Shown here: positions 1 to 64,000 of the stretch, one piece after another
Layout: every line of letters starts with the position of its first letter
Position numbering within the stretch: position 1 is the first letter of the stretch
Assembly (NCBI RefSeq): GCF_030532915.1
Contig: NZ_JAUNKD010000014.1
Coordinates: 1,539-65,538, forward strand
Direction: 5' to 3'
Source of the DNA: Capnocytophaga sp.
GTDB taxonomy: Bacteria > Bacteroidota > Bacteroidia > Flavobacteriales > Flavobacteriaceae
DNA length: 64,000 bases
Program-made: the position numbers and the translations under genes
Notes under the pieces: model-generated
Databases searched by the model: none
The model's input: the letters and a program-made list of their open reading frames with translations, nothing else
What the model was told of the DNA's origin: nothing

Positions 1-626
1 GAATGGATTGCAACACAGGGGTTTCCACTTCCATATAACCGCGGTCGTTAAAAAACTGACGCATTGCATTGAAAAGTTTGGTTCGCTTGATAAAAACCTC
101 TTTCACCTGCGGATTTACCACCAAATCTACGTAACGCATACGGTAGCGAAGCTCGGGGTCGGTAAAGGCATCGAACACATTTCCGTCGGCATCGGTTTTA
201 GGAAGCGGCAACGGACGAAGCACCTTGCTGAGGAGTTTTATCTGCTTCACACGAACGGATTTTTCGCCAACCTGCGTGGTAAAAAGTTCGCCTTCCACAC
301 CGATAAAATCGCCTAAATCAAGGAGTTTCTTGAATACTTCGTTGTAAAGGGTTTTGTCGTCATCGGGGCAGATTTCGTCTCGGTTGATGTACAATTGCAC
401 ACGCCCCTCGCTGTCTTGCAAGGACGCAAACGAGGCTTTCCCCTGAATGCGAACCGACATCAATCGCCCTGCCAAAATCACGTTTTTGCCTTCCTCAAAG
501 TGCGTTTCCACCTCTTTGGAAGTGGTGTTCACGGGATACAAATCCGCTGGATACGGATTGATGCCCATTGCTCTTAATTTATCTAATTTTTCGCGTCTGA
601 TGATTTCTTGTTCTGAAAGTTGCATA
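1..626 (-). CDS. lysS: lysine--tRNA ligase (class II), N-terminal ~208 aa; gene continues beyond window start
   Basis: Reverse-complement of 1-626 translates from ATG (626-624) as MQLSEQEIIRREKLDKLRAMGINPYP..., the canonical LysRS N-terminus/anticodon-binding region; not in ORF track because it runs off the edge. Confidence 0.85.
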
Positions 627-720
627 TTTTTTATGTATAATTTATGTATAAATTGTCTGTGTTTTTTTTGAAGTGAAAATGGTCGGCAAAAATACGAAAT
701 ATTTGTTAATTCTCTAAATA

Positions 721-2517
721 TTAATTTGATGTCTTTTGAAAGAATTCAAAAACCTTTTTGCCGCGATGCCCCGCAATGTTTTCCAAGGCTTCGAGACTTG
801 CTTGTTTAATGCGTTTCACCGATTTAAAATGCTTTAAAAGAAGCTCTTTGGTTTTGTCACCTATGCCCTCAATGTTGTCCAACTCCGAAACGATGGCAGC
901 TTTGCTGCGCTTCTGGCGGTGGAACGTAATTCCGAAGCGGTGCGCCTCATTACGAAGTTGCTGAATGATTTTCAAGGTTTCGGATTTCTTGTCCAAATAA
1001 AGGGGAATGCTGTCCTGCGGAAAGTAAATCTCTTCCAAGCGTTTGGCAATACCGATAATGGCAATTTTTCCGCGTAGGTTTAAATCGTCTAAGGCTTTTA
1101 AAGCTGCGGAAAGCTGCCCCTTTCCGCCGTCAATAACAATAAGCTGCGGGAGCGGTTGCCCTTCTTCTTGCAAACGATGATATCTTCTGTAAACTACCTC
1201 TTCCATTGAAGCAAAATCATTAGGTCCTTCAACGGTTTTAATGTTAAAATGCCGGTAATCCTTTTTGCTAGGTTTGGCATTCTTGAACACCACGCAGGCA
1301 GCCACCGGATTGGTTCCTTGAATGTTTGAATTGTCAAAGCATTCAATGTGAATCGGTGGGGCGGCGAGGTGCAAATCACGTTGCATCTGTGCCAAAATGC
1401 GGTTGGTGTGGCGCTCGGGGTCGGTAATCTTAACTTCTTTAAAGCGCTCCTGACGGAAGAGCTTGGCATTGCGAACCGAAAGCTCCAACAACTGAAACTT
1501 TTCTCCGGCTTTTGGGACGGTCAGCCGTAATTGCTCGGGTAAGGTTACCTCAAAAGGCGCAATGATTTCGCCCGAGTTGGAAAAGAAACGGGAACGAATG
1601 TCCACGATTGCGAGTTCCAAGAGTTCGCGGTCGCTCTCCTCTAATTTCTTTTTGATTTCAATGGTATGCGCGCGGACAACCGCTCCGTAAGCCACTTGCA
1701 GAAAGTTTACGTAACCGTACTCCTCGTCCGAAACGATGGAAAACACATCTACGTTATTGATTTTTGAACTTACAATGGTGGATTTAGCCTGATAGTTTTC
1801 AAGAATCTGAACCTTTTCTTTGATAAGCTGTGCCTCTTCAAAGCGAAGTTCGCCCGACAGAAAGTGCATCTCGTCCCGAAACCGTTTCAGCACGTCTTTA
1901 AAGTTGCCTTTCAAAATTTGAACAATCTCGGTAATGTTTTGCTCATAGTCCGCTTCGGTTTGAAGCCCCTCACAAGCGCCCAAACAATTTTTAATGTGAT
2001 ACTCCAAGCAAACCTTGTACTTTTGGTTTTCGATATTCTTTTGCGAAAGGTCGTACGAGCAGTTTCGAAGCGGGTACAGCTCTTTTATCAGTTCGAGAAG
2101 CGTGCGCACGGTTTTGATGCTCGTGTACGGACCAAAGTAAAGCGAGCCGTCTTTCACGACACGACGTGTTTGAAAGATGCGCGGAAATCTTTCCTTCTTG
2201 ACACATATCCACGGATAACTCTTATCATCTTTTAAGAGGATGTTGTACCGCGGTTGGTATTTCTTTATCAAGTTGTTCTCTAAGAGCAGAGCGTCGCTTT
2301 CAGTGTCTACTACGATATGCGTTATGCGCACTATTTTTTTGACCAAAACACGTGTTTTTCCCGATTCGTGTTGCTTTTGGAAATAGGAGGAAACCCGTTT
2401 TTTAAGGTTGCGCGCTTTGCCCACGTATAAAATCACATCGTTTTTATCGTAGAATTGATAAACGCCCGGTGCTTCGGGTAAGATTTGCAGGGTGATGTCT
2501 ATGCCTGTCGTTTCCAT
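721..2517 (-). CDS. uvrC: excinuclease ABC subunit C
   Basis: 598 aa; N-terminal GIY-YIG motif (YQFYDKNDVILYVGKARNLKKRVSSYF), UvrBC-interaction and C-terminal HhH region typical of UvrC. Confidence 0.9.
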   Translation of the reverse strand: METTGIDITLQILPEAPGVYQFYDKNDVILYVGKARNLKKRVSSYFQKQHESGKTRVLVKKIVRITHIVVDTESDALLLENNLIKKYQPRYNILLKDDKSYPWICVKKERFPRIFQTRRVVKDGSLYFGPYTSIKTVRTLLELIKELYPLRNCSYDLSQKNIENQKYKVCLEYHIKNCLGACEGLQTEADYEQNITEIVQILKGNFKDVLKRFRDEMHFLSGELRFEEAQLIKEKVQILENYQAKSTIVSSKINNVDVFSIVSDEEYGYVNFLQVAYGAVVRAHTIEIKKKLEESDRELLELAIVDIRSRFFSNSGEIIAPFEVTLPEQLRLTVPKAGEKFQLLELSVRNAKLFRQERFKEVKITDPERHTNRILAQMQRDLHLAAPPIHIECFDNSNIQGTNPVAACVVFKNAKPSKKDYRHFNIKTVEGPNDFASMEEVVYRRYHRLQEEGQPLPQLIVIDGGKGQLSAALKALDDLNLRGKIAIIGIAKRLEEIYFPQDSIPLYLDKKSETLKIIQQLRNEAHRFGITFHRQKRSKAAIVSELDNIEGIGDKTKELLLKHFKSVKRIKQASLEALENIAGHRGKKVFEFFQKTSN

Positions 2518-3564
2518 TTAGTTTTTTAAAGCGTTCCAACCCTTGGCAATGATTTCGACCGCCTCGCCCGAACGTGTGATAAGCTGTTTTCCTTCTTGGG
2601 AATCCGTGATATAGCCGATGACCGAAAGGTTCGGGTTTCCTTTTATCTTGTCATAATCCTTTTGCGAAATGGTGAAGAGCAATTCATAGTCTTCCCCGCC
2701 GTTGAGGGCTATGGTGGTGCTGTCGAGGTTAAACTCCTCACAGGTGCGAATCACTTCCGGGTCAAGGGGAATCTTATCTTCATAAAGGCGACACCCAACA
2801 CCCGATTGGTGACAGATGTGCAAAATCTCGGACGACAAGCCGTCGCTTATGTCAAGCATTGCCGTGGGTTTGACATTCAATTCTTGAAGCAGGGGTGGAA
2901 TATCTTTACGTGCTTCGGGTTTGAGTTGCCTTTCGATGATGTAGGCATACATATCCAAATCGGGTTGCGAATGCGGGTTCACCTGAAAAACAGCTTTCTC
3001 GCGCTCCAAAACCTGTAAGCCCAGAAAAGCGCCTCCCAAGTCGCCCGTAACTACGATTAAGTCATTCACTTGCGCCTTGTTGCGGTACACGATTTCCGTT
3101 TCGGAAGCCTCGCCAATGGCTGTGATTGACAGGATAAGCCCGCGGGCAGACGAGGTGGTGTCACCGCCCACCAAATCCACCTTATAGAACTCACAAGCAA
3201 GGCGAATGCCTTCATAGAGTTCCTCCAAGGCTTCCAACGGAAAGCGATTGGAAACCGCCACCGAAACCGTGATTTGCGTGGCTTTGGCATTCATCGCATA
3301 AATATCCGAAAGGTTTACCATTACAGCCTTGTAGCCCAAGTGTTTCAAAGGCACGTAGCTCAAATCAAAATGCACGCCTTCAATGAGCAAATCAGTGGAA
3401 ATGACGGCTTTTTTGTCGGCAAAGTCAATCACCGCCGCGTCATCGCCAACGCCTTTTAGGGTGCTTTTGTTTTTTATCTCAAATTGCTTTGTTAAGCGTT
3501 CAATCAGCCCGAACTCACCCAAGTCAGCCAAGGCGGTTCGTTGTTGGTTTTTATCTTCTATCAT
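2518..3564 (-). CDS. thiL: thiamine-monophosphate kinase
   Basis: 348 aa AIR-synthase-related fold; N-terminus GEFGLIERL...GDDAAVI typical of ThiL. Confidence 0.8.
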   Translation of the reverse strand: MIEDKNQQRTALADLGEFGLIERLTKQFEIKNKSTLKGVGDDAAVIDFADKKAVISTDLLIEGVHFDLSYVPLKHLGYKAVMVNLSDIYAMNAKATQITVSVAVSNRFPLEALEELYEGIRLACEFYKVDLVGGDTTSSARGLILSITAIGEASETEIVYRNKAQVNDLIVVTGDLGGAFLGLQVLEREKAVFQVNPHSQPDLDMYAYIIERQLKPEARKDIPPLLQELNVKPTAMLDISDGLSSEILHICHQSGVGCRLYEDKIPLDPEVIRTCEEFNLDSTTIALNGGEDYELLFTISQKDYDKIKGNPNLSVIGYITDSQEGKQLITRSGEAVEIIAKGWNALKN

Positions 3565-3591
3565 ATATAGGTAAACTATTTTATGGGGTTG

Positions 3592-5541
3592 CTATAAAAA
3601 TTCTACTTTCAGGTCGGTTACCTTTCCGTTGAAGTACTCCAAACGTTTTAACGGAAACACCAAGGTTTGCACCCACTTGCGGCGTTTCTTTTCTTCCAAA
3701 TGCGTGTCTTCGGGGTGGTAGATTTCCTTTAAGGTTTCAATGAGTTGGTCATTGACGTAAAGCGCCGTGGTTTTGTTCGTTCCTTTTATGGTTATTTTCA
3801 CCTTTTGTCGCGTTGGGACGAAGTAATTAAAACGATAGTTGTATCCGTCTCGTGAAAAGCCCAGCTTTCCTTCCTTAGGGTCAGCCAGATAAAAAGTTGC
3901 GTAATCAGAGGTGAAGAGCGGGGTGTCTTTGCCGTTTGATTTGGCATTGACGAAAAACGTTACACGATAGTCATACCCGATGTCGGTAAGCTCTTGATTT
4001 AAGTCGGCACCATTGACCGGTTTTTTGATTTCAAAGACTACGCCTTTTTTGGCTTTGGCGGGCTTTCCGAGCAGGTTTACCGAAGGAGCTTCACTGAGCG
4101 CTTTTCGTTGGGCATCAAACATTTCAAAAGGGATTGTTGTGTTTTTTCCGCTCCACATCTTTACTGAAAGGGTTTGCATCGCGGGGAAAAGGCGGTGATA
4201 CACGTCTTGCTGGCTGATGCCGTTGCCCACGTGGTCGTTCCATACGGCAAACATTCCGCCTTTTATTTTCGGGTGTTTGTCATCAAAGACAACATCACCG
4301 ACAACATTAGGCGTCCATTGGTTGTACAATTTTTTGAGATTGAGATAATCAAAATAATAACCGGCAGCCGGAACAATGTACAACCAACCATCGGGAATGC
4401 TTACAATATCGTAGCCCAAAGCCAACATATCCTTGGGTTGAGCGTAGCCGTTGTACCAACAGAACATAAGCACATCGTCTACCTTTACGGGCGTTTTGCC
4501 TTGTGCGTGGGTGAGTGCGCCCCACAAAGCGGCTTTCTTCCCGAAACTTTCGATATACTTAATATAATAATCGGTGAAGTAGCGGAACTTCTCGACAACC
4601 TCCACATCTTTATTGCTGTACTCGTCCGTACCGATATGCACCAACTCATTCACAAAAACAGGCTTGTCGCCGGATAAGTATTCCTTGAATAAGGCATCTA
4701 AAAACTGATATGTTTTGGGGTTGAACAAATCCACGTGGTCGGCGCCATATTCCTTACTTCCGATTTCAGGCAAATAGTGTGAGAATGCCAACGTATGAGC
4801 CGGAGCATCGATTTCTGGAATGATGGTAACCCCGACTTTGAGTGCGTCGAGCTGTAATTGACGAAAGTCTTCCTTGCCGTAATGTCCGTCTTTGGCAGCC
4901 AAACCCGGGTAAGTGTCGCTTTGCAAACGGAAAGCCGAGTAGGTCTTTTGCCAATCCTCGCCGTAGAATTGTTTAAACCCGTTGTCATTCAAGTGAATCT
5001 GGAATGTGTTCATTTTATAGTAAGCCATTAGCTTGACAACCGATTTTAAATAATCGAGTGTGAAGAATTTGCGTCCGGCATCAAGCATAAAGCCTCGGAA
5101 ATGATAATCCGGATAATCGATAATCTCACCCGAAGGCAAGTGATTGGATTGTTCGGCGAGTTGTAGCAGTGTTCGCGTTGCCCAATACAAGCCCGTGCGG
5201 TGGTTAGCACGCACTTTAATGGTGTTGTCGATAATGATTTGATAAGCTTCCTCGCCTTTGTCTTTCAATAGGTTTTTATCAATTTCGAAAAGAATGTCGG
5301 CTGTTTGGGCAGGCTTGATTTCCATTTCTTTTTGAAACATTTCTTTAAAGTCATCAGCAAACAGGCGTGCGACTTCATCGGCGCTGTTATCGGCGGCAAT
5401 GCTTTTCTTTTCGAAGATGTTGAAAGAACCCTTACCTGCCTTCCATTCCCGAAGTTCAGGAATGACAAAAGGTTTGGCGTTCTGTGCGCTCACACAAACA
5501 ACCAAGCCCAACAAAAAGTACAATAAGACGCTTTTTTTCAT
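3592..5541 (-). CDS. secreted beta-N-acetylhexosaminidase, glycoside hydrolase family 20
   Basis: 649 aa with signal peptide; GH20-like catalytic region (…LVHIGTDEY… resembling the H-x-G-G-D-E motif) and N-terminal GH20b-like domain. Confidence 0.6.
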   Translation of the reverse strand: MKKSVLLYFLLGLVVCVSAQNAKPFVIPELREWKAGKGSFNIFEKKSIAADNSADEVARLFADDFKEMFQKEMEIKPAQTADILFEIDKNLLKDKGEEAYQIIIDNTIKVRANHRTGLYWATRTLLQLAEQSNHLPSGEIIDYPDYHFRGFMLDAGRKFFTLDYLKSVVKLMAYYKMNTFQIHLNDNGFKQFYGEDWQKTYSAFRLQSDTYPGLAAKDGHYGKEDFRQLQLDALKVGVTIIPEIDAPAHTLAFSHYLPEIGSKEYGADHVDLFNPKTYQFLDALFKEYLSGDKPVFVNELVHIGTDEYSNKDVEVVEKFRYFTDYYIKYIESFGKKAALWGALTHAQGKTPVKVDDVLMFCWYNGYAQPKDMLALGYDIVSIPDGWLYIVPAAGYYFDYLNLKKLYNQWTPNVVGDVVFDDKHPKIKGGMFAVWNDHVGNGISQQDVYHRLFPAMQTLSVKMWSGKNTTIPFEMFDAQRKALSEAPSVNLLGKPAKAKKGVVFEIKKPVNGADLNQELTDIGYDYRVTFFVNAKSNGKDTPLFTSDYATFYLADPKEGKLGFSRDGYNYRFNYFVPTRQKVKITIKGTNKTTALYVNDQLIETLKEIYHPEDTHLEEKKRRKWVQTLVFPLKRLEYFNGKVTDLKVEFL

Positions 5542-5829
5542 CGGTTTATTATTTTAAAAATTTGTTTTATCGAAACATAAGGCAATACAAACCATACCTT
5601 AAATATACTTATTTAACGGTTAGTTTATGAAAATAACATATTCCATAAGTTTGTCTAAAAAGAAGACAGGATGCTCGTTGCCTACGGATTTATTGCGGCA
5701 AAGATAATACACTTTGCCCAAACGGGCGGCATTCTTGTCTGTTTTCAAACAATCTTATGAAATATGTTTTGCTATTTTTTCAGGATAAGCAAACACCTTG
5801 CCAAGGGGTTGGGCAAGCCCGCCCGCTTG

Positions 5830-6138
5830 TTAGCGTTTGTCATCTATCCCGAATTTGCGCCATAACGCTTGCTCGTAATCGAGTTTTATGCGTTTGCGCA
5901 TCTTGGCGGAACGTTCGTCCATCATTTTTAGCTTCTGGGCAGCCTCTTCGGTTTTCATTTTTAGTTCCGCTTTTAGGCGCTCTTGCTCACTATTGAGACG
6001 TTCCACATCGTTTCGAAGATTTTCTATCTCATCGATAGCTTCTTCTGTAATACCTGCGGGCAGTGAATCTTTGGATTCCCTCAGCCCATCGATTAGCACT
6101 TTTGCAAGTGCCATTCTTTCCGCATATGACTTCGGCAT
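5830..6138 (-). CDS. hypothetical small coiled-coil protein (102 aa)
   Basis: ORF with charged coiled-coil-like sequence; no recognisable domain; downstream (in its promoter region) lies the GCCCGAA 21-bp repeat array. Confidence 0.4.
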   Translation of the reverse strand: MPKSYAERMALAKVLIDGLRESKDSLPAGITEEAIDEIENLRNDVERLNSEQERLKAELKMKTEEAAQKLKMMDERSAKMRKRIKLDYEQALWRKFGIDDKR

Positions 6139-6379
6139 ACTTAAAAGAATTTTAGTTGTACAAAAATATGGTTAAAAAATAAATTATTTTAATATAAACA
6201 ACCTTTTGGGTGTGTTTTTTCATTGTTTAGGGGAGCTAAACCAATGTTTAGGCATTGTTTTTTATACTTTCAGATAGTTTTATGAGATTTTTTTGCTTCT
6301 TTTTTAGCTTTTGGCCACCAAAAAAATGATTTAAATATGATGAAAAAATATTTTTACATATGTTCTGAATTAAAAATCA

Positions 6380-6505
6380 TCTTTCCCGAGTCTTAGTTCA
6401 GCTTCCCGAAGCTAAAATCCACTTGCCCGAAATGTAAAGGCATCTGCCCGAAACACAAAGGTACTTGCCCGAAATGTTAGGGAATGTCTCCCGAGTAATA
6501 GTTTA
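6380..6505. repeat. six tandem degenerate ~21-bp direct repeats, consensus aCTTGCCCGAAatgtaAAGG
   Basis: CCCGA cores at 6385, 6405, 6426, 6447, 6468, 6490 (spacing 20-22 bp, two helical turns) in a 560-bp non-coding gap. Confidence 0.8.
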
Positions 6506-6585
6506 GCTCTTTTAAGCAATGGATTAGTTGGTTTTTGAAATGGTTTAGTTTTCTTAATCAGTAGGCAAATTGCTTTGTTTTATAG

Positions 6586-6627
6586 TCTTCCTAAAACCTT
6601 TGGCAAAGTATCAAACTTTGCCAAAGG
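6586..6627 (-). terminator. rho-independent terminator downstream of fhs
   Basis: Perfect 12-bp inverted repeat CCTTTGGCAAAG-tatcaaa-CTTTGCCAAAGG (6597-6627) followed on the minus strand by a T-run. Confidence 0.6.
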
Positions 6628-6698
6628 TTAGTCTTTCCTAATTACTAATCACGATTTACTAACCACTAATCGCTATTTGCTAATTACGGATTGCTCTT

Positions 6699-8375
6699 CT
6701 ATGAAAGTCCGGTAATCACGCCGTTATCGTCGATGTCCATTCCTTCGGCTGCGGGAACACTTGGTAAGCCCGGCATACGCATTGTATCACCTAAGATAGG
6801 AATGACAAAGCCTGCGCCCGAAGCAAATTCAAACTCGCGTACGGTTACTTCAAAGTCGGTAGGTCGTGCCAGCTTTTTGTCGTCATCACTTAATGATTTG
6901 GGTGTTTTTACCATACAAACGGGCATCTTGTCAAAGCCGAGTTTGTTGATGTTTTTCAGCTGGGTACGTGCTTTTGAAGTGAAGTTCACGCTGTTTGCTC
7001 CATAGATTTCCTTAGCGATGGTTTCGATTTTATCTTCGATGGAAATGGCGTGGTCATACAACGGTTTGAAATGGCTTTCTCCACTCTCGGCAATTTCAAC
7101 CACGGCTTTGGCAAGCTCTTTTGTTCCTTCGCCTCCTTGGGCAAATCCTTTGGAAACGATTGCCTTAACACCTTTTTGCTGACATACTTCCTGAATGAAC
7201 TTGATTTCTTCTTCGCTATCGTTAGGGAAATTATTGATTGCCACGACTGCCTTCAAACCGAACTTCTGCACGTTTTCGATGTGTTTCTCTAAATTCCCGA
7301 TGCCCTTTTTCACCTTTTCGAGGCTTGGTGTGTTGTATTGGTCTTTCACAGCTCCTCCGTGGTGACGCAAAGCACGAACCGTGGCGACAATTACCGCAGC
7401 GTTGGGAGCAATTCCTGCCGAAACGCACTTGATGTTTAGGAACTTCTCTGCCCCTAAATCGGCTCCAAAACCGGCTTCCGTAACGGTGTATTCGCTGAGC
7501 GACATTCCGATTTTCGTTGCCAGAACGGTGTTCGTCCCTTGTGCGATGCTGGCAAACGGTCCGCCGTGCAAAATGGCAGGATTATTCTCCAAAGTTTGTA
7601 CTAAATTGGGTTTGATGGCATCTTTTAAGAGCAAAGCCATCGCTCCCACAACGTTTAAATCGCGAGCGAAAACAGGGGAACCATCGAATTTCTTTCCGAC
7701 GTAAATGTTTCCGATTCGGCGTTTCAAGTCCGAAAAACTTTCTGACAAACAAAGGATTGCCATAATCTCGGAAGCGGGCGTGATGTTAAATCCGTCCTCG
7801 CGGGGCATTCCGTTTGCACTTCCGCCTAGCCCGATAACGATTTGGCGAAGGGCTCTGTCGTTCATATCCATCACACGTTTCCATACGACGGTGCGGGGGT
7901 CAATCCCGATGGAATGCGTTTTGCTTTGGATATTATTGTCGATAACGGCGGCAAGCAGGTTATTGGCTTTTTCGATAGCGGAAAAGTCTCCGGTGAAGTG
8001 CAGGTTAATGTCCTCCATTGGAACTACTTGCGAGTAGCCCCCGCCTGCGGCTCCGCCTTTTATCCCGAAAACAGGACCAAGACTGGGTTCACGCAAAACG
8101 GCTACGGCTTGCTTCCCGATTTTGTTAAGCCCTTCGGTAAGCCCGATACTTACGGTTGTTTTGCCTTCGCCGGCAGGTGTGGGCGTGATGGCGGTTACTA
8201 AAACCAGCTTGTTTTTCTTGATTTTCGCCTCGTCGATGAGTGAGAGGGGCAATTTGGCTTTGTATTTGCCGTATTGCTCCAAATCGTCTTCATTGATATT
8301 TAATTTTTTGGCAACGTCTTTAATGGGTTGCATCTTCGCATTTTGTGCGATTTCTAAATCGGTTGGAAAACTCAT
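6699..8375 (-). CDS. fhs: formate--tetrahydrofolate ligase
   Basis: 558 aa; MSFPTDLEIAQ..., P-loop TPTPAGEGKTT, full-length FTHFS similarity pattern. Confidence 0.92.
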   Translation of the reverse strand: MSFPTDLEIAQNAKMQPIKDVAKKLNINEDDLEQYGKYKAKLPLSLIDEAKIKKNKLVLVTAITPTPAGEGKTTVSIGLTEGLNKIGKQAVAVLREPSLGPVFGIKGGAAGGGYSQVVPMEDINLHFTGDFSAIEKANNLLAAVIDNNIQSKTHSIGIDPRTVVWKRVMDMNDRALRQIVIGLGGSANGMPREDGFNITPASEIMAILCLSESFSDLKRRIGNIYVGKKFDGSPVFARDLNVVGAMALLLKDAIKPNLVQTLENNPAILHGGPFASIAQGTNTVLATKIGMSLSEYTVTEAGFGADLGAEKFLNIKCVSAGIAPNAAVIVATVRALRHHGGAVKDQYNTPSLEKVKKGIGNLEKHIENVQKFGLKAVVAINNFPNDSEEEIKFIQEVCQQKGVKAIVSKGFAQGGEGTKELAKAVVEIAESGESHFKPLYDHAISIEDKIETIAKEIYGANSVNFTSKARTQLKNINKLGFDKMPVCMVKTPKSLSDDDKKLARPTDFEVTVREFEFASGAGFVIPILGDTMRMPGLPSVPAAEGMDIDDNGVITGLS

Positions 8376-8474
8376 ATGTTTTATTTTTTAAATCGTTATT
8401 ACTAATTTTTAAATGATTAATTCAGACCCAAAGGTATGAATATTTTTGAAACGGGACAATTAAAAATCAAAAAA

Positions 8475-9452
8475 TTATTTAATTTTTAAGCTTTCGAGCG
8501 ACTGTAATTGTGATAAAGCAAGATTATATTCTTCAATAAGCTCTTTGACAACTTGCCAAACGGGTTGTACTTTATTAATAACGGCGGCAATTTGCCCGAT
8601 TTCAAGCTCGCCTTGGGTGAGGTCGCCCTCGAACATTCCTTTTTTGGTGCGCCCCTTGCCTAAAAGTTGTTTGAGATTTTCTGCGGAAGCCTCGCCCTTT
8701 TCGTAGAGCAACTTTACTTGTTCATAAAACGGATTTTTCAACAATCGGACGGGAGCCAATTCTTTTAAGGTGAGAATGGTATCGCCTTCGCCGGCTTCAA
8801 CCACGCGTTGTTTGAAGTTGTCGTGACAAGTGGCTTCGTCAGTAGCAACGAAACGCGACCCGATTTGCACACCGTCAGCCCCGAGTGCCATTGCGGCAAG
8901 CATTCCGCGACCTGTGGCGATACCGCCTGCGGCAATAATCGGTAAATCAATATGTTGTTTCACGGAAGGAATGAGCGTGAGGGTAGTGGTTTCTTCGCGT
9001 CCGTTGTGTCCGCCGGCTTCAAACCCTTCTGCCACGATGGCGTCAACACCCGCTTTTTGTGCTTTGATGGCGAATTTGGAACTGCTTACCACGTGGGCAA
9101 CTTTAATGCCTTCGTTTTGAAGTACGGAAGTCCAAATTTCAGGATTTCCTGCCGAAGTGAACACAATTTTAACTTTTTCTTCGATGATAATTTCGATGGC
9201 TTTATCCATATCGGGATACATAATCGGGATATTTACACCGAAAGGTTTGTCGGTGGCTTTTCGGCATTTTTGGATATGCTCGCGAAGCACTTCAGGATAC
9301 ATTGACCCCGCTCCGAGTAATCCCAATCCGCCTGCATTACTCACTGCCGAGACCAGCCGCCAGCCGCTTGTCCATACCATTCCGCCTTGAATAATCGGAT
9401 ATTTAATGCCAAACAATTGAGTGATTTTGTTTTCCGTATTTTTCATATTCAT
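8475..9452 (-). CDS. NAD(P)H-dependent flavin oxidoreductase / nitronate monooxygenase family (FabK-like)
   Basis: IQGGMVWTSGWRLVSAVSNAGGLGLLGAG FMN-binding motif; ORF-track ORF carries a ~70-aa upstream extension, true start most likely ATG at 9452 (MNMKNTENK...). Confidence 0.75.
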   Translation of the reverse strand: MNMKNTENKITQLFGIKYPIIQGGMVWTSGWRLVSAVSNAGGLGLLGAGSMYPEVLREHIQKCRKATDKPFGVNIPIMYPDMDKAIEIIIEEKVKIVFTSAGNPEIWTSVLQNEGIKVAHVVSSSKFAIKAQKAGVDAIVAEGFEAGGHNGREETTTLTLIPSVKQHIDLPIIAAGGIATGRGMLAAMALGADGVQIGSRFVATDEATCHDNFKQRVVEAGEGDTILTLKELAPVRLLKNPFYEQVKLLYEKGEASAENLKQLLGKGRTKKGMFEGDLTQGELEIGQIAAVINKVQPVWQVVKELIEEYNLALSQLQSLESLKIK

Positions 9453-9582
9453 TTTACTTTTATTGTGGAAACTTAAAACCTTGCGAAGGTATAAAAACTT
9501 TTTCCAAACTGAAAATAAAATACATCTTTTTATTTTTATTAAATCTAAATAGCTATATTTGCCCCGTAATTTTAATTTTGAG

Positions 9583-11064
9583 ATGATGAAAAAAATTATT
9601 TTTTCTTTTTGTATTGTGATTTCAGGCTGGTTATCAGCGCAACAAAATGTTTTTTTAAGCAATGATTACTGGAAAACAAAACCCACGGTTTTGCAAGTGA
9701 AGCAAAAAATAGCTGAAGGGAATGACCCCACGGCATTGAACGAGAGAGCTTATGATGCTGTTTCATTGGCAATTAACAACGATGCACCGTACGAAACCAT
9801 TTTGTACTTGCTTTCTATTGACGGAAACAGTGTACATAAACTCACGCACGACAAACGTACGTATCTTTTCTGGGCGGCACTTAACAATAACTTGCCTGTG
9901 GCGGAATATCTTTTGAAAAACGGCGCTCAAACCAACGTTCGGGATTCACATCAGTATTCACCGATTTTATTCGCGGCTGTTCGCGGAAATACGCAACCCG
10001 CCATTTACGATTTATTATTAAAATACGGGGCTAACATACACGATGTGAACGAAAACGGAGCCAACGTGCTGTTGTTGGCAATTCCTCATATGAAAGATTT
10101 GAAAGAAGCGAACTATTTCATCAAAAAAGGACTTTCATTAAAAGCCACTGACACGGACGGGAACAATGCCCTGTTTTACGCTGCTCGAAATGGTAATAAG
10201 ATTATTGTCAATCAGTTGATGAAGCAGAAAATCAGCGCAAAAGTGCTTAACAAAAAAGGACAAAATCTGTTGTTTGCCGCTGCCGAAGGCGCCCGAATGA
10301 AAAGCAATTCGCTGGAATTTTTCACCTTTATTGAAAAATTAGATGTCAATCCCAATCAGAAAGACAATGAAGGTTTGACTCCCTTGCACACACTCGCTGC
10401 CCGCCATCGTGATGAGGCTGTTATTAAGTATTTTATCGCAAAAGGAAATGACGTTAATCAAATGGATAAACAAGGAAATACAACACTGATGAATGCTTCT
10501 TTGCGAAATACACCCGAAATAGTGGCACTTTTGGCAGAAAAAACTACAGCGATTAACGCAAAAAATAATCAAGGTCACTCCGCTTTAACACAGGCTGTTA
10601 CAGGAAATAAAGCAGACGTGGTTCGTATTTTATTGCAAAAAGGAGCTGACATTAATGTGAAGGATAATCAAGGGAATACGTTGGTATATCATCTAATAAA
10701 AAACTACAATGCGCGTGATACACAAAATTTTAATGAAAAATGGCAATTATTAACTGAAAACGGTGTGAATTTTGCTCAAAATCAATCCGGTAATGAAAAT
10801 GTGTATCATTTAGCTATTGAAAAAAATAGTTTGGATTTGATGCACAAAGTAGCGACCACAAAAGCCGATATAAATGCTAAAAATAAAGACGGACTCAGCC
10901 CGCTACACAAAGCTGTTATGAGCGCCAAGAACTTGGAAATCATTGAGTTTTTGCTCAAAAACGGTGCGGACAAAACTCTTAAAACCGATTTTGACGAAAC
11001 CGCATATGATTTGGCAAAAGAAAATGAAGCATTACAAAAACAGGATATTAATTTTTTAAAATAA
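9583..11064 (+). CDS. secreted ankyrin-repeat protein (~13 ANK repeats)
   Basis: Signal peptide MMKKIIFSFCIVISGWLSA; repeated ANK consensus (…DGNNALFYAARNGN…, …GLTPLHTLAARH…, …GHSALTQAVTGNKADVVRILLQKGADINV…, …GLSPLHKAVMSAKNLEIIEFLLKNGAD…). Confidence 0.8.
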   Translation: MMKKIIFSFCIVISGWLSAQQNVFLSNDYWKTKPTVLQVKQKIAEGNDPTALNERAYDAVSLAINNDAPYETILYLLSIDGNSVHKLTHDKRTYLFWAALNNNLPVAEYLLKNGAQTNVRDSHQYSPILFAAVRGNTQPAIYDLLLKYGANIHDVNENGANVLLLAIPHMKDLKEANYFIKKGLSLKATDTDGNNALFYAARNGNKIIVNQLMKQKISAKVLNKKGQNLLFAAAEGARMKSNSLEFFTFIEKLDVNPNQKDNEGLTPLHTLAARHRDEAVIKYFIAKGNDVNQMDKQGNTTLMNASLRNTPEIVALLAEKTTAINAKNNQGHSALTQAVTGNKADVVRILLQKGADINVKDNQGNTLVYHLIKNYNARDTQNFNEKWQLLTENGVNFAQNQSGNENVYHLAIEKNSLDLMHKVATTKADINAKNKDGLSPLHKAVMSAKNLEIIEFLLKNGADKTLKTDFDETAYDLAKENEALQKQDINFLK

Positions 11065-11070
11065 TAGCAA

Positions 11071-11550
11071 ATGAGGATAAAAAATTTTATATGGATTTTT
11101 GCATTGGTGCTTGTTGCGTTTTCCTTTGCAAAACAAACACCTACAACGAAATACAAATGTATGATTCAGCTTACTAATTACAACGGTGAGGGTGCTTATG
11201 TGGTGGTTTCACTTTTGAATCCGCAGGGGAAATACGAAAGAACCTTGCAGGTGTTGGGCGATGACCCCGAGTGGTACAGCGATTTGCCAGAATGGTGGAA
11301 ATTCTACGGAAAACGGCAAACTATTGATGCCATCACGGGGGCAACCATAAGCGGCGGACAACGAGCCGTTAAAATAATTGAAATTGAGGACAATAAACTA
11401 AATAAAGGTTATAAAATTCGTTTTGAAACAGCCGTTGAAGACCAAAAATATTACGCCAATGATGTGGAGTTTGAACTCACTTCCGAAAGCGTGAAAAGCA
11501 AAATTGACGGTAAAGGCTACATACGTTACGTTCGGCTGATGCCTAATTAA
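11071..11550 (+). CDS. small secreted protein, possibly DUF2271-like
   Basis: 159 aa, signal peptide, motif DAITGATISGG; family assignment from memory only. Confidence 0.4.
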   Translation: MRIKNFIWIFALVLVAFSFAKQTPTTKYKCMIQLTNYNGEGAYVVVSLLNPQGKYERTLQVLGDDPEWYSDLPEWWKFYGKRQTIDAITGATISGGQRAVKIIEIEDNKLNKGYKIRFETAVEDQKYYANDVEFELTSESVKSKIDGKGYIRYVRLMPN

Positions 11551-11610
11551 AAAATGAAAAAAGCTGCTTGGAAAACTCCGAGCAGCTTTTTTCTCATTAA
11601 CCACCAATAA

Positions 11611-12603
11611 TTATCGTACAAAAGTAATCGATTTTATAATCGATTCAAGTTCAAATAAATGATCGCGTTTATCGGTCATCGGGGCAGATACGAAGCCTTC
11701 AACCACCACCAAACGTTTGTTAGGTGCATCTTCAATAACATAATTCACGTACGGACCGCCAAGCAAAAAGTTTTTAACTTCCCACAGCCCTTTGCTTTCA
11801 ATGGTGTTGCGCCCTTTTACCTTCGTGTTGTAAATGCTTGGTGCAAAGGCTGATTCGGTAATCATATACATACCTTCTTCTCTTCCGGGTATATATCGTT
11901 TCCCGATGGAATCACGCATTTTAACAATTGCCTCAGCCCGAGCATCGCCTTGCGGGATACTGTTCAGAGGCATTTCATAAATGATAATGTTTGCCGTTCC
12001 GCCTTTAATTTGCCGTTCAATCCAGAAAAAATTATTTTCTTTTTTAACGATTTTATAAACAGCCGGCATCATAAGTTTGAAGCCCAGACTTTTCTCAATG
12101 GTTTCATCGGTGTTTAGCGCTTTTTGAAAGCGGAGTAGGTTTTCTTGTATGTCGTTGTTTTTAAATTCTTTAACCAGCTTTTTGAAATGTTCTTGAATTT
12201 CACAAGTGATGTCTCTGTTGGTTTTTCCGGTTATGACAGCCACTTTTTGCGGTTGGGCGTACAGATTTTCTTTAAGGATTACGTTGTTTGAATTATTTTC
12301 TTTGATAATTAATACATTACGACTATTTCGTGTGTTGTCCGTAAAAATCTGTGGCGGAATTTGATGCAACGAAAAAATAGGCTCTTCGGTTGAAAGCCCT
12401 TCCACCGGCGAGGCAAAATACTTACGGATTGTGTCCCCGACGGCTCCTTTCCACAAATTATTTTCAATTACCACAGCCAGTGAGTTTATTTGTCCGCTTG
12501 ATTGCGGTAAATAAATTTCGCCGTTATTTTTTCCTTCGTTAGCCCCGTTTTTACAAGCTATTAGTAAACACGTTGCCACAAAAATAGAAATGATTCGTTT
12601 CAT
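11611..12603 (-). CDS. Bacteroidota lipoprotein of unknown function (possibly DUF4837)
   Basis: True start likely ATG at 12603 giving lipobox MKRIISIFVATCLLIAC; no catalytic motifs recognised. Confidence 0.5.
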   Translation of the reverse strand: MKRIISIFVATCLLIACKNGANEGKNNGEIYLPQSSGQINSLAVVIENNLWKGAVGDTIRKYFASPVEGLSTEEPIFSLHQIPPQIFTDNTRNSRNVLIIKENNSNNVILKENLYAQPQKVAVITGKTNRDITCEIQEHFKKLVKEFKNNDIQENLLRFQKALNTDETIEKSLGFKLMMPAVYKIVKKENNFFWIERQIKGGTANIIIYEMPLNSIPQGDARAEAIVKMRDSIGKRYIPGREEGMYMITESAFAPSIYNTKVKGRNTIESKGLWEVKNFLLGGPYVNYVIEDAPNKRLVVVEGFVSAPMTDKRDHLFELESIIKSITFVR

Positions 12604-12774
12604 AAAATGGTAGTTAATTTTTTCTTCTTGTTTTTTACAGCTAAAATCGTTCCAAAGTTGCATTTTTTTAATTTTTTTTTCAATTAAATTATATTTTAAT
12701 TTTTCGTGCGAATGTTAGTTGCTGATTGTTAATTATTTCCTATCTTTGCAACGTTTAATTATCGCAACACGTTA

Positions 12775-13554
12775 ATGGAGATATTACACGCACAAATTAT
12801 AGGTGAAGGCAAGCCGCTTTTTATTTTGCACGGTTTTTTGGGAATGTCAGACAATTGGAAAACACTGGGGCTTAAATATGCCGAAAACGGATTTCAAGCG
12901 CATTTGATTGACCAACGAAATCACGGACATAGCTTTCATTCACAAGTGTTTAACTATTCGGTTTTGGCAGAAGATTTAAAGATTTATGCCCAATCAAAAT
13001 CAATTGCTGAATTTGATTTGATAGGACATTCAATGGGCGGAAAAACGGCAATGCTTTTCGCTACTGAAAATCCTGAAATGGTAAAATCATTGGTGGTTGC
13101 CGACATCGCTCCGAAGTTTTATCCGGCACATCATCAAGATATTTTGCGTGGGTTGGCAGCCGTTGATTTTGATGTAATTACTTCACGTTCAGAAGCTGAT
13201 AAACAACTGGCTTTGTATGTGAGTGATGGTTCGGTTCGGCAATTTTTATTGAAAAATTTGTACTGGGAAACTCGCGAACGTCTGGGTTTTCGGATGAATT
13301 TACAAGCCTTGACGGAAAATGAAAACGAAATTGGCGTGGAATTGCCAAAAAATAATATTTTTGCAGGACGAACCTTGTTTTTGAAGGGAGAATTTTCAGA
13401 ATACGTGATGCCCGAGGACACGCCTTTGATAAAAACACATTTTCCCAATGCGGAAATTGACACGGTTTCAAAATCAGGGCATTGGCTTCACGCACAAAAT
13501 CCTGCTGAATTTTTGTCGAAAACCTTACAGTTTTTAATCGATAAAACCTATTGA
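12775..13554 (+). CDS. alpha/beta-fold hydrolase (YbfF-like esterase)
   Basis: 259 aa; HGFLG oxyanion region and nucleophile elbow GHSMGG; C-terminal SGHW His. Confidence 0.75.
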   Translation: MEILHAQIIGEGKPLFILHGFLGMSDNWKTLGLKYAENGFQAHLIDQRNHGHSFHSQVFNYSVLAEDLKIYAQSKSIAEFDLIGHSMGGKTAMLFATENPEMVKSLVVADIAPKFYPAHHQDILRGLAAVDFDVITSRSEADKQLALYVSDGSVRQFLLKNLYWETRERLGFRMNLQALTENENEIGVELPKNNIFAGRTLFLKGEFSEYVMPEDTPLIKTHFPNAEIDTVSKSGHWLHAQNPAEFLSKTLQFLIDKTY

Positions 13555-13910
13555 TTATGAAGTATATACTAAGTTTGTTTATTACCGGGATTATTGTTTT
13601 TTTATTGGGGAACATCTTGCCGGGAGCCGCAATTTCAGATTATTTTTCGGCTGTTTTGGTCGCCTTCGTGCTTTCAATTTTAGATGTTTTGGTAAAACCC
13701 GTTTTACAGTTTATTTCCATACCGATTACGGTCATCACGTTGGGATTTTTCTTATTCGTTATCAATGCGTTAATAATCTTATTGGCAGCCGAATTGGTAA
13801 GCGGATTTCGGGTAAACGGCTTTTGGGGTGCTTTGCTGTTTAGCCTTTGTTTGTCATTGGTGCAATCGGTTGCGTTTAATTTAATGAAGGACGATAAATC
13901 TCGTAATTAA
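13551..13910 (+). CDS. phage-holin-family IV / DUF360 (YvlD-like) membrane protein
   Basis: 119 aa, 4 predicted TM segments, typical DUF360 glycine/leucine pattern. Confidence 0.55.
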   Translation: MIMKYILSLFITGIIVFLLGNILPGAAISDYFSAVLVAFVLSILDVLVKPVLQFISIPITVITLGFFLFVINALIILLAAELVSGFRVNGFWGALLFSLCLSLVQSVAFNLMKDDKSRN

Positions 13911-13936
13911 TATAAAGACATTAGAATCATATATTT

Positions 13937-14545
13937 ATGTTAAAAAAAATCATTACAAATCCTACAATTAAAAACATATTTTTCCATTTGGGACTGGCTG
14001 TTTTGGTGCTGGTTGTTTTAGGATTTTTGGTGTTAAAATTCTTAAAAGTATGGACAAACCACGGGGAATACGTCGTTGTTCCTGACCTTACCAAAAAAAC
14101 ACTAACCGAAGTGAAATTCATCTTGGAAGAGAATAAGTTACGATACGAAGTGCTTGACTCAACCGATTATAACCCGAAATTTCCGGCTTATTCGGTAATT
14201 GGGCAAAATCCGGAACCGGCTGAACACGTAAAGGAAAACCGAAAGATTTACCTGACAATCAATCCGTCGGGATATCGAAAAGTAACCATTCCGAAGGTGA
14301 TTCAGGTAACGCGCCGCAGTGCCGAAGCCATCTTAAAATCCGTTGGATTGATGGTCGGGAAAATAACCTATGTTGATGATATTGGGAAGGATATGGTGCT
14401 TGAAATTTCGTACGAAGGTAAAAGGGTACAACCCGGCGAGCAGTTAATAAAAATGTCGAAAGTTGATTTGACGTGCGGAAACGGGCTTACTGCTTCTCAG
14501 AATTCTGAAAATGAAATTGTTATACCTATTGAAGAATTGGAATGA
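13937..14545 (+). CDS. PASTA domain-containing membrane-anchored protein
   Basis: N-terminal TM helix followed by three PASTA-like modules; overlaps the rluD start by 4 nt, the conserved Bacteroidota PASTA-rluD arrangement. Confidence 0.7.
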   Translation: MLKKIITNPTIKNIFFHLGLAVLVLVVLGFLVLKFLKVWTNHGEYVVVPDLTKKTLTEVKFILEENKLRYEVLDSTDYNPKFPAYSVIGQNPEPAEHVKENRKIYLTINPSGYRKVTIPKVIQVTRRSAEAILKSVGLMVGKITYVDDIGKDMVLEISYEGKRVQPGEQLIKMSKVDLTCGNGLTASQNSENEIVIPIEELE

Positions 14546-15567
14546 TGCAAGCCTTTGATGACGAAATTGAAAAAGACGATGAGCTGTACGAGCATTACAG
14601 TTTCAAAGCCGGAAAAGGGCAAGAACCGCTTCGGGTGGATAAATTCTTGATGAATTTTGTAGAGAATGCTACTCGAAACAAAGTACAACAGGCTGCAAAA
14701 CAAGGAAATATATTTGTAAATGGTGTTGCCGTAAAGTCCAACCATCGGGTTAAAGCCAACGATGAGGTGAAGGTAATGTTTGCCCACCCGCCACACGAGT
14801 ATTTGCTTACGCCTGAAAATATTCCGATTGATATTGTCTATGAAGACGATGAGTTGCTCGTTGTGAACAAACCTGCCGGAATGGTGGTGCATCCCGGGCA
14901 CGGAAATTACAGCGGAACGCTTATCAATGCGCTTGTGTATCACTTTGAAAATCTGCCTAATAACAGTAGTGACCGACCGGGTTTGGTGCATCGTATCGAT
15001 AAAAATACCAGCGGACTTTTAGTCATTGCCAAAACCGAAGAAGCGATGCTGCATTTGGCGCAACAATTCTTCCATAAAACATCTGAACGTGAGTATATTG
15101 CCTTGGTTTGGGGCGATGTTCAGCAAGATGAAGGAACCGTTGTGGGGCATATCGGAAGACATTTAAAAGACCGCCTGCAAATGGATGTTTTTCCTGACGG
15201 AAGCCACGGAAAAGAAGCCATCACACATTATAAGGTTTTGGAACGTTTCGGGTATGTGACCTTGATTTCGTGTAGGTTAGAAACCGGACGTACGCACCAA
15301 ATACGGGTTCATATGAAGCACATCGGGCATACGCTTTTCAATGATGAGCGCTACGGAGGCGATAAAATTTTAAAAGGGACAACCTTTGCCAAATACCGGC
15401 AATTTGTTGAAAATTGTTTTGACATATTACCCCGACAAGCCCTGCACGCCAAAACCTTGGGCTTTGAGCATCCCGTGACAGGAGCTTTTTTACGTTTCAG
15501 TACGGAACTGCCTGAGGATATGACACTTTGTATTGAAAAATGGCGAAAGTACAAAGCGGAAAAATAA
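14542..15567 (+). CDS. rluD: 23S rRNA pseudouridine synthase, RluA family (RluD)
   Basis: S4 domain N-terminus plus catalytic HRIDKNTSGLLVIAKT motif. Confidence 0.85.
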   Translation: MMQAFDDEIEKDDELYEHYSFKAGKGQEPLRVDKFLMNFVENATRNKVQQAAKQGNIFVNGVAVKSNHRVKANDEVKVMFAHPPHEYLLTPENIPIDIVYEDDELLVVNKPAGMVVHPGHGNYSGTLINALVYHFENLPNNSSDRPGLVHRIDKNTSGLLVIAKTEEAMLHLAQQFFHKTSEREYIALVWGDVQQDEGTVVGHIGRHLKDRLQMDVFPDGSHGKEAITHYKVLERFGYVTLISCRLETGRTHQIRVHMKHIGHTLFNDERYGGDKILKGTTFAKYRQFVENCFDILPRQALHAKTLGFEHPVTGAFLRFSTELPEDMTLCIEKWRKYKAEK

Positions 15568-15655
15568 AAAACTGACTTAAAAAAGTGTTAAAAAAATTGC
15601 TGTCTGTCGGTTTTTTTCTATTTTTGAAAAAATATCAATATTAAATAAAACAATT

Positions 15656-16450
15656 ATGAAGAGGAAATATTTTATTCCTATGGCGGCATTGTTTCTTTCA
15701 GCTGCTGTTTTTTCACCGGAAGCTGTTTACGCTCAATCAAAAAAGAAAGAAAAATCGTGTTCAAAAAAGGAGGCTGCTACAAAATCGTGCACTAAAACAA
15801 CTGATTATGGTAAGCCCGGCGATGTGAAAGCCAATGAAGGTGCTTTTAAAATTGTTCCGTTAAAATATGAATACAACGCGGTGGATTCGTATATTGATGC
15901 GCAAACGATGTTTGTTCATTTTTCCAAGCATTATGTAGGGTATTTAAACAATTTGAACAAAGCCGTTGAAGGGAAACCTCAGGCTATGCAACCTATTGAG
16001 CAAGTTCTTAAAGGGTTGGATATGAGCAATACCGCGTTGCGAAATAATGGTGGAGGTTATTACAATCACAATTTGTATTTTGATGTGATTTCACCCAAAG
16101 GGGGCGGAATGCCTACGGGAGCTTTGGCAGAGGCTATTAACCGTGATTTTGGTAGTTTTGAAAATTTCAAAAAGCAATTTTCAGAGGCGGGTGCAAAACG
16201 ATTTGGTTCGGGTTGGGCTTGGCTTGTGGTGAAAGATGGTAAATTACAGGTTGGAAGCACTGCCAATCAAGACAATCCGTTGATGCCCGGATTGGAAATT
16301 TCGGGGCAACCCATTTTAGGAATGGATGTTTGGGAACACGCTTATTACTTAAAATATCAAAACAAACGCGGTGATTATGTGACTAACTTTTTTAACGTAA
16401 TTGATTGGAAAAGAGTAGCCGAGCTATATAATGCTGCGATGTCAATGTAA
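15656..16450 (+). CDS. exported Fe/Mn-family superoxide dismutase with N-terminal Lys/Cys-rich extension
   Basis: Signal peptide, then ~45-aa K-rich linker, then SOD core (…TMFVHFSKHY…, NNGGGYYNHNLYF, FGSGWAWLV, GMDVWEHAYYL). Confidence 0.85.
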   Translation: MKRKYFIPMAALFLSAAVFSPEAVYAQSKKKEKSCSKKEAATKSCTKTTDYGKPGDVKANEGAFKIVPLKYEYNAVDSYIDAQTMFVHFSKHYVGYLNNLNKAVEGKPQAMQPIEQVLKGLDMSNTALRNNGGGYYNHNLYFDVISPKGGGMPTGALAEAINRDFGSFENFKKQFSEAGAKRFGSGWAWLVVKDGKLQVGSTANQDNPLMPGLEISGQPILGMDVWEHAYYLKYQNKRGDYVTNFFNVIDWKRVAELYNAAMSM

Positions 16451-16473
16451 TTCAATTTCATACTTTTATTAAA

Positions 16474-16514
16474 AACGGGTTAATTGGAAATAATTAACCC
16501 GTTTTTGTTTTTTA
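16474..16514. terminator. bidirectional rho-independent terminator between sod (+) and susD-like (-)
   Basis: AACGGGTTAATT-ggaaat-AATTAACCCGTT hairpin flanked by A-run / T-run. Confidence 0.7.
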
Positions 16515-16535
16515 GTAATGTGTTTTTTTGTATTT

Positions 16536-17975
16536 CTATGGATTATTTGGAACCATTGTTGGGGTTGCATCAATTTCTTTTTCTGGTATTTGAATAAGAA
16601 ATCTTGGGTCACTAGCAGGAATATTAAGTTTACCAAACTGACCGTGGTTAGAATCAGTATAATTTCTCTCAACTCCTTTACCTAAACGTTTTAAGTCGAA
16701 GAAAGCCCAACCTTCTCCCCACATTTCAATTCGCTTTTGCAAAATGATCTCGTCAATGAGTTCACTACCTGTTTTTGTAGATTTTTGATAACCTGAATCT
16801 CTTTTAGAGGTGATTTCAAAGAGAATATTTTTTGCTTCGTCTTCATTTCCACTTTTAGCAAGAGCTTCTGCTTCAATATAGTACATCAAAGAGGAGCGTA
16901 AATAGATATAATCCCCCTGTCTTCCGTCTTCAGTTAAATCTCTGAATTTAAAACTTGTATATGCAGGATATGTTTTTCCTTCAAACTCTCCCTCTGAACC
17001 TGACAAAAACATTGATTTTCGGTAATCTGTATCCGGAATAGCATCATAAAGTCTTTTATCTATCGCTATATTTCCTCCTCTTGAATAACCTGCTCCGGTA
17101 TTATCAAAATGCGAGAAGAAGTTTGCAACAAATGTGGTTAATTCCGAAGTAATGTCAGCTCCCCACATTGTTTCATCTTGGTTTATATCATAAAAACCAT
17201 TCTTCCATCCTTTTTCATCCAGAAGCCCATACCCTTGGCGAGCTTTGCGAGCCGCCTGAGCAGCTTCACTAAATTTCCCCATTTCAAGGTAAGCCTCGGC
17301 TAAAAAAGCCTGCGCTACACTCTGATCAATAAGTTCTTTATTCTCTCTTTGATAGCCTGCTAATTCTTCCACAGCCTCTTTCAAGTCTTTCTCAATTTGT
17401 GCATACACTTCTTGATTTTTGTTTCTAAATTTAGAAACCTCTCCGGTATTTATCGGAATAGCATAAGCAGATTCATTACCTACATAAGTAGGGGCATAAA
17501 ATCGAGTCAACATCAAATGAAAATACCCTCTAAGAGCTAAGGCTTGTGCTCTAATATATTTACTTTCAGCGCTTGCAGTTGCTACATCAATACTATTGAT
17601 GATGGTATTTGTATTTTTAATTTGAATGTAATACGTAAACCAAGGCATATGGGAGCGCGAGCTAGTAGTAATTCTCCCCGCGTAATTATAGTAAAAACCA
17701 TTCCAGCTTAAAGCATTCATTACTACATCATTACCCATCAAATCAGCAATTGATAACATTGACTTATGCCCATAATCTTCGTGACCTCCATAACCGCTAA
17801 TTCCGTAAGAACGTAATCCAGCTAAAATACCTCTTAAAGAACCCTTTGCGGCTTCAGAAGACGCTCCAAGCTGTTCTTCCGAAATGTACGACTCGGGTGC
17901 TTTGTCCATAAAATCTTTAGAACAAGCCCCTAACAATAAAGCTCCTCCTAAACATATATATATTATTTTTTTCAT
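16536..17975 (-). CDS. SusD/RagB-family nutrient-binding outer-membrane lipoprotein
   Basis: 479 aa, lipobox LLLGACSKDF, SusD-like TPR-containing architecture. Confidence 0.85.
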   Translation of the reverse strand: MKKIIYICLGGALLLGACSKDFMDKAPESYISEEQLGASSEAAKGSLRGILAGLRSYGISGYGGHEDYGHKSMLSIADLMGNDVVMNALSWNGFYYNYAGRITTSSRSHMPWFTYYIQIKNTNTIINSIDVATASAESKYIRAQALALRGYFHLMLTRFYAPTYVGNESAYAIPINTGEVSKFRNKNQEVYAQIEKDLKEAVEELAGYQRENKELIDQSVAQAFLAEAYLEMGKFSEAAQAARKARQGYGLLDEKGWKNGFYDINQDETMWGADITSELTTFVANFFSHFDNTGAGYSRGGNIAIDKRLYDAIPDTDYRKSMFLSGSEGEFEGKTYPAYTSFKFRDLTEDGRQGDYIYLRSSLMYYIEAEALAKSGNEDEAKNILFEITSKRDSGYQKSTKTGSELIDEIILQKRIEMWGEGWAFFDLKRLGKGVERNYTDSNHGQFGKLNIPASDPRFLIQIPEKEIDATPTMVPNNP

Positions 17976-18005
17976 TATGATATTCTTTTTAGTTTAAAAC
18001 ATTTT

Positions 18006-21000
18006 TTAGAATTTAGCAGAAAGCCCGAACGAAACAGTTCTATACAAGCTATATACGTTTTCAGTACCTCCATTACTTAATCGTGTCATTCGGGGGTCAA
18101 ATCCTTGTCTTTTTGTCCAAACCCACAAATTGCTACCGGTTAAAGAAAATGTTATGTTTTCTACACCCAGTTTTTGGAGTTGATCATTGGCTAATTTATA
18201 CGAAATACTTGCATTTTCCCAACTGATATAATCTGCTTTGGTTAAGAACAAGTCAGAGGCTCCAAATTGATTGGTATCCGTTGTTGTTAGCCTTGGTAGT
18301 GTTGCGTTTTTATTATTAAAATTCCAAGTTTTGTAAGCATCTTTATGCAAATTGTGCCCACTATTTCCAAATCCTTCTGATTCAACGAGAAGTCCTGCAT
18401 AAACACTATCGTAATTATATCCTCCGATTTGGTAGGCAAATCCGGTTGAGAATGCCCAGTTTTTATAGTTAAAGTTTAACCCAAAACCTCCGTACACATC
18501 AGGGTGGGCAGTTTTATCAGAAAGGAATTTGGTGGATTTGTTGTAATCCATTGTTGTTGTTTTGTCTCCTTCTGCTTCTCCGTTTTCATTTGTTTTCCCT
18601 TGATTCCAAATACCTCTTCCGGTTGCCTCATCAACTCCTACAAATTCTCTGATATAAAATGTGTAAGCACTCTTTCCTTCTGCAAATCTATAATTTCCGG
18701 AAGTGAAAGGATCCGGCAATTTCGTTACTTTGTTTTTGTAGTGAGTGGCATTCGCCCAAACGTTAAGCCCTGTGTGTGCTTTTTTTATTATATCCACACC
18801 AAGTGTAACTTCAAATCCTTTATTTTCCATATTTCCTATGTTCTTAGAAATAGAAGGATTTCCGGAAGATGGTTGTTGTGGGAAATTGTATAACATATCA
18901 GAAACAGAACGTTTGAAATATTCAAATTCAAGATTAACTCTACCAAAGAATTCGGCTTCAAATCCGGTATTGAAGTTTTTAGAAACTTCCCATTTTAAGT
19001 CTTTATTTCCTAAGTAAGCCTCACGAATTGACGGATTACCTGCTGCATCGGGTGTAATATCATATTGGGTTAAATATGGTTTATAGTTTCTTGTGAAAGA
19101 GAAATGCGATCTATGGTCAAAAGAAACATAAGCAGGATATAAGATGTTGTCATTTCCTTGTTCTCCGTAACTTGCTTTTAATTTCAAATGGTTTAAAACA
19201 TTGTTTTTAGGAATAAACGATTCATTCGTAACTACCCAAGCAGCACCTACCCCATAGAAATCACCCCAACGGTGATCCGGATGGAAAACGCTTGACGCAT
19301 CTCTTCTATAGCTTGCATTGATGTAGTATTTATCACCATACCCGTAATTTAATTTTGACAAATACCCTTCCGTTTGGTAGTAATCATTATAACCATTCAA
19401 ATATCCCAACTTTGAAGCATTTGAAATAAATACTTTTTCAGAAACAACTACGTTCGTTTTATTTCCGGCTAACATTTTTGAAATAAGTTCTTGGCTTTCA
19501 TGCCCTATCATCAAGTCGATGCTATGTTTACCCAACACTTTTTTCCAAGAAAGCAATTGTTGGTTTGTTAGTGTTGTGGAGAATCGAGTGGCATTGGTTA
19601 TTGAACCCTTAGAGGCAAAAGCATCACCTCCAACTTCCCAACCATATCTAAAACGATTGTCCGCTTTTAAATCATACCCAACATTGTAGGTGAAATTGAA
19701 GTCTTTCAAGAAATTGATAGAAGCATACGCTCTTGCACCCAAAGTGTGGCTATCGTTATCTCTAACATCTTTTAGGGTGGTTGCATAAGGGTTCATATTC
19801 TCAATATAAACCCTTCTTGTTTTAGAACCATCAAAATTTTCAGTTTGTCCCTTACCAAAGTCGTAGACAACTTCTCCTTTTTGGTTATAAATTATGTTTC
19901 CGTAGCGATCACGAGCATAGATAGGGAAAATTGGAGCTGCGTTTCTTGTCCAAGAAAATAGGTTAGAAAATGTCGTAGACCCTTTGCCTGCTTGTGGTGA
20001 TTTTTGAGAAATATATGCGTAATTTAAATTCGTTCCTACCTTGATGTTGTCATTGAGTTTGAAATCAAGGTTAGCACGGGCTGTTACACGATCAAAACCA
20101 GAATTTAACACATAGCCATCTTCATTCAAATAACCAATTGAAAGGTAGCTATTTACTTTTTCTCCCGCCTGCATTAAACTCAAATAGTGTTCTTGTTTGA
20201 TACCTACGCCAAACAATGCTTTATGCCAATCATCTTGATATAAAAGGCTTGCATTCGGATTTACTAATCCGGTAGCAGGGTCAATCACCTGATCATTAGG
20301 TACATTAAATACATTATATCCGATGCTTGACACCAAAGAATTAGCTGCACTTTGTGCTGCTTGCTGTTCTGTTAAAGCATTGTTTGCAACCCAAGCGCCT
20401 AATTTTCTTCTTTGGAACTCCAATTGGTAATATTCACGAGGATCGGTAATAATATCGTAATCAGGAACTGCACGCGTATTCATACCTAACTTTGTTTCGT
20501 AGGTTACGTGTAACTTTCCGCCACTTCCTTTTTTAGTGGTAACTACGATTACCCCGTTAGCCCCTCTGCTTCCGTAAAGAGCATTCGCAGATGCATCTTT
20601 CAAAAATGTAATTGATTCAATATCTTGTAAGGATATTGATGAAATATCACCATTGAAAGGAATGCCATCTACTACGTAAAGCGGATTATTTGACGCAGAA
20701 ATAGAACCAATACCTCTAAAACGAACCTCGGAACCCTCTCCGGGTTGCCCCGATGTGTTTCTAACTTGCACCCCGGCAGCTTTACCTGTCAATGATTGGA
20801 TAACATTGGCTGATTGACTTTTGGCAATGTCATCTGATTTTATGGTTTGAACAGAACCTGCCACCGATGCTCTACTTTGAGTTCCGTAAGCAGTAACCAC
20901 CACTTCGCCAAGCTCTTCGGCTTCTTCTTGTAGGGTTACGTCTATTCTGCTGGTTGAAGCCGTTACCGAACGCTCAACCGTGGCAAAACCGATGGCGGTA

Positions 21001-21215
21001 AAGGTAAGTGCATCTCCTGCTTTTGTTTTGATGGTGTAATGCCCGTCAAAATCGGTGGCTACTCCACGCGTTGTGCCTTTAACGGTAACCGTTACTCCCG
21101 ATAACGGCACGCCTCCTTCATCTTTTACTGTTCCGGTAACGGTTTTCTCTTGGGCAAATGCAAAGCCGAATGCCAAGAAAAAGAATGATACCAAACAAAC
21201 GATTCTTTCTCTCAT
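18006..21215 (-). CDS. SusC/RagA-family TonB-dependent outer-membrane receptor
   Basis: 1069 aa; signal peptide, carboxypeptidase-regulatory-like N-domain, TonB box region VVVTAYGTQSRASVAGSV, C-terminal beta-barrel ending in F. Confidence 0.9.
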   Translation of the reverse strand: MRERIVCLVSFFFLAFGFAFAQEKTVTGTVKDEGGVPLSGVTVTVKGTTRGVATDFDGHYTIKTKAGDALTFTAIGFATVERSVTASTSRIDVTLQEEAEELGEVVVTAYGTQSRASVAGSVQTIKSDDIAKSQSANVIQSLTGKAAGVQVRNTSGQPGEGSEVRFRGIGSISASNNPLYVVDGIPFNGDISSISLQDIESITFLKDASANALYGSRGANGVIVVTTKKGSGGKLHVTYETKLGMNTRAVPDYDIITDPREYYQLEFQRRKLGAWVANNALTEQQAAQSAANSLVSSIGYNVFNVPNDQVIDPATGLVNPNASLLYQDDWHKALFGVGIKQEHYLSLMQAGEKVNSYLSIGYLNEDGYVLNSGFDRVTARANLDFKLNDNIKVGTNLNYAYISQKSPQAGKGSTTFSNLFSWTRNAAPIFPIYARDRYGNIIYNQKGEVVYDFGKGQTENFDGSKTRRVYIENMNPYATTLKDVRDNDSHTLGARAYASINFLKDFNFTYNVGYDLKADNRFRYGWEVGGDAFASKGSITNATRFSTTLTNQQLLSWKKVLGKHSIDLMIGHESQELISKMLAGNKTNVVVSEKVFISNASKLGYLNGYNDYYQTEGYLSKLNYGYGDKYYINASYRRDASSVFHPDHRWGDFYGVGAAWVVTNESFIPKNNVLNHLKLKASYGEQGNDNILYPAYVSFDHRSHFSFTRNYKPYLTQYDITPDAAGNPSIREAYLGNKDLKWEVSKNFNTGFEAEFFGRVNLEFEYFKRSVSDMLYNFPQQPSSGNPSISKNIGNMENKGFEVTLGVDIIKKAHTGLNVWANATHYKNKVTKLPDPFTSGNYRFAEGKSAYTFYIREFVGVDEATGRGIWNQGKTNENGEAEGDKTTTMDYNKSTKFLSDKTAHPDVYGGFGLNFNYKNWAFSTGFAYQIGGYNYDSVYAGLLVESEGFGNSGHNLHKDAYKTWNFNNKNATLPRLTTTDTNQFGASDLFLTKADYISWENASISYKLANDQLQKLGVENITFSLTGSNLWVWTKRQGFDPRMTRLSNGGTENVYSLYRTVSFGLSAKF

Positions 21216-21603
21216 ATGTATCTATTTTAATAGTTAGTTAAGTGCAAAGGTATAAAACTTATTAATAGAATCCAAATTTTTAAAGAAAAAAAAACGCCTT
21301 ACGTTTATTTAAGTAGAAAAAAATCATAAAAATATCGTATTTATTATTGTATTGTTAATTAAATATTAAATTCGCATTTTTTTAACAATATAAATGTGAA
21401 ATTCATATTTTTAAATGTTGTTTGTAAAATAATCGTAATCAAAGATATGAAGGTCTTTTGTTTTTTAAATAATTGATTTTGTTAGTTTTAACAACGAATA
21501 TAAAAGTTGTATTTTTTTTAAAATTATTTTGAAAAAAATGAATTTTATGTTTTTTTAGCTAAATTTGAATGTAGAAAAATGTTTCTCGGGTTAGAAAATA
21601 TTG

Positions 21604-23646
21604 CTATTCCGGATATTCTATTCGGATATGATAAATGTTCGTCAGTTTGTTTTTCAAAACTTTTTTTACGATTTCAATTTCTTTTAGTGTAATATCGGCA
21701 TTACTAAACTGATTATCATCCAGTTGTTTTTTAATGATTTTTTCCACGAAATCATCTAACATTTCGTAAGTTGGGTTTTTCAAACTTTTGGTTGCTGCTT
21801 CCACCGAATCGGCCATCATCAGTATGGCAGTTTCTTTTGAAAAAGGTTTCGGACCCGGGTAACGGAAGTCTGTTTCGGTGCAATTTGTGTTGGTTTCCAG
21901 TTCTTTACGATAAAAATAATAGGTTAAGCTGGTTCCGTGATGCGTACGGATAAAATCAATGATGCGTTTCGGCAACTTGTTTTTTCGGGCGAGTTCAATG
22001 CCGTCACTAACGTGTTTGGTAATGATTTTTGCACTTTGCAAAGGAGTGAGTGCATCGTGCGGATTTATGCTTGTCTTTTGATTTTCAATGAAATAAACAG
22101 GGTTTAACATCTTGCCGATATCGTGGTACAGAGCCCCGACCCGCACTAGCAAAGCATTTGCCCCAATTTCGGAAGCGGCTGCTTCTGCCAAATTGGCAAC
22201 CTGCATTGAATGTTGAAATGTTCCGGGAGCTTTTTCAGAAAGTTCACGCAGTAATTTTGAATTTGTGTCGCTCAATTCCAATAGTGAAACATCTGATACC
22301 AAACCAAATACCTTTTCATAGACGTATGTGAACGGTTGTGAAAACAACACACCGATTCCGTTTAAAATAAAGAGCGTGAGCAGTGAAATATCCAATCGTG
22401 CAATGGTGCCTTCGGTAATGATGTGAAATGCTACATAAATAACTAAGTAAGAGATTGTTATCAGCAAAGCCGACACAAAGTTGTTCAGCCGATAGTGTAA
22501 ATCTTTCGGAGCAATGATGATAGCCAATGAGGCAACTATCTGAATAAAAACAAATTGAAAGCTATTCGGAACGATAAATCCTAAAATTAAAATGGTGGAA
22601 ATGAACACGAAAATCACCGTCCGCAAATCAAAAAATGCTTTGAGAATCAGTACCATCATCGCCACCGGAACCACATAAATATACTGCGGAAGCGTTTGTG
22701 TGATAATCCCCACCAAACCAATGGTTATCAGCATATTAAGCAAAATAACCGAAATTTTGGCGTTATTATGGAAAATGCTTTTTTCATATATTTTTAAGTA
22801 CAAGCCCATCAGTAACATAATGATACTCACTAAAATATAATATCCGGCTGATGACCAAATGTAATTGCTTCGGTTCCACGTACCGTCCTCATACTCTGAT
22901 TGTAACGACGATAACATATTGAGTTTTTCGTCCTCAACCATTTCACCTTTGGCAATGATGAGTTGCCCTTTTTTTATCCATCCGCGGGTGTAGACCAGTT
23001 CTTTTAGGTTTTCGGTAAGTGTTTTTTGCGTAAAATGCTGGTCTACACTGATGTCGGGTTGCAGAATGTCAAAAAACAAATCATAATAGGTGTTTTTATA
23101 TTCGTTGTACGGATTTTCAGCAAAATACGTGTCAATTTCTGCATTTAGGTTACTCAAATTGAAAATTTCAAAAATCGGTATTTCAACAAATTCATTATTT
23201 GCTTTGATGAGATTTATTTCGCCCTCGCTTATGTTTTTGGTGGAAAGCATCACGCCGTTTCGGTAAATTTCTTTCAGAAAAGTTTCGGCTTTGGCAAGCA
23301 ATTGTTGTTTTTTTTGGTGTGAAACGGCATTGAAGTAAACATCTTTTTTACTGCCAAAATTAGCTGTAACTGACTGATAAACAGTTGTATCTTTTGCGTA
23401 ATAAACAACTGAATTTTCTTTAATTTCTTCCCGTTCGGCATCAATTTGGTCATCGGTTTTTTTTAGCGAAAAATCAAACGGGGCGTAAAGCGTTTCGTGT
23501 TGCCAAAGTTTTCCTTTTTGAAATTCATACTTAAATTTTGCCTTCTTCGGAAATATTTGCACAATAAGAATTACTGCCACCAAAAAGGATAACACCTTAA
23601 ATGTCAAAGACTTTTTTAAGTATGAAAAGTACCGATTTCGTTTCAT
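21604..23646 (-). CDS. 7TM-receptor with intracellular HD/HDIG phosphohydrolase domain (7TMR-HD)
   Basis: 680 aa; N-terminal extracellular domain, 7 TM helices, C-terminal HD domain with YHDIGK motif. Confidence 0.8.
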   Translation of the reverse strand: MKRNRYFSYLKKSLTFKVLSFLVAVILIVQIFPKKAKFKYEFQKGKLWQHETLYAPFDFSLKKTDDQIDAEREEIKENSVVYYAKDTTVYQSVTANFGSKKDVYFNAVSHQKKQQLLAKAETFLKEIYRNGVMLSTKNISEGEINLIKANNEFVEIPIFEIFNLSNLNAEIDTYFAENPYNEYKNTYYDLFFDILQPDISVDQHFTQKTLTENLKELVYTRGWIKKGQLIIAKGEMVEDEKLNMLSSLQSEYEDGTWNRSNYIWSSAGYYILVSIIMLLMGLYLKIYEKSIFHNNAKISVILLNMLITIGLVGIITQTLPQYIYVVPVAMMVLILKAFFDLRTVIFVFISTILILGFIVPNSFQFVFIQIVASLAIIIAPKDLHYRLNNFVSALLITISYLVIYVAFHIITEGTIARLDISLLTLFILNGIGVLFSQPFTYVYEKVFGLVSDVSLLELSDTNSKLLRELSEKAPGTFQHSMQVANLAEAAASEIGANALLVRVGALYHDIGKMLNPVYFIENQKTSINPHDALTPLQSAKIITKHVSDGIELARKNKLPKRIIDFIRTHHGTSLTYYFYRKELETNTNCTETDFRYPGPKPFSKETAILMMADSVEAATKSLKNPTYEMLDDFVEKIIKKQLDDNQFSNADITLKEIEIVKKVLKNKLTNIYHIRIEYPE

Positions 23647-23784
23647 TTTCGTTAAAATTAAGTTGTGAACCTCTCAACGTACAAAGATACGCAAAATATT
23701 TTAATGACAATCGTTTGTGAAAAAACCGAAAAAATAATTATCTTTGCTTCACATCGGTATAACGTGCTAAAAAAGACTTGAAAA

Positions 23785-24600
23785 ATGGCAATTTTAATAC
23801 AAAACGTAGCTGAATTACAGTTTATTGACAATTTCAGTGTTGAAAATTACTGCATTTTGGCTTTTTGTGGCAAAGGAAGTTTTTGGGTTGATTTTGCGGA
23901 ATATACCTATGACGGCAACACGCTGCTTTTCCTTTCACCTTTTCAAAATTTTCAAAAAAAGGACGGAAAAATGGAGAAAATCAAACTGTTACAATTTCAC
24001 GGCGATTTTTACTGCATTGAGTATCACAAAAAAGAAGTTGCCTGTAACGGACTCTTATTCAACAATATATTTCTGTTGCCGCATATTGCCGTTTCCGATA
24101 AAAGTTTTAATGAAATTTTGCATCTTTTTGAGCAAATTCAAAACGAATTGCACTCAGAATCAGCCTATTCACAAGCCGTGCTCCGTTCGTACTTACAACT
24201 GATTTTGGCACTTTCAAGCAAAGAAAAAAGCCTCATTTTGGCAAAAACCAAACAAAATACCGAGCATAACGTAGCTTTGAATTTCCAAAAAATGCTTGAA
24301 AAATATTTTTTAACCGAGCGAAGTGTATCGTTTTATGCCGAAAAAGCGCATCTCTCACCCGATGCTTTTAGCAAGAAAATCAAACTGTTATTAGGAAAAT
24401 CGCCTATCAAATTAATTCAAGAACGGCTTGTTTTGGAGGCGAAAAAACAACTGCATCTCACACATAAATCCGTCAAGGAAATTGCTTTTGAAATGAATTT
24501 TAAAGACGAATTTTATTTCAGTCGATTTTTTAAAAAAGCTGTCGGGACATCGCCTAAATTTTTTCGCGAAACGGTCGGGATTTCTGTCGTTGCAAAATAA
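23785..24600 (+). CDS. AraC-family transcriptional regulator
   Basis: C-terminal twin HTH (…HKSVKEIAFEMNFKDEFYFSRFFKKAVGTSPKFFRE) with N-terminal cupin-like sensing domain. Confidence 0.8.
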   Translation: MAILIQNVAELQFIDNFSVENYCILAFCGKGSFWVDFAEYTYDGNTLLFLSPFQNFQKKDGKMEKIKLLQFHGDFYCIEYHKKEVACNGLLFNNIFLLPHIAVSDKSFNEILHLFEQIQNELHSESAYSQAVLRSYLQLILALSSKEKSLILAKTKQNTEHNVALNFQKMLEKYFLTERSVSFYAEKAHLSPDAFSKKIKLLLGKSPIKLIQERLVLEAKKQLHLTHKSVKEIAFEMNFKDEFYFSRFFKKAVGTSPKFFRETVGISVVAK

Positions 24601-24700
24601 TCTATGTTATATCCTTTTTTGTCCATTTGATATACGGACTAAAAAAACGAATTTTGCCACCGAAAAATTTTATTTATAATAAATTTAAAATTAGTATATT

Positions 24701-25312
24701 ATGGAAAAAATTCTTGTTTTTTTGGCTGACAGTCAGCGTTCCTTCGTGAATTTCATACGGGTGGGAATCTTTATTGTGATGGCTTGGATTGGCGGACTGA
24801 AAGCCTTTCAGTATGAGGCAGATGGCATTGTGCCGTTTGTGATTAACAGCCCTTTTATGAGTTTTTTTTACAACAACACCGGAAAAACGGCAGTGAATGA
24901 CAAAGGCGAAACGGTTGCCGAATACACGTTGCATAAAAACCCTGAGGGGAAGATGGTTGCCAAAAACATCGAGTGGCACAAACAAAATGGAACTTATTGG
25001 TTTTCATACGGTTTAGGAACTGTTATTTGCCTTATTGGTTTGCTGGTTCTTTTGGGAATTTGGTCGCCTAAAATTGGGATTATCGGCGGGTTGCTTACTT
25101 TTGGAATGTCCATCGTAACACTCTCATTTTTAATTACAACCCCCGAAGTGTATGTGCCTAATTTGGGTGGTGATATGCCAACGCCCAACTTTGGTTTTCC
25201 GTATCTTTCAGGGGCGGGACGCTTGGTTTTGAAGGATATTATTATGTCGGCAGGTGGTTTAATCGCGGCTTCCGATGCGGCACAGCGCCTGTTAAAAAAT
25301 AGAACGGTTTAG
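24701..25312 (+). CDS. DUF417 (YkgB/RclC-like) inner-membrane protein
   Basis: 203 aa, 4 TM; pattern W-IGGLKAF-YEADG...V-NSPFMSFFY matches my recollection of the YkgB/RclC family (W-SGFLKL…V-NSPLMSW-Y). Confidence 0.55.
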   Translation: MEKILVFLADSQRSFVNFIRVGIFIVMAWIGGLKAFQYEADGIVPFVINSPFMSFFYNNTGKTAVNDKGETVAEYTLHKNPEGKMVAKNIEWHKQNGTYWFSYGLGTVICLIGLLVLLGIWSPKIGIIGGLLTFGMSIVTLSFLITTPEVYVPNLGGDMPTPNFGFPYLSGAGRLVLKDIIMSAGGLIAASDAAQRLLKNRTV

Positions 25313-25331
25313 CGTTTATATCTTTATAAGT

Positions 25332-25366
25332 GAAGAGGTTGCTGTAATTGCAACCTCTTTTTGTTT
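25332..25366 (+). terminator. rho-independent terminator after the DUF417 gene
   Basis: AAGAGGTTGC-tgtaatt-GCAACCTCTT hairpin followed by TTTGTTTT. Confidence 0.7.
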
Positions 25367-25504
25367 TACCAACCAATTAAAAAAGATATTTGTGATAAAG
25401 ACGAACCAAAGCCAAAAATGTTACAACGAAAGGATATTTTTTTATAGTTCAAACCCGATGTAATTCAAAATAAATGAATATTTTTGCCTAAAAATCAATA
25501 AAAA

Positions 25505-26134
25505 TTGGAAAAAGAAACCAAAAATACCTTTTTTATTACGGGAATTTCAACCGATGTGGGCAAAACGATTGTTTCGGCAATTGTAACCGAAGCTTTGCAA
25601 GCCGATTACTGGAAACCCATTCAGTCGGGCGATTTGTATAATTCTGATTCTGATAAAGTTAAAAGATTGATTTCTAATCCAAAAAGTGCTTTTCATCCGA
25701 GTGCTTATGCGTTACAGACTCCTGCAAGTCCGCATTGGGCAGCTCAGGTAGATGGTGTGCAGATAGAAATAGAAAAGATAATCCGACCTGCTACTGAAAA
25801 TCAATTGGTTATTGAAGGTGCGGGCGGACTTTTAGTGCCACTGAACAACCAATATACCATTGCCAATTTGATGTTGCCATCAGATAAAATAATTTTGGTT
25901 TCGCGTCATTATTTAGGGAGTATCAACCACACGCTACTTACTTTTGAAGCGCTGAAACAGCGAGGGTTATCCGTTTTTGGGATTGTTTTCAGCGGGGAAT
26001 CAAATCCGTCTTCCGAAGCCGTTATTTTAGAGAAAACGAATGCCCGTCTTTTAGGGAACATTGATGAAGAGCCGTATTTTGACAAAAGTGTAATTGCCTA
26101 TTATGCCGATAAGTTTAAGAGTATGTTTATTTAA
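25505..26134 (+). CDS. bioD: ATP-dependent dethiobiotin synthetase
   Basis: 209 aa; P-loop FITGISTDVGKT; no in-frame ATG seen, so start appears to be TTG at 25505 (start uncertain). Confidence 0.8.
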   Translation: MEKETKNTFFITGISTDVGKTIVSAIVTEALQADYWKPIQSGDLYNSDSDKVKRLISNPKSAFHPSAYALQTPASPHWAAQVDGVQIEIEKIIRPATENQLVIEGAGGLLVPLNNQYTIANLMLPSDKIILVSRHYLGSINHTLLTFEALKQRGLSVFGIVFSGESNPSSEAVILEKTNARLLGNIDEEPYFDKSVIAYYADKFKSMFI

Positions 26135-26318
26135 AATTAGAGATTTGTATTTGGAGTGTTTTCTCCAATGATTAAAAAATCGTTTTTACAAGTATTTCTT
26201 ACAACGAAAAACTTCGGAATTATAGCTGATTCTAAAATAGTTTATCTTACTAATTCTCCTTTTGCAAGGATATGAGTTTAAGAATAACCTCCAATTCAGT
26301 TACAAAAATGCTGATAAA

Positions 26319-27986
26319 TCAAAACTGAAAATAGATAAACGGCTGAAACTCGGCAGAGTAGGCTTGGTAACAGATAATTACAATAACCACAGCAATAGCT
26401 CCTTTTACCAGAATATGGCTTTCTGAAAAAACGTGTTCTACTTCGTCTTTCCAACGCTGTGGTATCCAATGTGTTATGTAGCCAATAAGCATAATGATGA
26501 AAACCGCCCGATAGTGTGTGAGCACCTGCCAAGCCGTTCCCCAATCCATATTATTACCTACCTGATTGAACCATTGATAGATAGCCTCCATATCCTTGCC
26601 CCGAAAAAAGATGCGCGTGAAAGTAATAAATATAAAGGTAATAGCTATTTTCCAAAATGTTGCTAACCAGTGTGTTGAATGCTCGTACGGACTTACTTTT
26701 CGCCAAATTTTATACACCAAAATACCAATGCCGTTTAATCCGCCCCAAATGACGTACTTCCACGAAGCTCCGTGCCAAAGTCCGCCAATGAGCATCGTGA
26801 GCATAATATTGATGTTGGTAACGACCTGTCGTTCAATCGTTTTGTTGTAAAACATTAAAAAAGATGCCGTAATGAGAATGATGCCTGTTATGATTGTGAA
26901 AATCAGGCTGTTCACAGCAATAACCAGCCCAACGACAAAAACAAGTGAAATTACAATTGTGCCCACCGAACTGTTTCGGTTGCCTCCCAACGGAATATAC
27001 AAATAGTCTCTAAGCCAAGTAGATAACGAAATGTGCCATCGTTTCCAGAAATCCCCACAATTGATGGCCTTATAAGGTGAATTGAAATTGACCGGCAACT
27101 GAAAACCCATCAGTAGTGCCAATCCGATGGCGATGTCCGTGTATCCTGAAAAATCACCGTAAATTTGCAGTGAATATCCAATCAAAGCCATTAAGTTGGT
27201 AAAACCCGAAAATAGGGTAGGGTTATCAAAAACTTGATCCAAAAAATGAAGCGCCAGAAAATCAGCAAAAATCATTTTTTTTATCAATCCTTTGAGAATC
27301 ATAAAGATACCTTTATTGAAGTTTTCCGTAGAAATTTCTGTTTTTTTAACAATTTGCGGAACAAAATTCTCTGCTCTAACAATAGGACCTGCCACCAATT
27401 GCGGGAAGAAGCTCACATAAAAACCAAAATCAAGAATTGATTTCAACGGTGCTATTTTTTTTCGATATATATCCACCGAATAACTAATGGTTTGAAAGGT
27501 GTAAAACGAAATCCCGACGGGCAACACAATGGTTTCCACACGGAAATAACCTTGACTGTCAAAACCGTTTGCCCAGTAAGCTAAATAGTTGAAAACTTGG
27601 TTGTTGGTGTGAAATAGTGTGTTGTAGGTTTCTGTGAAAAAATAAGCGTATTTGAAATAAGCCAGCACTCCCAGATTGACAATAATGCTCAGCGTTACGC
27701 CCAGTTTTCGTTTTTTTTCATCGGTTTGAGTGTAGATGTAATTTCCTAAATAAAAATCAGTTATGGTGCTGAAAACCAGTAATAAAACAAATAATCCGCT
27801 GGCTTTGTAATAAAAGTAAAAACTTGCAAAAAGCAAAAACAGATTTCGGAGTTTTATTCGCTTGTAAATCAGAGAGAAAAAAGCATACGTGATAGCGAAA
27901 AATATCCAAAAATCAATCCGAACAAAGTTGAGCGGACTTTTTTCGTTAAAAGTGAATATATTTAGAATAAAATCCATATTATTCAA
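26319..27986 (-). CDS. MBOAT-family membrane O-acyltransferase (AlgI/PatA/DltB-like)
   Basis: 555 aa polytopic; conserved MBOAT His region [23 protein letters not shown]. Confidence 0.85.
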   Translation of the reverse strand: [555 protein letters not shown]

Positions 27987-29430
27987 TTGCTAAAATATCG
28001 TTATGTAAATGCTCAAAAAACAATTCTGAAATCAGGTGCGTGCCTTTCGGGCTTAAATGCACATAATCAGAGGCTGCCATTCCTTTTTTAACCCAATCAA
28101 CCATTGAATTTTCACCGCCCATTGCTTCGTAAATGCTCCAAAAAGCAATGCCGTTGCTTGTGCATTCAACCTTCATCATTTCGTTCAGGGTGATGAGAAA
28201 CGGGTAGGTAATCATTTGTCCGTCTTTTGAAACTGACATATCGCCCGGTCCAATTACAATCACCGAAGCCCTTGGATTACTGCGTTTTACCCACCGGATG
28301 TTTTGAATAAACGAAAAGACGTAATCCACAATTTGCCTTTCACTTTCAAGATAGGGAACCGTATTTCCGCCAAACTGAAAAATAAAAATATCGGGTTTGC
28401 GAACGTTTGACATCTGTCGGAAATTTTCGTAGTTCAAACGGGTAAACAAATTCCCTGATTCACCCCGCATCGCCACGTTATCCATACGAACACCTTTCGT
28501 ATCGTCGAGTGTAATTCCATAAAAATCAGGGCTTACCGTGCCTTCCAACTCCACTTTTATTTCTTTGGGCGTTTCAACAAAATCAATTTTGAAGTTGTGA
28601 TAATTTCCGTCGGTGTTTAGTGAATCTTCTTTTATAAGTGTCCCGTCTTGGTAAACGGCAATTTTAGTTTTGTGTGTGCAATTCCCGTAATGCAAGCCAA
28701 ATTCTTTAAATTTTTGCAAGCGGTTATAGACTCTGGTTGAGGGTTTTATGATAAAAGAAGCCTTTTTAACGGTGGTTGTGTCAGTTGATTTGTACTCAGT
28801 AAATCGCGAAAAAGTGGTGTACAATCCGAACTTTTGATGCGGAACTTTTCGTCGGCTGTTGCGGTCAAAAAAAGCAAACCGAAACCAATTGGGGCTGGCT
28901 TGTAAATTAATGCTATTTTGTTGATAAGCAATCTTTATCGGAATAAATCCGGGACCACCACCACCAAAAAGCGTTTGAAACCGATTGCGAATATACACCG
29001 TAATGCGGTCGCCTTCAATTTGTGAATCGCCGTAGTGAACTATCTGGCAATTAGGTTGTTTCAGTTTTTCTTTAAGTTGAGTGATAAATTCATTGGCATT
29101 GTCTGGGTAGTAAATTCCTCCCGGGGTATGAGATGTTGTATTTTCTTCCTTGACGGTTTCAACAGCAACCGAAGCCGAATCTTGCACTGTTGTCTTAAGT
29201 TCGTCTTTCTTTTTTTCGATACTTTTGATGGCCTGTTTTGGCTGGGTGTTTTCAGACTTACTGCTTTTTAAAAGAATGTCGGAAGTCGGGTATTTTATGA
29301 TGGTACTCCCCATAACAATTCCCTCTCTTTCAAAACCTTGTGATGTTTTGTAATGCCCACTGAGAAATGTGAACATAAAAAGAGACAGAAGTACTCCGAT
29401 GATGAATATTGTTATTTTTTTGGGGGTCAT
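27979..29430 (-). CDS. membrane-anchored SGNH/GDSL-family hydrolase, putative partner O-acetyltransferase (PatB/AlgJ-like)
   Basis: N-terminal TM, charged linker, GDSQIEG (block I), C-terminal D..H (SDYVHLSPKG); overlaps MBOAT gene end by 8 nt (operon). Confidence 0.6.
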   Translation of the reverse strand: MTPKKITIFIIGVLLSLFMFTFLSGHYKTSQGFEREGIVMGSTIIKYPTSDILLKSSKSENTQPKQAIKSIEKKKDELKTTVQDSASVAVETVKEENTTSHTPGGIYYPDNANEFITQLKEKLKQPNCQIVHYGDSQIEGDRITVYIRNRFQTLFGGGGPGFIPIKIAYQQNSINLQASPNWFRFAFFDRNSRRKVPHQKFGLYTTFSRFTEYKSTDTTTVKKASFIIKPSTRVYNRLQKFKEFGLHYGNCTHKTKIAVYQDGTLIKEDSLNTDGNYHNFKIDFVETPKEIKVELEGTVSPDFYGITLDDTKGVRMDNVAMRGESGNLFTRLNYENFRQMSNVRKPDIFIFQFGGNTVPYLESERQIVDYVFSFIQNIRWVKRSNPRASVIVIGPGDMSVSKDGQMITYPFLITLNEMMKVECTSNGIAFWSIYEAMGGENSMVDWVKKGMAASDYVHLSPKGTHLISELFFEHLHNDILAIE

Positions 29431-29541
29431 TCCTTATTTTAAATTTTTGAAGCTACGAAAGTACACTTTTTTGATTATTTACAAAAATTTTGAACCAATA
29501 TTACCATAAATTTTAATTTTTTAATAGCTTTTTTACAATAA

Positions 29542-31428
29542 TTATAGCAATAAGGCTTCCCATTGGTTCATTAGCGTGTCCAATTCATTTCGTTTTTTCT
29601 CATAATTTACATAAAAATCATCATTTTGAGCCTCTTGTGCGATGCGTTCATTCATCTGATTGAGTTCATTTTCCACTTCGGTTATTTGTTTTTCGAGTTT
29701 ATTTATCTTATTTTGAAGCGCTTTTTGCTGTTTTTGCGCTTCAAATGATGGTTTTTCAACTTTTTTTGTGTTTTTTTCGTCAGAAGGTGCGTTTTTTTCT
29801 TGTTCCAGTTCACGAAAATGGCTTATTTCGCGTTGTTCCAGATAAAAATCAATGTCGCCTAAATATTCCTTGATGTTTTTATTTTTAAATTCGTACACTT
29901 TGTCGGTCAAACCTTGCAGAAAATCACGGTCGTGCGAAATGATGATGAGCGTCCCTTCAAAGGCTTGAAGTGCTTGTTTTAAAACATTTTTTGATTTGAT
30001 ATCCAGATGGTTAGTGGGCTCGTCCATTACCAAAACGTTAAAATCGGAAAGGAGCATTTTTGCCAAAGCCAACCGATTGCGTTCGCCCCCCGAAAGTACT
30101 TTTACTTTTTTCTCAACTTCATCGCCTCGGAACAGAAAAGAACCTAATATATCTCTGATTTTCATTCGATTACCGTCATTAGCGGCGTTGAACATCGTGT
30201 CGAGAATGGATAATTCACCATCGAGGTAATTCGCTTGATTTTGAGCGAAATAACCAAGCTGTACGTTATGCCCAAGTTTGATGTTTCCGTCAAACGGAAT
30301 TTCATTTACAATCATTTTTGCCAACGTGGTTTTTCCTTGTCCGTTTTGCCCCACAAAGGCAATTTTACTTCCTCTTTCTATCAGTAAATCAATGTTTTGC
30401 AGAACTTTCTTTGCTCCGTAATTCTTCGAGGCATTTTGGATTTCCAGTACCACTTTTCCGGGTGTTACCGAAACCGGAAAACGAACCGCCATCACGGCAT
30501 TGTCTTCCTCATCAACTTCAATGCGGTCAATTTTGTCTAATTTTTTGATAAGTGATTGAGCCATAGATGCTTTTGAGGCTTTGGCACGGAATTTTTCAAT
30601 GAGTCTTTCGGTTTGTTGTATCTTTTTTTCCTGATTTTTTTGCGAAGCCAGTTGCTGTTCGCGAATTTCCTGCCGATGTTCCAAAAATTGGGAATATGGC
30701 TTGGGATAATCGTAAATTTTCCCAACGGAAATCTCTATGGTTCTGTTAGTTACGTTGTCCAAAAACATTTTGTCGTGCGAGACGATAACCACCGCACCCG
30801 CGTATGAAGTCAGGAATTGCTCCAACCAGATGATGGATTCGATGTCCAAGTGGTTGGTAGGCTCGTCAAGTAACAGAATATCATTGTTTTGCAACAGAAG
30901 TTTCGCCAGTTCAATGCGCATTCGCCAGCCTCCTGAAAAAGTGTCGGTTTGTTTGTCAAAATCGGAACGCTGAAAGCCCAAACCGAGCAGCACTTTTTCC
31001 GTATCTCCTTGATATTGATAGCCTCCGATGATGTCGTAGCGGTGTGTGATTTCACTGAGCGAGTCCATCAATTGATGATACGATTCACTTTCATAATCAG
31101 TGCGTTGAGCCATTTGTTGCTGAATTTCGTCCATTTGATGCTCCAAGCGTTTGATTTCCTGAAAGGCTTGATAGGCTTCTTGCAAAATGGTTCTTCCGTT
31201 CTCAAAATCAATATCTTGCTTTAAAAAACCGATTTTGACATTCTTGTCAGTGGCAAGTTTTCCCGAATCGGGTTTTAGTTCTTTGGCGAGCAACTTCAAG
31301 AGTGTGGATTTTCCGGCTCCGTTTTTGCCGATAAGCCCCACGCGGTCGCCTGCGTTTAACATAAAAGCAACGTTTTCAAATAGATATTCGCCTTGAAATG
31401 AAATAGATAAATCGTGTACGTTTAACAT
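29542..31428 (-). CDS. ABC-F family ATPase (tandem ABC domains, C-terminal coiled coil)
   Basis: Two Walker A (GKNGAGKST, GQNGQGKTT), two signature motifs (FSGGWRMR, LSGGERNRL), no TM domains. Confidence 0.85.
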   Translation of the reverse strand: MLNVHDLSISFQGEYLFENVAFMLNAGDRVGLIGKNGAGKSTLLKLLAKELKPDSGKLATDKNVKIGFLKQDIDFENGRTILQEAYQAFQEIKRLEHQMDEIQQQMAQRTDYESESYHQLMDSLSEITHRYDIIGGYQYQGDTEKVLLGLGFQRSDFDKQTDTFSGGWRMRIELAKLLLQNNDILLLDEPTNHLDIESIIWLEQFLTSYAGAVVIVSHDKMFLDNVTNRTIEISVGKIYDYPKPYSQFLEHRQEIREQQLASQKNQEKKIQQTERLIEKFRAKASKASMAQSLIKKLDKIDRIEVDEEDNAVMAVRFPVSVTPGKVVLEIQNASKNYGAKKVLQNIDLLIERGSKIAFVGQNGQGKTTLAKMIVNEIPFDGNIKLGHNVQLGYFAQNQANYLDGELSILDTMFNAANDGNRMKIRDILGSFLFRGDEVEKKVKVLSGGERNRLALAKMLLSDFNVLVMDEPTNHLDIKSKNVLKQALQAFEGTLIIISHDRDFLQGLTDKVYEFKNKNIKEYLGDIDFYLEQREISHFRELEQEKNAPSDEKNTKKVEKPSFEAQKQQKALQNKINKLEKQITEVENELNQMNERIAQEAQNDDFYVNYEKKRNELDTLMNQWEALLL

Positions 31429-31467
31429 TCTGTGAACTTTAAGCGGGCAAAGATATGTATTTTTCTG

Positions 31468-34400
31468 TTATTTTTCGCTTTTCACGATGGTTCCGTCTTC
31501 TAAAAAAATCAGGTACTTTGCCGTGATTTTCCAGCCCATTGTTGCCAAATCGGTGGCGTAATCCTGCATTTGTTGCTCGTATTTCGGGTTGGGTTTTCCG
31601 GTTTTATAATCAATAATGATGGCTTCTTGGGTTTGCCGATTGTAAACAATACGGTCGGGTCTGAAAAATTTTCCATTTTGGTTAATGAATTCTTTTTCAA
31701 TGAAATATTCATATTTTTCGGTAAAAAAATCTGAAATTTCAGGGTGGTGAATCAAATCAAAAAGTTGCGGATAAATAACTTCATACTGAACGTTGGTCAG
31801 AATGCCTTCGGTAAGGAAGTTATTCATAACTTTTTCTAAATCAAAGTGATATGTTACTTTTGAGAGGATTTCGTGAATAAGATTTCCTTTTTCGATGGCG
31901 TGTTGCCGTGAAGTGTCCCACAGCAGTGATGCGCCCGTAGCGATTTTGTAATTAGGCTGCATTCCGTCTTTTTGAAAGTGAATCAGAGTGTCGGTTTCAG
32001 GTGTTGTTTTTTGTTTTTTTGCGGGGAAAACAGGCGTGCCAAACTCGTATGTTTGTACGGCTTCGTCCCAAGTGCTGTGTTGCTGAATAAAATGTTTGAA
32101 AAGCGTTCCGTAAGTTTCTGATTTTGATTCTTTTCCGCTTTTTGTTTTAGGCTGTGAAGTGATGACGTATAAAAACGATTCGGGGCGGGTTAATGCCACG
32201 TAAAGTACGTTAATTTGGTCTAACAATTGTTGCTCGTTGTGTTGCAGCATAAGTTGCTCTGAATGTGGCTCGTAGTGAATCCAATTTTTGCTAACCTGCA
32301 CCAAAAGCGACTGAAACCCACTGAATTCCGTCTCAGCAACCGGATACCAAATCGTGTCGTCTTTATGCTTGTCAATGAGCTTGTTATCAGCAAAAGCATA
32401 GATAATCACAGGAGCGGACAGCCCCTTGCTTTTATGTACGGTCATTATTGAAATGGCATCTAAGCCTTCGGGTGAACTGATGCTGATTTTGTCTTTTTCT
32501 TCTTCCCAAAAGGCTAAAAAATCAGCCAAACCACCTTTTCGAGCCGTTTTAAAATCGAATATTAAATCCAGAAAATGAGTTAAATACGCATCCGATTCCT
32601 TTGCTAAATCAAAACAATTGACGGCAAAAGTAACGCCTTCGTACAACGAATGTGTATTGAATTGAGTCAGTGAAAATCCGTAATCAGCAAAAAAGACATC
32701 AAGCGGAGCTTCAATATACTGGGTCATAAACTCGTGTACTTCTGTTATCTTTTTCACTCCGACGAAATTAAATAGCATTTTTGATTTAAGCTCTTGACTG
32801 TCTGAATTATAAATCAATTTCAGAAGGGATATTAAAAACTGTATGCTATCAACGTTTTTCAGCAATAACGAGTCGGGCGAGATGATATTTCTGCCTTTTG
32901 CCGATAAAAAAGAAGCCACGGCAGCACCTTCCGAATTTTTTCGCACCAATACGGTAATGTACTGGTCCTTAACCCCTGAGGCATTGGCGTGTTCAACAGC
33001 TTTTAAAATAGCTTGGCAATAAATGAGTTCTTTTTCGGTGAAATCGGTGGTGTTTTCGGAGGAATCAGTTTGATTTTCAGCTTCTTCATCTTCTTGTAAA
33101 TCAACAAAATGAATATTTACGTATCCTTCCGGTAATTCTTTTCCCTTTTTGATTTCAGGAAAATTTTGAGCAGCATTTTTGTACAACTCCCGATATGTTT
33201 CTGACTTAAATTTTTCTGAAATAAATCTGAAAAACAGGTTGTTAAACTGAATGATGCTGGGTAAACTTCTGTAATTTTCTTCCAAATCAACCACCCTTCC
33301 TTCAATTAAAAAAGGATTTTCATCACCCGAATACAACGAGATGAATTGTTCTGCTTTTCCGCCCCGCCATCGGTAAATGGATTGTTTGGCATCGCCCACC
33401 AATAGCACCGAGCCGCGTTGTTTGGTAAGCGTTTCGCTTTGTACTGCATTTAATATCAGCGGAATAAGGTTCTTCCATTGCAAAACGGACGTATCTTGAA
33501 ATTCATCGATAAAATAGTGGCGGTAACGCTCACCGATTCGTTCGTAAATGAATGGCGCGGGTTGTGTAGCTATTTCGTTGAAAATGATTGAATTAAATTC
33601 CCAAATGGGTAGGATATTTTCGTCTTCTTTAATCAGTTCAATTTCATTTTGAATGCGATTGAGTAACGCTAACGGAACCACATTTCGGAGTACATTTTTT
33701 ACAAAATTTAACAAACCAAAAGCTGATTTTATATTGTTAAAATAGGTAACGATTTGAGGTTGTAAAGCATCGATTAGGGCTGTGTTTAAGTTTTTTGCTG
33801 TTGATGCGTAAAGCGGTTTGTCGGGTAAATTTTCTTGCCAAGCACTTCCCCAGTTAGGTTCATTTTCAGGGTTTTGATTAAGTTTGTAAAAAAAATCGTA
33901 GGCATATCCACCTTTGAAAGCCGATTTATCCAATGCATTTTCGTCCAGTAACTTTAAAAAATCAGCAGCATTTTTTTGAATGGAATCAAGTGCCTTATTT
34001 TTTTTGTTCAACAAGTTCTTTTTTAACGCTTGAAAGTCGTATAAATTTTTGCTTTTCAGATTGTTAAGTTGCCAATAATGATTTTCAACGGTAAGCATTT
34101 GCGCAACACGAAGCAATTCGCCTGTGATGTCCCAGCTTTTATCTTCTTTGATTTTTTCTTTTGAAAATTCGTTTAAAAGTTGGGTCAGTTCGGCATCTTC
34201 TCCGGCTTGATTGAGCAAATTATCAACGGCGCGTTGCAAGAGTGTTTTTGCATCTAACTGAACTTCAAAGAATTGGTTCAGACGCAAGTCAAAGGCAAAA
34301 TTCCGAATCAGTTGGTGATTAAATCCGTCAATGGTGCTGATACTGAAAGCGGCATAGTTGTGCAAAATGTGTTTCAGTACCATTTCGGAGCGTATTTTCA

Positions 34401-34674
34401 GTTCGGTAGGTGCTATTTTTAGTTCTTTGCTCAGCTCTGAAAACATCGGGTCGGGCTGGCTCAGCATTTTGTCATCAGAGAAGAGGGTCAAGTACTCAAT
34501 AATTCGGTTTTTCATCTCAAAAACAGCCTTGTTGGTAAAGGTAATGGCTAATAATGAGCGAAATACTTCCGGATTTTTGTTGCTCAGCACAATTCGCAAA
34601 TAGGATTTTGCCAATCCGTAGGTTTTTCCGGAACCAGCAGAGGCATTGTATATAGTATATGAAGCGGGTTGCAT
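31468..34674 (-). CDS. UvrD-family helicase fused to C-terminal PD-(D/E)XK nuclease (AddA/RecB-like)
   Basis: 1068 aa; N-terminal Walker A ASAGSGKTY, helicase motifs (VDEFQDTS, YRS), C-terminal IIDYKTGK nuclease motif. Confidence 0.75.
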   Translation of the reverse strand: MQPASYTIYNASAGSGKTYGLAKSYLRIVLSNKNPEVFRSLLAITFTNKAVFEMKNRIIEYLTLFSDDKMLSQPDPMFSELSKELKIAPTELKIRSEMVLKHILHNYAAFSISTIDGFNHQLIRNFAFDLRLNQFFEVQLDAKTLLQRAVDNLLNQAGEDAELTQLLNEFSKEKIKEDKSWDITGELLRVAQMLTVENHYWQLNNLKSKNLYDFQALKKNLLNKKNKALDSIQKNAADFLKLLDENALDKSAFKGGYAYDFFYKLNQNPENEPNWGSAWQENLPDKPLYASTAKNLNTALIDALQPQIVTYFNNIKSAFGLLNFVKNVLRNVVPLALLNRIQNEIELIKEDENILPIWEFNSIIFNEIATQPAPFIYERIGERYRHYFIDEFQDTSVLQWKNLIPLILNAVQSETLTKQRGSVLLVGDAKQSIYRWRGGKAEQFISLYSGDENPFLIEGRVVDLEENYRSLPSIIQFNNLFFRFISEKFKSETYRELYKNAAQNFPEIKKGKELPEGYVNIHFVDLQEDEEAENQTDSSENTTDFTEKELIYCQAILKAVEHANASGVKDQYITVLVRKNSEGAAVASFLSAKGRNIISPDSLLLKNVDSIQFLISLLKLIYNSDSQELKSKMLFNFVGVKKITEVHEFMTQYIEAPLDVFFADYGFSLTQFNTHSLYEGVTFAVNCFDLAKESDAYLTHFLDLIFDFKTARKGGLADFLAFWEEEKDKISISSPEGLDAISIMTVHKSKGLSAPVIIYAFADNKLIDKHKDDTIWYPVAETEFSGFQSLLVQVSKNWIHYEPHSEQLMLQHNEQQLLDQINVLYVALTRPESFLYVITSQPKTKSGKESKSETYGTLFKHFIQQHSTWDEAVQTYEFGTPVFPAKKQKTTPETDTLIHFQKDGMQPNYKIATGASLLWDTSRQHAIEKGNLIHEILSKVTYHFDLEKVMNNFLTEGILTNVQYEVIYPQLFDLIHHPEISDFFTEKYEYFIEKEFINQNGKFFRPDRIVYNRQTQEAIIIDYKTGKPNPKYEQQMQDYATDLATMGWKITAKYLIFLEDGTIVKSEK

Positions 34675-34730
34675 AGTTAATTTTCAGCTAATTTTACATA
34701 AAAAAAGAATGAGATGCTAATCTAAAAAAT

Positions 34731-34768
34731 AAACTCCAAACGAGTTAAAGTTTGGAGTTTATTTTTTT
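34731..34768. terminator. bidirectional rho-independent terminator downstream of hemD-like gene
   Basis: AAACTCCAAA-cgagttaaag-TTTGGAGTTT hairpin flanked by A-run and T8 run. Confidence 0.7.
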
Positions 34769-34778
34769 TAAGATTTTA

Positions 34779-35528
34779 TTATTTTCGCCCGTTCACCTTG
34801 CTGATGTATTGCTCTAAGGCTTTTGTCATTGACGGATTTTCGGGTGAAGGTGCTTTGATGTCGATGGTGAGTCCGGCACTTTCGGCGGCTTTCAGGGTTG
34901 AGTCGCCATAAACGGCGATGCGCGTTTTTTTCTGTGCAAAATTCGGGAAATTTTTAAACAATGATTCAATGCCGGCAGGGCTGAAAAATGCTAAAATATC
35001 ATAATTAATTTCCTTAATACCGGATAAATCACAATGCACGGTACGATAAAAAACGCCTCGTTCCCATTTCAATTTCAAATCGTCAAGTGCTTTTGAAATT
35101 TCGGGTTTTTGTGTGTCTGACCCCGGCAACAGAAAGTTTTCCTCTTTGTATTTTTTTAAGGTTGGCAACAAATCGGCAAATGATTTTTTACCTACGTAAA
35201 TCTTTCGTTTTCGGTAAGTTATGTACTTTTGCAGGTAGTATGCAATGGTCTCGGACTGGCAGAAATACTTCATCGTATCAGGCACTTTGAAACGCATTTC
35301 TTCTGCAATTCGGAAGTAATGATCAACCGATTTTCGGCTGGTTAAGATGATAGCTGTAAATTTAGTTAAATCAATTTTTTGAATTCGGATGTCTTTGGCT
35401 GACATTCCCTCCACTTTAATAAACGGAATGAAATCAATTTTTACTTTTTGACTTTCAATTATTTGAGTGTAAGGAGAGCCTTCTGCTTTGGGCTCGGGTT
35501 GTGAAACTAAAATTGTTTTTACTTTCAT
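34779..35528 (-). CDS. hemD: uroporphyrinogen-III synthase-like protein
   Basis: 249 aa, HemD-sized two-lobed pattern (…ILVSQPEPK… N-terminus); supported by the conserved Bacteroidota neighbourhood with a DUF4271 membrane protein. Confidence 0.5.
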   Translation of the reverse strand: MKVKTILVSQPEPKAEGSPYTQIIESQKVKIDFIPFIKVEGMSAKDIRIQKIDLTKFTAIILTSRKSVDHYFRIAEEMRFKVPDTMKYFCQSETIAYYLQKYITYRKRKIYVGKKSFADLLPTLKKYKEENFLLPGSDTQKPEISKALDDLKLKWERGVFYRTVHCDLSGIKEINYDILAFFSPAGIESLFKNFPNFAQKKTRIAVYGDSTLKAAESAGLTIDIKAPSPENPSMTKALEQYISKVNGRK

Positions 35529-35589
35529 AAATTTATTTGCTTTGCGCTAAATATTCTTCTAACAAAAAGGGGAAACCCCGAATTTATTT

Positions 35590-36246
35590 CTATAAAAATC
35601 GATGTCCGTAGGTTAAAAAAATGTAAGGCGCTATTTCAAGGGTGCAAAGATACAAAATAAAATAAATAATATACCGTTTTATTGCATTTTGGTTCATTTT
35701 TATTATCGTAACCCAACTTAATAGGTTGATAACTAAAAAGATAAGTAAAAGGATGTAAAAATAGATTTCTTTCAGCTCGGTAGCGTACATCACAAAAAAT
35801 AACAGCATAATCATCAAAAGAGCGGCGTAACTGGAATAGGCAATCCGAGTGAAAATATAGGGTTTTGCAAAATTTTTAAGTTCAAAAAGTGAACTTATCC
35901 ATTTTTGAATTGCTAATTTAATCATAAAAAAAAGCAAAATACCTATAATAATATCTAAAAAAAGAAAATGACTCACAAGGGTTTTAATTTGGAGGAATTG
36001 CGCCCAAACATAGAAAAACAACCCTAATGAAATCCATTGTAAAAACAAGGAAACTACGGTGAAAGGTTGTACTTTCCGTTCTTTTTTTTCATAAATAACG
36101 ATGTATTTATTATCAAACGGAAGTTTTAAATATTCCCAAAAATGATTCGGATACGCCACACGAAGCAGTGCAACGACCGCAAAAATGCCCAAAAAAGCCG
36201 GAAAAATCCAAGGTAGGGAAGCGTTATTTAGTGCGATAGATTCCAA
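35590..36246 (-). CDS. DUF4271-like integral membrane protein
   Basis: 218 aa, ~6 TM helices, Bacteroidota-specific family commonly adjacent to hemD. Confidence 0.5.
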   Translation of the reverse strand: MESIALNNASLPWIFPAFLGIFAVVALLRVAYPNHFWEYLKLPFDNKYIVIYEKKERKVQPFTVVSLFLQWISLGLFFYVWAQFLQIKTLVSHFLFLDIIIGILLFFMIKLAIQKWISSLFELKNFAKPYIFTRIAYSSYAALLMIMLLFFVMYATELKEIYFYILLLIFLVINLLSWVTIIKMNQNAIKRYIIYFILYLCTLEIAPYIFLTYGHRFL

Positions 36247-36250
36247 TGTA

Positions 36251-36661
36251 TCAATTATTTATGGGTTCACTTGTTAATTCAGTCGTGTTGATAATTTCAT
36301 CAATTGGTTGTTGGTTTTCTTTTTCAGTGGGGGCTGAAAGTTTTTGACGTTCTTCTTTCAGGCGAGCCTCTACTTTTTTGATGATTTTATCGTATTTATT
36401 TGGAAATGAGGCGTAGTACACCATATTTTCAATCAGTGAGAGGCTGTCGGTATCGTGTTTTTTGTACACAAAATCATTGACGTTGATTTTCAGCGAATCC
36501 AGCAGTGAATAGTCAGTGAGCCGAACCCCGTCAATGATTGCCAAATCATACATCAAATCTTCCATTTGCTTTTCGGAAAGCATTTTTTCAGGGGGCGGAA
36601 CAACACTTTGCCCACAAGCCGTTATCAAACTGATTATTAGTATGTAAATGTAATTTTTCAT
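36251..36661 (-). CDS. small lipoprotein (DUF4296-like) downstream of pyrC
   Basis: Probable start MKNYIYILIISLITACGQ (ATG at 36661) with lipobox; 4-nt gap from pyrC stop. Confidence 0.45.
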   Translation of the reverse strand: MKNYIYILIISLITACGQSVVPPPEKMLSEKQMEDLMYDLAIIDGVRLTDYSLLDSLKINVNDFVYKKHDTDSLSLIENMVYYASFPNKYDKIIKKVEARLKEERQKLSAPTEKENQQPIDEIINTTELTSEPINN

Positions 36662-36665
36662 TCGT

Positions 36666-38003
36666 TTAACGATTAAAAAGAATTCGTTTTCCGTATGGTA
36701 CGGGATTGATTTTTCCGTTGTCAAAAGCCAGATTTCCGTTCACAAAAGTAGCTATTATTTTTGAATGGAAAGTAGTCCCTTCAAAAGGAGACCAGCCGCA
36801 TTTGTACAAAATGTTGTTTTTGCTCACTTGCCAAGGTGCGTTTAAGTCCGCCAAAACCAAGTCGGCAAAATAGCCTTCGCGGATAAACCCACGGTCTTTC
36901 ACTTCGAAAAGAATAGCCGGATTGTGGCACATTTTTTCAATTATTTTTTCAATGGAAATTTTTCTATTTCGCACATTTTCAAGCATTGCTACGAGTGAAT
37001 GTTGCACCAAAGGACCGCCCGAAGGGATTTTTCCGTATGCCGAATTTTGCTTTTCATCAAGTGTGTGCGGGGCATGGTCGGTGGCGATAACGTCCAAGCG
37101 GTCATCAAGCAGAGCTGTCCACAATTCGGCTCGGTCAGCAGGGGTTTTCACGGCAGGATTCCACTTGATGAGGCTTCCTTTTTCTTGGTAGTCTTCATCG
37201 GAAAACCATAAATGATGCACGCATACTTCGGCAGTTATTTTTTTGTCTTTCAATGGAATAGTATTGTCGAAAAGTGCTGTTTCACGTCCTGTTGAAAGGT
37301 GGAAAACGTGCAGTCTTGCGCCCGTTTTCCGAGCTAAATCAACCGCCTTTGATGACGAAATGTAACAGGCTTCACCACTGCGGATTAGCGGGTGCATTTT
37401 CATCGGAATGTTTTCGCCGTATTGTTGCGTGTAAATTTCCAAATTTTTGCGAATGGTTTGCTCATCTTCACAATGTGCGGCAATGACCAAATCGATATTT
37501 GAAAAAATGGTTTCGATTGTTTTTTCATTGTCTACGAGCATGTTACCGGTGGAAGAGCCTAAAAATAATTTTATTCCCACGCAGGCATTACGGTTGAGTT
37601 TTTTGAGTTCTTCGAGGTTGTCATTAGTTCCGCCAAGAAAAAAAGAATAGTTGGCAAAGGCTGTTTTTGAGGCGATTGCAAATTTTTCTTCAAGTAGGTC
37701 TAAGGTTGTTGTTTGTGGCAAAGTGTTGGGTTGCTCAAAAAAAGTGGTAACACCACCAGCAACGGCAGCAGCGCTTTCAGTGGCAATGGTTGCTTTATGT
37801 GTCAAGCCCGGTTCGCGAAAATGCACTTGGTCATCAATCACGCCCGGAAGCAGGTACTTTCCTTGTCCGTCAATGATTTTATAATTGTGTTGTGCTTGAA
37901 TTTGAGGAGCAATTTTTGCAATTCGATCATTATCAATAAGTACATCGCCTTGCTGAATGGTATTCTCATTAACAATAAGTACGTTGGTGATGAGTGTTTT
38001 CAT
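36666..38003 (-). CDS. pyrC: dihydroorotase (long, amidohydrolase superfamily)
   Basis: 445 aa; metal-binding DDQVHFREPG motif and amidohydrolase fold pattern. Confidence 0.75.
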   Translation of the reverse strand: MKTLITNVLIVNENTIQQGDVLIDNDRIAKIAPQIQAQHNYKIIDGQGKYLLPGVIDDQVHFREPGLTHKATIATESAAAVAGGVTTFFEQPNTLPQTTTLDLLEEKFAIASKTAFANYSFFLGGTNDNLEELKKLNRNACVGIKLFLGSSTGNMLVDNEKTIETIFSNIDLVIAAHCEDEQTIRKNLEIYTQQYGENIPMKMHPLIRSGEACYISSSKAVDLARKTGARLHVFHLSTGRETALFDNTIPLKDKKITAEVCVHHLWFSDEDYQEKGSLIKWNPAVKTPADRAELWTALLDDRLDVIATDHAPHTLDEKQNSAYGKIPSGGPLVQHSLVAMLENVRNRKISIEKIIEKMCHNPAILFEVKDRGFIREGYFADLVLADLNAPWQVSKNNILYKCGWSPFEGTTFHSKIIATFVNGNLAFDNGKINPVPYGKRILFNR

Positions 38004-38231
38004 AAAAATGCGTATTTTGCCACAAAAGTACTTTTTATTTTGCGAAAACCAAAATAAGTGAATGAAATTATATGTTGGTACTGCCGAAAAAGAGTTTTTA
38101 AATAAAAAGAAAGTTTTCGCAAAAAAAAAATATCGTCTTGTACTTTATTATAATACAACTCACTACTAATAATTATTGATAATATCCTCTCTTTTTTGTT
38201 TTAATAATTTTGTCATTATGTTAATATGTTG

Positions 38232-38239
38232 TATATTTG
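38232..38239 (+). promoter_or_regulatory. candidate Bacteroidota sigma-A -7 element (TAtaTTTG) for the SusC/SusD/GH18 operon
   Basis: Match to TAnnTTTG consensus ~210 bp upstream of the SusC-like start. Confidence 0.3.
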
Positions 38240-38447
38240 TACACTGTTTTTTGAGGATTTTTCAAAAAAAAGAGGTGAAAACGGAATTAAATAAAAAAAC
38301 GGTGTTTTACAACTTTAAATACTATTGCTTTAAAATGGAAGCTATTAATTTGTAAATTTTTGGATTCGTTTCTGTGGGTTAGCTTGCCCATAGGAGCGTT
38401 TTTTTATAATTTTAAAAAATATTAACTAATTAACAACTAATGTAGAG

Positions 38448-41400
38448 ATGGTGAATTTATTAAGAAAATCTGGAGCAAGGAAAGGAAGATGGATACTTCT
38501 TGCATTGCTCATCAACGGATTTTGGATGGCATCGGCTTCGAATGGGGTCGAAAATTTGCGTGAGGGCTACGAAGAAATAGTCCAACAACGTACCAAGAAG
38601 GTAAGTGGTATGGTTACGGACGCCAATGGTGAACCGCTTCCGGGAGTGAACGTTTTGGTAAAGGGGACTTCTGTTGGGGTGGTTACGGATTTTGACGGAA
38701 ACTTTGAGATTAACGTTCCGGAAGGGAAGACCGAGTTGGTGTTTTCATACATCGGTTTTAAGGATCAGACTCTTACAGTGACGCAGGCGCGCTCGGGCGT
38801 TAAAATTGTTTTACAAGAGGATACACAACAGCTTGACGAAGTGGTAGTAACCGCTTTGGGTATCAAACGCCAAGAAAAAGCGTTGAGTTACAACGTGCAG
38901 CAGGTAAAATCTGATGAACTTACCCGTGTGAAAGATGCAAACTTTGTAAACAGTCTTAACGGTAAAGTTGCCGGGGTAAATATCCAACGAAGTGCTGCCG
39001 GAGTAGGAGGTGCTACTAAAGTGGTGATGCGGGGCTCTAAATCCCTTGAAGGAAATAACGGGGTGCTTTACGTAATCGACGGGGTGCCAATGTATAACTT
39101 CCAAACTCGCGAAGGAGGTGGAGGTGTAGGCACCAAACCAGTCAGTGGAGAAAGTATTTCAGACATTAATCCAGATGATATTGAAAGTATCAACGTACTT
39201 ACAGGTCCTTCGGCGGCAGCTCTTTACGGTAGTGAGGCAGCTAACGGTGTTATACTTATCAACACTAAAAAAGGTAAAGAAGGGAAAATGGAGGTTACAG
39301 CTTCCAGTGGTTTGGAGTTTTTGACTGTTGGTATCCTTCCTGAATTTCAAAATACTTATGGAAGCGTAAGAGGTTCACACAGAAGTTGGGGGGAGAAATT
39401 AGAAACTCCTTCGGATTTTAATCCTAAGGGTTTTTTTAACACAGGGACTAATATAAATAATTCTGTTACCCTTTCTACCGGAAATAAACAAAACCAAACT
39501 TTTGTGTCTGTTTCTCAGACTGATGCGAAAGGGTTGATTCCATCCAATGCTTATTATCGTTATAATATTGGAGCCAGAAATACATCTTCTTTTTTGGATG
39601 ATAAATTGCATTTGGATGTAAGTGCAAACTACATTTTGCAAGGAGATAGAAATATGATTACAGGAGGAGGTTACTATAATCCGTTGGTGGCTTTGTATTT
39701 GATGCCTCGCAGTATGGATTATCGTGATATCCAAGCGTATGAGAGATATAATCCCGAGCGTGGTATTCACGAAAAATATCAACCCTACGGAGAGAGACCT
39801 GGTATAGGAATTGCGTTTTCAGAAAATCCTTATTGGGTAGCTAATAGACAGATATTTTTGTCGAACAAGAAACGTTATATGTTTTCTGCGGCTTTGAAAT
39901 ATGATATATTGGATTGGTTAAATGTTTCAGGACGCGTTCGTATAGACAATACAGATGCTATTTTGGAAGAAAAAATTTATGCAAGTTCAACGTTACTTTT
40001 GGCAATATCAAACAAAGGACGCTATGCACACAAAAGTGCTAAGTATGACCAAACTTACGCGGATGTAATCTTCAATATGAATAAGGATTTTGGAGAAAAT
40101 TTGAATTTGGTAGCTAACGTAGGAGCGAGTTTTAATGACCGTTATGAACACGGAGTTTCAATAGGAGGTCCTTTGTTACACGTTCCTAATTTGTTCTCTG
40201 CTCCAAATTTAGATCCTGCACACCCTGGACAAGGACAATCGTATAACCGAAACAGAAATGTAGCTGTTTTTGCAAGTGGAGAATTGGGGTATAAGCGTAT
40301 GTTGTATTTAACTTTAACAGGACGTAATGACTGGTCTTCTCAATTGGTGAATTCAAAAGAGCCATCTTTCTTTTACCCGTCAGTTGGACTTTCTGCTGTT
40401 GTGTCGGAAATGCTTATAATGCCTAAATTTATAAATTACTTTAAGGTGAGAGCTTCATACACCGAAGTAGGTTCTCCTATTAGTAGAACGGGGCTTACAC
40501 CAGGTACGATTACTCACGGTTTGGGTAATTCCGGAATTCAGGCTCGTTCGGAATATCCTTTCCCTGATTTTAAAGCAGAAAGAACTCGTTCGTGGGAAGC
40601 AGGTGTTAATGCTAAATTCTTCAACGGTTTAGGATTTGATTTAACTCTTTATAAATCAAACACATTTAATCAATTTTTTGAGCAAGAATTATCAGCCTCA
40701 TCGCCATATAGCAAATTTTATTTGCAAGCAGGTAATATTGAAAATCGTGGTATTGAGTTAGGACTTAATTACAATAAAGAGATATTTAAAGGCTTTACTT
40801 GGGATTCATCATTTACGTATTCGAGAAACATTAATGAAATTATTGAACTAGTTAACGGCTACACAAATCCATTTACAGGTGCAGATTTGACATTTACTGA
40901 ATTGTATAAAGGAGGAAATCGTTTAGTTGTAGGAGGAAGTATGGCTGATATTACTACTACAGGTGTACTTCTTCGTGACGCGAATGGAAATTTGATAGAA
41001 GAGGGAGCCGATAAGTATAAAGTGGATAAATCACAGATTATTAAGTTAGGGCGTTCTACTCCTGATTTCACAATGGGTTGGAGAAACTCTTTTGATTACA
41101 AAGGATTTAATTTAGCTTTTGTGTTTAACGGATACTTCGGAGGTGTGGTTCAGTCTGATACTCAGGCATTTTTAGATGCTTTTGGAGTTTCGAAAGTTTC
41201 CGCAGAAGCTCGTGATAATGGAGGTGTTTGGGTTAACGGAAAACAGTATTCTGCTGAAAGATATTACAGAACCATAGGTGATGAGCAATTGGGTGGATAT
41301 TACACTTATGATGCTACAAACGTTCGTTTGCAAGAAGTTGCTTTGAGTTATAGTCTTGATGGAAAGTTGATAAGTGATAAAATCAAGCGTATCACATTGG

Positions 41401-41549
41401 GAGTAACGGGAACTAATCTTTGGATGATTTACAACAAAGCTCCTTTTGACCCACAAGTAACCGGAGGTACTGGAACGTATGCTGCAAGAGAGTTTTTCCA
41501 AGTTCCGAGTATGAAAACTTATGGGCTTAATGTTAAATTACAATTCTAA
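38448..41549 (+). CDS. SusC/RagA-family TonB-dependent receptor (GpdC-like)
   Basis: 1033 aa; N-terminal plug/TonB box (VVVTALGIKRQEKALSYNV), barrel ending …LNVKLQF. Confidence 0.9.
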   Translation: MVNLLRKSGARKGRWILLALLINGFWMASASNGVENLREGYEEIVQQRTKKVSGMVTDANGEPLPGVNVLVKGTSVGVVTDFDGNFEINVPEGKTELVFSYIGFKDQTLTVTQARSGVKIVLQEDTQQLDEVVVTALGIKRQEKALSYNVQQVKSDELTRVKDANFVNSLNGKVAGVNIQRSAAGVGGATKVVMRGSKSLEGNNGVLYVIDGVPMYNFQTREGGGGVGTKPVSGESISDINPDDIESINVLTGPSAAALYGSEAANGVILINTKKGKEGKMEVTASSGLEFLTVGILPEFQNTYGSVRGSHRSWGEKLETPSDFNPKGFFNTGTNINNSVTLSTGNKQNQTFVSVSQTDAKGLIPSNAYYRYNIGARNTSSFLDDKLHLDVSANYILQGDRNMITGGGYYNPLVALYLMPRSMDYRDIQAYERYNPERGIHEKYQPYGERPGIGIAFSENPYWVANRQIFLSNKKRYMFSAALKYDILDWLNVSGRVRIDNTDAILEEKIYASSTLLLAISNKGRYAHKSAKYDQTYADVIFNMNKDFGENLNLVANVGASFNDRYEHGVSIGGPLLHVPNLFSAPNLDPAHPGQGQSYNRNRNVAVFASGELGYKRMLYLTLTGRNDWSSQLVNSKEPSFFYPSVGLSAVVSEMLIMPKFINYFKVRASYTEVGSPISRTGLTPGTITHGLGNSGIQARSEYPFPDFKAERTRSWEAGVNAKFFNGLGFDLTLYKSNTFNQFFEQELSASSPYSKFYLQAGNIENRGIELGLNYNKEIFKGFTWDSSFTYSRNINEIIELVNGYTNPFTGADLTFTELYKGGNRLVVGGSMADITTTGVLLRDANGNLIEEGADKYKVDKSQIIKLGRSTPDFTMGWRNSFDYKGFNLAFVFNGYFGGVVQSDTQAFLDAFGVSKVSAEARDNGGVWVNGKQYSAERYYRTIGDEQLGGYYTYDATNVRLQEVALSYSLDGKLISDKIKRITLGVTGTNLWMIYNKAPFDPQVTGGTGTYAAREFFQVPSMKTYGLNVKLQF

Positions 41550-41562
41550 ATAATAGATAATT

Positions 41563-43221
41563 ATGAAGTTAAGATATATAGAAAGATACAAGGCCATTGC
41601 TTTATTGGCTGTATCAGGAGTATTTTTAACCACTTCTTGTGCAAAATTTGAGGAAATTAATACTAATCAATTACTTCCTACCGACAAACACAAGCAGTTA
41701 GATGGGTTGGCATCAGGAGGTTTATTTCCGGGGTTGATGCAAAAGGTAATCCCTACGGGTAACGGAGGTACGGATTTTCCTAATACGTATCAGAATGTTA
41801 TCAATATGACAGGGGATAACTGGATTGGTTACTTTTCACCCGGCGCATATCCTTGGGATGGGGGTTCAAGTTTCCCTAACTATTATGCAACAGATGGTCG
41901 TTTAGATGGTGTTTTTGCTTCAATGAGTGACATTATGAACTCGTATTTGCAAGTTAAAGTGGCAACACACAATTTGGAAATTACTCCAGACAAAAAATAT
42001 GTGTTTCATAAGAAAGATTTGAAGGAACAGGCAATATATTCTGTTGCTCAGATTGTTAAGATTATGGGCTTTCATAGAGCTACGGATATGTTTGGACCTA
42101 TGCCTTACAGCAAAGTTGAGCCTGGGGTAACTTACGCCCCCTATGATTCACAAGAGGCTATTTACCAGTCTTTTTATGAAGAACTGAAAGAAGCTGTTAC
42201 AACATTAAATAATTACAAGGCATCTTCTGCAAAAATTATCCAAGATTACGATCCTGTATATCAAGGAAATGTTGAAAATTGGGTTAAATTAGGAAACTCG
42301 TTGATGTTACGTTTGGGACTTCGTGTGCGTTTTGCCGATAAAACGTTGGCAACTAACTTCATTACAACGGCTCTTGACCCCAACAACGGAGGCGTAATTA
42401 CAGAGGTTAAAGATGCGGCCAAATTGGTAAGTAACGGAAAGTACCGATTTTTCCATTCGTTGTATACGCTGTCTGTAACTTATAATGAGGTGAAAATGGG
42501 AGCAACTATTCACTCTTTTTTAAAGGGATATAACGATGCTCGAATTGAAAAGTATTTCCATAAAGGGAAAGATGATTTAAAAGAGGATTATCATTCAGTT
42601 CGTTTAGGAGTGCGAAACGGTGATTATAAAGGATTTTCTGCCCCTATTGTTGAGGAGAATTCAGCAACATATTGGATGCGCCCCTCTGAAGTCCAGTTTT
42701 TATTGGCAGAAGCACGTTTGGCAGGTATTATTACCGAGGGCACAGTGCAGGGTTACTATGAAAATGGGGTAGCACTTTCTTTCCAAGAAGCAGGTGCGTC
42801 ATTAGGAGATTATTTACGAGTGTCGGCAACTCCGGCAAGTTATACAGATCCTAAAAATGCCCAAAATAATCTTTCTAACGTAAGTACAGTTGATAGAAAG
42901 TGGGACGAAGGAGATATTGATGAGGTTAAACTTGAAAAAATTATTACACAGAAATATCTCGCTATATTTCCTGATGGATTAGAAGCGTGGAGTGAATGGA
43001 GAAGAACAGGATACCCCAGAATTTTCAAAGAAGTACAAAATTTGAGTAATATTGGGGCTGTTGGGGTTTCTGCAAGTGGTAAAAACGGAGGAATGAGAAG
43101 ATTTCCTTTCCCACTTAAAGAACATCGATTAAATAAAGACAACGTAGCAGCTGCCAAAGGAATGTTAGGAGGAGTAGATAAGGCTTCTACCAATGTTTGG
43201 TGGGATAAGAAATCTAAATAA
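41563..43221 (+). CDS. SusD/RagB-family lipoprotein (GpdD-like)
   Basis: 552 aa, lipobox LTTSCAKFEE, SusD-like_3 pattern. Confidence 0.8.
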   Translation: MKLRYIERYKAIALLAVSGVFLTTSCAKFEEINTNQLLPTDKHKQLDGLASGGLFPGLMQKVIPTGNGGTDFPNTYQNVINMTGDNWIGYFSPGAYPWDGGSSFPNYYATDGRLDGVFASMSDIMNSYLQVKVATHNLEITPDKKYVFHKKDLKEQAIYSVAQIVKIMGFHRATDMFGPMPYSKVEPGVTYAPYDSQEAIYQSFYEELKEAVTTLNNYKASSAKIIQDYDPVYQGNVENWVKLGNSLMLRLGLRVRFADKTLATNFITTALDPNNGGVITEVKDAAKLVSNGKYRFFHSLYTLSVTYNEVKMGATIHSFLKGYNDARIEKYFHKGKDDLKEDYHSVRLGVRNGDYKGFSAPIVEENSATYWMRPSEVQFLLAEARLAGIITEGTVQGYYENGVALSFQEAGASLGDYLRVSATPASYTDPKNAQNNLSNVSTVDRKWDEGDIDEVKLEKIITQKYLAIFPDGLEAWSEWRRTGYPRIFKEVQNLSNIGAVGVSASGKNGGMRRFPFPLKEHRLNKDNVAAAKGMLGGVDKASTNVWWDKKSK

Positions 43222-43233
43222 ATTATAGTAATT

Positions 43234-44592
43234 ATGAAAAAATATATAATAGGACTAGCAGTAGCTTCGATAGTTTTGACTTCCTGTGATAAGGATTGGA
43301 CAAAATCTGAAGCAGACATAGAGAGCTTTGAAAAAATCGCTCTTGAAGATTTGAAAGAAAAAAGAGACCAGTATAAGTGGACAAAAGAAAGTGAAATTAC
43401 CGGAGAATCAAAAGCGGTTATGGACAAGTATTTTGCCGAACTTACTGAATACAAGAAAAAAGCTTGGCTTAACGGAGGTGACGAAGTTGGGCAAAAACCA
43501 ATGTTTTATTTTTGGTATGCAGATTGGAATGCTACACCGGGGATTCCTAAATCTTGGTTGCAATCAATTCCTGATTCAGTTACGTGTGTTTCTATTTGGG
43601 GTGGTCTTGGGGGAAAACGACCTTCTGAGTTGACTCCGGAGCAGAAAAAGGATATTGAAGTTTTTCATCAGAAAGGAAGTGCTATTTTAATGTGTTGGCA
43701 AACCCCTAGTGTGGGTATTGCTTTGCCCGGTAAAAAAGATGGAAGTATAGATGGGTATCGATATTTCCGTGAAAAATATCCTTTTGACACACGTTATGAA
43801 AAATGGGCAGAAATTTATGCTCGTGAATTATCACGCTACATTATAGCCCTTGACTTTGATGGTTATGATGTGGATTGGGAAACTTGTGGAGATCATAGAA
43901 AAGATTTAACAGAAGAAGAAGCAAAAAAATCTATTCCGTTAATGGTGGATCATCAAAACCCTGATAGTAATATAGCAAAGTTTGTCAGAGAAATGGCTAA
44001 ATATTTTGGGCCTGTTGGAGCAGAACACACTGTAAAAACACAGCAAGAGCGAGAGCGTAATTTACAGGCTTTGTTTGATGCTGGTACAGCAGGCTTTGAT
44101 CCCAAAGAGACTGAACTTATTGAAGAACTTAAGCCATTCTTGCCTAAAAACTATCTTACAAAAAGATACTATTTCTGTGCGGACGTGCCTTGCGGTGTTG
44201 CGAGAGTTTTTGAAACTGAATTTGAACAACACTTTGATAAGCATTTTATGCAGGATTACACAATCGGAGGAGTAGGAACCCATATTAAACAATTGGGAGG
44301 AAAACTTTACAATTCCACCAGTGCAAACTATCAATCAGGAGGTTTTGGTGTAGTTCCGGCCAAAGCAAGAGCTATTAGTAATAAACAAATATGGGGCTTT
44401 GGGGCTTATCACGGAGGAACAGATTATGGTAAATCAAGTGATGATCCTCAGTTTCAGGTGTATATGAGTAGTAATGGAGTAAAAAGAAAATACAATCACT
44501 ATGCTTGGACAAGGGAGGCAATACGCATAGCAGATCCTCGTCCTTCATACTTTAATACCAAAGAGTTTGACCAAGTGATTATAACCCCTTAA
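43234..44592 (+). CDS. GH18 endo-beta-N-acetylglucosaminidase-like lipoprotein (GpdG-like)
   Basis: Lipobox VLTSCDKD; GH18 catalytic DxxDxDxE motif ALDFDGYDVDWE. Confidence 0.75.
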   Translation: MKKYIIGLAVASIVLTSCDKDWTKSEADIESFEKIALEDLKEKRDQYKWTKESEITGESKAVMDKYFAELTEYKKKAWLNGGDEVGQKPMFYFWYADWNATPGIPKSWLQSIPDSVTCVSIWGGLGGKRPSELTPEQKKDIEVFHQKGSAILMCWQTPSVGIALPGKKDGSIDGYRYFREKYPFDTRYEKWAEIYARELSRYIIALDFDGYDVDWETCGDHRKDLTEEEAKKSIPLMVDHQNPDSNIAKFVREMAKYFGPVGAEHTVKTQQERERNLQALFDAGTAGFDPKETELIEELKPFLPKNYLTKRYYFCADVPCGVARVFETEFEQHFDKHFMQDYTIGGVGTHIKQLGGKLYNSTSANYQSGGFGVVPAKARAISNKQIWGFGAYHGGTDYGKSSDDPQFQVYMSSNGVKRKYNHYAWTREAIRIADPRPSYFNTKEFDQVIITP

Positions 44593-44596
44593 TATT

Positions 44597-45889
44597 ATGA
44601 TAATGAAAAAAATAATTTTTAAAACAGCTATGTTGGCTATGTTTGCTGGCATTATGGCTTGTGATACAGAACTTGATACCGTGCCGGGTTATGTGAACGG
44701 GAACGTTAGTGGTTCAGCTACTACTAGTGCGGGTGCTTATATGAGTAAAACAAGTGCCACGGTGGTTTTCCCAAAAGAAACTGAAGGAGGAGAAACAATA
44801 ATTGAACCTCGATTAACGGATATAGCAGCAGCAGATACCAAAATAACTCTTTCGGTTGAGGATTATCTGACAGCATTTAATCAAAATAACAATACTGAGT
44901 ATCAAATGCTGCCATTGGAAGGGTTTGAGATGTACGAGGAAGCAAATCCTGCTAACAAGATGAGAAACGGAAAACTTACTGTAACCGTTAAAAAAGGAAA
45001 TTTTTCTTCAAAGGTACGAGTAAAAGTAAATCCACTATTGGAAACCAAGTATCCTATCAGTAATCGATATGCCATACCGGTGCGGATTGCTTCTACTTCG
45101 GCTGCTCGTGTTTTAAGTGATGGTAAAGATGCTTTGGTAACGTTTTCGCGTCCGTTCAAAACCTCGGTACTTGAACTTCCACGTGGAAGATCGTTTGTTT
45201 TAAAGCTGTCCGATGAGATAAAAGAAAGTTCCGAATTTACTATACAAGCCCAATTTATGTTTCACGACCAATGGACAGAATATGAGCCTAAAACGATTAA
45301 TATGACTCTGATGAATATGGGATATTATTCACGTGTTTACCCTCACGCTATCCAAATTAAGGATGGATCATCAGATGGAGATGATACGCACGCTAAATAT
45401 GATATGAAACTTGATACTTGGTATCAAGTGACTTTCACTTTCAAAGATAATGACTTTAAGGTGTATTTGAATGGAGAACTTATTAAAGTATTCCGTAGAG
45501 CAAATTTAAGAATTCGTCCTGGTTACGGAATAAGTATTTTAAATCCACAGAATTCGTATTCTACACGTACTCATATTAGAGAATTTAGATTGTGGGATAG
45601 AGTGCTATCGGATGCGGAAATTAAGGATAAGCTATATTTGCCTGTAAATCCGGAGAGTGAGGGTTTAGTAGCTTATTTGCCTATGGATAAGAAAAATGTG
45701 TTTAAGGATATTTCAAAATATAAGAATGAAGTAAGTCTGAATATTGGTATAGGTCCAAATAGTGGTAACCAGGATCATCCTAGGGATCGCTATGTTAAGG
45801 ATAATGTAGAAATAGAAGAATTTACACATTCTTGGACGGATAATGTAAAATTTCCATCAAAGGATAATAAATTAGAGATAGAACCTTAA
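44597..45889 (+). CDS. surface lipoprotein with C-terminal concanavalin/LamG-like domain (GpdE-like)
   Basis: Lipobox FAGIMACDTE; C-terminal …DTWYQVTFTFKDNDFKVYLNGELIKVF… typical of LamG_3 lectin-like fold. Confidence 0.6.
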   Translation: MIMKKIIFKTAMLAMFAGIMACDTELDTVPGYVNGNVSGSATTSAGAYMSKTSATVVFPKETEGGETIIEPRLTDIAAADTKITLSVEDYLTAFNQNNNTEYQMLPLEGFEMYEEANPANKMRNGKLTVTVKKGNFSSKVRVKVNPLLETKYPISNRYAIPVRIASTSAARVLSDGKDALVTFSRPFKTSVLELPRGRSFVLKLSDEIKESSEFTIQAQFMFHDQWTEYEPKTINMTLMNMGYYSRVYPHAIQIKDGSSDGDDTHAKYDMKLDTWYQVTFTFKDNDFKVYLNGELIKVFRRANLRIRPGYGISILNPQNSYSTRTHIREFRLWDRVLSDAEIKDKLYLPVNPESEGLVAYLPMDKKNVFKDISKYKNEVSLNIGIGPNSGNQDHPRDRYVKDNVEIEEFTHSWTDNVKFPSKDNKLEIEP

Positions 45890-45900
45890 AAATAATAAAG

Positions 45901-47337
45901 ATGAAAAAGATAATATATACACTTTTAAGCGCAGGAGTTTTGTTTTCCTGTGGTAAAGATGAAATTTCCATAGAGAAAAACCTCAATCTTGATTGGGAGG
46001 TTGATCAAAAAGTAATCGAAGAAGATATTCGTAGCCGTATTGGTTATGATCCCAATTTTGAGTACGTGTTCTTGCCTAATGGCTATGCGGATATTCCTAT
46101 GATTTCTTTTTCTACACTAAATATTGTAGAAAATAATGTTCGTGATGTGGAGGCAAAGTTTCTCAAACCGCTTCAAAAAGATTGTAAATTAGTATTGGAA
46201 TATGATGCAAGTCTTTTTGAGAAAATTAAAGCAACCTTTCCTGATTACGAACTGGGGGAAGCTAGTTTGGTAAAAATTGCCGAACCTGAAAAAAGCCTAA
46301 CCAAGGATGCTACCGGAACAACTTTTCAAGTAGAAGTAGCAAACAATTCAAGTTTTACCAAAAAACTATTGGTGCCTTTTTCACTCAAAGTAAAAGAAGG
46401 AGATAAGATTAAGGTTTTTGAAGAAAATTCCTTCTTTGTTGTGAAAATTCACCCTGAGAATATCAGTTTGGATTTTCCTGCGTCTATCAATATTGATGGC
46501 CAGATGAATTATGGGGAAGCCCAATTATCTCCCTACGTGACCGTTAAGGTACAATCTTCAAAACCGATTCCTACCAATGTTAAATTAGGCTTGGTTCGTG
46601 ACAATACATTGTTACCGGAAGGAAGTACATTGGCTCCTGAAGGAATGGAGGGAGATTTATCTGAAGAAGATTGGGTTGATTTCCAGAATAAAACAGAAGC
46701 AGAGTTTCGACTTTATCTTGAAAATACAGAGCAAATAACAGAGGCAGGGACTTATGTTCTCCCTTTGAAGTTGGTAATGTATGATGAGAATAAGCAAGCG
46801 TATAAAGTTCCTGAGGAACAAATTTTGTTAAATGTCAGAGTTGTAGAAAAACATAATTTGCAATCTGATCATTCTGAATTGATAGATTTTCGTTGGAAAG
46901 GAGTTGACAAAAACTCTATTACGTCTTCTGCTAAAAATGGAACGATTTATGGGTTAAATAGAAGTCACGATGGTTTGTCTCGTACATCTGTTAACATTCC
47001 AACTGGGAATAAAAATTTAGAGCTCACCTATGCTTTTGACACGTCTCGAAAGATAAAAGCAATTGTTTTAAGGGTTAATGCTTATAAGAATAGTTATTAT
47101 TTATCTTCTATCAAAAGTGTTAAGGTTACTTCGATTAAAAACTCCGTTTTTGAATCAAAAACACAGGTTCAAGGGGTAGCCACTTTTGATCCGGAAGGAG
47201 GTAATAGCGTTTTAAGAATTATATTTGATAAACCCTTGGAGCAAATAGATGGAATTACGTTGAGTGATTTTATGCCAACAAATGAGAAAGGGTATATTTA
47301 TTCTCTGTATGAAATAGATTTCTATGAAGAAGAATAA
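45901..47337 (+). CDS. surface lipoprotein, DUF1735/BACON-like (GpdF-like)
   Basis: Lipobox VLFSCGKDE; last gene of the locus before a strong hairpin. Confidence 0.55.
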   Translation: MKKIIYTLLSAGVLFSCGKDEISIEKNLNLDWEVDQKVIEEDIRSRIGYDPNFEYVFLPNGYADIPMISFSTLNIVENNVRDVEAKFLKPLQKDCKLVLEYDASLFEKIKATFPDYELGEASLVKIAEPEKSLTKDATGTTFQVEVANNSSFTKKLLVPFSLKVKEGDKIKVFEENSFFVVKIHPENISLDFPASINIDGQMNYGEAQLSPYVTVKVQSSKPIPTNVKLGLVRDNTLLPEGSTLAPEGMEGDLSEEDWVDFQNKTEAEFRLYLENTEQITEAGTYVLPLKLVMYDENKQAYKVPEEQILLNVRVVEKHNLQSDHSELIDFRWKGVDKNSITSSAKNGTIYGLNRSHDGLSRTSVNIPTGNKNLELTYAFDTSRKIKAIVLRVNAYKNSYYLSSIKSVKVTSIKNSVFESKTQVQGVATFDPEGGNSVLRIIFDKPLEQIDGITLSDFMPTNEKGYIYSLYEIDFYEEE

Positions 47338-47382
47338 TTTCTAAAAGGATAAACTCTTTTTTGAGTAATTTTATTAAAGAAA

Positions 47383-47420
47383 CGGGCCATTCAAAATTTT
47401 GAATGGCCCGCTTTCTTATG
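47383..47420 (+). terminator. terminator hairpin after the SusC/SusD/GH18 locus
   Basis: CGGGCCATTCAAAA-TTTTGAATGGCCCG perfect palindrome followed by CTTTCTT. Confidence 0.6.
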
Positions 47421-47689
47421 GATATTGTTTGCATGTGGTAATCTCAACCAAAATAAACCTAAATTTTTCTAAAATTTTAACGACTATTATTTTTTTTGAA
47501 TTTTAATGAATAATGGCTTGATAGGTGTTTTCTTCTTAAAAATTTAACTATTTAACAGCATTAAATTTGCTCTTACGCTTTATTTTTTTTAATTTTCTTC
47601 AATACTTTAACATTTGCCTGTTTGCAAAAGAAATCGTAAATTTGCCCCAAGAAATTAACTTATTATTAACTCTTTAATACGAATGAATT

Positions 47690-48553
47690 ATGTTGAGGAT
47701 TTTATTTATGCTAAGTTTGGTAGTATCCGTATTTAATGTTTCCGTTGCACAAGTGGGCACGCCCGAAAAGCCATTGAGCAGACTGGAAGACTACCAATTA
47801 AGAGGAAAGGTCAAAACGTATAAATTAACACCCTATCACGTGCTTGACTCTTTCGGAATTATCAGAAAAGACAAAAAACCCACTTTTTGGAAAGGTGACA
47901 TCCTTTCAATGTTTGACAATAAAGGCTACAAAGTGGAAAGTGAAGTTTACAACCGCTTAGGCAAACTTCAAAACAAAATCATTTACAAATACGATGACAA
48001 AAACCGCCGCTTATCACGTGATGTTTACGGTGAAAACGGACTTATTAAACACAAATACGTATATGTATATGATGAAAACGGACACAAAACAGCTTATCAA
48101 TGTTACAGTGACCGTGGCGAAATAATGGAATCGTGGTTGTACAGCAATGACAACAGAGGGCGTGAAACCGAAGTGATTCATCAAACGCCAAAACGCTCGC
48201 CCGAAATGCGAAAATACACCTATAAATATGACAATGCGGGTAAACTCATTGAGCTGACAAAATTTGCCAAAAACAATATGCCCGAAATCACTTGGAAATA
48301 CAATTACGACAAAAGAGGGCAAGTAGTCGTATTGTACACATACAAAGGAGATAAATTATTCCGTAGGAAAACAACTAGTTATGACGCGTATAGTAACCCC
48401 GTAAAATCAATGGAATACGACGGGAACGGGCGTTTCATCGAGGAAACTGACTACGAATACCAATTCGATAACCACGGAAATTGGATACAACGTGTTGATT
48501 ACGTGAATAGTTTTCCGAAAATTATGTACGAACGAGAAATTACATATTATTAA
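47690..48553 (+). CDS. small secreted YD-repeat (RHS-repeat-like) protein
   Basis: 287 aa, signal peptide, at least 7 copies of YxYD(x)xG(x)L-type repeats (IYKYDDKNRRL, YVYDENGHK, YKYDNAGKLI, YNYDKRGQVV, EYDGNGRFI, QFDNHGNWI); candidate -7 box TAaaTTTG at 47637. Confidence 0.65.
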   Translation: MLRILFMLSLVVSVFNVSVAQVGTPEKPLSRLEDYQLRGKVKTYKLTPYHVLDSFGIIRKDKKPTFWKGDILSMFDNKGYKVESEVYNRLGKLQNKIIYKYDDKNRRLSRDVYGENGLIKHKYVYVYDENGHKTAYQCYSDRGEIMESWLYSNDNRGRETEVIHQTPKRSPEMRKYTYKYDNAGKLIELTKFAKNNMPEITWKYNYDKRGQVVVLYTYKGDKLFRRKTTSYDAYSNPVKSMEYDGNGRFIEETDYEYQFDNHGNWIQRVDYVNSFPKIMYEREITYY

Positions 48554-48597
48554 TTTAGTTATTGCACATAGATTTTGTTTGTGAGATTCACTTAAAA

Positions 48598-48632
48598 AAA
48601 CCTCATTCGGCGATGGCTGAATGAGGTTTTTG
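48598..48632. terminator. bidirectional terminator between the YD-repeat gene and the small HflK-C-like gene
   Basis: CCTCATTC-ggcgatggct-GAATGAGG flanked by A7 and T5. Confidence 0.7.
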
Positions 48633-48651
48633 ATTGGATAATACGAGGTTT

Positions 48652-49095
48652 TTACTCGCCGGTGATTTTCTTTTTAGAAACATCCATTACGGGAACCAAT
48701 CCTTCCGAAGGCATATAAATAATCTGCGGAAGATTGCCCTTATCTGCCAATTTTTCAAGCGTACGAATAAATAAATATTGGTTGTACACCGAGTTGAGCG
48801 TTCCGTTTTCGATTTTCATTGCCTCTGCCATTCCGCGTGCGCGTTCAATTTCGGCTTGAGCGTTGAGTTTTTCGGCTTCGAGGCGGGCTTTTGCTTCTTC
48901 AATAAGAATTTTGCGGTTTTGTTCGGCTTTTGTCATTTCGGCTTTTCCTGCCATTTCTTGTTGCCAAACGTTGTAAACCGGCAAACCAAACATCATCACA
49001 ACGATAACGATAACTGCCACGCTCACAATGCCCGCAATGGCTGAAATTGATAATTTCCCTTTCATAAATTGAGCTGATTTTTTGTTGTTTTTCAT
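48652..49095 (-). CDS. small membrane protein resembling only the C-terminal coiled-coil/tail of SPFH (HflK/C-type) proteins
   Basis: 147 aa; one TM helix then coiled coil and tail …LFIRTLEKLADKGNLPQIIYMP… reminiscent of HflK/HflC C-termini, but no SPFH core. Confidence 0.35.
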   Translation of the reverse strand: MKNNKKSAQFMKGKLSISAIAGIVSVAVIVIVVMMFGLPVYNVWQQEMAGKAEMTKAEQNRKILIEEAKARLEAEKLNAQAEIERARGMAEAMKIENGTLNSVYNQYLFIRTLEKLADKGNLPQIIYMPSEGLVPVMDVSKKKITGE

Positions 49096-49118
49096 TTACA
49101 AATCATTCTGACGGAATG

Positions 49119-49808
49119 TTAAAAATTAGGTCGGAGGTTGTATTTTAAATAGAATTTTTCAATAATATCGATAACCTCATCGGCCGTGTCCACCACTTTG
49201 AAAAGGGACATATCCTCGGGCGAAATATTTTGAAATTCGTCCAAAAGTGTTTTCTGAAACCAATCTACCAATCCTTTCCAAAATTCGCTTCCCACCAAAA
49301 TAATCGGAAATTTATCGATTTTTTGGGTTTGAATCAGGGTGATGGCTTCAAAAAGTTCGTCCATCGTTCCGAAACCGCCCGGCATCACCACAAAAGCCTG
49401 TGAGTATTTGATAAACATTACTTTACGGGCGAAAAAATAGTCAAAATTTAGGTTTTTATCGCGGTCAATATACGGATTGTCGTGCTGCTCAAATGGCAAA
49501 TCAATGTTCAGCCCCACTGACGAGCCGTGCCCCTGATGTGCCCCTTTGTTGCCGGCTTCCATAATGCCGGGTCCGCCACCAGTAATCACGCCAAAGCCCG
49601 ATTCAACGACTTTTTCGGCAATTTCCACCGCCAAATTGTAATATTTACTATCGGGTTTGGTACGTGCCGACCCAAAAATCGACACACACGGACCTATTTC
49701 ACTGAGTTTTTCGTATCCGTTTACAAACTCGCCCATTATTTTGAAAATCGACCAAGAGTCATTGGTTTTTATCTCATTCCAAACCTTTGAATGTTGTTTT
49801 TTTGACAT
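49119..49808 (-). CDS. LOG-family cytokinin-riboside-5'-phosphate phosphoribohydrolase-like protein (TIGR00730)
   Basis: GGGPGIMEA and PGGFGTMDELFE signature motifs. Confidence 0.85.
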   Translation of the reverse strand: MSKKQHSKVWNEIKTNDSWSIFKIMGEFVNGYEKLSEIGPCVSIFGSARTKPDSKYYNLAVEIAEKVVESGFGVITGGGPGIMEAGNKGAHQGHGSSVGLNIDLPFEQHDNPYIDRDKNLNFDYFFARKVMFIKYSQAFVVMPGGFGTMDELFEAITLIQTQKIDKFPIILVGSEFWKGLVDWFQKTLLDEFQNISPEDMSLFKVVDTADEVIDIIEKFYLKYNLRPNF

Positions 49809-50005
49809 TATTTACTGATTTTATGAATTAATAATAATGCAAAACTATATTTTTTTTCTGAAAAAAGCAAGTGTGGTTCATCAACTGAAAACGGACAAAC
49901 AAGGGGGATTGTGAAATTTTCTTTCAAAGATATTTTTATTATTGCCCAGAAAGTATTATTTTCGCCCACTAAATTAAAATTACTAATTAATATAGATAAC
50001 GAAAG

Positions 50006-52123
50006 ATGGCAGTTCTTGAAAAAATTAGAAATCGCACCGTATTTCTCATCGCAATTATTGGTTTAGCCTTATTTGCGTTTATCATTTCGGACTTTATCGG
50101 TTCCGGAAGATTCAGTAACTCAAACCCTACCGAAATGGGAACGGTTAATGGTGAAGACGTTTCAATTGATGCTTTCCGCTACCAAGTGGAAGCTACCGTG
50201 CAAAATTCAAACGGGCAGGCAAGCACCATTGAAGCAGCAAAATACGTTTGGGAACAAAACGTGCGAAGCATTTTATTGAAGCAACAATTTGAAAAATTAG
50301 GTTTAAGCGTTGAAAAAGACCAAATTTTGTCGGTTTTGGCAAAAAGTCCGTTGGCGCAAAGCCCTGAATTTACCAATGAGTTTGGCGTGTTTGATCCGTC
50401 AAAATTCGTAAATTATCTGGCAACACTCAAAGCCAACAACCCGCAGGCTTACCAACAATGGAAAGCGCAAGAAGATGCCTTAATTGAAAGTGCCAAACAA
50501 CAAATGTACTTCGGGTTAATTCGCGCCGGATTGGGGGTTACCAATGCCGAAGCCGAAATCGCCTATCACCAAGAGCAAGACAAGGCAGACATCAAGTTCG
50601 TAACCCTGCCGTATAGTTCCATCGCTGACAGTACCATTACCGTGAGTGACAGCGAAATAAAATCATACATCAGCAAACACGAAAAGCAATTCAAGCAAGA
50701 AGCATTTCGAAACATTCAATACATCGTTGTGAACGAAAAAGCCTCTGATGCTGATGTTCAAGCAAGTAAAGATGCTTTGAATAAGTTGCTTGCTCCTGAA
50801 ATTGTGTTCAATGCGCAAACAAACGCCAATGACACCATCGCAGGATTTGCAACCACAAACCGCGTAAGAGAGTTCGTCGATAAACATTCCGATACGCCTT
50901 ATGATTCATTATTCGTTACAAAGTCTGAATTATCAGGTGTTTACGCCGATACGTTGTTTACCTTGCCCATCGGAAAAGTATTTGGTCCGTATGAAGAAGG
51001 GGGCGTTTTAAAACTTTCGCGAATGATTGCCAAAGAAGCTAACGGCGCCGTAAAAGCAAGTCATATTTTGATTCCGTATGCCGGAAGTCAGGCTGCCGCT
51101 CAAAATGTTACACGCACCAAAGAAGAGGCGCAAACCAAAGCACAAGAAATTTTAGCTTTGGCACGTGCCGCTGATGCTGATTTTGCTGCCTTGGCAAGAG
51201 AAAATTCAGAAGAACCCGGTGCAGCTTACAGCGCAGGTGATTTAGGTTTCTTCACCAAAGGGCGAATGGTAAAACCTTTTGAAGAGTTTGTTTTCGGTAA
51301 CCCAACCGGAACTATTGACATTGTTGAAACGGATTTCGGTATTCACGTGGTAAAAATTACCGATAAAGCCGATGCTGTACAAATCGCCAATATCACTCGC
51401 AAAATTGAACCATCGGAAGCAACTGTAAATGAATTGTTTTCAAAAGTATCAAAATTTGAAATCGACGCCTTAGCCGATGTGAAAAACTTTGGTGAAGTGG
51501 CTAAAAAATCAGATTTATCCGTTTTACGTGCCGATAACTTAAAGAAAAACGATGAGTACATCATCGGTTTGGGTAACAACCGCGCCATCGTGCAGTGGCT
51601 TTTCCAAGAAGATACCAAAGTGGGCGATATTCGTAAGTTTACCTACGGCGGAAACTACGTAGTGGCGCAACTTACCAAGAAAGCCGAAGCGGGTATTAGC
51701 TCTGTGCAAGATGCCGCTCCGTTTGTAAAACCAATTTTAATCCGTCAGAAAAAAGCCGAAATCCTTGCCGAAAAAGCAAAAGGAGGTTCGTTAGATGCTG
51801 TTGCTTCTGCCAATAAAACCGAAGTAAAAACCGCTACCGGACTTACGATGAATAACCCGACCATTATCGGGGAGGGGCGTGAACCCAAAGTAGTCGGAAC
51901 GGCTTTTGCACTAAAACAAGGTCAAGTTTCAAAACCTATTGAAGGTGAGAATGGTGTGTACGTAGTTGAGGTTACTTCGGCTGTTAAAGCTCCTGCAATG
52001 AATGATTACAAATCGTATGGCAAAACCTTAGAAACCTTAAAATTGAGCCGCGCTTCCGAAGAGGTGTTTAACGCACTGAAAAATTCAGCCGACATCAAAG
52101 AAAATTTGAGTTTATTCTACTAA
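50006..52123 (+). CDS. ppiD: periplasmic chaperone / peptidyl-prolyl isomerase PpiD-like
   Basis: 705 aa; N-terminal membrane anchor, SurA-N-like region, parvulin (PpiC) domain SHILIPY…DLGFFTKGRMVKPFEEFVF. Confidence 0.75.
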   Translation: MAVLEKIRNRTVFLIAIIGLALFAFIISDFIGSGRFSNSNPTEMGTVNGEDVSIDAFRYQVEATVQNSNGQASTIEAAKYVWEQNVRSILLKQQFEKLGLSVEKDQILSVLAKSPLAQSPEFTNEFGVFDPSKFVNYLATLKANNPQAYQQWKAQEDALIESAKQQMYFGLIRAGLGVTNAEAEIAYHQEQDKADIKFVTLPYSSIADSTITVSDSEIKSYISKHEKQFKQEAFRNIQYIVVNEKASDADVQASKDALNKLLAPEIVFNAQTNANDTIAGFATTNRVREFVDKHSDTPYDSLFVTKSELSGVYADTLFTLPIGKVFGPYEEGGVLKLSRMIAKEANGAVKASHILIPYAGSQAAAQNVTRTKEEAQTKAQEILALARAADADFAALARENSEEPGAAYSAGDLGFFTKGRMVKPFEEFVFGNPTGTIDIVETDFGIHVVKITDKADAVQIANITRKIEPSEATVNELFSKVSKFEIDALADVKNFGEVAKKSDLSVLRADNLKKNDEYIIGLGNNRAIVQWLFQEDTKVGDIRKFTYGGNYVVAQLTKKAEAGISSVQDAAPFVKPILIRQKKAEILAEKAKGGSLDAVASANKTEVKTATGLTMNNPTIIGEGREPKVVGTAFALKQGQVSKPIEGENGVYVVEVTSAVKAPAMNDYKSYGKTLETLKLSRASEEVFNALKNSADIKENLSLFY

Positions 52124-52145
52124 AATATATGTTTTAAACAGAAAA

Positions 52146-52180
52146 AAGGAAGGCGCACAAGTCTTCCTTTTTTTGTTTTT
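52146..52180 (+). terminator. rho-independent terminator after ppiD
   Basis: AGGAAGG-cgcacaagt-CTTCCT followed by T9-rich run. Confidence 0.75.
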
Positions 52181-52243
52181 GAAATAAATCTATTGTTTGT
52201 TTGATTTAATTTCCTACCTTTGCTCATCTTATAGCTTTTCCTG

Positions 52244-53398
52244 ATGCGATTTTTACGAGTATTTGTCTTATTTCTCGGTTTTTACAACAGTGTTTTTTCA
52301 CAAGAAGAACGCCCGTTGGCTACGGCTTTTCCATTTTTGCTGCTAAGCCCCGATGCGACGGCTTCGGGCAGGGGTGATACGGGTGTGGCATCAACGCCGG
52401 ATGTGTTTTCCCAGTATTGGAATGCTTCAAAATATGTCTTTGCTCCTGAAAATTCGGGGGTTGCTCTTGGTTATACGCCTTATTTGAGCAAAGTGGTTCG
52501 CGATGTTTTTATCGGCAATTTATGTTATTACAAAAAAACGCACCGCAGTGCTTGGGCAGGCAGTTTTCGATATTTTAGCATTGGCGATGTGACACTCACG
52601 CAAGGGTTTAACAATGATTTTTATGTTTTAGGTAATTTTCGTCCGTCGGAATTTGCCTTCGACCTTTCGTATAGCTTAAAACTCAGCGAACACTATGCTA
52701 TGGGTGTGGCAGCCCGATTTTTAAGTTCCAATTTGCGTCTGCCCACCGAAGAAAGTTATACGGCACGCGGTTTGGGGTTTGATATTTCGGGGTATTATCA
52801 TTCGCCTAAGCATCTTATCGGAAATTACTTTGGTAGCTATCGATTTGGTTTTCAAGTTTCTAACATTGGTGGTAAAGTGCAATATGAAAATCACGGACAC
52901 GCATTTTTTATTCCCACCAATTTGCGTTTAGGCATCAGTTACACCTTGCTACCCGACAGTTATAATCGCTTTGAATTACTACTGGAAATGAACAAGTTGC
53001 TAATTCCATCACCGCCAAAATATCATTATACCGACCATAACGGAAACGGAAAGCAGGATGCCGATGAACCACTTGAAATTGTGGCAGGTAAAAACCCAAA
53101 TGTTGATTTTTTTCAGGGAATATTCCGGTCGTTCAGTGATGCTCCCAATGGTTTTTCGGAAGAGTGGCACGAAATTGCTTGGTCAGCAGGATTTGAATAT
53201 GCTTTTGACGAGCGATTTTTCTTGCGAACGGGCTATTTCTATCAACATAAAAACAAAGGCGACCGTCAGTATTTAACCATAGGTACCGGGTTTAAAATCA
53301 AAACATTACAAGCTGATTTTTCATACCTGTTTTCAACAGCAAAAACGCACAATCCGTTGAGTTCTTCCCTGCGGATTTCATTGCAATACACCTTTTAG
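52244..53398 (+). CDS. porV: type IX secretion system outer-membrane protein PorV (LptO)
   Basis: 384 aa; N-terminus FPFLLLSPDATASGRGDTGVAST matches the PorV/PorQ family signature; beta-barrel ending in F. Confidence 0.75.
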   Translation: MRFLRVFVLFLGFYNSVFSQEERPLATAFPFLLLSPDATASGRGDTGVASTPDVFSQYWNASKYVFAPENSGVALGYTPYLSKVVRDVFIGNLCYYKKTHRSAWAGSFRYFSIGDVTLTQGFNNDFYVLGNFRPSEFAFDLSYSLKLSEHYAMGVAARFLSSNLRLPTEESYTARGLGFDISGYYHSPKHLIGNYFGSYRFGFQVSNIGGKVQYENHGHAFFIPTNLRLGISYTLLPDSYNRFELLLEMNKLLIPSPPKYHYTDHNGNGKQDADEPLEIVAGKNPNVDFFQGIFRSFSDAPNGFSEEWHEIAWSAGFEYAFDERFFLRTGYFYQHKNKGDRQYLTIGTGFKIKTLQADFSYLFSTAKTHNPLSSSLRISLQYTF

Positions 53399-53553
53399 TA
53401 TTTCCCTATTTTTTTAGTATATTATATGTTACTTCGAAAATTAGAAGTGAAAATTACGTAAGCATTGAGCAAAATTCTTAATGTTTTGCTAAAATGTTGC
53501 AGGATATAGTTTACTTCATTACCTTTGCCCCGAAAAATTAACACATTTATTTA

Positions 53554-54126
53554 GTGATGAAAACAAAGTTTTACACATTTATTGTAGCGCTGTTGGTAGC
53601 GCAAGTTGCGTTGGCACAAAATACACCTGTTATAGACACGTTGATGGCTACCCCGATGCAACCCGTGAAAACAGAAGCCGAATTAAAAGCTGAGAAAGAG
53701 CGACTTAAAGCGGAACAAAAGGCGCAAAAAGAGCAAGAAAAAGCATTGAAAGCTGAGGAAAAAGCGCGAAAAGCTGAGGAAAAAGCCAAAAAAGAAGCTC
53801 AAAAAGCCGAAGAAAAAGCAAAAAAGGCAGAGGCAAAAGCTAAAAAAGAAGCCGAAAGAGCACAAAAAGCGGCACAGAAAAACAAGCAAAACCTGATAAA
53901 AGCCAATCAGGAGGTGTCAAAAATTCAAACCAAAATCAAAAAGGTAGAGAATGAATTGGCGCGCGAGCAAAACAAGTACAACGTAAAGAAAGCCAAAGGC
54001 AGCCTCTCACCCAATGACGATGCCAAATACAAAGGCAAAATTTTAAAAAAAGAGCAAGAAATCAATAACTTAAACTTGAAACTGATAAAAGCACAGGGCA
54101 AAGTAAATAAGTATTCCGCTCAATAA
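53554..54126 (+). CDS. secreted Lys/Ala/Glu-rich low-complexity coiled-coil protein
   Basis: Signal peptide then ~70 aa of KAEEKAxKA-type repeats (imperfect 18-21-bp repeats at the DNA level), C-terminal coiled coil. Confidence 0.6.
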   Translation: MMKTKFYTFIVALLVAQVALAQNTPVIDTLMATPMQPVKTEAELKAEKERLKAEQKAQKEQEKALKAEEKARKAEEKAKKEAQKAEEKAKKAEAKAKKEAERAQKAAQKNKQNLIKANQEVSKIQTKIKKVENELAREQNKYNVKKAKGSLSPNDDAKYKGKILKKEQEINNLNLKLIKAQGKVNKYSAQ

Positions 54127-54132
54127 AAAACG

Positions 54133-54160
54133 AAAGCTACTCCGGTTAGAGTAGCTTTTT
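54133..54160. terminator. bidirectional terminator shared by the K/A/E-rich gene (+) and ung (-)
   Basis: AAAGCTACTC-cggttag-AGTAGCTTT followed by T7. Confidence 0.75.
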
Positions 54161-54163
54161 TTA

Positions 54164-54829
54164 TTACCAGTGAATTTGAGTTTTTCCAACAGAAGCCAAA
54201 TAGGCATTTGCTTTGCTAAAATGTTTATTTCCAAACCAATAACCTCTATTAGCACTGAGCGGCGACGGATGCCCCGACGTTAAAACGCAATGTTTGGAAG
54301 TGTCAATTAAAGCCGTTTTCTTTTTGGCATATCCGCCCCAAAGCATAAAAACAACTTGATTGCCTTGTTGTGAAACGGCTCGTATGACCGAGTCGGTAAA
54401 GGTTTCCCAGCCTTTATTTTGGTGGCTTCCGGCTTGGTTGGCGCGCACCGTCAGGGTGGCATTTAAAAGCAAAACCCCTTGTGATGCCCATCGCTCCAAA
54501 TTGCCGCTTGTTGGATAGGGAAGCCCCAAATCTTGCTGAATTTCTTTAAAAATATTGACAAGTGATGGCGGATGTTCTATTCCGTCTTGAACCGAAAAAC
54601 ATAATCCATTAGCTTGATTTACACCGTGATACGGGTCTTGCCCAATGATTACCACTTTTACGTTTTCAAACGGACAATGCTTAAAGGCAGCAAAAATTTG
54701 GCTTCCTTTTGGGTAACAAATCCCTTGCGCATATTCTTTTTTTACAAAAGCGACCAAATCCTTAAAATAGTCTTTTTCAAATTCAGAAGCCAAATGTGAT
54801 TTCCAACTTGAATGTATGTTTACTTCCAT
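54164..54829 (-). CDS. ung: uracil-DNA glycosylase
   Basis: VVIIGQDPYHG water-activating loop, HPSPLS motif; true start probably MEVNIHS (ATG 54829). Confidence 0.9.
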   Translation of the reverse strand: MEVNIHSSWKSHLASEFEKDYFKDLVAFVKKEYAQGICYPKGSQIFAAFKHCPFENVKVVIIGQDPYHGVNQANGLCFSVQDGIEHPPSLVNIFKEIQQDLGLPYPTSGNLERWASQGVLLLNATLTVRANQAGSHQNKGWETFTDSVIRAVSQQGNQVVFMLWGGYAKKKTALIDTSKHCVLTSGHPSPLSANRGYWFGNKHFSKANAYLASVGKTQIHW

Positions 54830-55099
54830 TTGATGTATCTTTTTGGCAAAAATACTATTTTTACGATAAAAGAACAAAAAACAATGAGCAGGACTATTTT
54901 GCTAAAAAAACAATTTTCCAGGTGATTGTTAAAAGAAAATTTGTAAAAATCATTTTTTCTTTGTATTTTTGGAGCTTTTTGCAGGGCTTCTGTGCGGAAA
55001 TCGTTTTATTTTAACAATTTCAAAAGATGAAACGATAACGTTCAAAATTTCAGCAATAAATTAACTATTAGTGTATTAAAAAAGATTAGACAAATAAAT

Positions 55100-56245
55100 A
55101 TGAAAGCGACAAAACTTTTTAAAGATTTTTTTGATAGTGAAAAAGCAGGGGGTATCGTCCTTATATGTTGCACCGTTTTGTCATTAATCGTGGCAAATTC
55201 GGCATTAGGTGAAAGTTACCACCATTTTTGGCAAACACAATTTCAAGGGCATAGCATTGAGCATTGGGTAAACGACGGGCTGATGGCGATTTTTTTCTTA
55301 CTCATTGGTTTGGAGTTGGAGCGTGAAATTTACGTAGGCGAACTCTCAAATGTTAAAGATGCTCTTTTGCCTATTTTCGGGGCTTTGGGCGGTATGCTTT
55401 TTCCGGCGGGAATTTTTCTTTTATTCAATTACGGAACACCTACGCAATCGGGCGCCGGAATACCAATGGCAACCGATATTGCTTTTGCGCTGGGAGTGTT
55501 GGCGCTGCTCGGGAATCGCGTACCTACCTCGCTGAAAGTTTTCTTGACGGCTTTGGCTGTAATTGACGATTTGGGTGCCATTATCATCATTGCGGTTTTT
55601 TATACCAAAACGTTGTTCTGGACAAATTTATCTATTGCTTTGGGTATTTTTGCTTTCTTGCTGATTTTGAACCGATTGAAAGTGCGAAATCTCATTCCGT
55701 ATTTAATCGGCGGAGTGGCGATGTGGTATTTTATGTTGCATTCGGGCGTGCACGCTACCATCACGGGAGTATTGTTGGCTTTTGCCATTCCGTTTGGTAA
55801 CGGTGATGAAAAATCAACCTCGTATGTGCTGCAACATTTTTTGCACAAGCCGGTTGCATTTGTGATTTTACCCATTTTTGCTTTGGCAAACACAGCAATT
55901 GCGTTCAGCGGCGATATTACTCAAATACTAACCGAAAACAACAGTTTGGGTATTGCCTTGGGGCTGATTGTCGGGAAACCGTTGGGGATTTTTGCATTGG
56001 CTTTCTTGGCGGTAAGCCTTAAAATTTGTAAACTTCCGTCTGATTTAAATTGGAAATCGGTTTTGGGCGTGGGGCTTTTGGCCGGAATCGGGTTTACGAT
56101 GTCCATTTTCATTACGTTACTTGCCTTTGATGATGCAACCATTATCAATAATTCAAAATTGGTAATTCTTATTTCATCATTAACTGCCGGAATATTAGGT
56201 TTTATCACCTTAAAGATGACTTTAAAAAACGAAAATGTAGAATAA
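55100..56245 (+). CDS. nhaA: Na+/H+ antiporter NhaA
   Basis: 381 aa, 12 TM, NhaA N-terminus MKATKLFKDFFDSEKAGGIVLI and conserved DD pair region (AVIDDLGAI). Confidence 0.9.
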   Translation: MKATKLFKDFFDSEKAGGIVLICCTVLSLIVANSALGESYHHFWQTQFQGHSIEHWVNDGLMAIFFLLIGLELEREIYVGELSNVKDALLPIFGALGGMLFPAGIFLLFNYGTPTQSGAGIPMATDIAFALGVLALLGNRVPTSLKVFLTALAVIDDLGAIIIIAVFYTKTLFWTNLSIALGIFAFLLILNRLKVRNLIPYLIGGVAMWYFMLHSGVHATITGVLLAFAIPFGNGDEKSTSYVLQHFLHKPVAFVILPIFALANTAIAFSGDITQILTENNSLGIALGLIVGKPLGIFALAFLAVSLKICKLPSDLNWKSVLGVGLLAGIGFTMSIFITLLAFDDATIINNSKLVILISSLTAGILGFITLKMTLKNENVE

Positions 56246-56279
56246 TTCCTGCGGATTTTTAGCAGTCCGTTTTTTGTAA

Positions 56280-56350
56280 TGTTGCAAAAAAGCATCACCC
56301 GATTTTGAGGGTTTTCATTGCTTTTTTGCAACATTATTTATTTTTTTTCG
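56280..56350 (+). terminator. long stem-loop / terminator downstream of nhaA
   Basis: Perfect 14-bp inverted repeat TGTTGCAAAAAAGC … GCTTTTTTGCAACA (56280-56293 / 56320-56333) followed by T-rich tract. Confidence 0.5.
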
Positions 56351-56427
56351 ATTTTATTTTGTTATTCCCATTTCTTTCCAAAATTGGATACTACTTTTGC
56401 ACCTGTAAAATTATAAAAAGATAAACA

Positions 56428-56868
56428 ATGAGAAAATTAACAAAAATCACAACTATTTTAATTGCCCTTTTCGGGTTTCAGTTTGTATCTGCACAAGAAA
56501 GAAACATCACTTTTGAACAGCTTCCGGCTCAGGCACAAACCTTTGTGAAAAAACATTTCGCTGCACAACGTGTGGTAACTGTTGTTGAAGATGCCAAGCC
56601 GTACTCAAAAGAATATGACGTGTATTTTGAAAACGGAACAAAAATTGAGTTCTATGCCAATGGTGATTGGGAAGAAGTAAAATCAAGAGCTGCCGAGGTT
56701 CCCGCAGGCATCGTTCCGGCTGCTATCTCTCAATATGTTAAGGCGCAATATCCTAATGCGTTCGTACAAGAAATTAAAAAGAAACATTACGGATACGAAA
56801 TTGAAATTTCAAACGGATTGGATTTGGAGTTTGACAAAACCGGAAAGTTTTTACGTATTGATAATTAA
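56428..56868 (+). CDS. PepSY-like (DUF2874, beta-lactamase-inhibitor-like) secreted protein, paralog 1
   Basis: 146 aa, signal peptide, two ~60-aa modules ending GYEIEISNGLDLEFDKTGKFL. Confidence 0.6.
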   Translation: MRKLTKITTILIALFGFQFVSAQERNITFEQLPAQAQTFVKKHFAAQRVVTVVEDAKPYSKEYDVYFENGTKIEFYANGDWEEVKSRAAEVPAGIVPAAISQYVKAQYPNAFVQEIKKKHYGYEIEISNGLDLEFDKTGKFLRIDN

Positions 56869-56891
56869 TAACATATCAAAATAATAAGATT

Positions 56892-57341
56892 ATGAAAAAA
56901 ATCATTCTTAATTTATTTCTTGCCCTTACCGCCGTTTCATTTTTGGCTTCGTGTAAGGATAAAGATACACCGACTGATGCAAGTGTTGCCAATGTTCCGA
57001 AAGTGGGACAAGAGTTTATCAAGCAATACTTTTCTGACCTTACCGTTTTACGCGTTGAAAAAGAAACCGGAGGAGGTCATAACATTCACTTTACCAACGG
57101 AGTAGAAGTTGATTTTGATGCCAACGGAAATTGGACGGAAGTAAGCGCCGGTGACAATCAAAAACTGACAAACACACGTTTTATTCCGGAGAAAATCAGA
57201 AATTATTTGGCGCAAATGTATCCTAACTATCCCATTCACGCCATCAAAAAAAATGCAGCCGGTTACCAAGTGGAACTGCTTAACTTTGGCGGGGAAGTTA
57301 CCTTTGACCGCGATGGGAATTATCTTATCGTGAAAGACTAA
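56892..57341 (+). CDS. PepSY-like (DUF2874) lipoprotein, paralog 2
   Basis: 149 aa, lipobox FLASCKDKD, same two-module architecture (…GYQVELLNFGGEVTFDRDGNYL). Confidence 0.6.
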   Translation: MKKIILNLFLALTAVSFLASCKDKDTPTDASVANVPKVGQEFIKQYFSDLTVLRVEKETGGGHNIHFTNGVEVDFDANGNWTEVSAGDNQKLTNTRFIPEKIRNYLAQMYPNYPIHAIKKNAAGYQVELLNFGGEVTFDRDGNYLIVKD

Positions 57342-57377
57342 ATAAGAACGTTAAAACTTTTTTAAATATAACAAATT

Positions 57378-58646
57378 ATGAGAAAACTCGTATTAAAATT
57401 AGCCGTCGTGGCTCTCGCAACATCGCTTATGGCGTTTTCGTGTAACAAAGAAAATGATGTAATTCAAAACAAAAACTTGCCTGAGGTGGCACAGTCATTT
57501 GTTAGTAAGTACTTCAAAGCGAACATTGTTAAAACCGAAATTGAGAGCAACGGAAGTTACTCTGTTGATTTATCAAACGGAGTGGAGATTGATTTCGATG
57601 CCAATGGAAATTGGACGAAAGTAGATGCTCGTGACAGAGATGCTTTGGTTGATAAGGCAACCTCAATGGATTTTATCCCTCAAAGTATTTTGACTCACGT
57701 GGCAAAAAACCATCCTAACAACCCCATCAACAGCATTGAAAAGACCAAAACCGGTTACGAAGTAGAGCTCGTGGGTGTGGAGGGCGACCTTCATTTTGAT
57801 GTAAACGGACTGATTACCAATCCGCAAAATAACGGAAACGGAACCAATCCACCTGCCAACAATCCAAACCCGAACGTTCCGCAAGGCGTAGCTACGGCTG
57901 CTGATGCGTTTTTAAAAACCTATTTCCCTACCTTTAAAGTAGTTAAAGTGGAAGTAGAGCGTACCAAAGTGGAGTATGACTTGGACAATGGTACGGATGT
58001 TGATTTTGACCTAAACGGAAACTGGATTAACGTAGACGCACGTGATGGTCAAGCCCTAACAAATGTTGCTTTTATTCCGCAAAACATTGTTAATCACTTA
58101 AAAACAACTTATCCAAACAATGCCATTAACGGAATTGAAAAAACGGCTACCGGTTATGAAGTGGAGCTTGTAGGTGTGAAAAACGACATCCATTTTAATG
58201 CAAACGGAAATCCGAAAACAAACGGAACAGGGAACGGAAATACCGGCGGGAATACAGGTGGAAATACAAACACTGTTATCATAGGTGAAATTCCGCAAGG
58301 AGTAAAAACCAATGCCGAAAACTTTATAAAGACGTATTTCCCTAACGTTGCTATCACAAAAATCGAAGTGGAAAAAACCAAAGTGGAGTACAAATTGGCA
58401 AACGGCGTAGAGATTGATTTTGACCTAAACGGAAATTGGAAAGAAGTAGATGCCCCCGATAATCAAGCGCTTACGGCAACAGGGTTTATTCCTGAAAAAA
58501 TCCGTACGTATTTAGCACAAATGTACCCTGATCGTCCGGTTAACGGAATCGAGAAAACAGCAACAGGTTATGAAGTTGAATTTTCAAATCTTTCATTTGA
58601 AGTTGCCTTTGATTTAAACGGAAATTATTCACACACAAAAGATTAA
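57378..58646 (+). CDS. PepSY-like (DUF2874) lipoprotein, paralog 3 with triplicated module pair
   Basis: 422 aa, lipobox LMAFSCNKEN, three copies of the two-module unit joined by G/N/T/P low-complexity linkers. Confidence 0.6.
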   Translation: MRKLVLKLAVVALATSLMAFSCNKENDVIQNKNLPEVAQSFVSKYFKANIVKTEIESNGSYSVDLSNGVEIDFDANGNWTKVDARDRDALVDKATSMDFIPQSILTHVAKNHPNNPINSIEKTKTGYEVELVGVEGDLHFDVNGLITNPQNNGNGTNPPANNPNPNVPQGVATAADAFLKTYFPTFKVVKVEVERTKVEYDLDNGTDVDFDLNGNWINVDARDGQALTNVAFIPQNIVNHLKTTYPNNAINGIEKTATGYEVELVGVKNDIHFNANGNPKTNGTGNGNTGGNTGGNTNTVIIGEIPQGVKTNAENFIKTYFPNVAITKIEVEKTKVEYKLANGVEIDFDLNGNWKEVDAPDNQALTATGFIPEKIRTYLAQMYPDRPVNGIEKTATGYEVEFSNLSFEVAFDLNGNYSHTKD

Positions 58647-58692
58647 TTTGATTAAACATTGTTATGATAACTGACGGAAAATCTTCCGTCAG

Positions 58693-59880
58693 TTATTTTT
58701 TTATAAGCATACTAAGCAGCAAAGCAACAACCGAAACGCCGAGCCCCAAGGCAAAAACGTAAGCGCCGGCTTCATTGCCAAAAGTATCTTTTAAAAATGC
58801 GGTGGTCAGCGTGCCGAGCAAACCGCCTACGCCCCAGCCAGTGAGCATTTTTCCGTACATTTCCGACATTTTTGCGCTTCCAAATTCATCTTTTACAAGT
58901 GATGGTAATATACCGAATCCACCGCCGTAACACAAAAGAACCACGCAAACCAATGCCGAAAATGCAATTGTATTTTTGGTGAAAATCAGCAGTAAAAAAC
59001 AAAGGATTTCAAGAGCGATAAGCATTCTGAAAGCTTTCATTCGCCCTACCTTGTCTGAGAGTCCCGCCCATAAAAAGCGTCCGATGCCGTTAAAAAAAGC
59101 GCTTGCAGCGATGAGTGTTGCGCCCGCTTGTGTCAAGATTTCTGCCGTGAAAGTCCCTTCTTTTTGCATTAATTCTTGAAGCAGCGGCGATTGGAACGAC
59201 AAAAAAATCATTCCTACAAGAATATTCAATGTGAAAACAAGCCAAATCAGCATTGTTTTGGAAGTTGAAACCGACACAATTTCCGATGATTTTTCGGCGC
59301 TAATCATTTGCTTCGGAAACTTCAAGAAAAAGCCTAAAAACGGAATTACCAGTCCAAAAACATAACCCGAATAGCGAAAACTCAGCGCCACATCGTTGTT
59401 TGTCAGTTCTAAAAAAAGAGGCGCTAAAATTTTTGACATCATAAAAGCACCCAGCCCGAAGCCCATTACCACCATTCCGGTGGCAACCCCTTGATTTTTA
59501 GTGAACCATCGGCTAACAACGGCAACAGGTGTTACGTAAGCAAGCCCCAACCCGCAACCACTCACTAAACCAAAACTTGCGTAAAACAACACTAAATTAT
59601 TGTTATCCAGTGCATACGATGAAAGTACGTATCCCAACCCGAAAAGTAATCCTCCGGTGATGGTGAGTTTTTGTGCTCCGTAAGTTTCTAATTTTCGTCC
59701 TGCCCACGAGGCGGTAATTCCCAGTGCAAGAATGGTTAAGCTAAAAGCCATCGTGGTTTGAGTGTTGTTCCAGCCGGTGCGTTCCATTATTGGAACCTGA
59801 AAAAAGCTCCACGCATAAACCGTACCTAAAAACAAGTGAATAATCGTACCTATAAAAGCTGTTTTCCAAGAATTTGACAT
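58693..59880 (-). CDS. MFS transporter, oxalate/formate antiporter (OFA) family
   Basis: 12 TM; N-terminus …GTVYAWSFF… characteristic of OFA-family MFS; likely start ATG 59880 (MSNSWKT). Confidence 0.7.
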   Translation of the reverse strand: MSNSWKTAFIGTIIHLFLGTVYAWSFFQVPIMERTGWNNTQTTMAFSLTILALGITASWAGRKLETYGAQKLTITGGLLFGLGYVLSSYALDNNNLVLFYASFGLVSGCGLGLAYVTPVAVVSRWFTKNQGVATGMVVMGFGLGAFMMSKILAPLFLELTNNDVALSFRYSGYVFGLVIPFLGFFLKFPKQMISAEKSSEIVSVSTSKTMLIWLVFTLNILVGMIFLSFQSPLLQELMQKEGTFTAEILTQAGATLIAASAFFNGIGRFLWAGLSDKVGRMKAFRMLIALEILCFLLLIFTKNTIAFSALVCVVLLCYGGGFGILPSLVKDEFGSAKMSEMYGKMLTGWGVGGLLGTLTTAFLKDTFGNEAGAYVFALGLGVSVVALLLSMLIKK

Positions 59881-60128
59881 CGTTTTTATATTTTTCACAA
59901 AAATATGAAAAAAAGCACGTTGTTTTATGCTTTTTCGGTTATTTTTTTGATTTGTTTAACAAAAAGATTGCTTGTAGCTTTATTTTCAAACTAATCAATT
60001 GATTATTATTTGATTACAATGTAATTTCTCTTTTTGTTTTAGGCTGATGGAGCAAAATTATTTTTTCTATCGTATCTTTGCCGATGGTACGTATAAATAA
60101 TTCACTAAAAATTAAACAGAACAAAACT

Positions 60129-60605
60129 ATGGAGCGAATAGCCAGCTTTTGCATTGACCATTTAAAATTACAACGCGGAATTTACGTTTCCCGTAAGGAT
60201 TATGTTGGAAATGAGGTATTAACCTCGTTTGACATTCGTATGAAATTGCCCTATCGCGAGCCTGTTTTAGGAGCTGCCGAAATTCATACTATTGAACATT
60301 TGGCTGCCACTTGGTTGCGTAATAGTGATTGGAAAGATAAAATAATCTACTGGGGACCAATGGGTTGCCAAACCGGAAATTATCTTATCCTTGCCGGTGA
60401 TTACACCGCTGCCGATATTGTACTCCTCATCACTAAGTTATTTGAATATATGGCTGATTTTGAAGGCGAAATACCGGGAGCATCGGCTATGGAGTGTGGT
60501 AATTTTTATAATAATAACCTTCCGATGGCAAAATACGAAGCTAAAAAGTATCTGGAAGAAGTGCTTTACAACTTAACAGAAGAAAATTTGGTTTACCCAA
60601 AGTAG
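60129..60605 (+). CDS. luxS: S-ribosylhomocysteine lyase
   Basis: Metal-binding HTIEH motif and overall LuxS pattern; likely start MERIASF at 60129. Confidence 0.8.
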   Translation: MERIASFCIDHLKLQRGIYVSRKDYVGNEVLTSFDIRMKLPYREPVLGAAEIHTIEHLAATWLRNSDWKDKIIYWGPMGCQTGNYLILAGDYTAADIVLLITKLFEYMADFEGEIPGASAMECGNFYNNNLPMAKYEAKKYLEEVLYNLTEENLVYPK

Positions 60606-60629
60606 TAGCTCTACAAATTTAATTGATTG

Positions 60630-60666
60630 AATCCGTTTGTTTTAGTAATGAACGGATTTTTTTGTT
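60630..60666 (+). terminator. rho-independent terminator after luxS
   Basis: AATCCGTT-tgttttagtaatg-AACGGATT followed by T6. Confidence 0.7.
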
Positions 60667-60779
60667 AGCAACAAATTGAGAAAAAAATAAAACCCCAAAT
60701 TATCAACGTAATTTGGAGTTTTTAAGAAAACCTATAACATATGCCCAAAAAAATCCTGACCTTGCATCAGAATCTTTTG

Positions 60780-60850
60780 TTGGCTCACAAGGACTCGAAC
60801 CTTGAATAACAGAACCAAAATCTGCTGTGTTACCATTACACCATGAGCCA
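60780..60850 (-). tRNA. tRNA-Gln (anticodon UUG)
   Basis: Reverse complement folds as cloverleaf: acceptor TGGCTCA/TGAGCCA, D-stem GTGT/ACAC, anticodon stem GCAGA/TCTGT with loop TTTTGGT (anticodon TTG), T-arm CAAGG-TTCGAGT-CCTTG; CCA not encoded. Confidence 0.85.
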
Positions 60851-61050
60851 TTGGTTATTTTTGCGGTGCAAAGATACGCCTTTTTTTAAAATCTGCAAAT
60901 AAATTCGCTAAAAAAATGACGAAAATGTTTTCATTATTTTGTAACTGACATTTATTCAGTAAGTTATTTTTTTATGTTTGAATAAAAAATTATACGGATT
61001 CTACTGAAAAAAATAAAAGTGTAAGCTGAAAAACCTACACTTTTTGTTTT

Positions 61051-61872
61051 TTATACCGAAACGTTATATTCTCGCAACGCATCATTTAATGATGTTTTTT
61101 TATCGGTTGATTCTTTGCGTTTACCGATAATTAACGCACAAGGTACTTGATAATCGCCGGCAGGGAATTTTTTGGTGTAGCTTCCCGGAATAACCACCGA
61201 ACGTTCAGGCACATATCCTTTGAGTTCCACGGGTTTTTCACCCGTAACATCAATGATTTTTGTCGAGGCGGTAAGCACCACGTTTGCCCCCAAAACGGCT
61301 TCTTTCCCTATGCGAACTCCTTCCACGACGATGCAACGCGAACCGATAAAAGCCCCGTCTTCCACAATCACGGGCGAAGCCTGCAAAGGTTCCAAAACAC
61401 CGCCAATGCCCACACCGCCGCTCAAATGCACGTCTTTCCCGATTTGAGCACAACTGCCCACCGTAGCCCACGTATCCACCATCGTGCCTTCATCAACATA
61501 CGCACCGATGTTTACGTAACTCGGCATTAAAATAACGCCTTTTGAGATGTAAGCCCCGTGGCGTGCCACCGCATTGGGTACAACACGAATTCCTTTGGAT
61601 TGATAATCACGTTTCAACGGAATTTTATCGTGATATTCAAAAATTCCGGCTTCGAGTGTTTCCATTTTCTGAATCGGGAAATAAAGCACTACGGCTTTTT
61701 TCACCCACTCATTCACTTGCCAGCCCGAGTCGGTCGGCTCGGCAACCCGAAGTGAGCCACTATCCAGTAAATCAACTACTTGCCGAATGGTTTTTTGTGT
61801 ATCTTCTTGTTGTAAAAGGTCCCGATTTTCCCAAGCGGCTTCTATTTTTTTGCGTAATTCTGTCATATTCAA
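61051..61872 (-). CDS. dapD: 2,3,4,5-tetrahydropyridine-2,6-dicarboxylate N-acyltransferase (DapD family)
   Basis: 273 aa; N-terminal helical domain then left-handed beta-helix hexapeptide repeats (GAYVDEGTMVDTWATVGSCAQIGKDVHLSGGVGIGGV). Confidence 0.8.
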   Translation of the reverse strand: MNMTELRKKIEAAWENRDLLQQEDTQKTIRQVVDLLDSGSLRVAEPTDSGWQVNEWVKKAVVLYFPIQKMETLEAGIFEYHDKIPLKRDYQSKGIRVVPNAVARHGAYISKGVILMPSYVNIGAYVDEGTMVDTWATVGSCAQIGKDVHLSGGVGIGGVLEPLQASPVIVEDGAFIGSRCIVVEGVRIGKEAVLGANVVLTASTKIIDVTGEKPVELKGYVPERSVVIPGSYTKKFPAGDYQVPCALIIGKRKESTDKKTSLNDALREYNVSV

Positions 61873-61901
61873 TAAATAACAAACGATTAATAATTCTTAA
61901 A

Positions 61902-62426
61902 TTAATATTTTAAAATGCTGAAAATGTTGTGATTTCCTAATTTTTGAGTTCCGTTTAAAAACGTTAGTTCAATCAGAAAATTAAGCTGAATGATGTTTCC
62001 GCCGAGTTTTTCAACCAATTTTACAGCGGCTTCGGCAGTTCCTCCGGTGGCTAAAACGTCATCGTGAATCAGCACATTTTCACCTTTTTTGATGGCATCG
62101 GAATGGACTTCGAGCCGGTCTTGCCCGTACTCCAAATCGTATGTTTGTGCAAGCGTTTCAAACGGCAGTTTTCCGGGTTTACGAACTGGTACAAAGCCTG
62201 CATTCAATTTCTGGGCAAGCAAAGTTCCGAAGAAAAAACCACGACTTTCCATCCCCACCACTTTATCGATTTTGACGCCATTGAGTTGTGTTAAAAACAA
62301 ATCCGTGGTGATTTTCATTGCGTGCGGGTCGGAAAGAATGGGCGTAATGTCTTTAAAAATAACACCTTCTTTTGGGAAGTTGTGTATGTCTCTGATTTTG
62401 TTTTTTAAATAGGTTATTTCTTCCAT
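61902..62426 (-). CDS. apt: adenine phosphoribosyltransferase
   Basis: PRPP-binding motif VLIHDDVLATGGT; likely start MEEITYLKNKI (ATG 62426). Confidence 0.9.
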   Translation of the reverse strand: MEEITYLKNKIRDIHNFPKEGVIFKDITPILSDPHAMKITTDLFLTQLNGVKIDKVVGMESRGFFFGTLLAQKLNAGFVPVRKPGKLPFETLAQTYDLEYGQDRLEVHSDAIKKGENVLIHDDVLATGGTAEAAVKLVEKLGGNIIQLNFLIELTFLNGTQKLGNHNIFSILKY

Positions 62427-62509
62427 TAATATATTTATTTTCAAATAATTACCTTTGTCAAAATACTAGCATTCTGACAAAGGCAATTCGTTTTTAAAGT
62501 TTAATTTTT

Positions 62510-62929
62510 CTAAAAAACTTCTCTTCCTGCAAAGTGGAAATTGCTTTCAATTTCAGCGTTTTCGTCGCTGTCCGAACCGTGAACGGCATTTTCTTGGATT
62601 GACGTTGCGTATTTTTTCCGGATGGTGCCTTCGGCGGCTTCTGCCGGATTGGTAGCCCCGATAAGTTTTCTGAAATCGGCTACTGCATTTTCTTTTTCAA
62701 GAATGGCTGCCACGATAGGTCCGCGAGTCATAAACGTCACCAAATCATTGAAAAACGGACGTTCCTTGTGGATTTCGTAAAATTTTTCAGCATCACGGCG
62801 TGAAAGTTGCGTGAGTTTCATTGCTTTGATTTTAAATCCGGCTTGGGTAATTTGGTTTAAAATCCCGCCTATGTGTCCGTTTTCAACAGCATCGGGCTTA
62901 ATCATTGTGAGTGTTCTGTTTGTTGCCAT
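62510..62929 (-). CDS. ndk: nucleoside-diphosphate kinase
   Basis: 139 aa; MIKPDAV…, NxxHGSD active-site His region (NAVHGSDS). Confidence 0.92.
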
Positions 62930-63061
62930 AAAATATTTATTTTTTTTGTAAAAAACTAAAAACCAACATCTTGGTGTGAATTTCCAACAAGATTATGATT
63001 TTGATTGTACAAATATAAACATTTTTTTTCAGAAAAAACTTGTTCGCTTAATAAAAGTGCG

Positions 63062-63069
63062 TATATTTG
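63062..63069 (+). promoter_or_regulatory. candidate Bacteroidota -7 promoter element TAtaTTTG for the SRP-RNA-like gene
   Basis: TAnnTTTG match positioned ~5-12 nt upstream of the first base of the predicted RNA helix. Confidence 0.4.
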
Positions 63070-63073
63070 CACC

Positions 63074-63170
63074 GGCAAGTCCTACACGACCAGCTCCTAC
63101 AAAATCCTCCAGGGTGGGAACACAGCAAAGGTATGTGGTTGTAGCGGTGCGATGTAGGTAGCTTGCCATT
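63074..63170 (+). ncRNA. ffs: signal recognition particle RNA (small/4.5S type) candidate
   Basis: Terminal helix GGCAAGTCCTACA / TGTAGGTAGCTTGCC; apical GTG-GGAA-CAC GNRA hairpin flanked by CCAGG and AGCAA, mirroring the E. coli 4.5S domain-IV UCAGG…GGAA…AGCAG symmetric-loop motif; followed by ATTTTTTATT T-run. Confidence 0.65.
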
Positions 63171-63180
63171 TTTTATTGGC

Positions 63181-63921
63181 TTAAAGTCCTCTTTCTTTGA
63201 GGATTTGCTCGTAGGCTTGTTGCACTTGTTTGAATTTTTCTTCGGCACCTTTTTTAATAGCATCATCTTGTGTAATCACTCGGTCAGGGTGATATTTTTT
63301 TGCCATTTCGCGATAGGCTTTTTTCACTTCGGCGTCGGTGGCATTTCGATTGATTTCCAGAATGGTATAAGCATCACGGATACTTTCGGTTTGATTGCGA
63401 ATAAACATCGCTTTGATACTTTCAAAATCACTTTGTGTAACGGCAAAATAGCCTGCAATTTCCTGAATTTTACGCACTTCATCATCACTCACAACGCCGT
63501 CGGCTTGGGCAATTCCGAATAGGAAATGCAAAATTTGCAAGCGAGTAGCGTAAGGCGTTCTGGCTCTGAGGTATATACTGACTCTGGAAACGGAAATTTC
63601 GTGACCTTTGACAAGCTCATTAAACGTTCGGAAAACGGCATTGGCACGCTCTTTTCCGTACATTTCCACGAAACGCATACGTACAAAATCCAATTCGGAT
63701 TGACTTACGCGTCCGTTTGCTTTTATCACTAATGTACAAAGTGACAGTAAATTAACCTCAAAATCGGCGGGACTTACGCTTTGCCTTTGAAATGATTCCC
63801 GAAAAGTAGAACCCGTTTGTTGAAAGGTTTTTCCTTTGAAAAGAAGCCCCACTAAAAAGCCGATAACAGCCCCCGGAAGCCTAAAAAATAAATAGCCTAT
63901 TATTGCTAAAATCCACTGCAT
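63181..63921 (-). CDS. DjlA-like co-chaperone: N-terminal TM, TerB-like domain, C-terminal J domain
   Basis: 246 aa; C-terminal J-domain …[31 protein letters not shown]… (HPD motif). Confidence 0.75.
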
Positions 63922-64000
63922 TTTGTTATTTTTTTTGCAAATGTACGTTATAAATCCTTCTTAACAGCAACTGTAAAAGAAAAGTTTTACGATTTGGTTT

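Follow-up and report, generated by a model that had tools for sequence, protein, structure and literature searches.

The repeat array between fhs (the gene for formate-tetrahydrofolate ligase) and a small gene in a 64,000-nt stretch of Capnocytophaga sp. DNA, referred to here as the window, appears from comparison with related loci to be one member of a conserved module in which a tandem array with a period of 21 bp accompanies a gene for a protein of about 100 residues. What is conserved in the array is the 21-bp period and not the sequence of the repeat. Our preferred hypothesis, to which we assign a probability of roughly 0.45, is that the array forms a series of protein-binding sites that share one face of the DNA helix and precede the promoter of the small gene, with the small protein as their probable ligand.

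On the forward strand, six CCCGA cores lie at positions 6385, 6405, 6426, 6447, 6468 and 6490. Their spacings are 20, 21, 21, 21 and 22 bp; the two deviations (20 + 22) cancel out, and the sum is 105 bp, or 5 x 21. The plus strand of the window has 79 CCCGA occurrences. When these were placed at random 20,000 times, the longest chain at 20- to 22-bp spacing had three members, and a chain of six was never obtained. When all 1,024 pentamers were compared, only AAAAG and AAAAA gave longer chains at this spacing. The six repeats reported in a preliminary description of this DNA are therefore real, both in their cores and in their phase. Their extent had been underestimated, however, as the six cores belong to a longer array of about nine contiguous 21-nt units without spacers (Table 1). 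Likewise, the consensus proposed for all six copies holds for the three central ones only, whereas the outer three share little with it beyond the CCCGA core. Allowing up to three mismatches, the 19-mer CTTGCCCGAAATGTAAAGG has two matches in the window (6422 and 6464; 0.07 expected), and TRF reports 2.8 copies at 6420-6477 with 70% matches. The two outermost copies are alike (80% over 25 nt). In the orientation of the small gene, the array begins with three degenerate units (1 to 3), followed by a palindromic unit 4 (GGGAgacaTTCCC) and by the GCCCGAA/TTCGGGC units 5 to 7; these last three are non-palindromic, and most units of the window array have no palindrome. TRF detects just one further repeat with a 21-bp period in the window, which lies near 53.7 kb and is coding, so that non-coding 21-bp repeats within the 64 kb are confined to the gap between fhs and the small gene.

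Table 1. Coordinates of the repeat array, its insertions and the neighbouring features in the window
Feature	Position	Strand	Remarks
Full 21-bp-phased tandem array	6368..6556	-	Nine in-register units; register backed by alignment with L002/L003
Array units, in small-gene orientation	6556-6536, 6535-6515, 6514-6494, 6493-6473, 6472-6452, 6451-6431, 6430-6410, 6409-6389, 6388-6368	-	
Six CCCGA cores of the preliminary description	6380..6505	+	
Bacteroidota-type -7 box TATTTTTG (TAnnTTTG)	6161..6168	-	Consensus match; ends 22 nt upstream of the small-ORF ATG
Three-unit insertion, 63 bp (three GCCCGAA copies)	6412..6474		Absent from L002/L003; alignment columns 225-287
One-unit insertion, 21 bp	6510..6530		Absent from L002/L003; alignment columns 169-189
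fhs (formate-tetrahydrofolate ligase), upstream neighbour	6699..8375	-	PF01268
Small protein gene, 102 aa	5830..6138	-	Conserved partner of the array; no Pfam family
Perfect 15-bp-stem hairpin, likely fhs terminator	6595..6629		Conserved in L002/L003

The surroundings of the array had been described correctly with respect to fhs, its terminator hairpin and the small ORF, and the longest ORF within the 560-bp gap is 35 aa. The small gene served in that description merely as a landmark. On the fhs side, the array is limited by the terminator hairpin. The neighbours in the window are a GH20 gene, the gene for the 102-aa protein, fhs and a gene for an NMO-family enzyme; no regulator gene adjoins the gap, and no cas genes lie near the locus. 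We place fhs outside the module because its linkage to the array is limited to some Flavobacteriaceae loci. Searched as DNA against plasmid and phage collections, the gap gave no match. Several sigma-70-type promoter matches on the plus strand point into the array and were set aside, as that consensus is not applicable to Bacteroidota.

Evidence for a module comes from the small gene's relatives. A profile search of species-representative genomes with the small protein provided 61 loci with homologues, drawn from Capnocytophaga, Bergeyella, Riemerella, Tannerella, Porphyromonadaceae, Prevotellaceae, Paludibacter, Dysgonamonadaceae and Limibacterium, together with five loci from Bacillota MAGs. 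Paralogous loci are common, often two to five per genome; the 64-kb window itself contains one family member. Beside most of the 61 genes, TRF detects a tandem array with a period of 21 bp or a higher-order period of 42 or 63 bp. The loci were also scored without TRF, by the self-similarity lag (out of lags 12 to 31) that gave the best match within 480 bp of the gene, at a self-match of at least 50%. This lag is exactly 21 at 44 of the 61 loci and 20 at one further locus, compared to 4 of 198 for the same lag-21 criterion in background regions of the same loci. Strongly periodic 126-bp segments have a period of 21 in 162 of 172 cases, and 101 segments with a period of 20 to 22 bp lie no more than 500 bp upstream of the gene. 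Defined as a family gene within about 500 bp of a period-21 array, the module is present in the window and at the same 44 of the 61 loci. All-against-all clustering of 453 flanking ORFs from the 61 loci revealed no conserved neighbour gene apart from the small protein. On a megaplasmid of Treponema saccharophilum (Spirochaetota), 8.4 units of TTTAGGAA-N4-TTCCTAA are followed by a promoter and then by the homologous gene, and three loci on viral contigs (L074, L075 and L077) have 21-bp arrays too. Among Bacillota, an array was found at three loci, in each case on the far side of the gene's terminator. About a quarter of the family genes have no array (e.g., L056 and L079 of Riemerella anatipestifer), and there are arrays without a family gene (L057, 594-847; L026, 1667-1881; and the second array of L031 and L034).

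Unit sequences are unrelated between lineages (e.g., TTAAGGAAACACTCCTTGACC, ACACATGTACTTTTGAAGAGT and GTACCGCGCCCCAAGACAAGT), and the spacings of their cores are nevertheless 21 bp or multiples of 21 across lineages. As a dispersed regulon motif, GCCCGAA fared badly: it is unique in the window, and a metagenome scan for three copies at 20- to 22-bp spacing returned more than 120 matches that were mostly unrelated. These were 7-bp microsatellites, high-GC coding repeats and other unrelated repeats, the pattern being too unspecific, and only one of 120 (L104) adjoins a family gene. The preliminary description had posed a choice between a dispersed regulon motif and a unique array, neither of which fits a situation where the 21-bp period and the neighbouring gene family are what is conserved. 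One half-site, T[TA][AG]GG[AG]A, is found in arrays of Spirochaetota, Bacteroidota and Bacillota.

Of 49 arrays, 27 have a consensus unit that contains a palindrome with arms of at least 5 bp, and conservation in the best-formed arrays is higher in the arms than in the palindrome centres. The lengths of arm, centre, arm and spacer vary among well-formed arrays (7+5+7+2, 5+9+5+2 and 6+7+6+2), while the unit remains constant at 21 bp; what is constrained would therefore be helical phase or the fixed footprint of a protein, and not hairpin geometry. The arms also appear to be preserved as sequence and not as base pairs. Across 22 palindromic arrays, compensatory double changes in the arms numbered 15 compared to 16.5 in shuffles, a test of limited power because the units of one array are recent duplicates of each other, and among single changes 177 break a pair whereas 66 give G.U. 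The orientation of a motif relative to the gene is free: CCCGAA...AAAGG reads in the direction of the gene in L027 and L059 and is reversed in the window, and L048 has TAGGAAAT where its close paralogue L041 has ATTTCCTA, with the motif in the opposite orientation.

Promoter predictions place the array outside the transcribed part of the small gene. A perfect match to the Bacteroidota-type -7 box consensus TAnnTTTG occurs between array and ATG at 9 of 34 loci (the window and eight others), compared to 9% of shuffled gaps, and ends 22 to 46 nt upstream of the ATG in eight of the nine and 83 nt upstream in the remaining one. In Treponema, a TTGAAA-16-TATAGT promoter directly follows the array. 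With the -7 box between array and ATG, the arrays are therefore positioned ahead of the gene's predicted promoter and not in its leader, and wherever promoters are recognisable the array appears to be outside the gene's transcript. The median distance from the array end to the ATG is 110 bp; in the window, the array lies about 200 to 390 bp upstream of the putative promoter.

An alternative hypothesis is that the array is transcribed and acts as RNA in the form of a string of short hairpins. Such an RNA could be a sponge for the small protein or its antitoxin, with an architecture like that of type III toxin-antitoxin systems; it could also stabilise or insulate the transcripts of its neighbours. 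Hairpins of 5 to 7 bp with variable loops are possible in many units, G:T mismatches are in slight excess over A:C mismatches in the orientation of the gene (117 compared to 81), and the order of repeats followed by gene is like that of ToxIN. The plus strand of 6340-6640 also folds better than shuffled sequence (z = -2.9), although chiefly through the terminator hairpin. Against such a role, compensatory changes in the arms are not in excess and pair-breaking ones dominate, the orientation of the array relative to the gene flips among relatives, a promoter motif separates the array from the gene, and a unit fixed at 21 bp with variable stem, loop and spacer is predicted by helical phasing and not by hairpin function. 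Many arrays, and most units in the window, have no palindrome at all. The small protein is a helical hairpin and not a ToxN-like nuclease, and PADLOC gave no ToxN/AbiQ-type match, only weak unrelated models. At gathering scores, Rfam finds nothing on any array in the whole window and 15 related loci; an E-value scan of 5600-7000 gave a best match of E = 1.1 (5.8S rRNA), far under the gathering score, and an rli38 match (E = 1.2) that falls on the terminator hairpin. The small RNA that had been suggested for this gap thus finds no support in Rfam or in the palindrome arms, and we consider an RNA function of the array quite unlikely.

A coding repeat, or the decayed remnant of one, was suspected first, as 21 nt equal seven codons and could encode 7-residue protein repeats. 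Core variation among GGA, GGC and GGT could represent synonymous Gly changes, L012 has a 118-aa ORF made of 21-nt repeats directly upstream of its family homologue, and the variable columns of L043 share a single codon phase (p = 0.04). The suspicion was dropped because the window array has stop codons in all six frames and because the variable columns of 43 arrays have no codon periodicity (combined p = 0.999; 1 of 43 below 0.05, which is the chance level). Moreover, the period of the L055 array is 20, and open frames over perfect repeats are expected by chance. A coding origin is extremely unlikely, and overall the comparative data characterise the array as non-coding and as having no recognisable RNA structure.

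Comparison of close relatives reveals how the array changes in size. The 102-aa protein of the window is 100% identical to P0001, and an identical protein is recorded from a Capnocytophaga sp. It is also encoded without any difference on two metagenomic contigs, L002 and L003, yet their gap is just 82% identical to that of the window. Relative to these contigs the window has 21 and 63 additional bp (Table 1), and the size of the array therefore shifts by whole units. Further away, orthologous genes with six or seven 21-bp-spaced units upstream are found in C. stomatis, C. felis and C. cynodegmi as well as on other contigs, with proteins of 71 to 84% identity in relatives of this type. Their core is TTGGGAAAG or TTAGGAAAG, not TTCGGGCAAG; fhs and the array are separated by a 209-aa gene; and the distance from the array end to the ATG is about 65 to 75 bp (approximately 65 bp in C. 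stomatis) compared to approximately 230 bp in the window. The C. felis array is degenerate and is missed by TRF, but is detected by eye and by lag analysis. Elsewhere in the family, the arrays of L043 and L044 have 11 and 7 cores, respectively, copy number also differs between L031 and L034, and the higher-order periods of 42 and 63 bp indicate recent tandem duplication.

In descriptive terms, the arrays are minisatellites (VNTRs), with tandem units in the range of 10 to 100 bp and copy-number differences between strains. A functionless minisatellite, generated by replication slippage in a permissive intergenic region, would be consistent with copy numbers that vary between close relatives, with recent tandem duplications, with the degenerate units in the window and with family genes that have no array. 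It is difficult to reconcile with independent arrays of unrelated sequence that share one period and one gene family in three phyla, far above the background rate, and with the conservation of cores or arms around variable palindrome centres, which implies selection on parts of the unit. Neutral repeats would also have no reason to favour 21 bp as strongly as the periodic segments do. We therefore regard a purely neutral origin as very unlikely.

Clustered at 50% identity, the family of the protein partner comprises 593 clusters, and almost every member is a stand-alone protein of 101 to 107 residues without fusions; the extra length of longer members stems from mis-called starts and not from domain fusion. 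The AF2 model (pLDDT 95) is an all-helical monomer of the helical-hairpin or coiled-coil type. After four unstructured N-terminal residues, residues 5-21 form a first helix; a loop that contains the conserved G29 leads into the second, of 56 residues (32-87), and a short third helix (90-96) follows. Conserved positions comprise an N-terminal K-S-Y-A-E, a stripe formed by N49/Q52/K56/K60/T63, the pair K82/K85 and W93-x3-G-I-x-D. The protein is mildly basic (median pI 8.8), with basic N- and C-termini and an acidic middle. Searches of Pfam, NCBIfam, PHROGs, PADLOC and PDB sequences, and of PDB structures with Foldseek, yielded nothing above coiled-coil noise, and the fold matches were non-significant. 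Neither an RHH nor an HTH family matched even at E <= 1, although the AF2 model is a monomer and an N-terminal strand could depend on the dimer. Weak similarities were found to PQLLE_fam and DUF6674. The NCBIfam model PQLLE_fam (211 positions) aligns weakly with P0001 over its first half and with P0007 over its second half, and looks as if it were a fused tandem of the small-protein unit. In the clade whose arrays have GTAC/GTCA-type units, KTQSQE replaces the otherwise conserved N-terminal KSYAE, a hint that unit type and protein N-terminus may co-vary. Existing labels for the family are 'hypothetical' or 'membrane-binding protein', the latter in Riemerella and Capnocytophaga cluster records; it is an annotation name for which no experimental support is visible in the cluster records examined.

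Among the readings offered by the preliminary description, that of protein sites two helical turns apart on the same face, with no resemblance to a standard promoter element, is the one best backed by the comparative data: the period is kept across phyla without the sequence, insertions and deletions comprise whole units, orientation is free, and the array is positioned upstream of the -7 box. From these observations we infer protein binding, the identity of the binder and a regulatory outcome. In the proposed mechanism, the repeats would be the cis half of a two-part module whose other half is the gene for the helical-hairpin or coiled-coil protein of about 100 residues. The array would act at the level of DNA, where 21 bp correspond to two turns of B-DNA. 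Each unit would provide a half-site or a palindromic site, so that all sites lie on one side of the helix and an oligomerising protein could occupy them cooperatively as a row. The bound row could then control the adjacent promoter, form a local nucleoprotein filament, or both. Slippage would alter the copy number by whole units, thereby preserving the phase. As binder, the small protein encoded by the module itself would require the fewest assumptions; it would oligomerise through its long helix, to a dimer or beyond, and the module would then be autoregulatory. Hints towards the small protein as the binder are the half-site common to three phyla, the switch from KSYAE to KTQSQE, the mild basicity and the apparent PQLLE_fam tandem.

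Several observations weigh against parts of this proposal. The small protein has no recognisable DNA-binding fold by Pfam, NCBIfam or PDB matches, and as a binder its most conserved residues would have to tolerate very different unit sequences. There are arrayless family genes and geneless arrays, the distance to the ATG in the window is far for a simple operator, and many units are non-palindromic.

Alternatively, the array may be a phased set of binding sites for a regulator encoded elsewhere, for instance a response regulator of the OmpR/PhoB or LytTR type whose dimers cover approximately 21 to 22 bp, with the small gene as a frequent target. LytTR sites consist of 9-bp direct repeats with 12-bp spacers, which gives a 21-bp period compatible with that of the arrays, and OmpR/PhoB sites are direct repeats about 10 to 11 bp apart. 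In L031 and L034, two inward-facing GATAGGAT arrays enclose the small gene together with an operon that encodes a histidine kinase and an OmpR-type response regulator; RHH or XRE genes lie near the Bacillota loci; arrays are also found upstream of other genes (L057 and L026); and no known DNA-binding fold is recognised in the small protein. However, the small protein is all that the 61 loci have in common and no regulator gene is conserved near them; none adjoins the gap in the window, and an OmpR-type regulator is adjacent only in L031, L034 and L010. The diversity of the units would, in addition, require many different regulators to hit one gene family at one period. We thus consider a regulator encoded elsewhere unlikely.

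We further speculate that the small protein is a new kind of DNA-binding protein that acts as a 'ruler', a real although unlikely possibility. Dimers would polymerise head-to-tail on one face of the helix, with a footprint of 21 bp (approximately 7.1 nm) set by the length of the coiled coil. With the footprint so fixed, the array could therefore change in sequence but not in period. The result would be a self-contained and rapidly diversifying operator-protein pair, present in several orthogonal copies per genome and controlling its own promoter and a few others.

The closest known systems are centromere-autoregulator pairs of the parC/ParR type and plasmid iterons, and none of their defining partners (motor NTPase, Rep or RHH fold) was detected for the module. 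The parC centromere of R1 comprises ten 11-bp repeats and that of pSK41 four 20-bp tandem repeats, and ParR-type proteins, omega and ParG are proteins of about 100 residues that bind upstream repeats cooperatively, autoregulate and form higher-order nucleoprotein structures. Like parC-ParR, most loci of the module have short contiguous repeats in variable number upstream of a gene for a protein of about 100 residues. In contrast to parC-ParR, flanking-ORF clustering detected no partner NTPase (ParM, ParA or TubZ) at the 61 loci, no ribbon-helix-helix domain was detected in the small protein, and the module is mostly chromosomal, is present in several copies per genome and has far more diverse units with the period fixed at 21 bp. 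Plasmid iterons (e.g., those of pSC101, R6K, RK2 and P1) are 17- to 22-bp repeats phased about two helical turns apart, and the window array is similar to them in unit length, same-face phasing, direct tandem order and the AT-rich DNA that adjoins it.

The array could be viewed as a set of replication iterons or a partition centromere from an integrated or defunct replicon, given that unit length and phasing are like those of both iterons and pSK41 parC-type repeats and that homologues of the small protein occur on a Riemerella plasmid and on the Treponema megaplasmid. Yet no Rep, ParA or ParM gene lies near any locus, the contexts are those of chromosomal housekeeping genes and vary from genome to genome, cumulative skew has no GC-skew switch near 6.3 kb, and genomes often contain several modules. 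The protein matched 5 plasmid records and none of 50,697 phage records. The iteron reading of the preliminary description accordingly has neither the initiator gene nor the replicon context it calls for, and an origin or centromere is, in our judgement, hardly credible here.

Type III toxin-antitoxin systems (ToxIN, CptIN and TenpIN) have repeats of 34 to 45 nt that are co-transcribed with the toxin from one upstream promoter and are cut by an endoribonuclease of the ToxN fold. They resemble the module in their tandem repeats, short gap and small gene, and in their scattered multi-copy occurrence. The module differs in its 21-bp units, the promoter motif between array and gene, free orientation and lack of covariation, and also in its helical-hairpin protein, for which PADLOC, Pfam and NCBIfam returned no ToxN/AbiQ match. 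It differs from CRISPR arrays in that the window's units abut without unique spacers and no cas genes accompany them. A Bacteroidota minisatellite is known from the BrickBuilt MITE of Porphyromonas gingivalis, which is reported to contain a 23-bp minisatellite (PMC4596501); this compares with the module's arrays as an intergenic tandem repeat of about 20 bp whose copy number varies between strains. The module differs from BrickBuilt in that no MITE terminal inverted repeats were identified flanking the array, the arrays are tied to one gene family and not dispersed, and different phyla have the period in common but not the sequence. We found no published description of the array and small gene as a module in the full-text literature (of which coverage was incomplete), Rfam or protein-family libraries, and the two apparently constitute an undescribed DNA-plus-protein pair.

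The linkage between gene and array is a strong genomic regularity that current annotation pipelines miss, and whatever their function, the arrays vary between strains and are markers in that respect. Should the proposed function hold, an uncharacterised family of at least 593 clusters, distributed among oral and gut Bacteroidota, Spirochaetota and Bacillota and often present in several copies per genome, would join the DNA-binding repertoire. The module would, moreover, provide an exceptionally clear natural example of a cis-element whose spacing is under selection while its sequence is free, and may offer sets of orthogonal operator-protein pairs for the engineering of Bacteroidota.

The gap between fhs, the formate-tetrahydrofolate ligase gene, and the gene for the 102-aa helical protein holds more repeated sequence than the nine-unit main array. 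A second, shorter 21-bp-period repeat lies on the fhs side (see the table), with units reading TTTCCTAATTACTAATCACGA / TTTACTAACCACTAATCGCTA / TTTGCTAATTAC... and abundant ATTAG/CTAAT. Similar GATTAG repeats also occur 3' of fhs in C. stomatis and in L002 and L003, the two metagenomic contigs that encode a protein identical to that of the window. The main array itself is bracketed by a 21-nt inverted match (6221-6241 against 6501-6521, 81%), and CATTGTTTAGG is present twice, at 6221 and 6242, 21 bp apart. The stretch 6221-6262 may comprise two array-like units in inverted orientation, placed between the main array and the small gene.

Paired and expanded arrays also occur at other loci of the family. 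In both L034 and L031, two 21-bp arrays that share the motif GATAGGAT and are mutually inverted enclose a 3.2-kb segment containing the small gene; the opposite strand of this segment carries a 117-aa gene together with genes for a histidine kinase and a response regulator of the OmpR type, and an inward-pointing transcription unit lies downstream of each array. A second, paralogous locus in C. stomatis (L019) has a large satellite region, in which 21-bp units (TGGGACGAACAATGTCCAAGA) form three blocks of 9.6, 6.8 and 4.4 copies with 91-96% matches, interleaved with 105-bp repeats. Between this region and the paralogous small gene lie ~2-3 kb, into which a 438-aa ORF is inserted.

Repeats of 21 nt can also be coding-like. 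In the compared locus L012, a 118-aa ORF built of 21-nt repeats (seven residues, G-D-T-C-A-P-G-like) lies 20 bp upstream of a family homologue (45% identical), the sole case in which the repeat region resembles a called gene. The only 21-bp-period signal elsewhere in the window is an AAAAAGC-rich coding repeat of Lys/Ala/Glu type. Many metagenome contigs (L091, L093, L094, L099, L103, L106, L110, L119, L123, L126 and L130; GC 0.42-0.46) carry an unrelated repeat family in which ATGCCCGAATTTTACATGAT and TTTGCCCGAAAAATTAACAAA alternate at a spacing of ~21-22 bp, and no small-protein homologue was found near these repeats on the metagenome contigs. Among RNA genes, the window encodes a tRNA and a small SRP RNA that fits the Bacteroidales-type model despite the host being a member of the Flavobacteriia.

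Features of the window and of compared loci (L-numbers)
Feature	Location	Remarks
Second 21-bp-period repeat	window 6634-6687	three units; between fhs stop codon and terminator hairpin
Coding tandem repeat	window 53685-53852	inside ORF 53554-54126; periods 21/33/42/54
tRNA	window 60780-60850	
Bacteroidales-type small SRP RNA	window 63066-63172	RF04183, 103.9 bits
Repeat-built ORF	L012 622-978	
Satellite region	L019 1042-2308 and 4334-5557	
Paired inverted arrays	L034 3686-3947 and 7189-7383; L031 2140-2303 and 5595-5749	
Candidate RHH-like / XRE-type HTH-like genes	L066 ~3613-3785; L071 ~3580-3722; L060 476-793(-); L069 4571-5065	
CRISPR-like array	L071 6372-6935	
209-217-aa gene	L004 2132-2761; L013/L014/L015 ~3111-3761; L009 108-761	
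fhs downstream of small gene	L050 4412-5761; L052 4412-6085	

The neighborhood of the small gene varies among the loci compared. At Bacillota and unclassified loci, it is adjoined by small genes that, judged by eye from their sequences, appear to be ribbon-helix-helix (RHH)-like or XRE-type HTH-like; one of these loci (L071) also holds a CRISPR-like array. In C. stomatis, C. felis, C. cynodegmi and related contigs, a gene of 209-217 aa without a Pfam family separates fhs from the array, and this gene is missing from the window, L002 and L003. Two uncultured Flavobacteriaceae MAGs (L050 and L052) have the order array, small gene and then fhs directly downstream, whereas the window has fhs, array and small gene. 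The linkage to fhs thus recurs in another arrangement.
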